Shown: positions 1-41,498 of the stretch, piece by piece | How positions within the stretch are numbered: the first letter of the stretch is position 1 | Layout: each line of letters starts with the position of its first letter | DNA from: a virus | Lineage: Duplodnaviria > Caudoviricetes | IMG/VR virus record: IMGVR_UViG_3300037483_000113 | Span: 1 to 41,498 of that record | Strand: one strand, 5' to 3' | Length of the DNA stretch: 41,498 nucleotides | The notes under the pieces: model-generated | The model's database searches: none | What the model was told of the DNA's origin: nothing | What the model saw: only the letters and a program-made list of their open reading frames with translations | Made by a program: the position numbers and the translations under genes

Positions 1-21
1 TGGGCCGAAAACCCGCAGGAC
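1..21. repeat. 21-bp terminal direct repeat, left copy (circular assembly overlap)
   Basis: tgggccgaaaacccgcaggac is identical to 41478-41498. Confidence 0.97.
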
Positions 22-128
22 CGATCCGAGGGGTTTCTTTTTGCGTGTCCAATCGGACATTTTGGCTTCTCCGGACATTCTGTCCGGTTGCGGGCCATGC
101 ATAACCATGCATCGAGCGGGCGCGCACC

Positions 129-524
129 ATGAAGCGTAAGCCCCAGGCGCTCAAGGTTTTGCAGGGCACCGACCGCCCGTGCCGCAACTACCCGGAGCCC
201 GAGTTCCCGGCGCCCGCCAGCACGGATCCTCCGGACTGGCTCGCTGGCCCCGAAGCCGTCGCGGAGTGGAGCCGCATTGTGGGCATCCTGGATCCGGCGC
301 GGGTGCTCACGGCCGGGGACCTGACGCTTCTGGGTCATCTCTGCAACATGCACGACTCCGCGGTACGCCGTTGGCGCAGCGGATTGGCCCCCTTGGCCGC
401 CGACCTGACGCAACTCCGGCTCGTGTACGCCGAGTTCGGCCTGACCCCGGCGTCCCGTTCCAAGGCCGGAGTGGTGCCCAAGGACCAGAAGGGCAACGCC
501 TTCACGCGGCTGAAGTCCGGATGA
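129..524 (+). CDS. terS: Terminase small subunit (P27 family-like)
   Basis: N-terminal RKPQALKVLQG, PPDWL..EA..EW, C-terminal EFGLTPASRSK; stop overlaps the terL start (ATGA). Confidence 0.93.
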   Translation: MKRKPQALKVLQGTDRPCRNYPEPEFPAPASTDPPDWLAGPEAVAEWSRIVGILDPARVLTAGDLTLLGHLCNMHDSAVRRWRSGLAPLAADLTQLRLVYAEFGLTPASRSKAGVVPKDQKGNAFTRLKSG

Positions 525-2251
525 CCTACTCCGCCCGCGCCGCGAAGTACGCCAGGGACGTGAAGGCCGGGCGGGTTGTGGCATGCCGCCTGGTGCGACT
601 GGCGTGTGTCCGGCACCTGGAGAACCTGAAGGCCCAGAAGACCAAGGCGTTCCCGTACCGCTACGACGTGGAGGCGGCAGAGAAGGTGTGCTCATTCGTG
701 GAGCTTATGCCCCACGTCAAGGGCCGATGGGCCGCGCGTCATGAGCGCATCCGGCTTGAGGACTGGCAGTGCTTCATGATCTGCGTCCCGTTCGGATGGG
801 TGCAGAAGTCGGACGGGTTGCGGCGCTACCGCCGGGTCTACGTTGAGGTGCCCAGGAAGAACGCCAAAAGTACCGTCACGGCGGCCCTAGGGAATTACAT
901 GTTCGCGGCGGACGGGGAACATGGGAGTGAGGTCTACTCGGGCGCCGGGTCCGAGAAGCAGGCGTGGGAGGTGTTCGGTCCCGCCCGCCTCATGGCGAAG
1001 GGCACGCCTGACTTCGTCGAGGCCTATGGCGTAGACGTGAACGCCAAGAACCTCAATATCCTCGAAACCGCCTCGAAGTTTGAGCCAATCATCGGCAAGC
1101 CAGGGGACGGCGCCTCGCCCTCATTCTCCATCACCGACGAGTACCACGAGCACGCGACCGACGAGCAATACGACACCATGGTGACGGGCATGGGCGCGCG
1201 GGAGCAGCCGATGGCGTGGGTCATCACCACGGCCGGCTCCGATACCGCCGGCCCGTGCTACGCGCTCCGTGCCGAGGTGGTGGACGTGCTTGAGGGCAAG
1301 GTCACGAACGACCAGCTTTTCGGTGTCATCTACACGGTGGACGACGGCGACGCGTGGGACGACCCCGCCGTGGTGCGGAAGGCGAACCCGAACTTCGGCG
1401 TCTCAGTGTTCGGGGATTACCTCCTGGCCCAACAGCGCGATGCGGTCACCGAACCTCGGAAGCAGAGCACATTCAAGACGAAGCACTTGAACGTCTGGGT
1501 CACGGCGGCGGCCCCCTACTTCAACGCCGAACTGTGGAACCGGGCGGGTGACGAGTCGCTGAAGCGCGAGGACTTCGCGGGCGAACCGTGCTGGATGGGC
1601 CTCGACCTGGCGAGCAAGCTCGACCTGTCGGCCGCCCTCTCCGTGTTCGAGCGCGACCTGAGTGGCGTCACGCATTACTACGTGTTCGCCAACTGCTACT
1701 GCCCCGAGGAGCGGCTGTCGCTTCCCGAGAACCGGCACTACGCCGGGTGGGCCGCCGAAGGCCACCTGATCGCCACGCCCGGTAACGTGACCGACTACGA
1801 CTACGTGGAGCGGAGCCTCATCGAGGACGCCGAGACGTTCCGCATCGTGAGCCTCGGCTTCGACCCGTGGCACGGCACGCAGCTCGCCACGCACCTGACG
1901 GACGCCGGGATCGAATGTGTCGAGGTGCCGCAGACCGCCAAGAACCTGTCCGACCCGATGAAGTGGATTCAGGCGCTGATCGTGGACGGCCGGATGCACC
2001 ACGACGGGAACCCCGTGCTGGGGTGGGCCATCGGCAACGTCACCGCCCAGGTGGACCGGAACGACAACGTGTTTCCGCGCAAAGAGCGGCCGGAGGCGAA
2101 GATCGACCCGGCCGTGGCGCTCATCATCGCCATGAGCCGTGCCCGGAGCGAGGAAGAGCGTGCGGTCCCTCAAGTGCTTCTCATGAGCGACCACGCGACC
2201 GCACCGACCGACGACGGATACCCCTACGATGAGGGCGCCCCATGGACGTGA
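521..2251 (+). CDS. terL: Terminase large subunit
   Basis: Walker A VPRKNAKST, Walker B ITDEYHE, ITTAG, nuclease motifs GLDLASKLDL and KIDPAVA; ATG at 521 coupled to the terS stop. Confidence 0.97.
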   Translation: MTYSARAAKYARDVKAGRVVACRLVRLACVRHLENLKAQKTKAFPYRYDVEAAEKVCSFVELMPHVKGRWAARHERIRLEDWQCFMICVPFGWVQKSDGLRRYRRVYVEVPRKNAKSTVTAALGNYMFAADGEHGSEVYSGAGSEKQAWEVFGPARLMAKGTPDFVEAYGVDVNAKNLNILETASKFEPIIGKPGDGASPSFSITDEYHEHATDEQYDTMVTGMGAREQPMAWVITTAGSDTAGPCYALRAEVVDVLEGKVTNDQLFGVIYTVDDGDAWDDPAVVRKANPNFGVSVFGDYLLAQQRDAVTEPRKQSTFKTKHLNVWVTAAAPYFNAELWNRAGDESLKREDFAGEPCWMGLDLASKLDLSAALSVFERDLSGVTHYYVFANCYCPEERLSLPENRHYAGWAAEGHLIATPGNVTDYDYVERSLIEDAETFRIVSLGFDPWHGTQLATHLTDAGIECVEVPQTAKNLSDPMKWIQALIVDGRMHHDGNPVLGWAIGNVTAQVDRNDNVFPRKERPEAKIDPAVALIIAMSRARSEEERAVPQVLLMSDHATAPTDDGYPYDEGAPWT

Positions 2252-2517
2252 GACGACTCCCACGCGTGTGGCGGCTCGGCGTTCTGCCGGAGATCGATAC
2301 GGACGTGTGTACGGCGCGGGTGAGAGTGCTCGTGGATGGGGTCGAGGTGGATGGGGTAACCGCATACGACCTCGACGCGGGTGCGGTAGACGTAGTCTGC
2401 AAGGACGGCGAGGGCGCCCACGCTGGTGGCCTTCACGTGGACCCTGATCGCCCCGACCGGGTGTGCGTCCGGACAATTCACAGCACCGTAACCATGGAGG
2501 CCAAGTATGAGGACTGA
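2242..2517 (+). CDS. Hypothetical protein
   Basis: ORF overlaps both neighbours; alternative GTG start at 2248. Confidence 0.55.
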   Translation: MDVRRLPRVWRLGVLPEIDTDVCTARVRVLVDGVEVDGVTAYDLDAGAVDVVCKDGEGAHAGGLHVDPDRPDRVCVRTIHSTVTMEAKYED

Positions 2518-2728
2518 GCTGTTCCGCATGTTGGCCGCCCGGGTGGCCGCCTGGCCGTGGCGCGAGCTGGCCCGGAACACCGTTGGCCTCGCTGGCCTCG
2601 GTCTGATCGTCGCCGGCGTGTGGGGGCTCGGGGGCTGGGAATGGGGTGCGATCTCTGCCGGCTTGCCCATCGGCGGCTTCTACGTGCTCGGGGTCCTGCG
2701 CTCGCTGCGCCCCCGTGAGGAGGTGTAA
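2507..2728 (+). CDS. Small two-TM membrane protein preceding the portal gene
   Basis: GGAGG RBS, two hydrophobic segments, TAATG coupling to portal. Confidence 0.75.
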   Translation: MRTELFRMLAARVAAWPWRELARNTVGLAGLGLIVAGVWGLGGWEWGAISAGLPIGGFYVLGVLRSLRPREEV

Positions 2729-4329
2729 TGCTCGCCTGGCTCGCCCGCCCCTCGCTCAAGGCCGACGTCTCGTGGTCCGCCTACGATCCCCGGTGGTACC
2801 GCGACATCGGCGGGACCTACTCGGACTCCGGAACCGTGGTGGTACCCGAGTCCGCCCTGTCCATCGCCGCGGTCTACCGGGCGGTCAACGTGCTGGCCCA
2901 CTCGGTCGCGTCCATCCCTCTGGTGGTCTACCGGCGCACCGACGACGGGAAGGAGCGCGACCGGGAGCACCCCGCCTACGACCTGCTGCACGACAAGCCG
3001 AACGCTTTCCAGACGTCGTTCCGCTGGCGGCACCTGCTCATGACCCAGGCCGTGCTCTGGGGCGACCACTATTCGGAGGTCATGCCGGGCGTCGGTGGGA
3101 TCGGGGGACTCGTTCCGCTGAACCCCGACACGACGCGCGTCGTGGACCAGATGCGGGACGGGCGGCTGGTCTACGTGACGCGCGACAAGGGCGTGAACGG
3201 GTACGGCGAGGAACGCCGGCTTTTGCAGGACGAGGTGTTCCACATCCGCGGCTTCTCCATCGACGGCAAGAGCGGGATCCCGCTCACGAAGCTGGCCCGC
3301 AACGCCATGGGCCTTGCGCTCTCGGCCGAGCGGCACGGTGCGCTATTCCTGAAAAAGGGCGCCCGGTTCTCTGGCTTCCTCACGACGGCCGCGTCGATGA
3401 CCGAGCCCGTCCGGAAGGCCAACGAGGACGCGTGGCAGCGGCAGTACGGAGCCAACGCGACCGGGGCAACGCCAATCCTCACGGGTGGGCTGGAGTTCAA
3501 GCCGGTCAGCGCGAACAACCGCGACAGCCAGTGGCTTGAGGCCCGCACGTTCCAGGTGGAGGAAATCCTCCGTTTCCTGGGCGTGCCGGGCGTGCTCTGC
3601 GGGTACGCGGACAAGACGGCCACCTACGCGAGCGCCGAGCAATTCTTCCTTTCGTTCGTCACGCACTCCGTCCGACCCTGGACCGAGAACATCGCGGCCG
3701 AGCTGAACGGTTCCGTGATCGTGGGGTCGCCCGACTACTTTGCCGAGTTCGTGCTGGAAGGCCTGCTCAAGGGCGACATCAAGACGCGCTACGACGCCTA
3801 CCGGATCGGCATCGCGTCGGGGTTCCTGAACCGCAACGAGGCGCGGGCCACGGAGAACATGAACCCCGGGCCGGAGGAGTTGGACACGTTCCTGGAGCCG
3901 CTGAACATGGTGGAGGCCGGGGCAGAGCGGGAGGAAGCCGCAGCGCCCGCCCGCCCGGCCCCGGCCCCGGCCCCGCGCGAGGACGACAACGAGGCGGCCG
4001 CGCGGAGCCAATTCACCGCGATCACCGAGCGGACGGCCCAACGGCTCGCCCGCAAGGAGTTGGCCGCCATCGTGGGCACGAAGGGCAAGCTCGGGGCTGC
4101 GGCCAAGTACGCCGACAAGCCCGACGGCTGGCGGGCGTGGCTGGAGACGTTCTACGCCGACCACGCGGTCCACGTCAGCGAAGACCTTGGCGTCCCGCTC
4201 GCCATTGCGGAGCGGTACTGTGCGGGCCAACGTGAGCGGTTCGCCGTGCTCCCGGCCGAGACGGAGTCCGCCGAATCCGAAAGCATCGCCGCGCTACTGC
4301 GGCTCACCCCAGCGAGGATAGCAGCATGA
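2728..4329 (+). CDS. Portal protein (HK97 family) with C-terminal extension
   Basis: AVYRAVNVLA..VASIPL, EVFHIRG, DSQWLEAR, LKGDIKTRY, LNRNEARATEN; GAGGAGG RBS. Confidence 0.96.
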   Translation: MLAWLARPSLKADVSWSAYDPRWYRDIGGTYSDSGTVVVPESALSIAAVYRAVNVLAHSVASIPLVVYRRTDDGKERDREHPAYDLLHDKPNAFQTSFRWRHLLMTQAVLWGDHYSEVMPGVGGIGGLVPLNPDTTRVVDQMRDGRLVYVTRDKGVNGYGEERRLLQDEVFHIRGFSIDGKSGIPLTKLARNAMGLALSAERHGALFLKKGARFSGFLTTAASMTEPVRKANEDAWQRQYGANATGATPILTGGLEFKPVSANNRDSQWLEARTFQVEEILRFLGVPGVLCGYADKTATYASAEQFFLSFVTHSVRPWTENIAAELNGSVIVGSPDYFAEFVLEGLLKGDIKTRYDAYRIGIASGFLNRNEARATENMNPGPEELDTFLEPLNMVEAGAEREEAAAPARPAPAPAPREDDNEAAARSQFTAITERTAQRLARKELAAIVGTKGKLGAAAKYADKPDGWRAWLETFYADHAVHVSEDLGVPLAIAERYCAGQRERFAVLPAETESAESESIAALLRLTPARIAA

Positions 4330-5225
4330 GCCTCACCACCGTACCCCACCTGCTCCGTGCGCTGTCGTCTGAGCCCCTGGCCATCGAGCCACGCACGCTC
4401 CGGGCCTTCCTGTCCGTGCTCCGCCAGCGCGGCGACGGCGCGTCGTTCACGGGCATGGGGCTGCACGCGGAGATGGGAGTCCCCATGCCGCGACCCCAGC
4501 ACGAGGCGGCCGACGGTCGGATTGCCGTCATCCCAATCGTCGGCCTGATCTCGAACAGGGCACAGAGCCTGGGCACCGGTGCGGATCGGATCGGCGCCAT
4601 GGTGGACGCCGCGGTCAAGAGCGCCCGCGTGGACGGGATCGTGTTCGACATCGACTCCCCGGGCGGTACGGTCACCGGCGTCCCCGAGCTGGCTGACAAG
4701 ATCTACGAGGCGGGCAAGATCAAGCCCACGGTGTCGGTGGCGAACGGGCTCATGGCGTCGGCGGCCTATTGGGCCGGGTCTGCGGCGAACAAGGTGGTGG
4801 TTACCCCGTCGGGCGAGCCCGGAAGCATCGGGGTCTACCTGCTCCACGAGGATTGGACGGCGGCCATGGAGGCGGACGGCGTCAAGATCACGGAGATCAG
4901 CGCCGGCAAGTACAAGACGGAAGGCGCCCCGTGGAAGCCGCTGGACGAAGAGGCCGAGTCCTACCTCCAGGGCCGCGTCACCGCCGCCTACGACTGGTTC
5001 GTGAAGGACGTGGCCCGGTTCCGGGGCGACACCCCGGCCGCCGTGCGGAAGGGATACGGCGAGGGCCGGGTTCTGACCGCGAAGGACGCCGTGGCCGCCA
5101 AGTTGGCCGACCGGGTCGGGACGCTCTCCGAGACGGTGGCCCGGATGGCGGAAGAGACGGCGTCGCGCCGCGAGCGTGACGCCGCGATGGACGCCCGGAA
5201 GCGGGCACGCATGAGGGGCGCTTGA
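4326..5225 (+). CDS. Prohead protease, S49/SppA-like peptidase
   Basis: DIDSPGG, ASAAYWAGS, GSIGV, SAGKYK motifs; lies between portal and capsid. Confidence 0.94.
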   Translation: MSLTTVPHLLRALSSEPLAIEPRTLRAFLSVLRQRGDGASFTGMGLHAEMGVPMPRPQHEAADGRIAVIPIVGLISNRAQSLGTGADRIGAMVDAAVKSARVDGIVFDIDSPGGTVTGVPELADKIYEAGKIKPTVSVANGLMASAAYWAGSAANKVVVTPSGEPGSIGVYLLHEDWTAAMEADGVKITEISAGKYKTEGAPWKPLDEEAESYLQGRVTAAYDWFVKDVARFRGDTPAAVRKGYGEGRVLTAKDAVAAKLADRVGTLSETVARMAEETASRRERDAAMDARKRARMRGA

Positions 5226-5251
5226 CCCTACAGGCGGTACCGTTGTAAGAT
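5222..5251 (+). promoter_or_regulatory. Putative sigma70-type promoter upstream of the capsid gene
   Basis: TTGACC (5222-27), 18-bp spacer, TAAGAT (5246-51); similar to the element at 38050. Confidence 0.6.
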
Positions 5252-5341
5252 TGGGCCACGACATACACGGCACGCGAGATCCCGCCTCCTTTGAGAGTGG
5301 GTGAGCGAAGCCGGCACTCGCAAAATACGCAGCCTCCGATG

Positions 5342-5403
5342 AGCGCGCGTGAGCGAGTCCAGAACCGATTCACTTCGGTGCTGGACCGCTCCCGCGCTTT
5401 TTT
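5342..5403 (+). terminator. Long hairpin plus T6 tract in the capsid leader (intrinsic terminator or attenuator)
   Basis: Nested pairs AGCGCG/CGCGCT, GAGCG/CGCTC, GTCCAG/CTGGAC, ACCGA/TCGGT, then TTTTTT at 5398-5403. Confidence 0.7.
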
Positions 5404-5446
5404 GTGCGGGCCTTCCCAGCACCACCACACTGGGAGATACCGCACC

Positions 5447-6862
5447 ATGGCCGCTCGAATCTACGAGCTGAAGGCGCAGCGCAAGGCGCTCGCCACGGAG
5501 GCCAACGCTGCGCTGGACAAGGTCCAGGCGACCGCGACCGCCGAGAATCGCGCCCTGACCGCCGAGGAACTGGCGGCCCAGGATGCCTTCGACACCCGCC
5601 TCGCCGCGCTGGACGCGCAGATCGCCCTCCAGGACCGCAAGGACGACCGGGACCGCAAGTACGGGAGCGCACTCCCCGCCGAGCCCGGCGCCCGTGAGGT
5701 CCCCGGCTCCGGCATCCAGGTCCAACTCCGGGCCGAGAACGACCCGAAGCGCGGGTTCGCAACGCCCCGGGACTTCTTCCTGGCCGCCATCGACAACTCG
5801 GGGCTGCGTGACCGCGCCGACGTGACCGACGAGCGGCTGGCGTCGCTGGCCGTGATGGACAAGGACGACAAGGCCGCGGCCGGCGAGCTGGCGTTCATGC
5901 TGCCCGACTTCCGCATGAAGGCCACTGTCGGCTCCGACGAACAGGGCGAGTACAGCGACACCTACGGCGGGTTCGCGGTGCCCCGGACGCGGGCTCCGGG
6001 CCTGCTCCAGGTGGGCTTCGAGGGCGACCCGACCGCCGGGCTCACCCAGAACGTCCCGATGGCCTCCCCCGCAATCGACATGGTGGCGAGGACCGACAAG
6101 GACCACACGTCCAGCGTGGCGGGTGGGTTCACCGTCGCCCGCCGGGCCGAGACGACCGCGGCGTCGTCCAGTCGCATGGCGCTCGAAATGGTGAGCCTGA
6201 AGGCGTCCAGCCTGTTCGGCCTCGCCTACGCGACCGAGGAGCTGCTGGCCGACTCGCCGATCTCGTTCGCCGCGCTGATCGACACCGGGTTCCGCACGCA
6301 GATGGGCGCCCACATCCTGAACGAGAAGATCCGCGGCCTCGGCGGCACCGAGTACATCGGCGTCCTGAACGCCGCGTGCGCGGTGGAGATCGCCAAGGAG
6401 ACGAACCAGGCGGCCGACACCATCGTGTTCGACAACGTGAACAAGATGGCCGCGCGGTGCTGGGGTCTGGGCTCCGCGATCTGGCTCGCCAACCACGACG
6501 CTCGCACGCAGCTCGTGAAGATCTCCCTGCCCATCGGGACGGGCGGCGTGGCGATGTACCAGCCGAGCCAGGCGTCCGGCTTCCCCGACATGCTGTGGGG
6601 CCGTCCGGTGCTGTACTCCGAGTACATGCCCACGGTCGGGGACGCGGGCGACATCGCCATCGTCAACTGGTCGCAGTACCTGGAGGGGGTCTACCAGCCC
6701 ATCCAGAGCGCCGAGTCCATCCACGTCCGGTTCGTCAACCACGAGCGGACGTTCAAGCTCTGGACGCGCAACTGCGGCGCCCCGTGGTGGAGGTCCGCCC
6801 TCACCCCGAACAAGGGCTCCAACACGCTGTCGCCCATCGTCACACTCGCCGCGCGCACGTAA
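5447..6862 (+). CDS. Major capsid protein, HK97 fold, with N-terminal coiled-coil delta domain
   Basis: ENRALTAEE scaffold segment, GGFAVP, TEELLADS, LWGRPVLYSEYMP; GGGAG RBS and ATG at 5447. Confidence 0.94.
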   Translation: MAARIYELKAQRKALATEANAALDKVQATATAENRALTAEELAAQDAFDTRLAALDAQIALQDRKDDRDRKYGSALPAEPGAREVPGSGIQVQLRAENDPKRGFATPRDFFLAAIDNSGLRDRADVTDERLASLAVMDKDDKAAAGELAFMLPDFRMKATVGSDEQGEYSDTYGGFAVPRTRAPGLLQVGFEGDPTAGLTQNVPMASPAIDMVARTDKDHTSSVAGGFTVARRAETTAASSSRMALEMVSLKASSLFGLAYATEELLADSPISFAALIDTGFRTQMGAHILNEKIRGLGGTEYIGVLNAACAVEIAKETNQAADTIVFDNVNKMAARCWGLGSAIWLANHDARTQLVKISLPIGTGGVAMYQPSQASGFPDMLWGRPVLYSEYMPTVGDAGDIAIVNWSQYLEGVYQPIQSAESIHVRFVNHERTFKLWTRNCGAPWWRSALTPNKGSNTLSPIVTLAART

Positions 6863-6891
6863 CCCGGCGCTGACCACAAGGAGAACCGAAT

Positions 6892-7362
6892 ATGACCGCC
6901 ACGTACACCGCGGAACACTTTTCCGCCCGCTTCGACGCCCGCACCGTCATCCACAACCCGGCCGACGCCGCGACGGCGCAGCTGGTGGACCTGGCGCGGC
7001 CGAAGACCGGGGCCACGGAGTGCCTCCCCGTCGCGGGGTTCCGGCGCTTCTTCGCGTCGGTCACCACGAGCATCCTCACGGGCACCGGCCCGACCGCCTT
7101 CTCCATCTACGCCGCGACCTCCGCGGCCGGCGCCGGTGGCGTCGCGGTGGTGACGCACGCGGTGGGCTCGGCGCCCGACGCGCTCAACGACAGCCTCGTG
7201 CTGGAGTGCGACATCGACCAGATCCGCGAAGTCCTCGCCACCGCCACGCACGTCGGCGTGTGGCTGGACTGCAACAACAACGACGACGAGGCCGCCGTCA
7301 CGTTCATCCGCTACGAGGCCGAGAGGGAGTACGCCGGTCTGACCGCGGACTACGTGTCCTGA
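6892..7362 (+). CDS. Putative head decoration or virion protein
   Basis: AGGAG RBS, directly after the capsid gene, beta-rich Ala/Thr/Val composition. Confidence 0.65.
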   Translation: MTATYTAEHFSARFDARTVIHNPADAATAQLVDLARPKTGATECLPVAGFRRFFASVTTSILTGTGPTAFSIYAATSAAGAGGVAVVTHAVGSAPDALNDSLVLECDIDQIREVLATATHVGVWLDCNNNDDEAAVTFIRYEAEREYAGLTADYVS

Positions 7363-7368
7363 CCGTGA

Positions 7369-7396
7369 GCGGGCGGGGCCTCCGGGTCCCGCCCGC
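7369..7396 (+). other. GC-rich intergenic hairpin without a U-tract
   Basis: GCGGGCGGGGCC-TCCG-GGTCCCGCCCGC, 12-bp stem. Confidence 0.6.
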
Positions 7397-7461
7397 CACC
7401 CTTCACCACCGAGGCGGAACCACCGCCCACCGAAACGCCTTCGGGCGTATGGAGCAGGACC

Positions 7462-8346
7462 ATGAGCTACACGAACGTCAAGAGCGAGTGGGTGGACGGC
7501 AACCTCGTCTTCTCCGACAAGGCCGGCGCGGTCATCTTCACCATCGACGGCACGAACCGGAAGTTCACCTTCCCCTCCGGAAGCGAACTGGAGCTCGCGT
7601 CTGGCGCCATCGCCGACTTCAGCGATGAGGCCCTCGCCGCCGCCGACATCGCGCTGGCCGAGGGATCCATCCTCGTCGGCAACGCTGCGGGTGCCGCTGC
7701 GGCCCTGGACGCCAAGGGCGACACCAAGGTGCTCGTCGGCAACGCGACCACCATCACGTCGGTGGCCCTGAGCGGTGACGTGACGATGGACAACGCCGGG
7801 GCCGTCACCCTGGCCGCCGACTCCGTGGACCTGTCCCACCTCGGCTCCGACACGAACACCTGGCTCAACGACATCCGTACCTACGTGGCGGATGGGATGC
7901 TCGCCATCGCGACGATCACGGTGAGCGCCGGCGACGCCACGGACTTCAAGACCACGACCACGGCGATCTACCGCATCGCGGGGACGCACTACACCAAGGC
8001 GGCCACGGACACGCTTAGCTTCAGTGCGGCCGACACGATCAACACGGGTGCGGGCGCCGGTACGCTGTGGGGCATCTGGCTCGTCCAGATCAACGCGGCG
8101 GGCACGGTCAGCACGAAGCCCGGCGCGGTGGACATGACCTACGCCAACGAGGCTGCGGCCATCGCGGCCCTGCCTGCCGTGGACGCCGACAACATCCAGA
8201 TCGGCTACATCACCGTGCAGGGGTTGGAGGCCACGGAGTGGGTGGCGAACACGGGCAACCTGACCGTGGGCGGGGGCGCGGGTAACGTCACCGCCCGCTC
8301 GTTCTACGACCTGCCGACTCCGGCGACGCTGCCGGCCGCGCTGTAA
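7462..8346 (+). CDS. Putative head fibre or decoration protein
   Basis: Ala/Gly/Thr-rich, with fibre-like repeats GSILVGNAAG, VLVGNAT and ALSGDVTM. Confidence 0.65.
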   Translation: MSYTNVKSEWVDGNLVFSDKAGAVIFTIDGTNRKFTFPSGSELELASGAIADFSDEALAAADIALAEGSILVGNAAGAAAALDAKGDTKVLVGNATTITSVALSGDVTMDNAGAVTLAADSVDLSHLGSDTNTWLNDIRTYVADGMLAIATITVSAGDATDFKTTTTAIYRIAGTHYTKAATDTLSFSAADTINTGAGAGTLWGIWLVQINAAGTVSTKPGAVDMTYANEAAAIAALPAVDADNIQIGYITVQGLEATEWVANTGNLTVGGGAGNVTARSFYDLPTPATLPAAL

Positions 8347-8354
8347 CGCACGAA

Positions 8355-8381
8355 CGGGGGCGGGTACACCGCCCGCCCCCG
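8355..8381 (+). other. GC-rich intergenic hairpin without a clear U-tract
   Basis: CGGGGGCGGGT-ACACC-GCCCGCCCCCG. Confidence 0.6.
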
Positions 8382-8405
8382 GACCTTCTGCCGGAGAGGT
8401 GATCC

Positions 8406-8777
8406 ATGGCCGGTTCGGCGATGGTGTTCACGGAGACGACCCACACCAGCGCGCGGAAGATCGTCGCGGCCTGGACCGCCGACGACGCGACGGGCGCCGT
8501 CAGCGGTGACACGTCGTTTTCCTACGATGGCGCATGCCTCGGGTTCACCACGATCCCGGGCACCGGTGGCGACGCGCCGGACGACAACTACGACGTGGCG
8601 ATCACGGACGCCGACGGCCACGACGTGCTCCTGGGCGCGGGCGCGAACCGCGACACCGCGAACACCGAACACGTTGCTGGCACGAGCCTCGCGTGCGCGG
8701 CCGGTAGCGTGTTGACGTTCGCGATCACGAACGCCGGGAACGCCAACAAGGGCACGGTCGTTCTGTGGGTGCGCTGA
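8406..8777 (+). CDS. Hypothetical virion protein
   Basis: GAGGTG RBS, lies in the structural operon. Confidence 0.75.
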   Translation: MAGSAMVFTETTHTSARKIVAAWTADDATGAVSGDTSFSYDGACLGFTTIPGTGGDAPDDNYDVAITDADGHDVLLGAGANRDTANTEHVAGTSLACAAGSVLTFAITNAGNANKGTVVLWVR

Positions 8778-8781
8778 CGCC

Positions 8782-9357
8782 ATGCGCCTGATCCTGACCA
8801 CCGGCCCCACCGAGGAACCCATCGCCCTCCCGGACGCGAAGCGCCACCTCCGGGTGAGCGATGACGCGACCGACGAGGATGCGCTGATCCTCGACTGGAT
8901 CGCCAGCGCGCGCCGTGAAGCGGAGCGCGTGATGGGCCGTCCGCTCGTTCAGCAGACGTGGACGGGGAAGATGGACTATTTCCCCGACAGCAACGAGATC
9001 GAGATCCCGCTCGCCCCGCTCGTCAGCGTGTCCAGCGTCAAGTACATCGACCCGGACGGCGACCTTCAGACGTTCTCTTCTGCCAGTTACACGGTGGACC
9101 TTTCCGGCGTGTTGGGTCGGATCTACCTGAACTACGGCGAGTCCTGGCCGAGCATCCGAGTGGAGCCGAACGCCGTCCGCATCGAGTTCGTTGCCGGGTA
9201 CGGTGACGCCTCTACGGTGCCCGAGGACGTGCGGTCCTGGATGCTGCTCCGCATCGGTGAGCGGTACGAGCACCGGGAGGGCACGGTGGTGGGTACCATC
9301 GCCACCAGGCTACCCGGCGTCGACGCGCTGGTGACCGGCGAACGGATCGGGTTCTGA
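8782..9357 (+). CDS. Head-tail connector/adaptor (gp6-like)
   Basis: EEPIALPDAKRHLRV, LVQQTW, AVRIEFVAGYG, VPEDVR..MLLRIGERYEHRE. Confidence 0.92.
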   Translation: MRLILTTGPTEEPIALPDAKRHLRVSDDATDEDALILDWIASARREAERVMGRPLVQQTWTGKMDYFPDSNEIEIPLAPLVSVSSVKYIDPDGDLQTFSSASYTVDLSGVLGRIYLNYGESWPSIRVEPNAVRIEFVAGYGDASTVPEDVRSWMLLRIGERYEHREGTVVGTIATRLPGVDALVTGERIGF

Positions 9358-9359
9358 CC

Positions 9360-9698
9360 ATGCGCGCCGGGCAACTCGACCGCCAAGTGATCCTCCAGAG
9401 CTTCACGCTCGGGACTACGGGCGACCCCAACGCGGGGACGTGGACCACGGAGGCGACCGTGTGGGCCGAGCGTCTGGACGCCAGGGGCATCGAGCGGGCC
9501 ACGGGGCTGACGGTGGCCGCCGCGGAGGCCACACAGGCCTACCGCATCCGGTACGACGCCGACGTGGCCGTCACGCCCCTCTGGCGCATCAACGACGGCG
9601 GCGAGCTTTGGGACGTCACCGCCGTCCTGCCCGGCGTGGGTCGCAACCGCGAGCGGGTCCTACTAGTGAGCCGACTCAATCCGGACGACGAGGCTTGA
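9360..9698 (+). CDS. Head closure protein (SPP1 gp16-like)
   Basis: MRAGQLDRQVILQ, ATVWAE, IRY motifs. Confidence 0.9.
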   Translation: MRAGQLDRQVILQSFTLGTTGDPNAGTWTTEATVWAERLDARGIERATGLTVAAAEATQAYRIRYDADVAVTPLWRINDGGELWDVTAVLPGVGRNRERVLLVSRLNPDDEA

Positions 9699-9700
9699 CC

Positions 9701-10093
9701 GTGGCCGACTTCGAGAACGCCGTCCGGACCCGACTCACCGAGCACGCGGGGACAACCGCGCTGATCGGCACGCGGGCATGGTACGGGGCGCTTCCTCAGG
9801 ACGCCACGTTCCCCGCCTGCTCCGTGCAACAGATCAGCGCCCCCCGCATCTCGGCCATGGGCGCCGACGTGGACAAGGTGGAGAGTCGCCAGCAGGTCCG
9901 CGCGTGCGCGAAGACGCGGGCGGGTGCGAAGGCCCTGGCCGATCAAGTCCGCGCCGCGCTGCAACGGTTCTCGGGTACGGTCGCGTCCGTGGTCATCCAC
10001 GACTGCTTCCTTGTGGACGAAAGCCCCGAGTACGAGGACGCGACGAAAGTCTACGCCGTGCGCTTCGACTTCAAGGTGTGGGGGACCGAGTAA
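9701..10093 (+). CDS. Tail terminator (DUF3168-like)
   Basis: GTG start; LIGTR.WYGALPQDATFP, AKALADQVRAAL, RFDFKVW. Confidence 0.85.
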   Translation: MADFENAVRTRLTEHAGTTALIGTRAWYGALPQDATFPACSVQQISAPRISAMGADVDKVESRQQVRACAKTRAGAKALADQVRAALQRFSGTVASVVIHDCFLVDESPEYEDATKVYAVRFDFKVWGTE

Positions 10094-10515
10094 TGGCACG
10101 CCCCCGTAAGCGCCAGCGCGTCGACCTTGAAGGCATGGAAGATCTGGAGGCGGCTCTTCGGCGGTTGGGCGAGGACGTCCAGGGCGAAGTGCTGCGGGGG
10201 GCTGTGGACGCCGGGGCCGAGATCGTGCGCGACGTGGCCAGCCAGTTGGCTCCCCGCTCGCAAGACGGGTCGCACGGGCACGCGCCCGGCTTCCTGTCGG
10301 AGCACATCGAAAAAGACCGCCAGTGGACGCGGACGCAGAACACCGCCGACACCCACGTCGGCATGACGAAAGAGGCATGGTACGGCCGGCTCCAGGAGAC
10401 GGGGACGGTATACCAGCCCGCTCAGCCGTTCCTCCGGCCCGCGCTGGACGAAACCAAGAACGACGTAGTGGACGCAGTCGCGGAGCATCTCCGCAACGCA
10501 ATCCTTCGGGGGTAA
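10093..10515 (+). CDS. HK97 gp10-like tail completion protein
   Basis: LEGMEDL..AL, AWYGRLQETGT..QPAQPFLRPALD; TAATG coupling. Confidence 0.93.
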   Translation: MARPRKRQRVDLEGMEDLEAALRRLGEDVQGEVLRGAVDAGAEIVRDVASQLAPRSQDGSHGHAPGFLSEHIEKDRQWTRTQNTADTHVGMTKEAWYGRLQETGTVYQPAQPFLRPALDETKNDVVDAVAEHLRNAILRG

Positions 10516-10518
10516 TCC

Positions 10519-11250
10519 ATGGCCACCCAGGTACTCACAAATACGAAGCTCTACCTTGCCGAGTTCGACCTGTCCGGGGACCACAACGCGCTCGCGCTGA
10601 ACTACTCGGCCGAGATGCAGGACTCCACCGTGTTCGGCAATGCGGCGCGAAACCGGGCGGGTGGGCTCAAGGTCGTCTCATTCTCCGGTGAAGGCTTCTG
10701 GTCGGGCGGCGACGGGCTGGTGGATGAGGTGCTGTACGGGAAGATCGGCGTCGCCGACGCCCCCTGCACCATCGCGCCCGTGGGCGAGACGCTGGCCAAC
10801 GACGCCTACCTGTTCCGCTGCATCATGGGCCAGTACCAGTTCGGCGCCCCGGTCGGGGAGCTTCTGCGCTTCTCCGTCTCTGGCGAGGGATCGGGCGGTG
10901 TGGGCGTCGTGCGCGGGAAGCTGATTCACGTCGGGAGCGAGACCGCGACGGGCGCGGAGGACAAGCAGGTGCTCGGCGCGGTGAGCGCCACACAGAGCAT
11001 CTACGCCGCCCTGCACGTCCTGACCGTCACGGGCACGGATCCCACGCTCGACGTCGTGCTCGAATCAGACGCCGACGGGACGGCCGGCGGCGAGACGGCG
11101 CGTATCACGTTCGCTCAGGCGACGGCCGAAACGTCCGAGTGGGCATCGCTCGCCGGCGCGGTCACCGACACCTACTGGCGCGCGAGCTGGACCATCGGCG
11201 GGACGGATACGCCGACCTTCGAGTTCATCCTGGCAGTCGGCATCCTCTAG
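10519..11250 (+). CDS. Tail tube-like protein with an extra C-terminal domain
   Basis: N-terminal half parallels 11260-11673 (DLS.....L.YSAE..D.T..G..AR.RAGGLK). Confidence 0.7.
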   Translation: MATQVLTNTKLYLAEFDLSGDHNALALNYSAEMQDSTVFGNAARNRAGGLKVVSFSGEGFWSGGDGLVDEVLYGKIGVADAPCTIAPVGETLANDAYLFRCIMGQYQFGAPVGELLRFSVSGEGSGGVGVVRGKLIHVGSETATGAEDKQVLGAVSATQSIYAALHVLTVTGTDPTLDVVLESDADGTAGGETARITFAQATAETSEWASLAGAVTDTYWRASWTIGGTDTPTFEFILAVGIL

Positions 11251-11259
11251 GAGAGTACC

Positions 11260-11673
11260 ATGGCAACAAGAATCCTGAATGACGCGTTCGTCTCCTGGGA
11301 TGGGGTGGACCTGAGCGACCACGTCCGCCAGGCCACGCTCACCTACTCGGCTGAGCTGCTGGACGACACGGCGATGGGCGACACGGCGCGCTCGCGGGCC
11401 GGTGGGCTCAAGGACTGGAGCGCGGACATCGAGTTCTACGCCGACGAGGCGTCGGGCAAGGTCCAGCAGACGATCTTCGCGGACGTCGGCGTGACGGGCA
11501 CGCTCATTGTTCGCCCGGACAACTCTGAGGGCGTGAGCGCCACCAACCCGAACTACACCGGGACGGGGATCGTGGAGTCCATCCCGCTCGTGGCTGGCGG
11601 GGTGGGCGAGATGCAGATGGCCCCGGTGCGCATCCTGGCGGCCGGCACCACCCTGACCCGCGCCGAGGCGTAG
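11260..11673 (+). CDS. Major tail tube protein
   Basis: DLSDHVRQATL, DDTAMGDTARSRAGGLKDWS, SATNPNYTG; precedes the chaperone and tape measure genes. Confidence 0.85.
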   Translation: MATRILNDAFVSWDGVDLSDHVRQATLTYSAELLDDTAMGDTARSRAGGLKDWSADIEFYADEASGKVQQTIFADVGVTGTLIVRPDNSEGVSATNPNYTGTGIVESIPLVAGGVGEMQMAPVRILAAGTTLTRAEA

Positions 11674-11676
11674 CCC

Positions 11677-12126
11677 ATGAGCATGGACAAGGGCGCGCTG
11701 TTCTCCGCGCTCGACCTCGGGAGCGAGTTGGTGGAAATCGCGCCGGGCGACTTCGTGCGGATGGCCGAAATGTCCGTGGCCGAACGGGAGCGCGTGCGCG
11801 GGAGCATCCAGGGCCTCGACGAGGACGCACCCGAGTTTGCGTTCCGTGTGCTGCTCGCGCTCGTGGTGGCGTCGCTCCGCAACGATGACGGGTCGGTGAT
11901 GTTCCCGCCGGAGGAATGGGCCGGGGCCACCGATGCGCTGCTCATGCGGTCCAAGTCGGGGCCGGTCGGGAGGATGGTGGACGCCTGCCAGCGCATCCAG
12001 GGACTGGGCGAGGACGAGTTGAAGGACGCCGTAAAAAACTCCGAAGCGAGCCCGAGCGATGCTTCCTGCTCCGGCTCGCCAAAGACCTCGGATTCCCCAA
12101 CGTCCGAACCCTCGCTGAGTGCCTGA
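11677..12126 (+). CDS. Tail assembly chaperone (gpG-like)
   Basis: Between tube and tape measure genes; contains an in-frame slippery heptamer. Confidence 0.85.
   Translation: MSMDKGALFSALDLGSELVEIAPGDFVRMAEMSVAERERVRGSIQGLDEDAPEFAFRVLLALVVASLRNDDGSVMFPPEEWAGATDALLMRSKSGPVGRMVDACQRIQGLGEDELKDAVKNSEASPSDASCSGSPKTSDSPTSEPSLSA
12033..12039 (+). other. Programmed -1 frameshift site A AAA AAC
   Basis: X XXY YYZ heptamer in GTA AAA AAC; the -1 frame stays open to 12269. Confidence 0.85.
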
Positions 12127-12269
12127 CGGGTTCCGACCTCCTGGAATGGTCGGCGTTCTACGTGATCGAGGCCTCCGATCAGGACCCGGAGGTGACGAAG
12201 TGGGATGATGCGGCTTCGGCGCAGTCGAAGATAGAGCGAATCGCCAAGGCCAAGGAAAACGCCCGGTAG
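12033..12269 (+). CDS. Frameshift-extended chaperone segment (gpT-like; fusion product 11677-12269)
   Basis: -1 frame reads FLLRLAKDLG..VRTL...LTGSDLLEWSAFY, typical of gpT segments. Confidence 0.82.
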   Translation, partial: KKLRSEPERCFLLRLAKDLGFPNVRTLAECLTGSDLLEWSAFYVIEASDQDPEVTKWDDAASAQSKIERIAKAKENAR

Positions 12270-12281
12270 GGATGCGATAGA

Positions 12282-13991
12282 ATGGCCTCCAAGACCCTTG
12301 CCTCACTCATAATCCGGGTGGGTGCCGACGTATCCGGCGCCCTGACCGGCATGACGTCGGTCGAGAAGGCGTCCCGGGCCATCAAGCGCGAGTTCACGGG
12401 GCTCAGCGCGTCCACGATCCGGTACCGCTCGGCCATGGTGGCGCTTGCCGGGACTGCCGCGCTCGGGCTGGTCATCAAGAACAGCATGGAGGCCCAGGCC
12501 GCCAACGCGCAGCTCGGCGCCGTGCTCAAGTCCACGGGCGGCGCGGCCGGTCAGACCATGCAGAGCCTCGACCGCATGGCAACGGCGCTCGAGCGTACCA
12601 CCACCTTCGGGGACGAGGCGGTCAAGAGCGCCCAGGGCCTGCTCCTGACGTTCACCGCGATCAAGGGCGGCGCCTTCGAGCAGGCGACGAAGACCGTGCT
12701 CGACATGGCGACGGCGATGGGCGGCGGCGAGGGTGGCCTCAAGGCCGCGTCCATCCAGGTCGGCAAGGCGCTCCAGGATCCTATCAAGGGACTCACGGCG
12801 CTCCGGAAAGTCGGCGTCAACTTCACTGATGCCCAGCGCGACCAGATCAAGGTGATGGTGGAGGGCGGTAGGGTCGCCGAGGCCCAGGCCATGATCCTGA
12901 AGGAGCTCCAGGTGGAGTTCGGGGGGTCCGCCGAGGCCGCGCGCAAGACGCTCGGCGGCGCGATCGCGTTCCTGAACAACCAGCTCGGCAACTTCTTCGA
13001 GGTGTCCGAGACGGGATCGGGCGTGTTCATTTCGGCCATCAACTCCATGGGCGAGGCCGTGATCTGGGCGCGCGAGAAGGCGATGGTGCCGTTCTTCGGT
13101 GGCATCCAGATCATGGCCGCCGACGCCGCGGTGTGGGTCGGTAAACTCAGGGTGGCGTGGGCCGATCTCCAAGTGCTGTTGCACGGCGAGGAAGCCATGC
13201 CCGCGGCCGGCGCAGCACGGGACTCGCTGAAATTCCTGGCAGACGCCGCAGCCGAGGTCAAGGCCGAACTACTTTCCGGCGGCCCTGCGTTTGAAGGCTA
13301 CGCCCGTTCCGTCACCAGCGCGGCCGCCGCCGTAACCGCGCTCACCGAAGCGCAGCGGAAGCTTCTGGCCGTGGGTGCGGGCGTCACCGCTCCCAACACG
13401 GGCCAGTTCGGGTTCGGCACCCCCGAGAGCCTGGCGAAGTGGAAGCAGGCGCAGGAGTTGATCAAGAACGGGACAATCACGCTGTTCGATCCCAAGCCGA
13501 TGGTCAAGAAGTGGTCGGAAGGCATGGACTGGATGGTGGCCGACGCGGTGGACGCGAAGGACAGGATGCTCTCGGCCGCCATGATGTTCCGCGACGGGTT
13601 CGCGGACGCAATCGCGTCGGCGGTGACGACCGGAAAGCTGAATTTCCGCTCGTTCGCTGACTTCGTGATCGCGGAGTTGATCCGGATCCAGGTCCGCAAA
13701 ATCTTCACCGACGTCCTCGGCTCGGCGGTCGGTGGCTCGTCGGCGTCCAGTACTTCGACGCCCGTAACCACCACGAGCGGTGCCGCGTCGGCCGGGGCGA
13801 TGTCGTTCAACGTGGGCGCCACGTCCGCGCCCCCTGCCGTGGTTCACCAGACGATCAACTTCAGCGTGAGCGCCATCGACGCTCGGGACGCTGCCCGGTT
13901 CGTGCAGGAGCAGAAGGGGGCCATTTCCCAGGTGGTGGCGGACGCGGCCCGCGGCTCGTCCGGGTTCCGTCGCGCCCTGGCGGGAGCATAG
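12282..13991 (+). CDS. Tape measure protein (569 aa)
   Basis: ASLIIRVGAD N-terminus, QVGKALQDPIKGLTALRKVGV, EFGGSAEAA; Ala-rich and helical. Confidence 0.95.
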   Translation: MASKTLASLIIRVGADVSGALTGMTSVEKASRAIKREFTGLSASTIRYRSAMVALAGTAALGLVIKNSMEAQAANAQLGAVLKSTGGAAGQTMQSLDRMATALERTTTFGDEAVKSAQGLLLTFTAIKGGAFEQATKTVLDMATAMGGGEGGLKAASIQVGKALQDPIKGLTALRKVGVNFTDAQRDQIKVMVEGGRVAEAQAMILKELQVEFGGSAEAARKTLGGAIAFLNNQLGNFFEVSETGSGVFISAINSMGEAVIWAREKAMVPFFGGIQIMAADAAVWVGKLRVAWADLQVLLHGEEAMPAAGAARDSLKFLADAAAEVKAELLSGGPAFEGYARSVTSAAAAVTALTEAQRKLLAVGAGVTAPNTGQFGFGTPESLAKWKQAQELIKNGTITLFDPKPMVKKWSEGMDWMVADAVDAKDRMLSAAMMFRDGFADAIASAVTTGKLNFRSFADFVIAELIRIQVRKIFTDVLGSAVGGSSASSTSTPVTTTSGAASAGAMSFNVGATSAPPAVVHQTINFSVSAIDARDAARFVQEQKGAISQVVADAARGSSGFRRALAGA

Positions 13992-13994
13992 GCC

Positions 13995-14618
13995 GTGGCC
14001 GACTTCCCTCGCACCGTCATTCCGCAGACGGTCACGCTACCCGTTGTGCCCGGTGGGCTGATGTCGGTGGGCCGCACCGGCAAGGTGCAACTCCGCTCCG
14101 AGGTGTCGGCTGGCCGCGTGTGGCAAGAGACATGGCCGCCGCTTCTGGCCGGGAGCGCGGACGCCCAAGCCTTGTGGACGTTCGTGGAGAAGTCGTACAA
14201 CCTCGGCGAGACGTTCGACCTCGCCCACTACCTGCTGCCAGGCTCCGGCAAGGCGCCGAACGGAGCGGGCGGTGGAACGCCACTGGTGGTGGGCGCGAGC
14301 GAGGCCGGGTCCACGATTGACACGGACGGGTGGAGCAACAGCATCACCGACGTGGTCAAGGCGGGCGACGTCATCAAGATCGCGGGACTCAACCAGCTTT
14401 TCCGCATCACCGCAGACACCGACTCGTCCGGAACGGGCACGGCCACGCTTTCTATCAATCCGCCGATCCTCGTAGGATCCAGCCCCGCCGACAACGCGGC
14501 CATCACGCGCACCGGCTGCAAGCTCAGGGCGTTCGTGCTCGACTATTCGCCTCTGCCCGCTGCGGGGCCGGACGAGTATGTCATGGGCTACTCGGTGACG
14601 TTCCGCGAGGCTCCTTAG
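13995..14618 (+). CDS. Distal tail / tail tip protein
   Basis: Follows the tape measure gene; VKAGDVIKI, LSINPP, C-terminal VTFRE. Confidence 0.75.
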   Translation: MADFPRTVIPQTVTLPVVPGGLMSVGRTGKVQLRSEVSAGRVWQETWPPLLAGSADAQALWTFVEKSYNLGETFDLAHYLLPGSGKAPNGAGGGTPLVVGASEAGSTIDTDGWSNSITDVVKAGDVIKIAGLNQLFRITADTDSSGTGTATLSINPPILVGSSPADNAAITRTGCKLRAFVLDYSPLPAAGPDEYVMGYSVTFREAP

Positions 14619-14619
14619 G

Positions 14620-15303
14620 ATGACCCGTACCCTCGCCGCCGGAATGGTCACCGCCGTAGCCGCCGAGAGCGGGTACGCGGACGTGTGGCTGATCGTGCTG
14701 GTGTCCTCGGGCGGAACCACCCGGATCACCACCGCGTCCCAGACCGTGACGTGGGACGCGAACACGTACACGGCGGTGGGCGGTGCCATCGAGTTCGAGC
14801 CCCCGGCTGAGACGTCCGACCCGGCGGCACAGAGCCTGAGGCTGTCCCTGGCGGGCGTTTCGCAGACGATCATCACGGACCTGCTCACGAACGACATGCG
14901 GGGCCGGGATTGCACGCTGTACTTCGGGCAGATCGACGTGAGCACGGGCGCCGTGATTGCAGATCCCGTGGAGGTATTCACCGGCCTGCTCAACGACCGG
15001 TGGACGATCACGGAAGAGAGGGGCGACAGCGGGCCGGGCACGGTGCGCGTGTCCACGTCGGCGGTGTCGCAGTTGGCCCGGTACCTGGTGCCGCGGGGGA
15101 TGCGGAGCAACGTCCAGAGCCATAACGACATGCTGGCGCGGGCCGGGCTCGCCGTGGGCGACACGTTCTTCTCTCGCGTCCCCACCCTCGTGGGCAAGCA
15201 GGTGTTGTGGGGGAAGGCGGTCGCAAAGACGGGTGTCCAGTCCGGCAGTGGCACTACCCGGGGCGGCGGCGACGCGCAGCAAGAGTCGGACGGGTTCTAC
15301 TGA
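14620..15303 (+). CDS. Tail tip protein (gpL/hub-like)
   Basis: MTRTL.., WDANTYTAVG, LSLAGV motifs and position. Confidence 0.75.
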   Translation: MTRTLAAGMVTAVAAESGYADVWLIVLVSSGGTTRITTASQTVTWDANTYTAVGGAIEFEPPAETSDPAAQSLRLSLAGVSQTIITDLLTNDMRGRDCTLYFGQIDVSTGAVIADPVEVFTGLLNDRWTITEERGDSGPGTVRVSTSAVSQLARYLVPRGMRSNVQSHNDMLARAGLAVGDTFFSRVPTLVGKQVLWGKAVAKTGVQSGSGTTRGGGDAQQESDGFY

Positions 15304-15728
15304 TGCGCCAGCCTGGTTGGGAGTTCCGGCTTGTGGCCTACGCCAACTCGCAGGTGGGCCGTCCGTTCGTGTGGGGCGAGACGGATTGCTACAGCCTGGT
15401 ACGCGAAGCGCTGGAGTGTGTGTACGACGCCGACTTATTGCCGCACATCATCTACACGAGCAAGGCAAAAGCCACGACGGCAGCGAGGGCGTTCCCGCAA
15501 CCCGGTGCGGCACTGAGTGACTTCGGCGCGGTACGTGTGCCGCTGCCCAACGCGCAGTCCGGCGATGTCCTGCTGATGCCTGGCGACGATGGCTTGGGGC
15601 TGCCCCGGTTCGCCGTCGTGGTGGACGGGCGCGGACGTGTCCTGACCTCCGATCCCGGCGCGGGCGCCGAAGTGTTGAGGGCTTCCAACATCCCACCCGA
15701 CAGCACGGCGTGGAGGTGGGATGTCTAA
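15303..15728 (+). CDS. NlpC/P60-like tail tip protein (gpK-like)
   Basis: PFVWGETDC and AQSGDV motifs; TGATG coupling. Confidence 0.85.
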   Translation: MRQPGWEFRLVAYANSQVGRPFVWGETDCYSLVREALECVYDADLLPHIIYTSKAKATTAARAFPQPGAALSDFGAVRVPLPNAQSGDVLLMPGDDGLGLPRFAVVVDGRGRVLTSDPGAGAEVLRASNIPPDSTAWRWDV

Positions 15729-18309
15729 GGGCACGCTGCTTGACGCCATTTCGATTGCGGCACTCTTTGTCCCGCTGCCCGGCGTCAACGTGTTTTTGGC
15801 GGCCGCAATCCGCGCGAGCATTGTCATTTCTGCGTCCTACGCCAAGTCCAAGCTGGCCCGCTCGGGCGCGCTGGAGAACCAGATCGCGGGCTCGACGCTC
15901 AACGTGATGAGCAACGAGGCCGTGCTGCCCGTGGTGTACGGGACGGCCAAGGTGGGCATGATCCTGGCCGACGTGCAGCAGGACAGCGCACAGGTCAAGA
16001 CCATCGCCGTGGTCGGGGCGCTCTGCATGGGCTCGGAAGATGGGACCGGCATCGAGAGCGTCACGAAGGTCTACTTCGACGACGTACTGGCCATCGACGG
16101 ACCCACGGCCACCACGGGCGCGACAAACAACACGAACGTGCAAAGCCCGTGGAAGACCGGCACCACCTACGGGACGGACCTGTGGATACAGTACGGGCTC
16201 CAGTTGGGCGCGGACGCTCAGGCCGCCGACACGGAGCTGGTGAGTCGCTTCGCCAACTGGACCGCGACGGACGAGGGCGTGGGCGTGGCCTCGCTCGCCC
16301 TGCTGCTCTACTACAACGAGGAAGTGTGGACGACGGGCCGCCCGAACGTGACGGCGCTGGTCAAGGGCCAGAAGGTCTATGATCCGCGCACCACCACCAC
16401 GGTGTGGTCGGACAACCCGGCGCTTTGTATTCGGGACTGGATGACCTCGGTGCGCTACGGCATGGGCATCCCCGAGGCGCAGATCAACGACGCCTCGATT
16501 ACGGCAGCCGCCAACTACTGCGACGTGAGCGTGAGTATCCCGGGCCCGTCAACGCAGAAGCGATTCACCTGCAACGGTCTGGTGAACCCTGCCGACTCTC
16601 CGCTCGCCAACCTGCAACGGCTGCTGTCGTCCTGTCGTGGCGAGATCGTGCGCATCGGGAGCGAGTACCACCTGCAGATCCGGCAGACGGCCACCGCGGA
16701 AACCGTCACCCTCACCGAAAACAACATCATCGGTGATTTCGAGTTCTTCCGGGGCGGCATCGAAGAGGCGCCGAACCGGATCACCGCCACGTTCGTGGAC
16801 CCCGACCTCAACTACCAGCCCAACGATATGTCGTGGCCGGCGGCGGGCGCGGCGAACGCCTACCTGACGGCGGACAACAGCTTCAGCTCCCACCAGTTCA
16901 TCGAGCTGCCCTACACGAATGACCTCTACCGCGCTCAGCAGATTGGACAGACGCTGCTCAAGGAAGGCCGGGAGGATCTCGGTGTAGCCCTCACGGCCAA
17001 CCGTGAAGCACTCCAGTTCCAACAGGGCGACGTGGTGAAGGTCACGCACCCCACACCGGCGTGGACCGAAAAGCAGTTCTGGGTCCTCGCCATGGGCATC
17101 CTTCCGGACGGTAACGTGCGGATGGTCCTGCGTGAGTACGACGCCGACGCCTACACGCTGGACGCGCTCGCGGCCAAGGACGCGGCACCATCCACGAACC
17201 TGCCCGCCACTACGACCACGACGGCGCCCACGGGCCTGACCCTAACGGCCGACGCCACCACGGCAGAGGCCCTCCAGGACCTCACCACGGTTCCGCAGAT
17301 CCTCGTGGAGTGGACGGCATCGACCGACCCGTTCCTCGCGGGCTATCAGATCCGCTTGAAGGAGACGGCGGCGGCGGACTCCACCTACGAAGTCGTGGCC
17401 GCCCCATCCGCGAGCGCCGTGCAGGCGTACATCGGCAATGTGGCGAACGGGACGCAGTACACCGTCGGCGTCCGGGCGATGAACGCCATCAACGTGTTCA
17501 GCGCATGGGTGAGCGACACGATTACGGTGGGCACGTCGGAGCAGGTGGCGTCGGCCGGGCTGTCCGTGTTCCTCGACGGCGCCGACATGAAGGTGCGTCG
17601 GAGCGGCGGATCGGCCCAGAGTCTGTCCTACTTCGTGAAGGCGACCGAACCGAGCCTGGCCGAAGTCCAGGGCGGCACGGATAGCGCGTCCGCCACCGTG
17701 ACGGTCCACACGTTCTCGGCTCCGGGTACGCAATGGGTCGGCGTCCTGCTCTACACGGACGCGTCGTCCACCGTGAACGAGTCGGGCCTGTTCACCTTCC
17801 CGATCACCTATCAGGAACAGACGGCTGGCGTGCTGGGCGAGGCGAGCGGCGGCACGTCGGAGAGCACCTATGCGACCGGCGATATGCTCTACGCATCGGC
17901 CGCGGACACGCTGGCAAAGCGCACCATCGGGTCCGCGAGTGCACTGCTCCAGGTCCAGTCGGGCGTGCCCGCTTGGGACACGTCGCTGGACGGGTACACG
18001 GGGCACGCCGTGTACGACAACGGGAGCAAGGGCACGAACTTCAACTGGGACGCGAGCAACGGCAACATCCAGCGCGTGACGCTGACGGCCTCCGTGACGA
18101 TCACGCCGACGAACTTCGTCGCGGGTTCCCCGGCGGTGCTCATCATCGAGTACGGCGGGGCCTACACGCCGACCATTTCGTCCATGGACTACGGGGACAA
18201 CACCCCGACGTATTCCGCTGATTCCGCCAAGGCGGATTGGGTCCATGCCCTGCTGGTCGGGTCTGTCTACTTCGCCAGCGTGTCCACGGGGCACGTCAAC
18301 CCGACATGA
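15721..18309 (+). CDS. Central tail hub / host specificity protein (J-like) with an Fn3-like domain
   Basis: LPVVYG, VKGQKVYDPR, WSDNPALCIRD, AANYCD, RFTCNG, GDVVKVTH, YTVGVRAMN. Confidence 0.93.
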   Translation: MSKGTLLDAISIAALFVPLPGVNVFLAAAIRASIVISASYAKSKLARSGALENQIAGSTLNVMSNEAVLPVVYGTAKVGMILADVQQDSAQVKTIAVVGALCMGSEDGTGIESVTKVYFDDVLAIDGPTATTGATNNTNVQSPWKTGTTYGTDLWIQYGLQLGADAQAADTELVSRFANWTATDEGVGVASLALLLYYNEEVWTTGRPNVTALVKGQKVYDPRTTTTVWSDNPALCIRDWMTSVRYGMGIPEAQINDASITAAANYCDVSVSIPGPSTQKRFTCNGLVNPADSPLANLQRLLSSCRGEIVRIGSEYHLQIRQTATAETVTLTENNIIGDFEFFRGGIEEAPNRITATFVDPDLNYQPNDMSWPAAGAANAYLTADNSFSSHQFIELPYTNDLYRAQQIGQTLLKEGREDLGVALTANREALQFQQGDVVKVTHPTPAWTEKQFWVLAMGILPDGNVRMVLREYDADAYTLDALAAKDAAPSTNLPATTTTTAPTGLTLTADATTAEALQDLTTVPQILVEWTASTDPFLAGYQIRLKETAAADSTYEVVAAPSASAVQAYIGNVANGTQYTVGVRAMNAINVFSAWVSDTITVGTSEQVASAGLSVFLDGADMKVRRSGGSAQSLSYFVKATEPSLAEVQGGTDSASATVTVHTFSAPGTQWVGVLLYTDASSTVNESGLFTFPITYQEQTAGVLGEASGGTSESTYATGDMLYASAADTLAKRTIGSASALLQVQSGVPAWDTSLDGYTGHAVYDNGSKGTNFNWDASNGNIQRVTLTASVTITPTNFVAGSPAVLIIEYGGAYTPTISSMDYGDNTPTYSADSAKADWVHALLVGSVYFASVSTGHVNPT

Positions 18310-19076
18310 TCCCCGCCCTGATCGCCCGCCCGCTTCGGGCGTCCCTATACCCGCCCGTGGCGTCCGGCGCCTATGTCGCCATCTACGACCCCGACCGGCA
18401 AGGCTACTCGGACCTCGACACGCCCACGTCGATGGTGGATTACCTCGGCATCGTGGGTGACTTGACCGCCGGGTCCGGGAACGAGTTCGAGTATCAGGCG
18501 GCGGAAGCTGCTTTCGGCGGACAGGGCTGCATGGCCGCGTCCTCGGCGCAAACAGAGTCGATGATCGTCACCGACTCCACCCTGGCCGCGCTGGTCACCG
18601 GCGTCGGCTGGAGCTTCACCATGATCGGCGTCGTGGAGCCCGGGGACACCGGGTATACCGAGGAGGTCATGCCGATCCTGTACGGTGGCGGGCACTACAT
18701 CGGGCTCAAGTTCTTGAGTTCGACGCAAATGCAGGTCTACGCAAATGGGGCGACCGCGGCGGCGCAACTTCTCACGACCAACTCGCCGCAGCCCAGCAGC
18801 CTGGTCGGAAGCGCGCACATCTTCACCGTGCGCGCCAAGATGGCTTCGCCGCCCGCGTTCAATATCCGCGTAGACGGTGCCGCTCATTCGGTGAACAGCC
18901 CGACGCAGACGGGCGCGCTCAGCGGCGTGACGAGCATGGCCTACATCTACTCGCTCACCAGCGTTTCGGATTCCTTCGAGGGACGGGCGGCGTGGATGGC
19001 GTTCCTGGACTCATACCTGACGGACGAGGACTGCGCCAGAATCGAGGGCTACCTGGCAACCCGATACGGGATCTAA
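18306..19076 (+). CDS. Putative lectin/LamG-like tail receptor-binding protein
   Basis: Beta-rich; C-terminal LTDEDCARIEGYLATRYGI is typical of such tail proteins; ATGA coupling. Confidence 0.7.
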   Translation: MIPALIARPLRASLYPPVASGAYVAIYDPDRQGYSDLDTPTSMVDYLGIVGDLTAGSGNEFEYQAAEAAFGGQGCMAASSAQTESMIVTDSTLAALVTGVGWSFTMIGVVEPGDTGYTEEVMPILYGGGHYIGLKFLSSTQMQVYANGATAAAQLLTTNSPQPSSLVGSAHIFTVRAKMASPPAFNIRVDGAAHSVNSPTQTGALSGVTSMAYIYSLTSVSDSFEGRAAWMAFLDSYLTDEDCARIEGYLATRYGI

Positions 19077-19096
19077 CCCACTTCAGGAGGACCACC

Positions 19097-19378
19097 ATGA
19101 GCAGATCAGCATCCGTCGCCCGCCTCGCCAACAGCCGCATCGTGCTCGACCATTACGGCTGGCGCTGGGAGCAGATGAAGCCGTTCCTCGGCGCGGCGCT
19201 CGAAGCCGGGCCAGGCTCGATCATCCGAGCGTATCCGGGCCTGGACAAGGACGGTCACCCGGACATCCACTTCACGATCCAGAAGCCGGGCGAGAAGCCG
19301 GGCGAATTGCAGGCGCTGGGCGTGGAAGACGAGGGCTATAACTTCTCGTGGCCCTGTCCGCCGGCCTGCCCCGAGTAG
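19097..19378 (+). CDS. Small protein ending in NFSWPCPPACPE (candidate peptide precursor)
   Basis: AGGAGG RBS, ATG at 19097, 93 aa, C-terminal PCPPxC motif. Confidence 0.8.
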   Translation: MSRSASVARLANSRIVLDHYGWRWEQMKPFLGAALEAGPGSIIRAYPGLDKDGHPDIHFTIQKPGEKPGELQALGVEDEGYNFSWPCPPACPE

Positions 19379-19384
19379 CTGCAC

Positions 19385-19909
19385 ATGACATGGATCGCGG
19401 TCGCGTTGACGGTGGCTGGGGCAATACCGCTAGCCTTCGTGCTATGGGTACGCCCGCCGGTGCCGTATTGGCTGCTGGGCGCCGGGCTGTCCGCATCGTG
19501 GGTTGGTGACCTCATGATGTACCGGAGCGGCGGCGCGTGGGACGTCGCGTACCTCTGGCTCCCGCTCCAGTTCGGCCTCGTGCTCATGGGCCTGGCGCGC
19601 ACGATGCGTGATCGGGCCATCATCTTGTTCTGTGTCCCGGCGCTTGGAATCTTCTCCGCGTACCTGTCGGGACCACGCCCTGATATGGCGCTCACGCTGA
19701 TCGGTAGCTTGGCGGTCCTGTACTTGGCCGAAGGACGCGCGACACTCGCCCTCTACGTGTACTTCGGCCTCGGCACCGTGCTCTATTTCCTCATGGCCGC
19801 TCGGGCCGGTACGCCGGAGATCCTCCTGCCGTGGGCCGCGTATCAGGCGTGTCGGGTGATCGCCTACGCCGCCTTCGGGCGGGCGGTCTATCAGGCGGCG
19901 CGCTCATGA
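19385..19909 (+). CDS. Polytopic membrane protein (about 6 TM)
   Basis: Several hydrophobic segments; starts 6 bp after the PCPPxC gene. Confidence 0.8.
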   Translation: MTWIAVALTVAGAIPLAFVLWVRPPVPYWLLGAGLSASWVGDLMMYRSGGAWDVAYLWLPLQFGLVLMGLARTMRDRAIILFCVPALGIFSAYLSGPRPDMALTLIGSLAVLYLAEGRATLALYVYFGLGTVLYFLMAARAGTPEILLPWAAYQACRVIAYAAFGRAVYQAARS

Positions 19910-20352
19910 GCTACCTCGCGACGGAGCTGCGGCGCATCGGCCTATTCCTCGGGGCGATGTTCCGGGAGCGAAAGCTGGAGGCGGTCGAGACGCTGCTGGC
20001 TGTCCAGGCCCTTATCCTCGGAATGTGGCTGCTGGCACCGTGGTCGTCCTTCGGTGCCATCACGGGCGTCTACGATGCGCTGGCTCTCGTGCCCGAGGGC
20101 GTGTGGGGCGGCGTGTTCGCGCTGCATGGAGCGCTGCACCTTCGGGCTATCGACCGGGGCGACCTCGATTGGCGGCGGCGCTTCACGAGCGGGATCGTGC
20201 TGCTCTGGAGCATGATGCTCATGGGGTTTCTCTCCACCGCTCCGGCCTCGACAGTGACCCCCATGCACCTCCTGCCCGTGCTCGGCGGAATGTGGTGCTA
20301 CCATGCTCACTCACTCATCGCGGGCGACCGCAGGAAGGTACCCCGTGACTGA
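19906..20352 (+). CDS. Membrane protein (3-4 TM)
   Basis: ATGA coupling, hydrophobic helices. Confidence 0.75.
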   Translation: MSYLATELRRIGLFLGAMFRERKLEAVETLLAVQALILGMWLLAPWSSFGAITGVYDALALVPEGVWGGVFALHGALHLRAIDRGDLDWRRRFTSGIVLLWSMMLMGFLSTAPASTVTPMHLLPVLGGMWCYHAHSLIAGDRRKVPRD

Positions 20353-20683
20353 GCCTGTCCAGGTCGCGTTCGTGGCCTACGTGCTCCCCGCGCTGGTGTT
20401 CGGGCTGTTCGAGTTGCGCCGCTACAGGGCTACTGCCGCGATGAAGCAGGAGCACGCCGAGGCGAAGGCAAAGCAGGTCGCGGACGGTAGCCGGGTATCC
20501 GACGCGGAGATGCAGCGGCAGTTCCGCGACGAGATATGGGAGCGGTGGCGCGCGGTGAACGACGAGAACGAGGTGCTCCGAACTCGCGTGGGCACGCTGG
20601 AGCGAAAGATCGACGTCGTCATGGAAATCATCGGGCGCCACGGACTGCGGAGTGAGTTGCCGGAATGGCTGGAGGAGGCGTAG
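20345..20683 (+). CDS. N-terminal TM plus coiled-coil protein (lysis-region type)
   Basis: GTG start; TM VAFVAYVLPALVFGLF, then heptads NEVLRTRVGTLERKI. Confidence 0.7.
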   Translation: MTEPVQVAFVAYVLPALVFGLFELRRYRATAAMKQEHAEAKAKQVADGSRVSDAEMQRQFRDEIWERWRAVNDENEVLRTRVGTLERKIDVVMEIIGRHGLRSELPEWLEEA

Positions 20684-20687
20684 GCGC

Positions 20688-21005
20688 ATGACCGACCCCA
20701 AGCGCGTCCTGATCGGCAAGCGGTACGTGGACGACAAATTCGCCGCGACGGTGAAGCTCTTGGACGAGCGCGTGGCCGCCGTGCGCCGTGAGGAAGAGTT
20801 GTTTCGCTCCGGCCTCAAAGCCCACTTGGAAACGCTGAATCACGAAACGGAGCGGATCAACACCATCGCATCGGAGACTGTTTCTCAAGAAAAGTTTGAC
20901 GGGGCCATGAAGGCGATTGACGTGCAAATGAAAGCGATTGTCGGAGTGGTGGTCACGGCGATTCTCGCTGTGGCTGGATGGCTCATAATGGGAGGTGCGC
21001 CATGA
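20688..21005 (+). CDS. Coiled-coil protein with a C-terminal TM (holin-like)
   Basis: GGAGG RBS; C-terminal AIVGVVVTAILAVAGWLI. Confidence 0.72.
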   Translation: MTDPKRVLIGKRYVDDKFAATVKLLDERVAAVRREEELFRSGLKAHLETLNHETERINTIASETVSQEKFDGAMKAIDVQMKAIVGVVVTAILAVAGWLIMGGAP

Positions 21006-21100
21006 TCCAGATCATCGGGCTGGCCGTCGCCGTCGTGGCAATCATGCTCGGATGCTGGTATCTATGGCGGTGGCTCAAGGGCGCGGCGGACATGTGGTAG
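21002..21100 (+). CDS. 32-aa single-TM peptide
   Basis: GGAGG RBS, ATGA overlap, MIQIIGLAVAVVAIMLGCWYLWRWLKGAADMW. Confidence 0.55.
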   Translation: MIQIIGLAVAVVAIMLGCWYLWRWLKGAADMW

Positions 21101-21150
21101 GTGGCGAATGGCGCGGCCTTGAACGGCGCCAGATTGCAGGGAGGAGCAGA

Positions 21151-21432
21151 ATGAGTGTTCGAGCAAAGTTCCGGCTGAACAGTTTCACGACGGAGCTTCA
21201 CAGCCAGTACCCGCACCAGACCGAGAATGGTCAGCCCGACTACAGCAAGCCGGAGTCGGTGGAGAAGCGCACCCTCAACTTCACGCCCGTGTCTGGTGGC
21301 GAGGGCGAGGACAAGCTGTTCTGGGACGCCAGCCCTTCCGGGAGCCTACAGCTCGGCGTCGTGAACCAGGATGCGTGGGAACACTTCGCGCTGGGCAAGT
21401 CGTACTACCTCGACTTCACCCTGGCCGACTGA
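21151..21432 (+). CDS. Conserved small phage protein
   Basis: GGAGGAG RBS; MSVRAKF...FWDASPSGSLQL...GKSYYLDFT pattern recalled from other phages. Confidence 0.8.
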   Translation: MSVRAKFRLNSFTTELHSQYPHQTENGQPDYSKPESVEKRTLNFTPVSGGEGEDKLFWDASPSGSLQLGVVNQDAWEHFALGKSYYLDFTLAD

Positions 21433-21502
21433 TGACTGCCCAACGGCGAAGCGGGCTCGGCCGACATGTCGGTTTCGTAATCGCCGGCGCGGCGGATCTG
21501 CC

Positions 21503-21847
21503 ATGAGAGCGAAGCGTAGCCTGGCCCGCCAGATCGGCGAGGCGATGAGCGATGAGCAGGGAAAGTTCTCCATCGGGCGCCTGCTGCTTGTTCTGCACAT
21601 CACCCAGAACTGGGTGTGGGTCAACGCCATCATGTTCGACTGGATCACGCCCGCCGATTCCGACGTGCTCAATCTGCTCATCGGCTCGCTGGACGTGACC
21701 ATCTTCATGGTTCTCGGTGCCTGGGTGATCGGCCCGCGCTCGTTCCAGTACCTGTTCCCGCAGATCGGCAAAGCGATCCAGGGCGCGGGCGGGTTGGTCG
21801 GTCGCCTGAAGGGCACCGACAACGTCAGGACCGACGACGAGCGGTGA
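21503..21847 (+). CDS. Putative holin (2 TM)
   Basis: GKFSIGRL followed by two TM segments, directly upstream of the endolysin; alternative start 21545. Confidence 0.65.
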   Translation: MRAKRSLARQIGEAMSDEQGKFSIGRLLLVLHITQNWVWVNAIMFDWITPADSDVLNLLIGSLDVTIFMVLGAWVIGPRSFQYLFPQIGKAIQGAGGLVGRLKGTDNVRTDDER

Positions 21848-22416
21848 GCACCCTCTCCCTCTCCTACGAGCCCGTCTACCGGGCGCTCCATCCCCAGGGC
21901 ACCTACTGGTACGACACGGTGCGCGTCCCCCGGGTGGGCTGCTGCCTCCACTACGACGGGTCCTCGTCGGACGCGGGCGGGCTATCGTGGCTCCAGGGGC
22001 TGCCCGTGAAAGCCAGCTACAACCTCGTGGTCCTCGATGACGGATCGTGGGGGATCATCGCCCCGCTGGATACTGCCGCATGGCACGCGGGCAAGAGTCG
22101 GTCCAGCGACCCCACGCGGCTGCCCTACCCCGACAACATGGCGAACCATGCCTTCTACGGGGTCTGTGTCCTGACCAACGACCTGGTAGACGTGACGACC
22201 CTCCAGTCCACCACGGCGGCGTGGCTCTGCGCCCGGCTCTTCGCTCGCCACGGCTGGCCGCTCACCGACGGCTACCGGATCACGACGCACCGGGCTGAAG
22301 CGTGGGCGAGGGGTCGGAAGAAAGACCCCGAGGGTGATTTCCTGGACAACCCCATCTGGCAGGCCGACGACGTGCGGGGTCTGCTGCCCTCTTTTCGAAG
22401 TGTACAGCCGTTATGA
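21844..22416 (+). CDS. Endolysin, N-acetylmuramoyl-L-alanine amidase (Amidase_2-like)
   Basis: LHYD, ASYNLVV..DG, AWHAG, ITTH...RKKDP zinc-amidase motifs; GTGA coupling. Confidence 0.9.
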   Translation: MSTLSLSYEPVYRALHPQGTYWYDTVRVPRVGCCLHYDGSSSDAGGLSWLQGLPVKASYNLVVLDDGSWGIIAPLDTAAWHAGKSRSSDPTRLPYPDNMANHAFYGVCVLTNDLVDVTTLQSTTAAWLCARLFARHGWPLTDGYRITTHRAEAWARGRKKDPEGDFLDNPIWQADDVRGLLPSFRSVQPL

Positions 22417-22778
22417 ACTACTGTCGGAAGTGCCAGAGCGACTACGAGAAGCCGGGGACGTGCAACTGCTTCGCGGAACAGGCACCGCGCGAGGACGTGG
22501 CCCCCGTCGCTCCGATCTACCTGCCCGTCCTGCCCCTGTACCCTGGGTACCCATGGCACCCGAGTGCCCCGACGTATCCGGTCTATCCGTGGTGGCAGTA
22601 TCAGCCGACGTGCGGCGGCGAGGTGACCGTGACCTACACGCCCAGCGAGGGGACGACGTGGTACCGCGCCCTTCCGGTGGACCCGAACGCGCCCACGTCC
22701 GTCTACATCACGGGAGACGATATCGCGGAGATGCACGCCTCGGGGCGGCTGTCCTACACGGGTGGCGGGTCCGCGTGA
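22413..22778 (+). CDS. Hypothetical Cys/Pro-rich protein
   Basis: CxxC..CxC N-terminus; coupled at both ends. Confidence 0.6.
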   Translation: MNYCRKCQSDYEKPGTCNCFAEQAPREDVAPVAPIYLPVLPLYPGYPWHPSAPTYPVYPWWQYQPTCGGEVTVTYTPSEGTTWYRALPVDPNAPTSVYITGDDIAEMHASGRLSYTGGGSA

Positions 22779-23368
22779 AAACCGTCCTCACCCTCCTGGC
22801 CGGCGCCGTCGCGTGGATCGTCCTGTCGTGGGCGCTCACGCCACGGACACCCGACCAGTCCGGCGCGCTCGCCCGGCTGGATTCGGCAAGGGTCGAAGCG
22901 GAGCATCGGGCGGATTCTGTAGTCGCGGAGCTGGACGCGATGCGGGACACGATGCCCCGGGTCCTCGCAGCTGCGGCAGAACGTGAGCAGGAAGCCCAGC
23001 GTAGGGCCTCTAGGGCCACGGAAGCGCAGCGGGCTACCGGAGGGACTGTACGGGCGCTCCTCGACAGCCTGGGGGCGTCCACGGAGGCGTGGGATGAGCA
23101 CATGGCGGCTGACTCGGCTATCGCAGAGGCGAACGAAGCCGAGAAGGCGAGCATCCGGGACCGGGCAATCCTCTGGGAGCGACGGGCAACGCTGGCGGAG
23201 ATCGCGCTGGACGCTGAGCACGATGCCCACGAGGCGGCGAACGCGACGCTGGTCGAGGCAATGGACCGGCTCGGGCTGGCGGAACGCAGGGCACAGAAAG
23301 CCGAGCGGAATAGCCGCCTGCTCATCGGGGGCGCGGTGGCCGCGCTGGCTATTGGCGTGATGCGCTGA
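22775..23368 (+). CDS. Spanin-like protein (N-terminal TM, coiled coil, hydrophobic C-terminus)
   Basis: GTG start, end of the lysis cassette, long Ala/Glu/Arg helix. Confidence 0.65.
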   Translation: MKTVLTLLAGAVAWIVLSWALTPRTPDQSGALARLDSARVEAEHRADSVVAELDAMRDTMPRVLAAAAEREQEAQRRASRATEAQRATGGTVRALLDSLGASTEAWDEHMAADSAIAEANEAEKASIRDRAILWERRATLAEIALDAEHDAHEAANATLVEAMDRLGLAERRAQKAERNSRLLIGGAVAALAIGVMR

Positions 23369-23540
23369 TCCGCTCCTCCACCAGTCTCCGGATCGCCAGC
23401 TCCGCTTCCGTGTCGATCGGGTAGCGGTCCGCGCCCCGCATGCGTCCATGCACCGTCACCCGGTGGACACCGAGCGCGCGGGCTGCTGCGCTCGGGCCAC
23501 CAAGGCGGGTGACGAGGGCGGTGTATTCGCGGGGGGTCAC
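23349..23540 (-). CDS. Small HTH DNA-binding protein
   Basis: GGPSAAARALGVHRVTVHGRM; GTG at 23540 overlaps the upstream stop. Confidence 0.75.
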   Translation of the reverse strand: MTPREYTALVTRLGGPSAAARALGVHRVTVHGRMRGADRYPIDTEAELAIRRLVEERISASRQ

Positions 23541-23776
23541 AGCCACAGCCGTGCGGGCTTTTTGCCACACGTCCCGCACGCCAACAGGTCCGCGTGGGGC
23601 TCGTTCATCATGTCGGGCGTCACCTTCATGATGGGCTGGCCGCTGATGTCGCATCCGGTGAAGCGTGCGGAAGCGCCAAGGTGCTCACCGCAGTAGCATG
23701 CGCCGCCGTCCGTGAGGTACACGCCGTCCGGGTCGTCGCGGCGGAGGTCTGTCTTGTGCGCGTGCGTGGCGTTCAT
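23537..23776 (-). CDS. Hypothetical Zn-binding protein
   Basis: CxxH and CxxC; GGAG RBS; coupled to neighbours. Confidence 0.75.
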   Translation of the reverse strand: MNATHAHKTDLRRDDPDGVYLTDGGACYCGEHLGASARFTGCDISGQPIMKVTPDMMNEPHADLLACGTCGKKPARLWL

Positions 23777-23976
23777 CGTCCGCTCCCCGCCACTGGTTCG
23801 GCCATCGCCTCCGCCATCTCTTGGAGGGTTGTCGCTACCGCCATCACGTCCTCCCTCGTCGCATCGAAATCCACCTGTCCGCCCGCCATATCAAACTTGT
23901 GCCAGCGCTCGACGGCATCAATCAGCAGGTCGGTGACCTCATCGCGGGCCTCGCCGGACATTCTGGGATCTTGCAT
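23773..23976 (-). CDS. Hypothetical protein
   Basis: GGAG RBS 6 nt before ATG 23976; alternative start 24003. Confidence 0.7.
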   Translation of the reverse strand: MQDPRMSGEARDEVTDLLIDAVERWHKFDMAGGQVDFDATREDVMAVATTLQEMAEAMAEPVAGSGR

Positions 23977-24019
23977 CGTCTGCTCCGTCGATGGCGGCTC
24001 CATCGTCCGCCGTGCCTAT

Positions 24020-24048
24020 AGTATAGCACTACAGGGAGGGGGAGTCAA
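24020..24048 (-). promoter_or_regulatory. Near-consensus leftward sigma70 promoter
   Basis: Minus strand TTGACT, 17-bp spacer, TATACT, with TGn extended -10. Confidence 0.85.
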
Positions 24049-24361
24049 CAACTATATTTCGGTGCGGGATAGGGACTTACGCGGTCGGCCCGGCTCTGGC
24101 AGATCGTCGGAGGGATCGGAGTAGGGACGGCTGTCGTACAGGCGGTCGTGCCGGGCACCTAACCGCATCATCGTCACGATCTCGTTCACGGAGGCCTCGC
24201 ATTCGCCCGCCACGCCCCACGACGCTGGCGCCCACCGTGTCCCGTCCACCACGGACGGCTCCCCGGCACCACAACGCCCCCGTCGCGGTCCTGGGGCAAC
24301 GTCGTGCGTCGGGCGTTTTCGTTGGGAAGCCAACACTTTCCAATTCATCGGCGACAAACAC

Positions 24362-24402
24362 TTGACACCCGCACCGGCCCACCGTAGCGTATGCCATACA
24401 AT
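24362..24402 (+). promoter_or_regulatory. Rightward early promoter
   Basis: TTGACA (24362-67), 17-bp spacer, TAGCGT; a second -10-like TACAAT at 24397-402. Confidence 0.7.
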
Positions 24403-24425
24403 CGACACCCGGAGGACGGACCCGC

Positions 24426-24701
24426 ATGAGGACGTGGACCAAAGCCCTCGACCAGCAAGTCATGGCCGCGATGACGGGCCGCGCACGGCTGGACGCGCTC
24501 CTGATGGACCGTGGCTATCCGACGGCCCGCTCCGTGGCCATTGAACTGGGCGAGGACGAAACCAACGTGTCCCGCTGTCTGGCTGGCCGGACCCGCCCCA
24601 GGACGCCGACGATGGCGCGCATCCGCGACGGGCTGGCGCGGCTGGCCGGGCTCGAGCGAAGCGCGGTGGATGCACTACTCGGGCCGATAGAGGGCGTATG
24701 A
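24426..24701 (+). CDS. Cro-like XRE HTH regulator
   Basis: TARSVAIELGEDETNVSRCLAGRTRP; GGAGG RBS; first rightward early gene. Confidence 0.8.
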   Translation: MRTWTKALDQQVMAAMTGRARLDALLMDRGYPTARSVAIELGEDETNVSRCLAGRTRPRTPTMARIRDGLARLAGLERSAVDALLGPIEGV

Positions 24702-25357
24702 AATCCGTGGAGGCGTGGCATTTCTTGGCCGACAGCGGGAAACTACGAGATAGCAGACCGGCGGTGGACGGGGAGTGGCTGTTGCACACCGGCCCTGCCG
24801 TGATGTGCAAAAGCGGGCTCCATGCGAGCCGGAAAGTGACCGACGCGCTGAGTTACGCGCCGGGCTCGATCCTGTGCCGCGTCGAGTGTCGTGGGGTGGT
24901 GGAGGAACGGGGCGACAAACTCCTCTGCCTGGAGCGCAAGATCATCTGGCGGATCGACGCGACCGACGTGCTTCACCGTTTTGCCCGGATGTGTGCCCTT
25001 GATGTCATTGGCCTCTGGGACGCACCTGCTGTGGTGGTGGAGTTTCTGAATACCGGGGACGCGTCGTTAGGGGCTGCTGCGGGGGCTGCTGCGTGGGATG
25101 CTGCGTGGGCTGCTGCGTGGGCTGCTGCGGGGGCTGCTGCGAGGGCTGCTGCGTGGGCTGCTGCGGGGGCTGCTGCGTGGGATGCTGCGTGGGCTGCTGC
25201 GGGGGCTGCTGCGAGGGCTGCTGCGTGGGCTGCTGCGTGGGATGCTGCGGATGCTGCGAGGGCTGCTGCGTGGGATGCGAGGGGGGCAAGGCAGGAACGT
25301 AGGTTGGTTGCACTCGCATATGCGGAGCACAAGCGAGTGCAGGGAGGTGGCGTATGA
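24698..25357 (+). CDS. Phage protein with an SGLHAS domain and an AAW/AAR repeat tail
   Basis: CKSGLHAS....AL.YAPG..LCRVE......DKL pattern; RFARMCA; Ala-rich repeats. Confidence 0.85.
   Translation: MKSVEAWHFLADSGKLRDSRPAVDGEWLLHTGPAVMCKSGLHASRKVTDALSYAPGSILCRVECRGVVEERGDKLLCLERKIIWRIDATDVLHRFARMCALDVIGLWDAPAVVVEFLNTGDASLGAAAGAAAWDAAWAAAWAAAGAAARAAAWAAAGAAAWDAAWAAAGAAARAAAWAAAWDAADAARAAAWDARGARQERRLVALAYAEHKRVQGGGV
25070..25279 (+). repeat. 12-bp coding tandem repeat (about 17 units, G[C/A]TGCTGCG[T/G/A]GG)
   Basis: Seen directly; encodes AAAW/AAAG/AAAR/DAAW. Confidence 0.95.
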
Positions 25358-25575
25358 TCTGCGTAGAGGGCAGGGTGCCCGGAGCCACGGACAGCGACAC
25401 GACCGACAGGCGCGAACAGCCGGGTGCCCTGCCCTACCGCGACATCATGGCCGCCGTCCACCACTACGGACGGGTCTGCCGGGCGCACGCGCCTGACGAG
25501 GTACAGGAGGCCGCCCACGCGAAGGTGGCGCGGCTGGTACTGGACGCGGTGTATCCGCTCGGGGGTGGCCGATGA
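25354..25575 (+). CDS. Hypothetical protein
   Basis: GGAGG RBS; ATGA coupling at both ends. Confidence 0.65.
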   Translation: MICVEGRVPGATDSDTTDRREQPGALPYRDIMAAVHHYGRVCRAHAPDEVQEAAHAKVARLVLDAVYPLGGGR

Positions 25576-25859
25576 CCGGCGGCACCATGTACCGCACCCT
25601 CGACGGCCAGACAGTCGTGGGCGTGGCAGACACCCACTACTGCCGGGGCTGCGACGGGAACGGATCGAAGCGCGGTCGGCCCTGCGGTTCCTGCGCTGGA
25701 TCCGGGCGCCTGCTGAATGCCGACCAGTACGTCTGGCCCGTGCCGGTGGTGCCGGTGGAAGACATGCCCGAAGGGGAGGCGGCGCCGGAGTGCCTCCAGG
25801 AGGCGACCACACGCGAACAGCCGGTCGCCCGTCTCCCCTTCGCGGCAGCCCGACGATGA
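25572..25859 (+). CDS. Protein with a DnaJ-type zinc finger
   Basis: CRGCDGNG...CGSCAGSG. Confidence 0.72.
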   Translation: MTGGTMYRTLDGQTVVGVADTHYCRGCDGNGSKRGRPCGSCAGSGRLLNADQYVWPVPVVPVEDMPEGEAAPECLQEATTREQPVARLPFAAARR

Positions 25860-25957
25860 TGAGCGAGATGTGTCGCATGCATGACTTTGTACCGGGGAGC
25901 CAACGGGGGCCAGCAAGGATCCGCCCGGAAGTTGCCACCGAAGATCGGAGACCAACC

Positions 25958-26404
25958 ATGAACAAGCTGACAGTGAGGCATCTGCGGAAGGCGGGCGCGT
26001 GCTCGGATCAGGTGAGGTTGTTCGAGCGGACGTTCCCTAACGGCGTGCGTCCGACGATGAGGGCATGGGCCAAGGCGTGGGCCGCCGGGCTGGACGTGTT
26101 CTGGTGTGCGTCGCTGCTCAGGGGTCCGGCGTTGGCCGAGTACGAGCGGGTCAGGGGTCCGGCGTTGGCCGAGTACGAGCGGGTCAGGGGTCCGGCGTGG
26201 GCCGAGTACGAGCGGGTCAGGGGTCCGGCGTGGGCCGAGTACGAGCGGGTCAGGGGTGCGGCGTGGGCCGAGCACGAGCGGGTCACGGGTGCGGCGTGGG
26301 CCGAGTACGAGCGGGTCAGGGGTCCGGCGTTGGCCGAGTACGAGCGGGTCAGGGGTCCGGCGTTTACGAAGGCGCTACGGCAGACCTTGGACGGGGAGGG
26401 CTGA
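25958..26404 (+). CDS. Phage protein with 11-aa tandem repeats
   Basis: GGAG RBS; LRKAGAC..QV.LF...FP N-terminus, then RGPAxAEYERV x7. Confidence 0.85.
   Translation: MNKLTVRHLRKAGACSDQVRLFERTFPNGVRPTMRAWAKAWAAGLDVFWCASLLRGPALAEYERVRGPALAEYERVRGPAWAEYERVRGPAWAEYERVRGAAWAEHERVTGAAWAEYERVRGPALAEYERVRGPAFTKALRQTLDGEG
26120..26362 (+). repeat. 33-bp coding tandem repeat, 7 full copies plus a partial copy
   Basis: Unit AGGGGTCCGGCGT(T/G)GGCCGAGTACGAGCGGGTC, contiguous with no spacers. Confidence 0.95.
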
Positions 26405-26408
26405 CCCC

Positions 26409-26639
26409 ATGGATACCATGAGAGCCCGTCGGCGGAGCATCGAACGCCACGCCTCACGCCTCGCCCACGAGGCCATCCGCAACGCCGGGACGCTCCGGGC
26501 CGTCGGTGACGCGCTGGGGCAAGGCCGAGTCCACTTACCGAGGCCGACCGGGTCCGCCAGCGAGGGCGGGCTTTGCGAGAAGGCTTCCGAGCGGATGATG
26601 GCCGACGTGGAAGCGATGGGAAACGGGGAGTCCGCATGA
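26409..26639 (+). CDS. Hypothetical protein
   Basis: GGAGG RBS; ATGA coupling downstream. Confidence 0.55.
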   Translation: MDTMRARRRSIERHASRLAHEAIRNAGTLRAVGDALGQGRVHLPRPTGSASEGGLCEKASERMMADVEAMGNGESA

Positions 26640-26863
26640 GCGCGCGGTCGCGTTTCGCGCTGGCCCTGCTCTCGCTGGCGCTATTGGTGGGCGGCGCGTG
26701 GCTCGCTTTCCCGGCCTGGGGTTGGCGCGGCGTGGTCGGTGCCGTGCTGATCGTGTGGGGCAACAACGCCTCACAGCAGGTGGCAAGGCTAGGGCGCGAG
26801 AGTGCCAGTGACAGGATCCTCGATGAAATGCTCACGAGAGCCAAGGACCGAAGAGCCGCCTGA
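26636..26863 (+). CDS. Small two-TM membrane protein
   Basis: Two hydrophobic segments; GGAG RBS. Confidence 0.7.
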   Translation: MSARSRFALALLSLALLVGGAWLAFPAWGWRGVVGAVLIVWGNNASQQVARLGRESASDRILDEMLTRAKDRRAA

Positions 26864-26906
26864 AACGAAAGGCGCCGACGCGGGAGCCATCCGCAACGTC
26901 GGCGCC
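26862..26906 (-). terminator. Inverted repeat, possible minus-strand terminator
   Basis: GGCGCCGACG (26871-80) / CGTCGGCGCC (26897-906), followed on the minus strand by TTTCGTTTC. Confidence 0.5.
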
Positions 26907-26945
26907 AGATCGAAGACCACAACGCAAACATAGGAGGGCAGGACC

Positions 26946-27455
26946 ATGAGTGCAATGAACGCACCGCTCTGGGCCATCGCGGAAGACCTGGAGGTCATCG
27001 CTGGAGAGATCGCGGAGAACGGCGGCGAGTTGACGCCAGAGTTGGAGGCGCGGCTGGATGCGCTCGATGGCGCGTTCGAGGCCAAGGTGGAGCGGGTCGC
27101 GCTGGCGAGCCGCACCTACGCCGCCCACGCGGAGGCGGCCAAGACCGAGGAGGCGAGGCTGGCGGCTATCCGCAAGAGCCTGGAGGGCCGCGCCGACGCG
27201 CTCAAGCGGTATCTGCTCGGCGCCATGCGTCGCACTGGCACGCTCAAGGTGGAGACGCCGCGCGCTCGGGTCAGGGTCCAGAAGAATGGTCAGCCGACTA
27301 TCACGTGGACCCGTTCGCTGGATGAACTGCCGGAGGCGTACCGTCGCGTGACGGTCGCCCCCGACGTGGCGATGGCCCGTGACACCCTCCGGGCTGGTGG
27401 CGATCCGCCGGACGGGTTCGCGGTGGACTATGGCTTCCACGTCCGCATCCAGTAG
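26946..27455 (+). CDS. Siphovirus Gp157-family protein
   Basis: ENGGELTPE, FEAKVE, EEARL..RKSLE..A..LKRYL; adjacent to erf. Confidence 0.88.
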   Translation: MSAMNAPLWAIAEDLEVIAGEIAENGGELTPELEARLDALDGAFEAKVERVALASRTYAAHAEAAKTEEARLAAIRKSLEGRADALKRYLLGAMRRTGTLKVETPRARVRVQKNGQPTITWTRSLDELPEAYRRVTVAPDVAMARDTLRAGGDPPDGFAVDYGFHVRIQ

Positions 27456-27463
27456 GGGGCACC

Positions 27464-28237
27464 GTGCGTCACTCTGAGAGTATCGCCAAGTTGGCCGCCG
27501 CGCTCGTGAAGGCTCAGGCCGAGGTGGAGAACGCCACCAAGAACGCAGCCAACCCGTTCTATCGTTCCCGGTACGCGGACCTGACCGAGATCCTCCGCGT
27601 GACGAAGCCAGTCTTCGCGACCCACGGACTCGCCGTCGTGCAATTCGTGGCCACGGGGGCGGACGGTACCGCGTCGCTGGAAAACGTCATCCTACACGAG
27701 TCTGGCGAGTGGATGGCCGAGACGGCCAGCGCGCCCTTGGCGCCAAAGGAGACGAAAGAGGGGCCGAAGCCGTCCGACGCCCAGAGCCTTGGGAGCGCCA
27801 TCACCTATCTGCGCCGGTACTCGCTGGCCGCTATCGCCGGTATCACGCAGGAAGACGATGACGGCAACGCTGCGAGCCACCCGCCGAAGGCCGAGGCGTC
27901 CGCGCGCCAGGACGTCCCCGCGAAGTCCGCCCCCACCGATGCGGGCGACATGATCCCGTGCCCGAAGTGCGGCGGCGGCATGTACGACAACCGCGTGGGC
28001 AAGAAAAACCCGAAGGGGCCGGACCTCAAGTGCAAGGACAAGAGCTGCGACCATGCCATATGGCTTGACGGCTGGCGGAAGGATCTGCTCAAGGAAATCG
28101 AGGCCGCCCACACCGTTGAGGCCATCGACGCTCACGAGCGCGAGCGCGCCGAAACCGCGGTCGCAACCATGGTCCCGGCCAAACTGGACGGCGTCCAGAA
28201 GTGGCTTGCGGACCTCGCACAGAACGCGGGTGCATGA
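27464..28237 (+). CDS. erf: ERF-family ssDNA annealing protein with a C-terminal Zn ribbon
   Basis: KNAANPFYRSRYADL, LHESGEW, QSLGSAITYLRRYSL, EDDDGN; CPKCGG.M.DNR. Confidence 0.95.
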   Translation: MRHSESIAKLAAALVKAQAEVENATKNAANPFYRSRYADLTEILRVTKPVFATHGLAVVQFVATGADGTASLENVILHESGEWMAETASAPLAPKETKEGPKPSDAQSLGSAITYLRRYSLAAIAGITQEDDDGNAASHPPKAEASARQDVPAKSAPTDAGDMIPCPKCGGGMYDNRVGKKNPKGPDLKCKDKSCDHAIWLDGWRKDLLKEIEAAHTVEAIDAHERERAETAVATMVPAKLDGVQKWLADLAQNAGA

Positions 28238-28662
28238 TGGCGACGTTTCGCGAGATCGCCGCCCGTAAACACCCGCAGAACAGCGCGCGGGAGACGCTGG
28301 TGGCCTCGCTGGGGGCCGATCCCTACGACCGGCTCGCGGAACTCGCGGCGCTCGGTGAACGCAAGGCGAAGGCTGCGGGCACGGCGTACCACATGGACCA
28401 CATGCGGAAGGTGGTCCTGGCCCACGTCGCTGGCGAACTCGCGGTGGTCCACGCGAAGGAGGGGCTGTCCGAGGCGAAACTGGAACGGCTCGCCCGGGCG
28501 GATGATCGGTACCGCCAGCACATCGAAGGCACGTCGGCGGCGGTCGAAGAAAGCGAACTGGCCCAGGCCGAATACTGGCGGCTCCGGGCGGAGCTCCTGT
28601 GGGACGAGAAGGCGATAAGCCACTACAACGCGATGTCCAAACTTGGAGACCCAACCCCATGA
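28234..28662 (+). CDS. Helical protein, possible recombination mediator
   Basis: SEAKLERLARADDRY helix next to erf; function inferred from context only. Confidence 0.6.
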   Translation: MMATFREIAARKHPQNSARETLVASLGADPYDRLAELAALGERKAKAAGTAYHMDHMRKVVLAHVAGELAVVHAKEGLSEAKLERLARADDRYRQHIEGTSAAVEESELAQAEYWRLRAELLWDEKAISHYNAMSKLGDPTP

Positions 28663-29147
28663 ACCGAGACATCCAGAAGGCCCGAGACCTCCGTGTCCGA
28701 GCGGTACGTCGCTACCGGGAGCGGGTCATGCGTGAGACGCTGGCCGGCGAACGGCCATGGAACACGATCCCGAAGGCCAACCAGAAGCGGAAGGCGAAGC
28801 GGGCCGAGGCCGACGAGGTGTACGGGACGTACCACAGATGGGTGCGTGACGAGTCGGGCGAGCCGTGCGCGCTGGTCCTGGGCCACGGCGGCCATCGGTG
28901 CGGCTGGTTCGCGGTCCGGACGAAGATGGAGGCGCACCACCTCAAGCACGTCGGGTCAGGCGGCAAGGACGCGGCCAACGAAATTCGAGTTTGTCCATGG
29001 GCTCATGATTTACTGCACCAGCACGGCCCCGACTACGCCCGCGACGAGCACGGGCTTGACCTGATCGGCACGGCCCGCGCCATGCATGCCTACTACGTCC
29101 GCGAGGTGGTGCCCGTGATCCACGACAGGAGCGAGGGGGTGTCATGA
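28659..29147 (+). CDS. HNH-like nuclease (DUF968-like)
   Basis: PC...C..EAHH...GSGGKD...VC..AH..LH. Confidence 0.75.
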   Translation: MNRDIQKARDLRVRAVRRYRERVMRETLAGERPWNTIPKANQKRKAKRAEADEVYGTYHRWVRDESGEPCALVLGHGGHRCGWFAVRTKMEAHHLKHVGSGGKDAANEIRVCPWAHDLLHQHGPDYARDEHGLDLIGTARAMHAYYVREVVPVIHDRSEGVS

Positions 29148-29521
29148 TCCAGCCAGGGACGCACGTCGTGAGGTCCGACCATGGACCAAGGCCAGCGGGA
29201 CCACCGGATCGGTGTTTCTACTGCGATGCGAGGCTGGGCGAACTCCACGCCGATGAATGTGCCCTACGGACCCGCACCGTCGTGGTACGCGCGACGGTGG
29301 AGTACGTGATCGAGGTCCCTGAGTTCTGGGACGAGCACACGGTCGAGTTCAGCCGCAACGACTCCTCATGGTGCGCCAGCAACATCTTCCACGAATTGGA
29401 GGCGCTTGAGGCGGGCCAGTGTCTGTGCCCGTTCGTGTCGTTCGCGTTCGTGCGAGAAGCGTCCGGCGATGAAACGGCGGACTATCATGCCCGCCTCCAA
29501 CACCAAGGTGAGGCAGAATGA
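29144..29521 (+). CDS. Hypothetical protein
   Basis: CFYC..G..H..C motif; ATGA coupling. Confidence 0.75.
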   Translation: MIQPGTHVVRSDHGPRPAGPPDRCFYCDARLGELHADECALRTRTVVVRATVEYVIEVPEFWDEHTVEFSRNDSSWCASNIFHELEALEAGQCLCPFVSFAFVREASGDETADYHARLQHQGEAE

Positions 29522-29919
29522 GCCTCCAGGCCCGCACCGCCGACCTGCCCCTGTTCGCCACCCCCGAGCCCGAACGCGCGAAAGCCGAGTCCGTCCTGGA
29601 CCGCATGGCCCGTGAGCGCCGGGCGTGGCTCGAGCGGATGCGCGCGGCCCTGGCCGGCCTGTACGAGCACCGGGTGACGACGTGGGGAGCCCTCCGACAC
29701 CCCGCCTTCGTGACGGCCGACGATGCCCGCCGACTGATGCGGGACATGCCCGACCTGGCGCTACCGGAGGGTGCCTCGCCGAACACGATGGGCGCCCTGT
29801 TCCGCACCCGGGAGTGGGAGTGCATCGACCGGGGGCACGTATCTACGACGATTGGAAGTCACGGAAACCTACTCGCTCGCTGGCGCTACGTCGGGCCACG
29901 CAACGGAGACGCAGCATGA
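29518..29919 (+). CDS. Hypothetical protein, possibly DNA-binding
   Basis: VTADD, PNTMGALF, SHG...RW pattern; coupled to neighbours. Confidence 0.75.
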   Translation: MSLQARTADLPLFATPEPERAKAESVLDRMARERRAWLERMRAALAGLYEHRVTTWGALRHPAFVTADDARRLMRDMPDLALPEGASPNTMGALFRTREWECIDRGHVSTTIGSHGNLLARWRYVGPRNGDAA

Positions 29920-30257
29920 GCACCGAACACGAGAAGTTCGAGACGTGGGCCGTGGTCGAGTTGTTCGGCCACCAGATCATCGCGGGGCTCGTCACTGAGC
30001 AGCAGATCGGCGGGCAGGGCTTCGTCCGGGTGGACGTGCCCTCTGTCGATGTGCTTGAGGTGGGCGGGACCATCGCCGCCACGGACGCCTTTACGAAGTT
30101 CTACGGGGCGGGAGCGATCTACGCGATGTCCCCGTGCTCCGAGGACGTAGTGCTCGACCACGTCCGCCAGGCCAGACCCAAGCCGATCCACCTGTATCTG
30201 CCGGAGCTGCGGGCCATTCCCGCGAGGTCCGACGACTTCGACGGGGACGTGTTCTGA
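29916..30257 (+). CDS. Conserved phage protein
   Basis: WAVVELFGHQ.IAG.V.E......FVRVDVP...TKFYG..AIY. Confidence 0.82.
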   Translation: MSTEHEKFETWAVVELFGHQIIAGLVTEQQIGGQGFVRVDVPSVDVLEVGGTIAATDAFTKFYGAGAIYAMSPCSEDVVLDHVRQARPKPIHLYLPELRAIPARSDDFDGDVF

Positions 30258-30556
30258 TGAGCAAGATCGCAGCAGGCAAGGCGACCCTGGGCGCCGCCAT
30301 CGAGGACGAGCTGGACGCCCTGGCCGCCGACATCCGCGATTTCGTGGCCCGTGCGCGTGAAGCGGGCAAGGACGCGCGGGGCCTCAACGACCTGGGGGCC
30401 GGTTTCAACGGCCTGGCGTCCACGCTGGAGGTGGCCGCCGGTCAGGTGGAGGACATCCGAACCGAGGCCCGGGCCTGGCTCGGCGCCCACAAGGAGCCGA
30501 TCACGGAGCGGACGAACGCCGCACTGCTGGGCGAGATCCGGGGAGCGGTCGCATGA
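30257..30556 (+). CDS. Hypothetical helical protein
   Basis: TGATG and ATGA coupling. Confidence 0.7.
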   Translation: MSKIAAGKATLGAAIEDELDALAADIRDFVARAREAGKDARGLNDLGAGFNGLASTLEVAAGQVEDIRTEARAWLGAHKEPITERTNAALLGEIRGAVA

Positions 30557-30990
30557 GCATCGCAATCAACGCCCTGATCGTGATCGGTCTCGTCTCCGTC
30601 GGCGCCATGATCGGTGTGGTAGTCGCCGCCTTGGCCACAGCCGCAGCGCGTGTGGACCGCGAGCGGGAGGTCTACGAAGAAGGTCTCCGTCAGGGGCTCG
30701 ACGAGGCCATGATCCTACCGACCGGGGCCGAATGGATTTCCTCGCCGTGCATGGCGCCTCGGGGCATGGAAGACGCCCGCGCCGAAGCCATGGCGGTGCA
30801 GAAGCTCACGCCCTACTCGGTGGTCACCTGGTACGTGCCGCGCCTCGGCGGCGTGACAATCTACGTCCCCGACGAGCCGAAGTACCGGACGCGGGCGGAA
30901 GCGGTCGAAGCGGCCCGGGCGTTCAAGGCGCGGATCCCCGTGGCGGTGCCGGTGGAGAGCTTGGCGCCCGAAGCGGTGACGGTCCCATGA
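30553..30990 (+). CDS. Hypothetical protein with an N-terminal TM
   Basis: Hydrophobic residues 3-30; coupled start. Confidence 0.7.
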   Translation: MSIAINALIVIGLVSVGAMIGVVVAALATAAARVDREREVYEEGLRQGLDEAMILPTGAEWISSPCMAPRGMEDARAEAMAVQKLTPYSVVTWYVPRLGGVTIYVPDEPKYRTRAEAVEAARAFKARIPVAVPVESLAPEAVTVP

Positions 30991-31272
30991 ATGCCGCCCA
31001 GCAAGCCGACATCGGCCAGCGTCTCGCGCTCGGGGCCGAAGACCGTGGCGTCCTCCTGGAGCGCGCCCAGGGCGACGGACGTGGCGGCAGGCTCCGACTC
31101 GCACGTCACCATCTGGCAGGGCGATGCGCTCGCGGTTCTCCGCACTATGCCGGACGCCTCGATGCATTGCTGCGTGACGAGCCCGCCTTATTGGGGGCTG
31201 CGGGACTACGGCGAGCCTGGGCAGCTTGGCCTTGAGCCGGCTGGTCGAAGTGACCCGGTTGTAGAAACGTGA
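30991..31272 (+). pseudogene. Truncated beta-class N4/N6 DNA methyltransferase
   Basis: IWQGDALAVLRTMPDASMHCCVTSPPYWGLRDYG..GQLGLE, then a stop; no SAM-binding FxGxG part. Confidence 0.85.
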
Positions 31273-31306
31273 ACAAGAACTACACACACCCAAGGAGAAC
31301 CGACAC

Positions 31307-32023
31307 ATGACCCAGATTGACGCGCTGCCCCTCGCTCGCTTGGGGGCCGACGACTGCAAGGCGCTCAAGGCCGCCGTGTCCGTGGACGAGGACCGGCCCA
31401 TCCTGAACAACGTGCTCTTGCGAGACGGCATCGCGGAGGCCACCAACGGGCGCGTGCTCGTGCGCATCCCCATGGTCGGCCCGGGCGGCGAGGAGTTTGC
31501 CTTGCCCTCCGACTGCGCGGGCAATCGCTTCCTGCTCCACCGTTCGGCCCTGGAACACGTCAAGGGCGGTACCGCGCTGGAGGTGGACATGCGCACCGGC
31601 GAAGTGTGGGTCGTGGCCGCCGGGGAGCAGAAGGACGGCTACCCCATCGAACTCCCAGACGCCGAGATCGAGACGGTTGGCATCGCATACCCGGACACCG
31701 ACAAGGCGCTTCCCGTGGTGGACGGCGGGTACCGGACCCTCCGCCTCGGCGCCCCCGTCATCAAGGCTATGCTCGCGTTCGCCGGTGGCACGTCGAAACA
31801 CCCCGGGTCGCTGACGCTCATGGTCCCGCCGGAGGGTGATGGCGAGGGTGTGTGCACCGCGCTCACGTTCCGCCGCCGTGGCGAAATCCCGCGCACCGGC
31901 CTCGTCATGCCCATGCGCTCGTTCGACGAGGGGGCCGACGCACCCGAGCCCACCGACAAGCCCGAGTCCACAGATCCAGCCCAGGCCGATGCGTTCCCGA
32001 CGCCTGAGGGCGAAGCCGCGTGA
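31307..32023 (+). CDS. DNA polymerase III beta-clamp-like protein
   Basis: VSVDEDRPILNNV, ATNGRVL, YPDTDKALP and C-terminal GLVMPMR match clamp motifs; AGGAG RBS. Confidence 0.72.
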   Translation: MTQIDALPLARLGADDCKALKAAVSVDEDRPILNNVLLRDGIAEATNGRVLVRIPMVGPGGEEFALPSDCAGNRFLLHRSALEHVKGGTALEVDMRTGEVWVVAAGEQKDGYPIELPDAEIETVGIAYPDTDKALPVVDGGYRTLRLGAPVIKAMLAFAGGTSKHPGSLTLMVPPEGDGEGVCTALTFRRRGEIPRTGLVMPMRSFDEGADAPEPTDKPESTDPAQADAFPTPEGEAA

Positions 32024-32475
32024 CGCTTGTCACCTGGACCCCCACCGTCTGCCCGACGTGCGGCGACGAGCTACCCGGCCTCGGCACCTACTGCGAGGGG
32101 TGCGCCGCCTACGTGGAGGACATGGGCGCCACCACCGACGCCACGCCCGAGGCACGTGCGCGGGCGATCAAGGACACGCGCACCGAGGCCGAGGTCCAGC
32201 TTGCCATCCGCAGAACAGCCGAAGCCCTTGGGTACGACGTGTACGACCTGAGCCAGGGCAGACCTACACGCCAACCCGCAGGTGTGCCGGATCTCTACGT
32301 GAGGGGCCACGGGAGGCGAGTGTGGATCGAGGTCAAGCGACCATCGGGCGGGCATGTGTCGGAGCACCAGGGGGCGTTCATCGACGGCGAGCGGGAGCAC
32401 GGCGGCGAAGCGTTCGTCGCTCGTTCTGAGCAGGACTTCATCCGGTGGCACGAAGGACGGGTGAGCGCGGTATGA
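32020..32475 (+). CDS. VRR-NUC domain nuclease with an N-terminal Zn ribbon
   Basis: TEAEVQ, GVPDL, WIEVKRP.G...SEHQ; CxxC..CxxC. Confidence 0.9.
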   Translation: MTLVTWTPTVCPTCGDELPGLGTYCEGCAAYVEDMGATTDATPEARARAIKDTRTEAEVQLAIRRTAEALGYDVYDLSQGRPTRQPAGVPDLYVRGHGRRVWIEVKRPSGGHVSEHQGAFIDGEREHGGEAFVARSEQDFIRWHEGRVSAV

Positions 32476-32482
32476 CGGCCAT

Positions 32483-33060
32483 GGGGACGCGGCTGCGGCC
32501 CGCAAGGGATGGGGGGTCAGAGCCCCACCGGAGGCTCTTCTACTCCGGCCAGCCGCGTACCCCTTTACTTTCGACGGCGGGCGACTGTAACTTTCGTTCA
32601 GCTCCGAAAGTGCCTGGACGGCATCACCATGAGCTAAGAAGGGCCAGCACGTCTCCCCCGCGCTTCCAAGGCCGGGGCACCCACCGTCCAGGGGGTGTCG
32701 GAGCGACGCGCTGGTCCTTCGCTTTTCATGGTCATGAACAGAACTCTGACACCGTCATCTGTGAGCCCGCCCCCTCCCCGGCGTGTGCCCGAATCAGACG
32801 GGATGAAAGCGCCCAAGCCCTCCAATCAAATCCACGCAACGCAGCGGTGCAACGTGGTCGGTCACAGGCTTGGGCGTTCGTGCATCCACACGGCACGCGG
32901 TGGGTTCTCCCGGCATCGTTAGGAGCGGGTCGCGATGCGGACGGCCTACGGGTGCAAGCCGCCGCTCCGGGAGTCACAGGGAAGGTGGCAACCTCAACGG
33001 TCCAGTCCTGTGACCGTTAAACCGAGGCATGGCAACCGCAGAGGAGCAAATGACGATGCC
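32483..33060 (+). ncRNA. Candidate large structured ncRNA (may extend to about 33340)
   Basis: More than 15 complementary pairs of 5-11 bp found by eye; G-U wobbles fit the + strand; GCAA tetraloops; no convincing protein ORF. Confidence 0.68.
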
Positions 33061-33355
33061 TAATCGCATAGGACCCGGAAACCGATTCGTGCGCGCCTTC
33101 ACTCGGGCCGAAGCCCGCGCTCGGTTGCGCGCCGTGGCCCGAGAAGTGGGCGGGACCCCCCGCCAGTGTGAGATCCCCCACGTCTGTGCGATCATCGGCG
33201 CGCTGGGTTGCCGGACGCTCTCGGGGGCCGTCGTACATCGAGCGCAGCCACGCCTTTCGGGTGCGACTCCGCACGGAGCATTGGGACGACTTCGTGGGGC
33301 GCAACAGCCAGGGAGCGCACCCCATGACCCCACGGTATAGCCGAGAGGGGGGCGC

Positions 33356-34195
33356 GTGAGCGACAGGAACGGAGCACTCAAAGCATTATTGGCGCAACGG
33401 CCAGCGTGGGCGAATAGGATCGTCCTGGCTGGCGTGTGTGGGTCAGATTCGCACGGCACCAAGCTCCCGCCAGAGCATCCGCGCCACACGGACGACGTGG
33501 ACACCTTTGGGGTGTCCGTCCAGCCTACATCTTGGTATCTCGGGCTGAGTGGCTATCACGGCAGCGCCCGCCAGTCGTGGACCACGGCAGGGGAGCATTA
33601 CGACCACCTCATCCACGATGTTCGCAAGATGTTCGCGCTTCTCATCAAGGGGAACCCGAACGTTCACTCTTGGCTGTGGGCAGACCCGGAAGATGTCCTC
33701 CTCTGCACGCCAGCCGGGCGACTAATTGTGGACAACCGGCGACTGTTCTTGAGCGCGCGGTGTTTCGCCGCCCTTGCCGGTTACGCGCGCGCCCAACTTC
33801 ACAAGATGGATCGCAAGCGGTACCAGGGATATCAGGGCGCGAAACGCAGGGCGATGGTGGACGAATTGGGCTACGACGTGAAACACGCCGCCCACTGCAT
33901 CCGCCTGCTCAACATGGGAATCGAGTTGGCGCGGACGGGGGAAATGGCGACGCGCCGTCCGGTAGCGGAGGCCGTAACCTTGACGGAGATCAAGGCTGGA
34001 GAATGGCCGTTCCGCCGCACGGAGAGCCTCGCCAGTGACCTGTGGGTCAGGTTTCAGGACGCCGAACGCTCCGCCACGCTTCCACCCGAGCCAGACGCGG
34101 AAGCTGCCGACGCGCTGCTGCTGTCTGTGATCGAAGCCGCCGACCGCGCCCCCACGCACGAAGACCTGAACGAAGGGAGGGAGCCGAGGCTATGA
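33356..34195 (+). CDS. Pol-beta superfamily nucleotidyltransferase (RlaP/YcgL-like)
   Basis: GSDSHG...DDVDTFGV catalytic motif, KGNPN, FAALAGYARAQL, GYDVKHAAHCIRLL, EIKAG. Confidence 0.9.
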   Translation: MSDRNGALKALLAQRPAWANRIVLAGVCGSDSHGTKLPPEHPRHTDDVDTFGVSVQPTSWYLGLSGYHGSARQSWTTAGEHYDHLIHDVRKMFALLIKGNPNVHSWLWADPEDVLLCTPAGRLIVDNRRLFLSARCFAALAGYARAQLHKMDRKRYQGYQGAKRRAMVDELGYDVKHAAHCIRLLNMGIELARTGEMATRRPVAEAVTLTEIKAGEWPFRRTESLASDLWVRFQDAERSATLPPEPDAEAADALLLSVIEAADRAPTHEDLNEGREPRL

Positions 34196-34455
34196 ACGAC
34201 ATCGAGCGGGCGGTGGAGGCGATGGAGCGGATCGCAAGCCTCAACCACACACTTGACGCACCCATGGGGGATGACGCCCGACTGGATCTGGCGTGTGACA
34301 CGGCCCGCGAGGTCCTCGAACGGCTGCGCCGCTACGAGGTGGTGGAGGGCTGTCACGACTCCAGGATAGACGAGTTCCGCAGACACGTTGCGGGCCGCGA
34401 TCATGAGCGCCCCGCTCTGCTGCTAGTGCGCGCACCCGAGACAGAGGAGAAGTGA
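34192..34455 (+). CDS. Hypothetical protein
   Basis: ATGA coupling, purine-rich RBS. Confidence 0.65.
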   Translation: MNDIERAVEAMERIASLNHTLDAPMGDDARLDLACDTAREVLERLRRYEVVEGCHDSRIDEFRRHVAGRDHERPALLLVRAPETEEK

Positions 34456-34456
34456 G

Positions 34457-34756
34457 GTGGGCTCCATGACGCGCAAGGACTACCGCGCCTATGACGAGAT
34501 CGTGGTAGGCGACATCGTGGACCTTGGCGGCAAGCCCCGTCGCGTTGAGCATGTTACTCGCGATGACCGGGACCGGGTGCGTTTCATTGGCGTGAACCGG
34601 CTAGCGTGCGGCTACGCGAAGGATCTGCACGGGCGCACCAAATCCTACTGCACCGGCCCGGTCCTGCTCTATCACACCGACCTCATGAGCAGCCCGCAGT
34701 ATCGCTTTCGTGGATGGTTCAAGCGCGCAAGAGCAACCGAGGAGACAGGGACGTGA
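34457..34756 (+). CDS. Hypothetical protein
   Basis: GAGGAG RBS; GTGA coupling downstream. Confidence 0.65.
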   Translation: MGSMTRKDYRAYDEIVVGDIVDLGGKPRRVEHVTRDDRDRVRFIGVNRLACGYAKDLHGRTKSYCTGPVLLYHTDLMSSPQYRFRGWFKRARATEETGT

Positions 34757-35598
34757 GCATACCGAAGAGGCCGTGGAGCGTGTTCCACCGAAGCGGCGTG
34801 CGGGGGGAGGAAGTGCCGCAACCTCCGTTTGTGGAGGATGCGACCATGCTGCATGTGGATGCGTTCGCGTATCGCCACGATGGCACATTTACTCCCGATA
34901 TGCGCGAGAACGCCATGCTGCTGGCCGGAGACGCATGGGTCGCGGGTTTCCGCGCCGCCCTCACCCGTGAGCCCCCGGATGGTGGGGGCGAGCCGGAGCC
35001 GCAGTGGCGGTGCTTCCATTGTGATAAAGTGTTCACGGAGCGTGCTGACCGGTTGCGCAACGCGGAGTTTCGCGCCGACCATGCGGTAGGACTCCTGGAC
35101 GCAGCAGGAATATCCTTCGATAGCAAGCCTGTTGCGCGCGCCGAAACCGGACCCGTGCGGGTCGGTGACGATTGGGCGGGCATCTACCTCCGTGGTGATG
35201 ACGCGCTGGCGCTGGCGATGGCAGTCGAGTGTGCCCGAGACGCCCTACCGCTGAGTGAAGGCGTCAACCTCACGGGCTGGCCAGACATCCTTCGCGGTTG
35301 CCACGAGCCGTGCGAAGTCGTCCCCCTCTACGCCTCGCCCCCCGTGGCCCAGGAGCCGGACGATTGGGAGATCCGCCGCAACGCGGACGGGTCGGTAGAC
35401 GGGATCGTGGGGACCGGCCACTTCCACCTAGAGCAGATGGACAGCGACGTGTGGTGGTGCGGCCTCACTCGCAACGGCGAACGCCTGACGTGGGTCATTT
35501 GCGGCACGATGCTGTGGCTGGACGACGTGCCCGCGCTACTCCGCGCGAAGGCTGTACTGGAGGGATTCACCGAGCCCACGGGAGGGGACAATGGCTGA
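34753..35598 (+). CDS. Hypothetical mosaic early protein
   Basis: GTG start; segments WRCFHC, RAETGP...GDDWAGIYLRGD.A, VPLYASPP, HLEQMD. Confidence 0.7.
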   Translation: MSIPKRPWSVFHRSGVRGEEVPQPPFVEDATMLHVDAFAYRHDGTFTPDMRENAMLLAGDAWVAGFRAALTREPPDGGGEPEPQWRCFHCDKVFTERADRLRNAEFRADHAVGLLDAAGISFDSKPVARAETGPVRVGDDWAGIYLRGDDALALAMAVECARDALPLSEGVNLTGWPDILRGCHEPCEVVPLYASPPVAQEPDDWEIRRNADGSVDGIVGTGHFHLEQMDSDVWWCGLTRNGERLTWVICGTMLWLDDVPALLRAKAVLEGFTEPTGGDNG

Positions 35599-36112
35599 GA
35601 CGTTCACGATCCGGCGGCTGTTCGCCATCGCAGCCACGGCCAAACTCAAGAGGGTCGTGGAGGCGAAGCGGAAGGACCTCTCCAACATCGCGCCGGGAGG
35701 AATGGTTGCCGCTGCCGCCTGGAATCTCGCCCTGGACGCCGTGCTACGGGCATGGGAGGAAGACGGACAGGACTTCTTGCGTCCATTCCCGCTCGTCAAG
35801 CAGGGACTTGATGAGCTGTCCTGGTGTGCGCAGATCCCCCATTTCTTTGTTCATGGATATAGATTATGCACATCTTCGAAGAATGGCAATCCCCTTCAGC
35901 AAGAAGGCGGAGAACCACGCGCACGCCGTGTCGCTCGCCTTCATGGCCTACAACTTTTGCACGTGGCTGACGGTTGCGCCGGCCCGGTCCTCGGTCGTAG
36001 AATGACACCCGGGAGCGGCGGGCGCGATCTGGCCAGGTCGGGCCTCCTCTTCATCGGACGGTTAGGGCGGTGCCTCTATCACCCCCTCCCCGCCTGCTTC
36101 CCTTTCTCATGA
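35591..36112 (+). CDS. Hypothetical protein; the 3' half is probably read-through across the dif-like/IS remnant
   Basis: GGAGG RBS and a protein-like first ~70 aa; composition changes after about 35820. Confidence 0.45.
   Translation: MAETFTIRRLFAIAATAKLKRVVEAKRKDLSNIAPGGMVAAAAWNLALDAVLRAWEEDGQDFLRPFPLVKQGLDELSWCAQIPHFFVHGYRLCTSSKNGNPLQQEGGEPRARRVARLHGLQLLHVADGCAGPVLGRRMTPGSGGRDLARSGLLFIGRLGRCLYHPLPACFPFS
35847..35874 (-). other. dif-like Xer recombination site (candidate attP)
   Basis: Minus strand GATGTGCATAA-TCTATA-TCCATGAACAA versus E. coli dif GGTGCGCATAA-TGTATA-TTATGTTAAAT: 9/11, 5/6 and 3/11 matches. Confidence 0.55.
35895..35960 (+). mobile_element. Short remnant of an IS1-family transposase C-terminus
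   Basis: Translates to FSKKAENHAHAVSLAFMAYNFC, matching the FSKK.ENH..A......YNF motif. Confidence 0.7.
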
Positions 36113-36129
36113 CCCATAGAGGGGGTACT

Positions 36130-36330
36130 ATGACCGACCGCAGGACAGCCCACCCAGGCGATCTCCGCCACATCTCCGACGTTATCACAGACCTTGCCGA
36201 AGACGGCTCACCCGTCCACGAGGACGCCAAGGCCGCTATCCGTGAGGGTACTGAGCCCCACCGCCTTTGCCCGTGCCCTGAATGCATGAGGGCGTACCTG
36301 GCTGCGGCAGACAGGGGGGACGTGGCGTGA
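36130..36330 (+). CDS. Small hypothetical protein with a CxCxxC motif
   Basis: GAGG RBS; HRLCPCPEC; GTGA coupling to the initiator gene. Confidence 0.7.
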   Translation: MTDRRTAHPGDLRHISDVITDLAEDGSPVHEDAKAAIREGTEPHRLCPCPECMRAYLAAADRGDVA

Positions 36331-37043
36331 GCGTCTCAAGGCGATGGTTACGGCTGGATGTGAGTTGGTCGCAATCCGAATGGCTCGCCACCGTGGAGCC
36401 GCTCGCCCGGCTCGCGTGGGTTGAGCTTCTGTGCTACGTGAAGGTTCACGGCACCAGGGGCACGTCCAAGGCCATCAGCCCGGTCGTAGCGTCGAGGATG
36501 TGGGGAGTGGGCGAGGCCTCGGTAAGGGCCATGCTGGAGGCCGCAGAAAGGCACGGCGCGCTGGACTGCCAAGAGGGTTGGACTGTCACGAAATGGGGCG
36601 AGTACCAAAATCCAGACGCGACCACAACAGAGCGCTCAAGGCGCTATCGTGAATCCAAGTCACGACTTAGCCCGTCACGCCGTGACGCCGTGACAGACCG
36701 TGACGTCACGCGTGACGGAGGCGTGACCCGTCGCGTGACAGTGACAGGGACAATAAAGAAGAACCCTTCGGGTTCCAAGAAAGCGACATCGTTGCCATCG
36801 GAATGGGCTCCTACGCCAGAACACGCCAAGCGAGCTTCCGAACTGCGGCTCAACCTCACTCGCGAGGTGGAAGCCTTCCGTGCCCACGCTGAGACGCACG
36901 ACCGCAGGGCCGTTTCGTGGAACGGTGCGTTCGCAACGTGGCTGCTCAAGTCGCAGTCGCTTACCCCGAACGGCAACGGGTACCACCCGCCCGCGGTAGT
37001 GGCTAGGCCAGCCAAGGGGGGCGGCCTGTATGTCGGGGGTTGA
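36327..37043 (+). CDS. Replication initiator (O-like; DnaT-like C-terminus)
   Basis: WLRLD N-terminus, VTKWGEYQ..D.T..ERSRRYRE, LPSEWAP...F..H....W...F.TW; internal iterons; precedes the helicase. Confidence 0.85.
   Translation: MSVSRRWLRLDVSWSQSEWLATVEPLARLAWVELLCYVKVHGTRGTSKAISPVVASRMWGVGEASVRAMLEAAERHGALDCQEGWTVTKWGEYQNPDATTTERSRRYRESKSRLSPSRRDAVTDRDVTRDGGVTRRVTVTGTIKKNPSGSKKATSLPSEWAPTPEHAKRASELRLNLTREVEAFRAHAETHDRRAVSWNGAFATWLLKSQSLTPNGNGYHPPAVVARPAKGGGLYVGG
36659..36763. repeat. Putative replication origin: CGTGAC iteron cluster plus an A-rich tract
   Basis: 6 CGTGAC, 3 GTCACG and 1 GTGAC within about 90 bp, then CAATAAAGAAGAA. Confidence 0.75.
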
Positions 37044-37986
37044 TCTCGGGCACGAGTCGGAAGTGTGGGCCGACGCTCTCCACCCCGGAAGCGTGAAGGA
37101 CTACGCGGCCAGCCTCATCCAGCGGGCGCTGCGGGCCGTGCTATTTCGGACCAACCTCGCCGCATGGGACGATGCCTGCGACGACACCGGCGGCGGGCTG
37201 GACGACTACTGGTACGTGGTGATCGGCGGGGCGTCGAACGTGGGCAAGACCCAGCTCATGATCTCGCTGGCCCGGTCCGGCCTGCTCCAGAAGTTTGCCG
37301 TGGTGATCGTGACCATGGAGGAGCCCATTGACCAGATCCAGCGCCGAATCTACGCCAGCATCTCAGAGCTTGGCTACTACGACTTCACGTACCGCAACTT
37401 CAATGACGCCAAGGCGGGCAAGCTCATCGAGACGGTGCCCTACCTTGGGAAGCTGGCCGTCAACTACGAGATGCCAGCCTATGACCTGAACAGCATCGTG
37501 GGCTATCTGGACGAAGCCCGGGACATGCTGGTCGGGCGCCCCATGGTGGTGGTCTTGGACAACCTCCAACTCGTGAAAGTGGAACGCGGATCTAGCATCG
37601 CGGAAGCCGCAACCGAGGTATCCGAGGGCCTTCGGATATGGGCCAAACGCAACCGGACCCTCACGTTCGCGCTGTCTCAGGTCACGTCGGAAGTGCTGCG
37701 GTCGAGCCGTCCGGTCAGGGCACACGACCTGTGGGGCGGGAATGCGATGTACTCCAACCCCTCGCAGGTGCTGATCCTGGACCACCTGGCGAAGACGGTG
37801 GACGAGCGTCACCCGCACATCGTCCGGCTGTGGGGCCTACTGGACAAGAACCGCTACGGCCCGCGCATGATCGCCATGCCCATCGAGGCCAACCTGAAGA
37901 CCGGAGAGTGGCGATGTGCCGAACCAGACGAACATCACCTGTGGAAGCCAAACCCGTGGACCGAGCCCAACGGAGGCAGACGATGA
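37030..37986 (+). CDS. DnaB-like SF4 helicase (ATPase domain)
   Basis: Walker A GASNVGKT, TMEE, VVLDNLQL, ALSQ, KNRYGP. Confidence 0.92.
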   Translation: MSGVDLGHESEVWADALHPGSVKDYAASLIQRALRAVLFRTNLAAWDDACDDTGGGLDDYWYVVIGGASNVGKTQLMISLARSGLLQKFAVVIVTMEEPIDQIQRRIYASISELGYYDFTYRNFNDAKAGKLIETVPYLGKLAVNYEMPAYDLNSIVGYLDEARDMLVGRPMVVVLDNLQLVKVERGSSIAEAATEVSEGLRIWAKRNRTLTFALSQVTSEVLRSSRPVRAHDLWGGNAMYSNPSQVLILDHLAKTVDERHPHIVRLWGLLDKNRYGPRMIAMPIEANLKTGEWRCAEPDEHHLWKPNPWTEPNGGRR

Positions 37987-38049
37987 GCCGTGCCCGCTGT
38001 GGAACCGGCGGTTGAGGGATCGGGGGGGTGGGGTAGGTCCGACCCGCGC

Positions 38050-38079
38050 TTGACCCCTACGCCAAGGCGCTTGTATTTT
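38050..38079 (+). promoter_or_regulatory. Putative promoter of the fibre/HNH/terminase late operon
   Basis: TTGACC, 18-bp spacer, TATTTT; flanks shared with the 5222 promoter. Confidence 0.55.
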
Positions 38080-38116
38080 CGCTCAAGTTCCTGTCCCCGC
38101 TACCCGTAGGGGTTCG

Positions 38117-38458
38117 ATGCCGGCTGGCAACTACGACCTCGTGATCCAGCAGGGCCAGCCATTCGTGCGAACCTTTGCCTTCACCCTGTCGTCCACGGGC
38201 GCCGTCCGGACGGGACTCACGCTGGCCGAGGGTAGGATCAAGCCGAGCGCGGAAAGCTCCGCGACCCTGCTGTCCTTGACCGCCTACCTGACCGTGGACG
38301 GTGACGCGGCCACCGCGACACTCAACGTCACGCGGGCCATCGTGGACGCCCTGACGTTCGTGAAACCGGTGACCTGGGACCTGTTCTGCACCTTCGACGG
38401 CGTCCGCGAGAAGATGTGCCAGGGCTCCGTGCGGCTCGTCCCGAACGTGACCCCGTAG
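38117..38458 (+). CDS. Fibre-associated adaptor protein (BppU N-terminal-like)
   Basis: YDLVIQQGQPF...WDL...GSVRLVPNVT. Confidence 0.75.
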   Translation: MPAGNYDLVIQQGQPFVRTFAFTLSSTGAVRTGLTLAEGRIKPSAESSATLLSLTAYLTVDGDAATATLNVTRAIVDALTFVKPVTWDLFCTFDGVREKMCQGSVRLVPNVTP

Positions 38459-38467
38459 GAGACGCCC

Positions 38468-40579
38468 ATGTCGAACACGACCGTCACGGTCTCCGAAACC
38501 GACGTCACCGAAGTCACGATCTCCACCGTCGCCCCGTCCGCCACCTCCATCCGGAACGTGGCGATCTCCGCGGTCGCACCGAGCGCCGGGCAGGCGCTGA
38601 TTACCACGAGCGCCACGGCGGCCGCCTGGGCCGACATCGCCACCCAGGCCGAACTCGAAGCGTGGGTTGGCTCCACCAACATCACAACGCTCGGCACCAT
38701 CAGCACGGGCACGTGGAGCGCCACCACCATCGCCACCACGAAGGGCGGGACGGGCCTGACGAGCTACGTCCTCGGGGACGTGCTCTACGCCTCGGCCGCC
38801 AACGTCCTGAGTGCCTTGGCCGGGCAGACCACCACCACGCGCAAATTCCTGCGGCAGACGGGCGACGGTGCGCTCTCCGCCGCCCCGGCATGGGACACGC
38901 TCACCGCCGCAGACATCTCGGGCGGCACGTTCAACGCGGGCACGTATAGCCTCGCGGGTTCGACGCTCACGCTGGCTGATACGCTGGCTGGTGCTCCCAC
39001 GTGGTCCAGCACACAGAGCCTCGACACTTCGGGCAACGCAGCGACCGCTACCCTGGCCGCCACCGTCACGGTGGTGGACTCCACGTCCGCCACCTGCTCG
39101 GTCGCCCTGTTCGACGCCGCCACGGGCTCCCTGGCCGCGAAGACGGACGCGGGCCTGACCTACGCCGCGACCACGGGTATCCTGACGGCCACCGGCTTCT
39201 CCGGCCCGTTGACGGGCGACGTTACGGGCAACGTGACCGGGTCCTCGGGCTCCACGACCGGCAACGCCGCCACCGCGACCGCCCTTGCGACCGCCCGCGC
39301 CATCAACGGCGTGGACTTCGACGGCACGGCGGCGATCACCGTGACGGCTGCGGCGGGTACCCTGACCGGCACCACGCTTGCCGCCACCGTGGTCACGTCC
39401 AGCCTGACCAGTGTGGGCACGCTGGCGTCCGGGGCCGTCCCTGCGTCCTTGGTCACCGCCGGCTCGTTCGGCTCGGGCGACTACACGTTGACCGGCAAGC
39501 TCACGTTCGCGGGCACGCCGACGCTCACGGACGCGTCGGTTGGCTTTGTGGCGGCCAACGGCCTGACCATCCGCGGCATTGCGGGCACTACGTACCAACT
39601 CGCCCTGGTGAGCAAGAGCAACTCGGCGGTGGTGATCGGGATCGCCGACTCGAGCCTCGAAGTCACGATCACGCAGGACACCACGATCAGCGGGCGGCTG
39701 TACGTACAGAGCACGGGGTTCGCCTCGATCATCGACCGGAACCTCCAGATCGGGAATGGCGCGCTGACCTCCGGGGCCGGACGCCTGATCGTGGACGGCA
39801 ATACCACCGCGTCCACGGGCCTCGCTCAGCAGGGGTACATCTCGGGAGCCCTGATCGCTGCGGCGAACTCTGACAGTCTGTACGGCTTGAACGTCGCCCC
39901 CGCGTTCACCCCGGGCGCGTTCACCGGCGTGACGCAGTACGGGGTCAAGATCGGCGACGTTGCGGGTGGCGCGACGAACTACGCGCTGCACACGGGCACG
40001 GGCTCCGTACTGTTCGGCGGGCTGGTCACGGGCTCGGCCGGCTTCTCCGGCGCGCTCAACGGCACCGTGGGCGCCACTACCCCGGCTGCGGGGGCGTTCA
40101 CGACGCTCACGGCCGGGGATGTTGTTTCCGCGGCCAAGTCCGCAGACGCGCTCACGACCCTGTTTTCGTTCCGCAACGCCAGCGCGGGAACGGCTGCGGG
40201 GACGCGATTCCGAATTGGCAACGCCGTCAACGAGGTCGGGTTTTTTATCGACGTTTACGGGTCCTCCCACGCGACCCTCGCCTATCGCGTCAACATCATC
40301 AACAACTACGCGGCCACGCTCGCGCTCGGAACCAACGGCACGTCGCGGTGGGTGATCACTTCGGTCGGCCATCTCCTGACCGCCGCGGACAACACCTACG
40401 ACATCGGGGCTAGCGGAGCGACCCGCCCCCGGGATCTGTACCTGGGACGGAACGCAATCATCACCGGCACGCTCTCCTGCGCCGCCCTCACCACGAACGG
40501 CGGCCTCCAGACCTTCGGGGGCAATGACGGCGCTGCGTGCCCGGCAGGCTTCCGCTACGTGCTCGTACCCAACGCATGA
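38468..40579 (+). CDS. Long fibre protein (tail or head fibre)
   Basis: Thr/Ala/Gly-rich; GNAATATALATARAINGVDFDGTAAIT, GDVTGNVTG, DNTYDIGASG..RPR fibre motifs; AGGAG RBS. Confidence 0.88.
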   Translation: MSNTTVTVSETDVTEVTISTVAPSATSIRNVAISAVAPSAGQALITTSATAAAWADIATQAELEAWVGSTNITTLGTISTGTWSATTIATTKGGTGLTSYVLGDVLYASAANVLSALAGQTTTTRKFLRQTGDGALSAAPAWDTLTAADISGGTFNAGTYSLAGSTLTLADTLAGAPTWSSTQSLDTSGNAATATLAATVTVVDSTSATCSVALFDAATGSLAAKTDAGLTYAATTGILTATGFSGPLTGDVTGNVTGSSGSTTGNAATATALATARAINGVDFDGTAAITVTAAAGTLTGTTLAATVVTSSLTSVGTLASGAVPASLVTAGSFGSGDYTLTGKLTFAGTPTLTDASVGFVAANGLTIRGIAGTTYQLALVSKSNSAVVIGIADSSLEVTITQDTTISGRLYVQSTGFASIIDRNLQIGNGALTSGAGRLIVDGNTTASTGLAQQGYISGALIAAANSDSLYGLNVAPAFTPGAFTGVTQYGVKIGDVAGGATNYALHTGTGSVLFGGLVTGSAGFSGALNGTVGATTPAAGAFTTLTAGDVVSAAKSADALTTLFSFRNASAGTAAGTRFRIGNAVNEVGFFIDVYGSSHATLAYRVNIINNYAATLALGTNGTSRWVITSVGHLLTAADNTYDIGASGATRPRDLYLGRNAIITGTLSCAALTTNGGLQTFGGNDGAACPAGFRYVLVPNA

Positions 40580-40622
40580 GCCTCACCCGCACCCTCAACC
40601 GCCAACTCAGGAGACGTACCGC

Positions 40623-41045
40623 ATGAAGCTGACGAACGCCCAGATGCAGCAAGCTATCGAGTCCCTGGGGATCCTCTGCAACGACCCCAACCGACTGCCC
40701 ACGCTCGCCGCCTCACGCGCGGGTCGGGCACTTGGTGCGTTACAGGCGGTCTACGCCCCCGCCGACAAGGTCCGGACGCAGATCATCCACGACCACGGCG
40801 AGGACATGGGCGACAACGGCAAGCGGCTTCTGCCCGGTGGCCCCGGGTGGGACGAGTTCGTCACGCTTATGGCCGAAGAGCACGAGGTCAACGTGGACCC
40901 CATCCGCGCCACCGACGTGGAGGCGGGCTGGACCCGCACCCCCGAGGGCAAGAGGGAGCCGGGCCTGGACATCAGCCCCGCGCACCTGGCGGTCCTGGAG
41001 GAGCTGGGTGTGATAGTGCGCGAGACGGACGAGAAGGCGGCATAG
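40623..41045 (+). CDS. Hypothetical protein, possible fibre chaperone
   Basis: AGGAG RBS, MKLTN start, follows the fibre gene. Confidence 0.72.
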   Translation: MKLTNAQMQQAIESLGILCNDPNRLPTLAASRAGRALGALQAVYAPADKVRTQIIHDHGEDMGDNGKRLLPGGPGWDEFVTLMAEEHEVNVDPIRATDVEAGWTRTPEGKREPGLDISPAHLAVLEELGVIVRETDEKAA

Positions 41046-41410
41046 TGCCTGTGCGACCCGCCAAGCCATGCGCCCATGCAGGGTGCCATGCCCTGGTCAG
41101 GGGCGCCACCTACTGCGGTACGCACGCCCAAGAGGCAGCCACCCGCCTCGCTCGCTCTGACCGCAAGCGCAGGGGGACAGCAAGGCAACGAGGCTACGAT
41201 ACACTGTGGCAGAAGGTCAGGGACCAGCACCTACTCACCCAGCCGCTCTGCGTGTCCTGCAAGGCCGACGGGTTGACGGTGGTGGCTCAGGACGTGGACC
41301 ACATCGTCCCCTTCAAGGGCGTGGACGATCCGCTTCGCCTCGACTCGGGCAACCTCCAGTCGCTCTGCCGTGTTCACCACGGGCGCAAGACGGCGAAGGA
41401 ACGCGCATGA
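41045..41410 (+). CDS. HNH endonuclease, terminase-associated (HK97 gp74-like)
   Basis: KPCAHAGC, RGYD..W, PLCVSC, VDHIVP, NLQSLC..HH..KT. Confidence 0.95.
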   Translation: MPVRPAKPCAHAGCHALVRGATYCGTHAQEAATRLARSDRKRRGTARQRGYDTLWQKVRDQHLLTQPLCVSCKADGLTVVAQDVDHIVPFKGVDDPLRLDSGNLQSLCRVHHGRKTAKERA

Positions 41411-41477
41411 ATATGCAAATGGGGTGCATGGAGATGCGGCAACCGGACAAGGTGGCCGGTAGGGGGGTCTCGATCTC

Positions 41478-41498
41478 TGGGCCGAAAACCCGCAGGAC
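41478..41498. repeat. 21-bp terminal direct repeat, right copy
   Basis: Identical to bases 1-21. Confidence 0.97.

What the first reader, a model, noticed from the sequence alone, without database searches (positions are those of the whole stretch)
19097..19909. PCPPxC small protein plus polytopic membrane protein heading the lysis cassette: candidate peptide-signal module
Seen: a 93-aa ORF with a strong RBS and no signal peptide ends in an acidic linker then YNFSWPCPPACPE, which could form a small disulfide or cyclic peptide. It is followed 6 bp later by a roughly 6-TM protein that is translationally coupled to further membrane genes leading to holin and endolysin. Unverified recollection: bacterial loci, notably in Bacteroidota, pair small proteins ending in PCPPxC with a similar membrane protein and a histidine kinase/response regulator. 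This phage has no kinase. Inference: a captured ligand plus processor/receptor pair used for phage-phage communication, lysis timing or interference with a host two-component system. It has no visible resemblance to arbitrium (no TPR receptor).
Basis: partly seen in the sequence, partly recalled or inferred. Interest (0 to 1): 0.85.

Follow-up and report, generated by a model that had tools for sequence, protein, structure and literature searches.

The report
Phage signal–receptor pair beside lysis genes
Next to its cell-bursting genes this phage carries a small cysteine-tailed protein and a predicted seven-helix membrane protein, both likely distant relatives of an uncharacterised bacterial signalling cassette, and they likely act as a phage-specific signal and receptor that would adjust when infected cells burst.

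Summary
The two genes are real and paired. The 93-aa protein has an invariant CPP-x(1-3)-C tail (14 of 14 homologues; the first Pro in only 6). The 174-aa protein is predicted with high confidence to have seven helices, not six, in a GPCR/rhodopsin-like N-out arrangement with conserved polar residues that probably face outward. The pair is adjacent in 9 virus records (sipho- and podo-like) and 3 metagenome contigs, in the late/lysis region. None of the 9 records has a kinase; one adds a lone receiver domain. Both proteins are remote homologues of the first two genes of a Bacteroidota cassette (small protein, 7TM, sensor-less kinase, NarL regulator). In one quartet of phages the tail sequence follows the 7TM allele rather than its own core, but the overall test was not significant. 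Best reading (0.4): a lysis-released, allele-specific ligand and a receptor that retimes lysis. Binding, export and output are all untested, and there is no signal peptide. It is not agr or arbitrium. Eight literature searches found no description. This scan has noted the same kind of module before, on other phages and bacteria.

The parts
19097..19378 (+). Small protein, 93 aa: predicted beta-alpha-beta-beta core (low confidence) plus a flexible tail ending YNxSxxCPPxC; putative ligand; no signal peptide
   Evidence: (pLDDT 52); remote homology to bacterial cassette small proteins
19337..19375 (+). Coding stretch of the conserved tail (Y81 to E93) with Cys87 and Cys91; candidate disulfide loop and specificity determinant
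   Evidence: C87, P88, P89 and C91 invariant in 14 of 14; disulfide inferred, not shown
19385..19909 (+). 7TM membrane protein, 174 aa, N-out/C-in, with conserved S38, D42, W52, Q62, Y126, W150, Y153, Q154, R157; putative receptor
   Evidence: pLDDT 97, pTM 0.91; Z 11-12
19906..20352 (+). Multi-TM protein, 148 aa, overlapping the 7TM stop codon (weak phrog_8980, unknown function); similar genes in L001, L002, L115
20345..20683 (+). Single-TM plus coiled-coil stub, 112 aa; candidate output partner standing where the bacterial kinase's TM and coiled coil stand (similar architecture only, no detectable homology)
   Evidence: hhalign 2%, E 0.024
20688..21005 (+). Coiled-coil protein with a C-terminal TM helix, 105 aa, same late cluster
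   Evidence: no family hit over cut-off
21503..21847 (+). Holin-like membrane protein, 114 aa (inferred from position and hydrophobicity)
   Evidence: no family hit
21844..22416 (+). Endolysin, N-acetylmuramoyl-L-alanine amidase
   Evidence: Pfam Amidase_2 E 1.5e-13; PHROG endolysin E 1e-9

Best explanation
The two genes are a conserved phage module, likely taken from a bacterial signalling cassette, in which the small protein likely acts as an allele-specific ligand and the predicted seven-helix protein likely acts as its receptor, and together they would retime lysis. Shown: the pairing, the late/lysis-region position, the conserved tail and the absence of a kinase. Predicted: seven helices, N-out topology and an outward-facing polar pocket. 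Inferred steps: (1) the small protein is made late and, having no signal peptide, escapes when infected cells burst; (2) outside the cytoplasm its two Cys close a short loop, and the YNxSxxCPPxC tail docks in the outer pocket of the 7TM protein in neighbouring cells infected by a phage of the same allele; (3) without a kinase, the receptor passes the signal by helix contact to the adjacent single-TM/coiled-coil protein and/or the holin; (4) lysis is delayed when many kin-infected cells are bursting, as in T4 lysis inhibition but with a dedicated protein signal.
For: Pairing: all 4 new true 7TM loci found by 7TM queries (L002, L108, L115, L116) have a CPP-tail gene directly upstream. Of 102 motif-scan loci, 9 had the motif at the end of a 55-140 aa ORF, and all 9 are followed by a multi-TM gene: 8 of the phage family (E <= 2e-42) and 1 of the bacterial type. 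Receptor-like anatomy: seven helices at pLDDT 97; best structural matches are a designed GPCR-like fold (Z 12.3, rmsd 3.5, 172 aligned), a rhodopsin (Z 11.1, rmsd 3.5, 169) and an adhesion GPCR (Z 11.1, rmsd 3.6, 167). Loops 1, 3, 5 and the C-terminus carry 1.4-2.3 K/R per sequence against 0.3-0.5 for the others; D42, W52, W150, Y153, Q154 and R157 lie at the predicted outer ends of helices 2, 3 and 7. Link to signalling: the best of 6 hits of the phage 7TM profile in 201 Bacteroidota genomes is a 7TM gene directly before a sensor-less kinase and a NarL regulator; both hits of the small-protein profile are CPPxC proteins before a multi-TM gene; a full-length 7TM alignment to 28 bacterial proteins gives E 2.5e-4, and E 1e-7 for a 17-sequence subset. 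About 9 of 30 bacterial small proteins have a signal-like N-terminus, which suggests action from outside. Specificity: window/L001 cores are 75% identical, but their 7TMs only 32% and their tails differ (FSWP, VSHP); window/L002 cores are 23% identical with 7TMs 73% and similar tails (FSWP, YSWL); L001/L115 cores are 24% identical with 7TMs 53% and the same tail VSHP. Position: in the late/lysis region in all 9 virus records; directly before a holin-like gene in L020, L029 and L116.
Against: No phage small protein has a signal peptide (13 of 14 have N-terminal hydropathy <= 1.7; the exception, 2.6, is the core helix), nor do about 21 of 30 bacterial ones. In a diderm host a 10-kDa protein would have to cross the outer membrane, and the host is unknown. 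Tail versus 7TM similarity over 10 loci is not significant (Mantel rho 0.24, p 0.11), whereas core versus 7TM is (rho 0.59, p 0.0004), and the tail abuts the 7TM gene, so linkage alone could produce the quartet. Homology to the bacterial cassette is remote: there was no significant match to 3 or to 120 closer-knit Bacteroidota 7TM proteins, and tail-trimmed small-protein cores gave only 2% and 33%. Z 11-12 is within the range of common helical bundles, and Foldseek found nothing at E <= 0.001. The stubs show no homology to kinase N-termini. Late-region position is shared by many unrelated accessory genes. An endolysin family hit near the pair was obtained only for the window, L001 and L108; L002 has a near-identical copy of L001's gene.
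Confidence: 0.4

Rival explanations
1. Cell-internal module: the small protein stays in the cytoplasm as a subunit or a thiol/metal sensor (CPPxC dithiol) of the 7TM protein, and the complex is a multi-pass antiholin or a superinfection-exclusion factor acting only in the infected cell.
For: No signal peptide in the 14 phage small proteins or in about 21 of 30 bacterial ones. Genes touch or overlap (gap -4 to +14 nt in 11 of 11 measured), as for subunits of a complex. An unrelated family uses an internal CPPxCP in a Cys-rich, probably metal-binding setting (label recalled). Four of 9 records carry an integrase, which would suit a lysogen-protecting role.
Against: About 9 of 30 bacterial homologues have signal-like N-termini. 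The window has no integrase.
Confidence: 0.25
2. Host two-component hijack: the phage pair plugs into or jams the host's own copy of the cassette. The phage 7TM protein would pair with a host sensor-less kinase, or the small protein would act as agonist or antagonist of a host 7TM protein.
For: The bacterial cassette is common (37 of 301 genomes; multi-TM gene next in 28 of 30 loci; HisKA_3-like H-box within the short flank in 15 of 30). L116 places a lone receiver domain in the same cluster (PF00072 E 8e-7, below cut-off).
Against: No close bacterial relative of the phage 7TM protein was found in the 201 Bacteroidota genomes searched or by one DNA pattern over 185,579 genomes (one chance hit). 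Eight of 9 records have no receiver domain. A late-region gene is poorly placed to reprogramme host transcription (inference). The host is unidentified, so its cassette could not be looked for.
Confidence: 0.2
3. agr-like maturation: the 7TM protein is a peptidase/exporter that cuts and cyclises the tail, and a receptor elsewhere reads it.
For: Small gene plus membrane gene layout; a conserved tail behind a variable core.
Against: No conserved Cys (best 34%) and only a 62% His that the window's own protein lacks. No AgrB match in 9 of 9 records, with a weak control. No kinase in the phages. The fold is GPCR/rhodopsin-like.
Confidence: 0.07
4. Virion structural or tail-assembly protein that merely follows the tail genes.
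For: It lies 20 nt after the last tail-region gene; no sigma-70 promoter or terminator-like site was found on the + strand in 18000-24500.
Against: The pair occurs in phages with tape-measure genes (window, L001, L002) and in phages with ejection-type genes (L108; L024 and L116 share phrog_5880). There is no PHROG hit, and bacterial homologues sit in signalling operons.
Confidence: 0.04

Closest known systems
Uncharacterised bacterial cassette: CPPxC small protein, 7TM protein, sensor-less HisKA_3 kinase, NarL-type regulator (Bacteroidota; noted by earlier scan reports, rebuilt here; no paper found)
   Same: Same first two genes in the same order; remote homology of both proteins; same tail motif (CP..C in 27 of 29).
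   Different: No kinase in 9 of 9 phage records and no regulator in 8 of 9; the 7TM protein is shorter (174 vs about 206-250 aa); it sits beside lysis genes; TM/coiled-coil stubs stand in place of the kinase.
T4 lysis inhibition (holin T, antiholins RI and RIII; PMC6832632, passages read)
   Same: Proposed output: an extracytoplasmic cue of neighbouring phage activity delays holin action.
   Different: T4 senses adsorbing virions through a periplasmic antiholin. Here there is a dedicated small protein and a 7TM protein, and no PHROG match to T, RI or RIII appeared among the 36 ORFs scanned.
agr3 locus of Clostridioides difficile phage phiCDHM1 (PMC3901668, abstract and outline read)
   Same: A phage carrying the input part of a bacterial peptide-signalling system without its regulator.
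   Different: That locus has AgrB, AgrD and the kinase AgrC. Here there is no AgrB match and no kinase, the tail has two Cys, and the protein families are unrelated.
Arbitrium (AimP, AimR, aimX; PMC9232636, search listing and start of abstract only)
   Same: Phage-encoded, probably allele-specific peptide/receptor pair (if the best explanation holds).
   Different: AimR is a soluble DNA-binding regulator of the lysis-lysogeny choice. Here the receptor is a membrane 7TM protein in the late region, there is no signal peptide, and the window has no integrase.
Microbial rhodopsins and GPCR 7TM domains
   Same: Seven-helix N-out bundle, Z about 9-12 over 160-174 residues.
   Different: No retinal lysine (no column above 13% Lys), 6-14% identity, no G protein; a shared fold shows neither descent nor function.

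Membership tests
Bacterial CPPxC-7TM-kinase-NarL cassette (undescribed) | Small protein homologous to the cassette's first gene | tested here: met
   96.6% with tail (the tail was a selection criterion); tail-trimmed 33%, E 4.6e-4, reversed control E 0.67; 2 of 2 genome hits are cassette-type. Weak but consistent; an earlier shallow test gave 2%.
Bacterial CPPxC-7TM-kinase-NarL cassette (undescribed) | 7TM protein homologous to the cassette's second gene, directly downstream | tested here: met
   176 columns, 43%, E 2.5e-4; 17-sequence subset 94%, E 1e-7; reversed control E 0.25; top genome hit is a cassette 7TM. Not detected against a narrower bacterial set.
Bacterial CPPxC-7TM-kinase-NarL cassette (undescribed) | Sensor-less histidine kinase and NarL regulator in the locus | tested here: not met
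   HATPase_c in 0 of 9 virus records; receiver domain in 1 of 9, below cut-off, not the window. Seven of the 9 records are under 90% complete.
agr quorum sensing | AgrB maturase (catalytic Cys/His, recalled) | tested here: not met
   PF04647 in 0 of 9 records (weak control, 1 of 14 below cut-off); no Pfam family for the 7TM protein; no conserved Cys.
agr quorum sensing | AgrC kinase | tested here: not met
agr quorum sensing | Processed cyclic thiolactone peptide | not testable with these tools
   needs LC-MS
Arbitrium | Secreted propeptide with a signal peptide (recalled) | tested here: not met
   N-terminal hydropathy maximum 0.7
Arbitrium | Soluble TPR/HTH receptor AimR | not tested
   No targeted search; none of the 36 ORFs scanned was so annotated
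Arbitrium | Temperate phage with a lysis-lysogeny switch | tested here: inconclusive
   No tyrosine or serine integrase in the window; tyrosine integrase over cut-off in 4 of 9 records
T4 lysis inhibition | Holin T and RI/RIII antiholin homologues | tested here: inconclusive
   No such PHROG hit among the ORFs scanned; the holin-like gene has no family
T4 lysis inhibition | Signal-dependent delay of lysis | not testable with these tools
   needs infection or cassette expression assays
Microbial rhodopsin / GPCR | Seven-helix N-out bundle | tested here: met
   (predicted model)
Microbial rhodopsin / GPCR | Retinal-binding Lys in helix 7 | tested here: not met
   No column above 13% Lys; helix 7 has conserved Arg157

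The most novel reading that the evidence does not exclude
Diverse phages have captured the ligand and GPCR-like receptor of an undescribed bacterial signalling system, dropped the kinase, and wired the receptor to the lysis machinery, giving a kin-specific, lysis-released protein signal with swappable alleles that lets phages time bursting by the density of their own kind.
Probability: 0.3. Interest if true: 0.92.

Novelty: categorically new. Interest (0 to 1): 0.74.

Why it matters
Known phage communication rests on soluble receptors deciding lysogeny (arbitrium), captured agr genes, or virion adsorption (T4). A dedicated protein ligand with a membrane 7TM receptor in the lysis region would be a new route, usable also by phages with no integrase. 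The family is large (150 representatives at 50% identity) and has no library entry. The phage version strips a widespread, uncharacterised bacterial cassette down to its two unknown genes and supplies natural allele swaps, so ligand-receptor specificity becomes directly testable. The rating 'categorically new' refers to the parts and their wiring; the function is unproven.

Tried and rejected
Complex prediction of the 7TM protein with the full-length small protein gave no answer (ipSAE 0.00 twice, controls not folded); it is used neither for nor against binding. AlphaFold of the small protein was low-confidence (pLDDT 52) and was not fold-searched. Foldseek against PDB and BFVD found nothing at E <= 0.001. 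Pfam, PHROG and NCBIfam gave no family for either protein; five Pfam families each hit only 1 of 143 members. No tblastn match in 50,697 GenBank phage records. No RNA holder was listed (no evidence either way). Host not identified: 30 look-ups of 7TM or small-protein clusters gave no organism, and the terminase is only about 50% identical to the nearest GenBank phages. Dropped as chance or unrelated: 93 of 102 motif loci failed the terminal-ORF test, among them many internal CPPxCP matches of another family and three bacterial cassette loci with 29-aa tails (L070, L074, L082); L109, L110 and L117 are one stop-ridden stretch; L113 and L114 have no 7TM profile hit; 5 of 6 genome hits are unrelated. 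L060 and L029 were left out of the Mantel test as near-duplicates. The stub-versus-kinase comparison was not significant. The broad 7TM alignments had no stretch conserved enough for the locus finder, so neighbourhoods are known for 12 loci only, not for the 150 representatives. Literature: 8 searches found no description of either family; subscription papers and supplements were not covered.

Full report
Setting. The window is a complete 41,498-bp virus record with direct terminal repeats. It has terminase, portal, protease, capsid, tape-measure and tail genes, 64-70% GC, and no tyrosine or serine integrase. The host is unknown; the terminase is about 50% identical to its nearest GenBank relatives.

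Observation. ORF 19097-19378 (93 aa) follows a strong RBS, has GC3 0.86 like its neighbours, lacks a hydrophobic N-terminus and ends DEGYNFSWPCPPACPE. ORF 19385-19909 (174 aa) begins 6 nt later. Overlaps or gaps of at most 4 nt link it to four further membrane genes up to 21100. Gaps of 50 and 70 nt and a soluble 93-aa gene then precede a holin-like gene (no family hit) and an Amidase_2 endolysin. Neither protein matches Pfam, PHROGs or NCBIfam or any GenBank phage record (7TM protein).

Small protein. Four close homologues (69-86% identity) and nine from loci give 14 sequences of 65-103 aa. C87, P88, P89 and C91 are invariant; the spacing is CPPxC in 11, CPPxxC in 2 and CPPxxxC in 1; the preceding residue is Pro in only 6. 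The model is poor (pLDDT 52) but suggests a small alpha/beta core with a free tail. The Atlas's nearest clusters are 87-92-aa hypothetical proteins, mostly Bacteroidota (score 0.92-0.93).

Membrane protein. A profile finds 150 representatives at 50% identity, 83 at E <= 1e-10. With 143 sequences AlphaFold gives pLDDT 97, pTM 0.91 and seven membrane helices (the first one kinked). The best structural matches are a designed GPCR-like fold (Z 12.3, rmsd 3.5, 172 aligned), a rhodopsin and an adhesion GPCR (both Z 11.1). These scores are within the range of common helical bundles, and Foldseek has no hit at E <= 0.001. Charge bias gives N-out/C-in: 1.4-2.3 K/R per sequence in loops 1, 3, 5 and the C-terminus, against 0.3-0.5 elsewhere. 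S38, D42, Q62, Y126, W150, Y153, Q154 and R157 are 91-97% conserved; no Lys or Cys is, and the one His column (62%) is missing in the window's protein. That argues against a rhodopsin or an AgrB-like protease and for a binding pocket. Its outward orientation is inferred from topology, not measured on coordinates.

Pairing. The pair is adjacent in 9 virus records (window, L001, L002, L020, L024, L029, L108, L115, L116) and 3 short metagenome contigs (L040, L060, L097). Starting from the 7TM side, 4 of 4 new true loci had the tail gene directly upstream; L113, L114 and the L109/L110/L117 stretch were chance pattern hits. Starting from the motif, 9 of 102 loci had it at the end of a 55-140-aa ORF (two repeat records already counted), and 9 of 9 were followed by a multi-TM gene. 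The records include tape-measure phages and phages with ejection-type genes, and 4 of 9 have an integrase over the cut-off. All place the pair after virion genes and near holin-like genes; endolysin family hits were obtained for the window, L001 and L108 only. A TM plus coiled-coil stub overlaps or directly follows the 7TM gene in L001, L024, L040 and L108, lies one gene later in the window, L002 and L115, and lies upstream in L020, L029 and L116 (read by eye). No record has HATPase_c (0 of 9) or AgrB (0 of 9). L116 has a lone receiver domain two genes upstream (E 8e-7, below cut-off).

Bacterial counterpart. L066 and L074 show small protein, 7TM, HisKA_3 kinase with a single TM, and NarL regulator; in L074 other ORFs intervene before the kinase. 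A bacterial small-protein profile hits 37 of 301 genomes of the phylum of G009 (Bacteroidota). Of 30 loci taken, 28 have a multi-TM gene next, 15 show a HisKA_3-like H-box within the short flank, and about 9 small proteins have signal-like N-termini. Homology tests were mixed. Negative or weak: 7TM against 3 or 120 narrower Bacteroidota sequences, E 0.85 and 0.77; tail-trimmed cores against 3 sequences, 2%. The 96-97% scores with tails are inflated because the tail was the selection criterion. Positive: against 28 diverse bacterial 7TM proteins a 176-column alignment, E 2.5e-4 (a 17-sequence subset chosen for an N-x-W motif, E 1e-7; reversed control E 0.25), and tail-trimmed cores E 4.6e-4 (reversed 0.67). 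Blind genome searches put a cassette 7TM at the top of 6 hits (E 1.5e-4 per genome) and cassette-type small proteins in 2 of 2 hits. I take both proteins as remote homologues.

Allele pattern. Window and L001 share a 75% identical core but 32% identical 7TM proteins and different tails. Window and L002 share 73% identical 7TM proteins and similar tails on 23% identical cores. L001 and L115 share a tail and 53% identical 7TM proteins on 24% identical cores. This is what ligand-receptor specificity would give, but it is one quartet, the tail abuts the 7TM gene, and over 10 loci the tail-7TM correlation is not significant (rho 0.24, p 0.11) while core-7TM is (rho 0.59, p 0.0004).

Mechanism. Most likely (0.4) the small protein is a ligand released at lysis, its Cys-looped tail binds the outer pocket of the 7TM protein in kin-infected cells, and the receptor, lacking a kinase, acts through the stub or holin to delay lysis, in the manner of T4 lysis inhibition (PMC6832632, passages read). 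Release, disulfide, binding, partner and output are all inferred. The missing signal peptide and a possible outer membrane are the main problems. Rivals are a cell-internal antiholin or exclusion complex (0.25), hijack of a host cassette (0.2), agr-like maturation (0.07) and a virion role (0.04).

Comparison and novelty. It fails the defining features of agr (compare phiCDHM1, PMC3901668, abstract read), arbitrium (PMC9232636, listing only) and rhodopsins, and it shares only two of four genes with the bacterial cassette. Eight searches of the open literature found no description (passages of the review PMC13389391 had no match for 'membrane receptor' or 'transmembrane'). Earlier, unchecked notes of this scan describe the bacterial cassette and five similar phage cases. 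They gave me the stub, T4 and phiCDHM1 leads and are not counted as evidence. Verdict: a real, widespread, undescribed two-gene module; interest 0.74.

Noticed in passing
L116:5376-7436: In this phage a TM/coiled-coil stub, a lone receiver-domain protein (PF00072 E 8e-7, below cut-off) and a second TM stub precede the small-protein/7TM pair and a holin-like gene; the record has no kinase.
   Followed up: partly
L128 (same place as L125), downstream of the 7TM gene: A bacterial cassette in which a roughly 74-codon TM stub without a kinase domain lies between the 7TM gene and the NarL regulator, resembling the phage stubs.
   Followed up: no
L126:1414-2912: A bacterial multi-TM gene flanked by two homologous CPPxC small proteins, one without and one with a signal-like N-terminus.
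   Followed up: partly
L118:715-1467: The cassette's first position holds a 251-codon Cys-rich, lipoprotein-like ORF ending in a Tyr-Asp-x-Ser tail without CPPxC.
   Followed up: no
L032-L106 (many loci, e.g. L075, L078): An unrelated family of about 180 aa carries an internal YNxSWSCPPACP in a Cys-rich setting (DUF2284-like, label recalled and not checked); it confounds motif scans.
   Followed up: no
window 22775-23368: A 197-aa protein with N- and C-terminal hydrophobic segments and a long helical middle after the endolysin; spanin-like by eye, no family hit; similar genes in L001, L002, L020, L029.
   Followed up: no
window 24698-25357 and 25424-26404: Two early-region ORFs with low-complexity peptide repeats (Ala/Trp-rich units; repeated EYERV-type units).
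   Followed up: no
window 38468-40579: A 703-aa Thr/Ala-rich gene with a weak tail-fibre PHROG hit lies far from the tail module, near an HNH-like gene at the record's end.
   Followed up: no
window 22413-22778: A 121-aa protein with an N-terminal CxxC...CxC motif and a Pro/Tyr-rich middle, overlapping both the endolysin and the spanin-like gene.
   Followed up: no
L115:8628-9500: A DNA methyltransferase-like gene (by eye) sits between the holin-like gene and a transglycosylase-like gene.
   Followed up: no

Follow-up and report, generated by a model that had tools for sequence, protein, structure and literature searches.

A probable new class of large ornate phage RNA in the early region of a high-GC siphovirus

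Results

The locus and its genome setting

The window, i.e., the whole stretch of DNA analyzed here, is a complete virus record of 41,498 bases with direct terminal repeats and a GC content of 67%. Its phage is a siphovirus, with genes for terminase, portal, protease, capsid, tail, lysis, recombination and replication. The gap holding the RNA described in this study sits in the early region, with a VRR-NUC-like gene upstream and an RlaP-family gene downstream:

32020..32475 (+), VRR-NUC-like nuclease gene, upstream neighbor of the RNA, by family match
32483..33027 (+), whole conserved RNA unit of about 545 nt, with homologs in loci L022, L023 and L036 and a folding z of -3.83
33031..33340 (+), stretch outside the RNA, unconserved, with a possible short ORF (from 33050 or 33056 to 33340, SD-like GAGGAG)
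33356..34195 (+), RlaP-family nucleotidyltransferase gene (PF10127), downstream neighbor of the RNA, by family match

With a codon model trained on this genome, the gap emerged as the longest run of 120-nt segments lacking a coding-like frame (13 consecutive segments, starts 32341–33061), a test which is weak on its own, as two real genes (HNH and DUF7666) scored nearly as low. Gene callers place a 191-aa ORF (32445–33020) over the gap, for which no family match was found, and the possible ORF in 33031–33340 likewise has no family match and is absent from the protein collection searched. Judging by family coverage, neither flanking gene is truncated, and the RNA unit interrupts no gene in any of the four loci known to carry it, where it is always co-oriented with its neighbors.

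A pattern scan at the gap revealed neither a promoter nor a + strand terminator. A consensus promoter read by eye further upstream (TTGACA-17-TAGCGT, 24362–24390, +) would drive the whole early operon. Diverging from it across a short control region is a leftward sigma-70-like promoter, likewise read by eye (TTGACT-17-TATACT, 24020–24060, -), which is followed by small leftward genes. Elsewhere in the window, we observed two tandem repeats, namely a 12-mer repeated 17.6 times within the DUF7666 gene (25071–25278) and a 33-mer repeated 7.5 times in an unannotated stretch (26118–26363), as well as a 93-aa ORF (30991–31272), which aligns with no more than a short section of DNA methyltransferase profiles and is probably a truncated remnant, and an adjacent pair of major-tail-protein-like genes (10519–11673) matched to the same PHROGs.

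Homologs of the unit

Comparison with annotated phages and plasmids by blastn gave short chance matches only. Searches led by the neighboring genes were equally negative, as single-protein scans gave no homolog and none was present at 14 RlaP and five DnaB loci. A search with the 191-aa shadow ORF returned two relatives, whose alignment led to the metagenome loci L022 and L023 (0 of 26 stretches scanned in viral contigs, 2 of 262 in metagenome contigs). Both are close to the window, with 85 and 86% identity over 552 and 497 bases, the L023 copy being cut by its contig end at the 5' side. The distant homolog L036 (E 1.6e-11) was found by a motif from the 3' end of the unit, as one of eight scan matches, and lies in G006, a complete 50-kb phage, where it follows a VRR-NUC-like gene as in the window. 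Altogether, pattern scans in viral contigs gave true homologs in 0 of 12, 1 of 8 and 1 of 14 matches, the last being the same locus again, and none of 24 matches to the exact 17-base motif in GTDB genomes was a true homolog. The RNA unit thus appears to be rare.

A profile search added three further spurious translations (P0103–P0105) with conserved peptides on the same DNA blocks, so that four further homologs (P0101, P0103, P0104 and P0105) are known as spurious translations only. Two of the six proteins from this search, P0106 and P0107, were set aside as long, unrelated proteins. In P0104, as far as can be told from the translation, residues 18–24 (QVRILP) are compatible with a tRNA T-arm upstream of the core, at the place of the 5' module of the window (D1, see below). 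Among 78 sources, model R1 recovered no more than the four sequences on which it had been trained; short motif matches occurred in 7 of 29 viral records, and five of the 151 genomes from a single phylum gave weak matches, the two best of which were rejected as antisense to protein genes.

The DNA-level sample therefore comprises four sequences, the window and three homologs from two other phage lineages, which correspond to about three independent sequences since L022 and L023 are close kin. The window and G006 are phages, and L022/L023 carry phage-like genes. As the three lineages have almost no proteins in common, and as flanking proteins are either unshared or only 28–50% identical, the unit is far better conserved than its surroundings. 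The L022 locus lies on a 91-kb contig with a phage-like early region, on which tRNA-Pro, tRNA-Gln and genes for a TROVE (Ro60-like) protein and for an RNA ligase were noted (61–316, 284–1822, 8182–8913); no Y RNA was found there by Rfam.

Extent and folding

The first-pass annotation had proposed a structured RNA of 860–880 nt on the + strand and listed eight helices. All eight are in place, with zero mismatches and G-U wobbles only. Six of them lie inside the conserved unit, whereas two (32912/33060 and 33063/33192) extend beyond it and lack a conserved partner. The proposed size did not hold: homology stops sharply at about 33027 in all three DNA homologs, so that the 3' third of the original interval falls outside the element, which spans about 545 nt (32483–33027). 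The remainder, 33031–33340, is unconserved and folds like shuffled sequence (z -0.28).

The full 858-nt interval folds better than shuffles, though only modestly, with z -2.65 on the + strand and -3.00 on the - strand (20 shuffles each), and energy alone consequently does not pick the strand. The conserved unit (32483–33030, 548 nt) reaches z -3.83 with 0 of 100 shuffles as good, the lowest value among 29 intervals of 548 nt tested in the genome, the next being -2.99; this second-lowest interval (18300–18847) lies directly after the central tail fiber gene. The L022 copy folds with z -3.48, and the L036 copy, at z -0.76, folds no better than shuffles.

In the alignment with L022 and L023, helices 32809/32877 and 32801/32887 are intact in both. 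Helix 32763/32907 has two mismatches in L022, and helix 32783/32898 one mismatch in L023; moved by two bases in its register, the latter pairs fully in both relatives. Helix 32922/32968 keeps five of seven pairs in each, and helix 32973/33014 keeps 6/8 and 7/8 pairs in L022 and L023, respectively. For the 10-mer of 32912/33060, wobble-containing partners of 7–8 bp exist elsewhere downstream in both, which we take as chance level.

Predicted architecture

The structural model predicts a closed core of about 457 nt, in which multiway junctions are combined with two pseudoknots, and a 5' cloverleaf module that is optional. None of the pseudoknots was part of the original eight-helix listing. The elements of the model are:

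32483..32563 (+), D1, cloverleaf-shaped four-way junction and optional module, with a 13-bp basal stem, a GNRA arm and two further arms
32516..32522 (+), 5' strand of PK1, predicted partner 32744–32750 (7 bp)
32570..32573 (+), 5' strand of P0, predicted partner 33023–33026, closing the core
32574..32755 (+), D2, multi-branched domain with an 11–16 bp helix (32638–48/32710–20) and pseudoknot PK2
32613..32621 (+), 5' strand of the loop-loop pairing PK2, pairing with 32684–32692
32763..32907 (+), D3, long stem with junctions, comprising a CCCG/CGGG hairpin (32788–32802), helix 32809/32877 and an inner hairpin (32832–32857)
32859..32865 (+), 5' strand of PK3, predicted partner 33010–33016
32907..33013 (+), D4, nested helices 32908/32972 and 32924/32966, a GNRA-type hairpin and a variable hairpin
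32937..32952 (+), 16-nt block without variation, for the most part unpaired in the model and a candidate for the functional core
33009..33025 (+), 17-nt invariant 3' block, invariant in all four sequences

D1 is present in the window and L022, where 77 of its 81 bases are identical (with differences of A-U to G-U, GCAA to GAGA and a single loop base), and it is absent from L036; in L023 it falls in the region lost to the contig end. PK1 is perfect yet invariant in the window and L022, and PK3 forms seven base pairs in all four sequences, again without variation. Because of this invariance among the homologs, PK1, PK3 and D1 stay unproven parts of the model. PK3 also competes in part with a local helix (32975–79/33008–12), which is kept through wobbles in four of five pairs. 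The closing helix P0 can form 4 bp in all four sequences, with a U-G to U-A change in L022 and an extension by 7 bp in L036.

Within the core, D2 is identical to L022 at 148 of 186 positions, and its helix 32638–48/32710–20 is kept in all four sequences although rewritten in L036. The outer stem of D3 is absent in L036; its inner helices show both-sided changes in 3/11, 2/5 and 1/3 pairs, and the GCGG loop of the inner hairpin is invariant. The nested helices of D4 changed on both sides in 2/6 and 1/5 pairs. Three blocks are invariant in all four sequences (32856–65, 32937–52 and 33009–25), whereby the match of L036 to the last one is by selection, as 16 bases of this block were used to locate it. 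A peptide block compatible with 32937–32952 is found in P0101, P0103 and P0105. The same block contains a self-complementary GGCC (32944–32947), a possible symmetric kissing site, as reported for a loop of OLE (PMC12286853), or else a site of local pairing.

Strength of the structural evidence

The best-supported single element is PK2, which had been noted before any DNA homolog was in hand and then held in the homologs. It comprises nine Watson-Crick pairs in the window, seven in L022 and ten in L036, formed by different sequences, while combining strands across lineages gives only 3–6. Pairings of this length were reached by 38, 1056 and 7 of 20,000 shuffles, respectively, and four of six aligned pairs changed on both sides. 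Over the named structure of 59 pairs, 96% of the cells pair and nine pairs show both-sided changes vs. 2.7 in shuffles, counts which are not probabilities as the structures were drawn with the homologs in view. An unbiased, structure-agnostic stem test gave 11 both-sided pairs in the 3' half vs. 3.0 ± 2.2 (1 of 150 shuffles as high); in the 5' half, with its misaligned L036 row, it gave no signal. L036 accounts for most of the both-sided changes. When the minimum free energy (MFE) structure of the window was tested blindly against each homolog, it was not significantly preserved (kept-fraction P 0.08–0.44), partly because the pseudoknots are absent from it. With about three independent sequences, the comparative case is good, albeit below R-scape level.

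In the first-pass annotation, G-U wobbles had been taken to favor the + strand. Wobble-type changes and GNRA-type loops read correctly on the + strand, but the bias is weak, if consistent (Watson-Crick to G-U 9, 9 and 8 vs. Watson-Crick to A-C 7, 5 and 4).

Codon-type conservation is absent. Substitutions between the window and L022 are flat across codon positions 1/2/3 (25/29/25), with eight indel columns, and the P0101 translation follows one frame of the window, shifts to another and returns (38 shared 4-mers in one frame, 11 in another). As judged from these alignments, 32483–33027 is a non-coding conserved element. The proposal of a large structured + strand RNA is hence supported by homologs with pair-preserving changes and by the lack of codon-type conservation, and we consider it very probable that 32483–33027 is a real conserved structured RNA.

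Comparison with known RNAs

At gathering score, no Rfam family matched in the window, L022, L023 or G006, a mode which is not exhaustive, since two ARAGORN tRNAs of L022 were unlisted in it. At E up to 10, matches were restricted to eukaryotic snoRNA/miRNA-type noise and one weak F6 match in L036. The membership of GOLLD or ROOL suggested by the first-pass annotation was not borne out. GOLLD (RF02032) gave 0 matches at E up to 10 in the window and none in the L022/L036 regions, in a search run with no GOLLD positive control. ROOL (RF03087) gave 0 matches in the window and G006, whereas the positive control, ROOL on pMP118, was recovered by this search at E 1e-29 and 130 bits. The other suggestion of the first-pass annotation, a new class, stands, as both Rfam models are unmatched.

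Still, the unit resembles GOLLD in being a large phage RNA with loop-loop pairings and a conserved 3' core (about 400 nt in GOLLD) next to a variable 5' part (PMC12286853), a layout mirrored by a core present in all four sequences and a D1 that is variable. GOLLD is longer (700–830 vs. about 545 nt). The tRNAs near the RNA in L022, about 6 kb upstream, parallel GOLLD at one locus; ARAGORN finds none in the window, unlike the usual GOLLD/ROOL setting, and G006 yields one doubtful opposite-strand call. The three invariant motifs were absent from the supplements of PMC12286853 that were searched. ROOL RNAs average 581 nt, have several junctions and three pseudoknots and are phage-associated (PMC5737381). 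The unit is similar in length and is predicted to have several junctions, with one covariation-supported pseudoknot and two invariant ones; it differs by its 65% GC and its separable 5' module, whereas the halves of ROOL are described as intertwined (PMC12286853). Its two invariant blocks of 16–17 nt also exceed the conservation of ROOL, for which 10 highly conserved nucleotides are described (PMC5737381). Such blocks would suit a catalytic core, although a shallow sample also yields long invariant runs.

Among the large ornate bacterial RNAs OLE, raiA, ARRPOF and HEARO, some form dimers (PMC12286853; PMC12990946). None of these was matched by Rfam, and neither IsrB/IscB, Oap nor any other fixed partner gene accompanies the unit at the four loci. 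Group I and II introns, HYER, RNase P RNA and tmRNA share its size range, closed ends and a long-range pseudoknot. The unit differs from introns by the lack of an interrupted gene, maturase or endonuclease; no Rfam match to group I introns was obtained, and for group II introns and HYER there was neither a match at E up to 10 nor a domain V-like hairpin by eye. RNase P RNA and tmRNA had no Rfam match and no ARAGORN call in the window. For D1, Rfam gave no match to Y RNA or YrlA, and its third loop is not a conserved T-loop; a TROVE gene stands beside the RNA in L022 only, 4.2 kb away. The literature searched holds no description of this RNA, nor does the available part of 10.64898/2026.09.22.753630; a short fragment could sit in unsearched supplements of PMC10690425 and PMC12286853.

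Discussion

The explanation we favor, at a rough probability of 0.45 and thus tentatively, is that the unit belongs to a new class of large phage RNAs resembling GOLLD and ROOL, which would be cut from the early transcript and would act in trans as a protein-free folded particle. The RNA would be transcribed from the + strand within the early operon, as suggested by its co-orientation at all four loci, by the promoter at 24362–24390 and by the failure to find a promoter of its own. Pairing of the core ends by P0, together with host nucleases, could then free a stable RNA, which would measure about 457 nt without D1 and about 545 nt if D1 is included. PK2-type loop-loop pairings and the A-rich invariant junctions might compact this RNA, and some contacts could be intermolecular and lead to an oligomer; in the GOLLD/ROOL mode, certain pairings that had initially been detected through covariation turned out to connect separate molecules (PMC12286853). 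The particle could finally act as scaffold or decoy, in the most plausible case by tying up a host RNA-binding or anti-phage nuclease, and the cloverleaf D1 would be a tRNA-like cargo that can be swapped. These latter two steps, compaction with oligomerization and function, are drawn solely by analogy. Action in trans is argued by the downstream genes, which differ at all four loci and have their own SD-like sequences.

The main rival is a new large ribozyme, in which PK3, D4 and the invariant blocks would form an active site cutting, splicing or processing RNA, be it the unit itself, the early transcript or tRNA-like substrates. The invariant and largely unpaired blocks 32937–52 and 33009–25 fit this idea, as do the mutually exclusive partners of the 33007–16 strand, which could mark a reaction step, and the paired ends with a long-range pseudoknot stopping just short of the 3' end, a layout recalling RNase P and group I cores. 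We nevertheless consider a ribozyme unlikely: no Rfam ribozyme model matched at E up to 10, no gene is interrupted at any of the four loci, and short likenesses to group I P3 strands occur in the wrong order and lack the other core elements. Alternatively, the RNA could serve as the RNA subunit of a ribonucleoprotein, whose phage-encoded protein would be an RNA-repair enzyme or else a small Cys/His protein (genes at 23537–23776, -, in the window, 2331–2558, +, in L022 and 707–922, -, in L084). This protein of 71–79 aa, with invariant C-x2-H and C-x2-C motifs, is likely zinc-binding and is the only one found in all three RNA-bearing lineages (window, L022 and G006; 41–50% identical); it gave no Pfam, convincing PHROG, phage, plasmid, PDB or fold match. 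It occurred in one of 16 records tested, namely G006, yet 10 of the 16 are less than 90% complete or unrelated, it may only mark a shared host, and its gene is 3.5–9 kb away from the RNA and divergently transcribed in the window. As to repair enzymes, RlaP follows the RNA in the window, and in L022 a TROVE gene, an RNA ligase gene and two tRNA genes lie no more than about 6 kb away. These genes, however, vary by locus, no RNA-repair or TROVE-type family was detected among the 43 G006 ORFs scanned, and RlaP, whose relatives at 61–64% identity have ordinary genes upstream and no RNA, is not a fixed partner. The VRR-NUC-like gene is directly upstream in G006 as well (34% identical) and not in L022. 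A ribonucleoprotein thus seems rather improbable.

We give still less weight to a cis-acting leader or switch for the downstream early-operon genes. The location inside a co-oriented gene array, the 3' strand with its alternative partners and, in L023, a GAGG in the 3' strand of P0 a few bases before a start codon would agree with such a role; against it stand the differing downstream genes, the separate SD-like site at three of the four loci, the missing GAGG in L022, the lack of a + strand terminator pattern and a size of 450–550 nt, which is large for a leader. Least probable of all, in our judgment, is that the locus represents a DNA element (origin or recombination site), the 191-aa ORF or chance folding. 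Gene callers do list the ORF, relatives keep an open frame over much of the unit, the - strand folds equally well by energy and the blind MFE test was negative, but the codon-position pattern is flat, the frame switches, the ORF has no family, wobble-type changes and GNRA loops are correct on the + strand (a weak bias) and PK2 has been rewritten in three ways.

A more far-reaching version of the catalytic idea, which we regard as speculative and slightly less probable than a ribozyme in general, is a new catalytic phage RNA class. Its 457-nt double-pseudoknot core would build an active site from the two invariant blocks and would process an exchangeable tRNA-like 5' module or use it as bait in phage-host RNA warfare. 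The module would then be a cloverleaf in the window and missing in L036, and the P0104 locus might have a genuine tRNA-type arm in its place.

Whichever function applies, the RNA unit probably represents a new class among large ornate phage RNAs, which as a kind are already known. Few bacterial or phage RNA classes exceed 400 nt with so many junctions and pseudoknots, and the known roles of such RNAs are mostly those of ribozymes or ribonucleoprotein cores. The locus also illustrates why such RNAs escape notice, as a spurious ORF from gene callers hides the unit from intergenic screens; in one such screen, candidates from IMG/VR reach only up to 151 nt (PMC10690425). GOLLD and ROOL form protein-free cages whose purpose is unknown, and how common cages are among large natural RNAs was left open (PMC12286853). 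An unrelated high-GC class, with length variants carrying or lacking D1 and a kissing pseudoknot rewritten in three ways, would make the question of cage formation directly testable.
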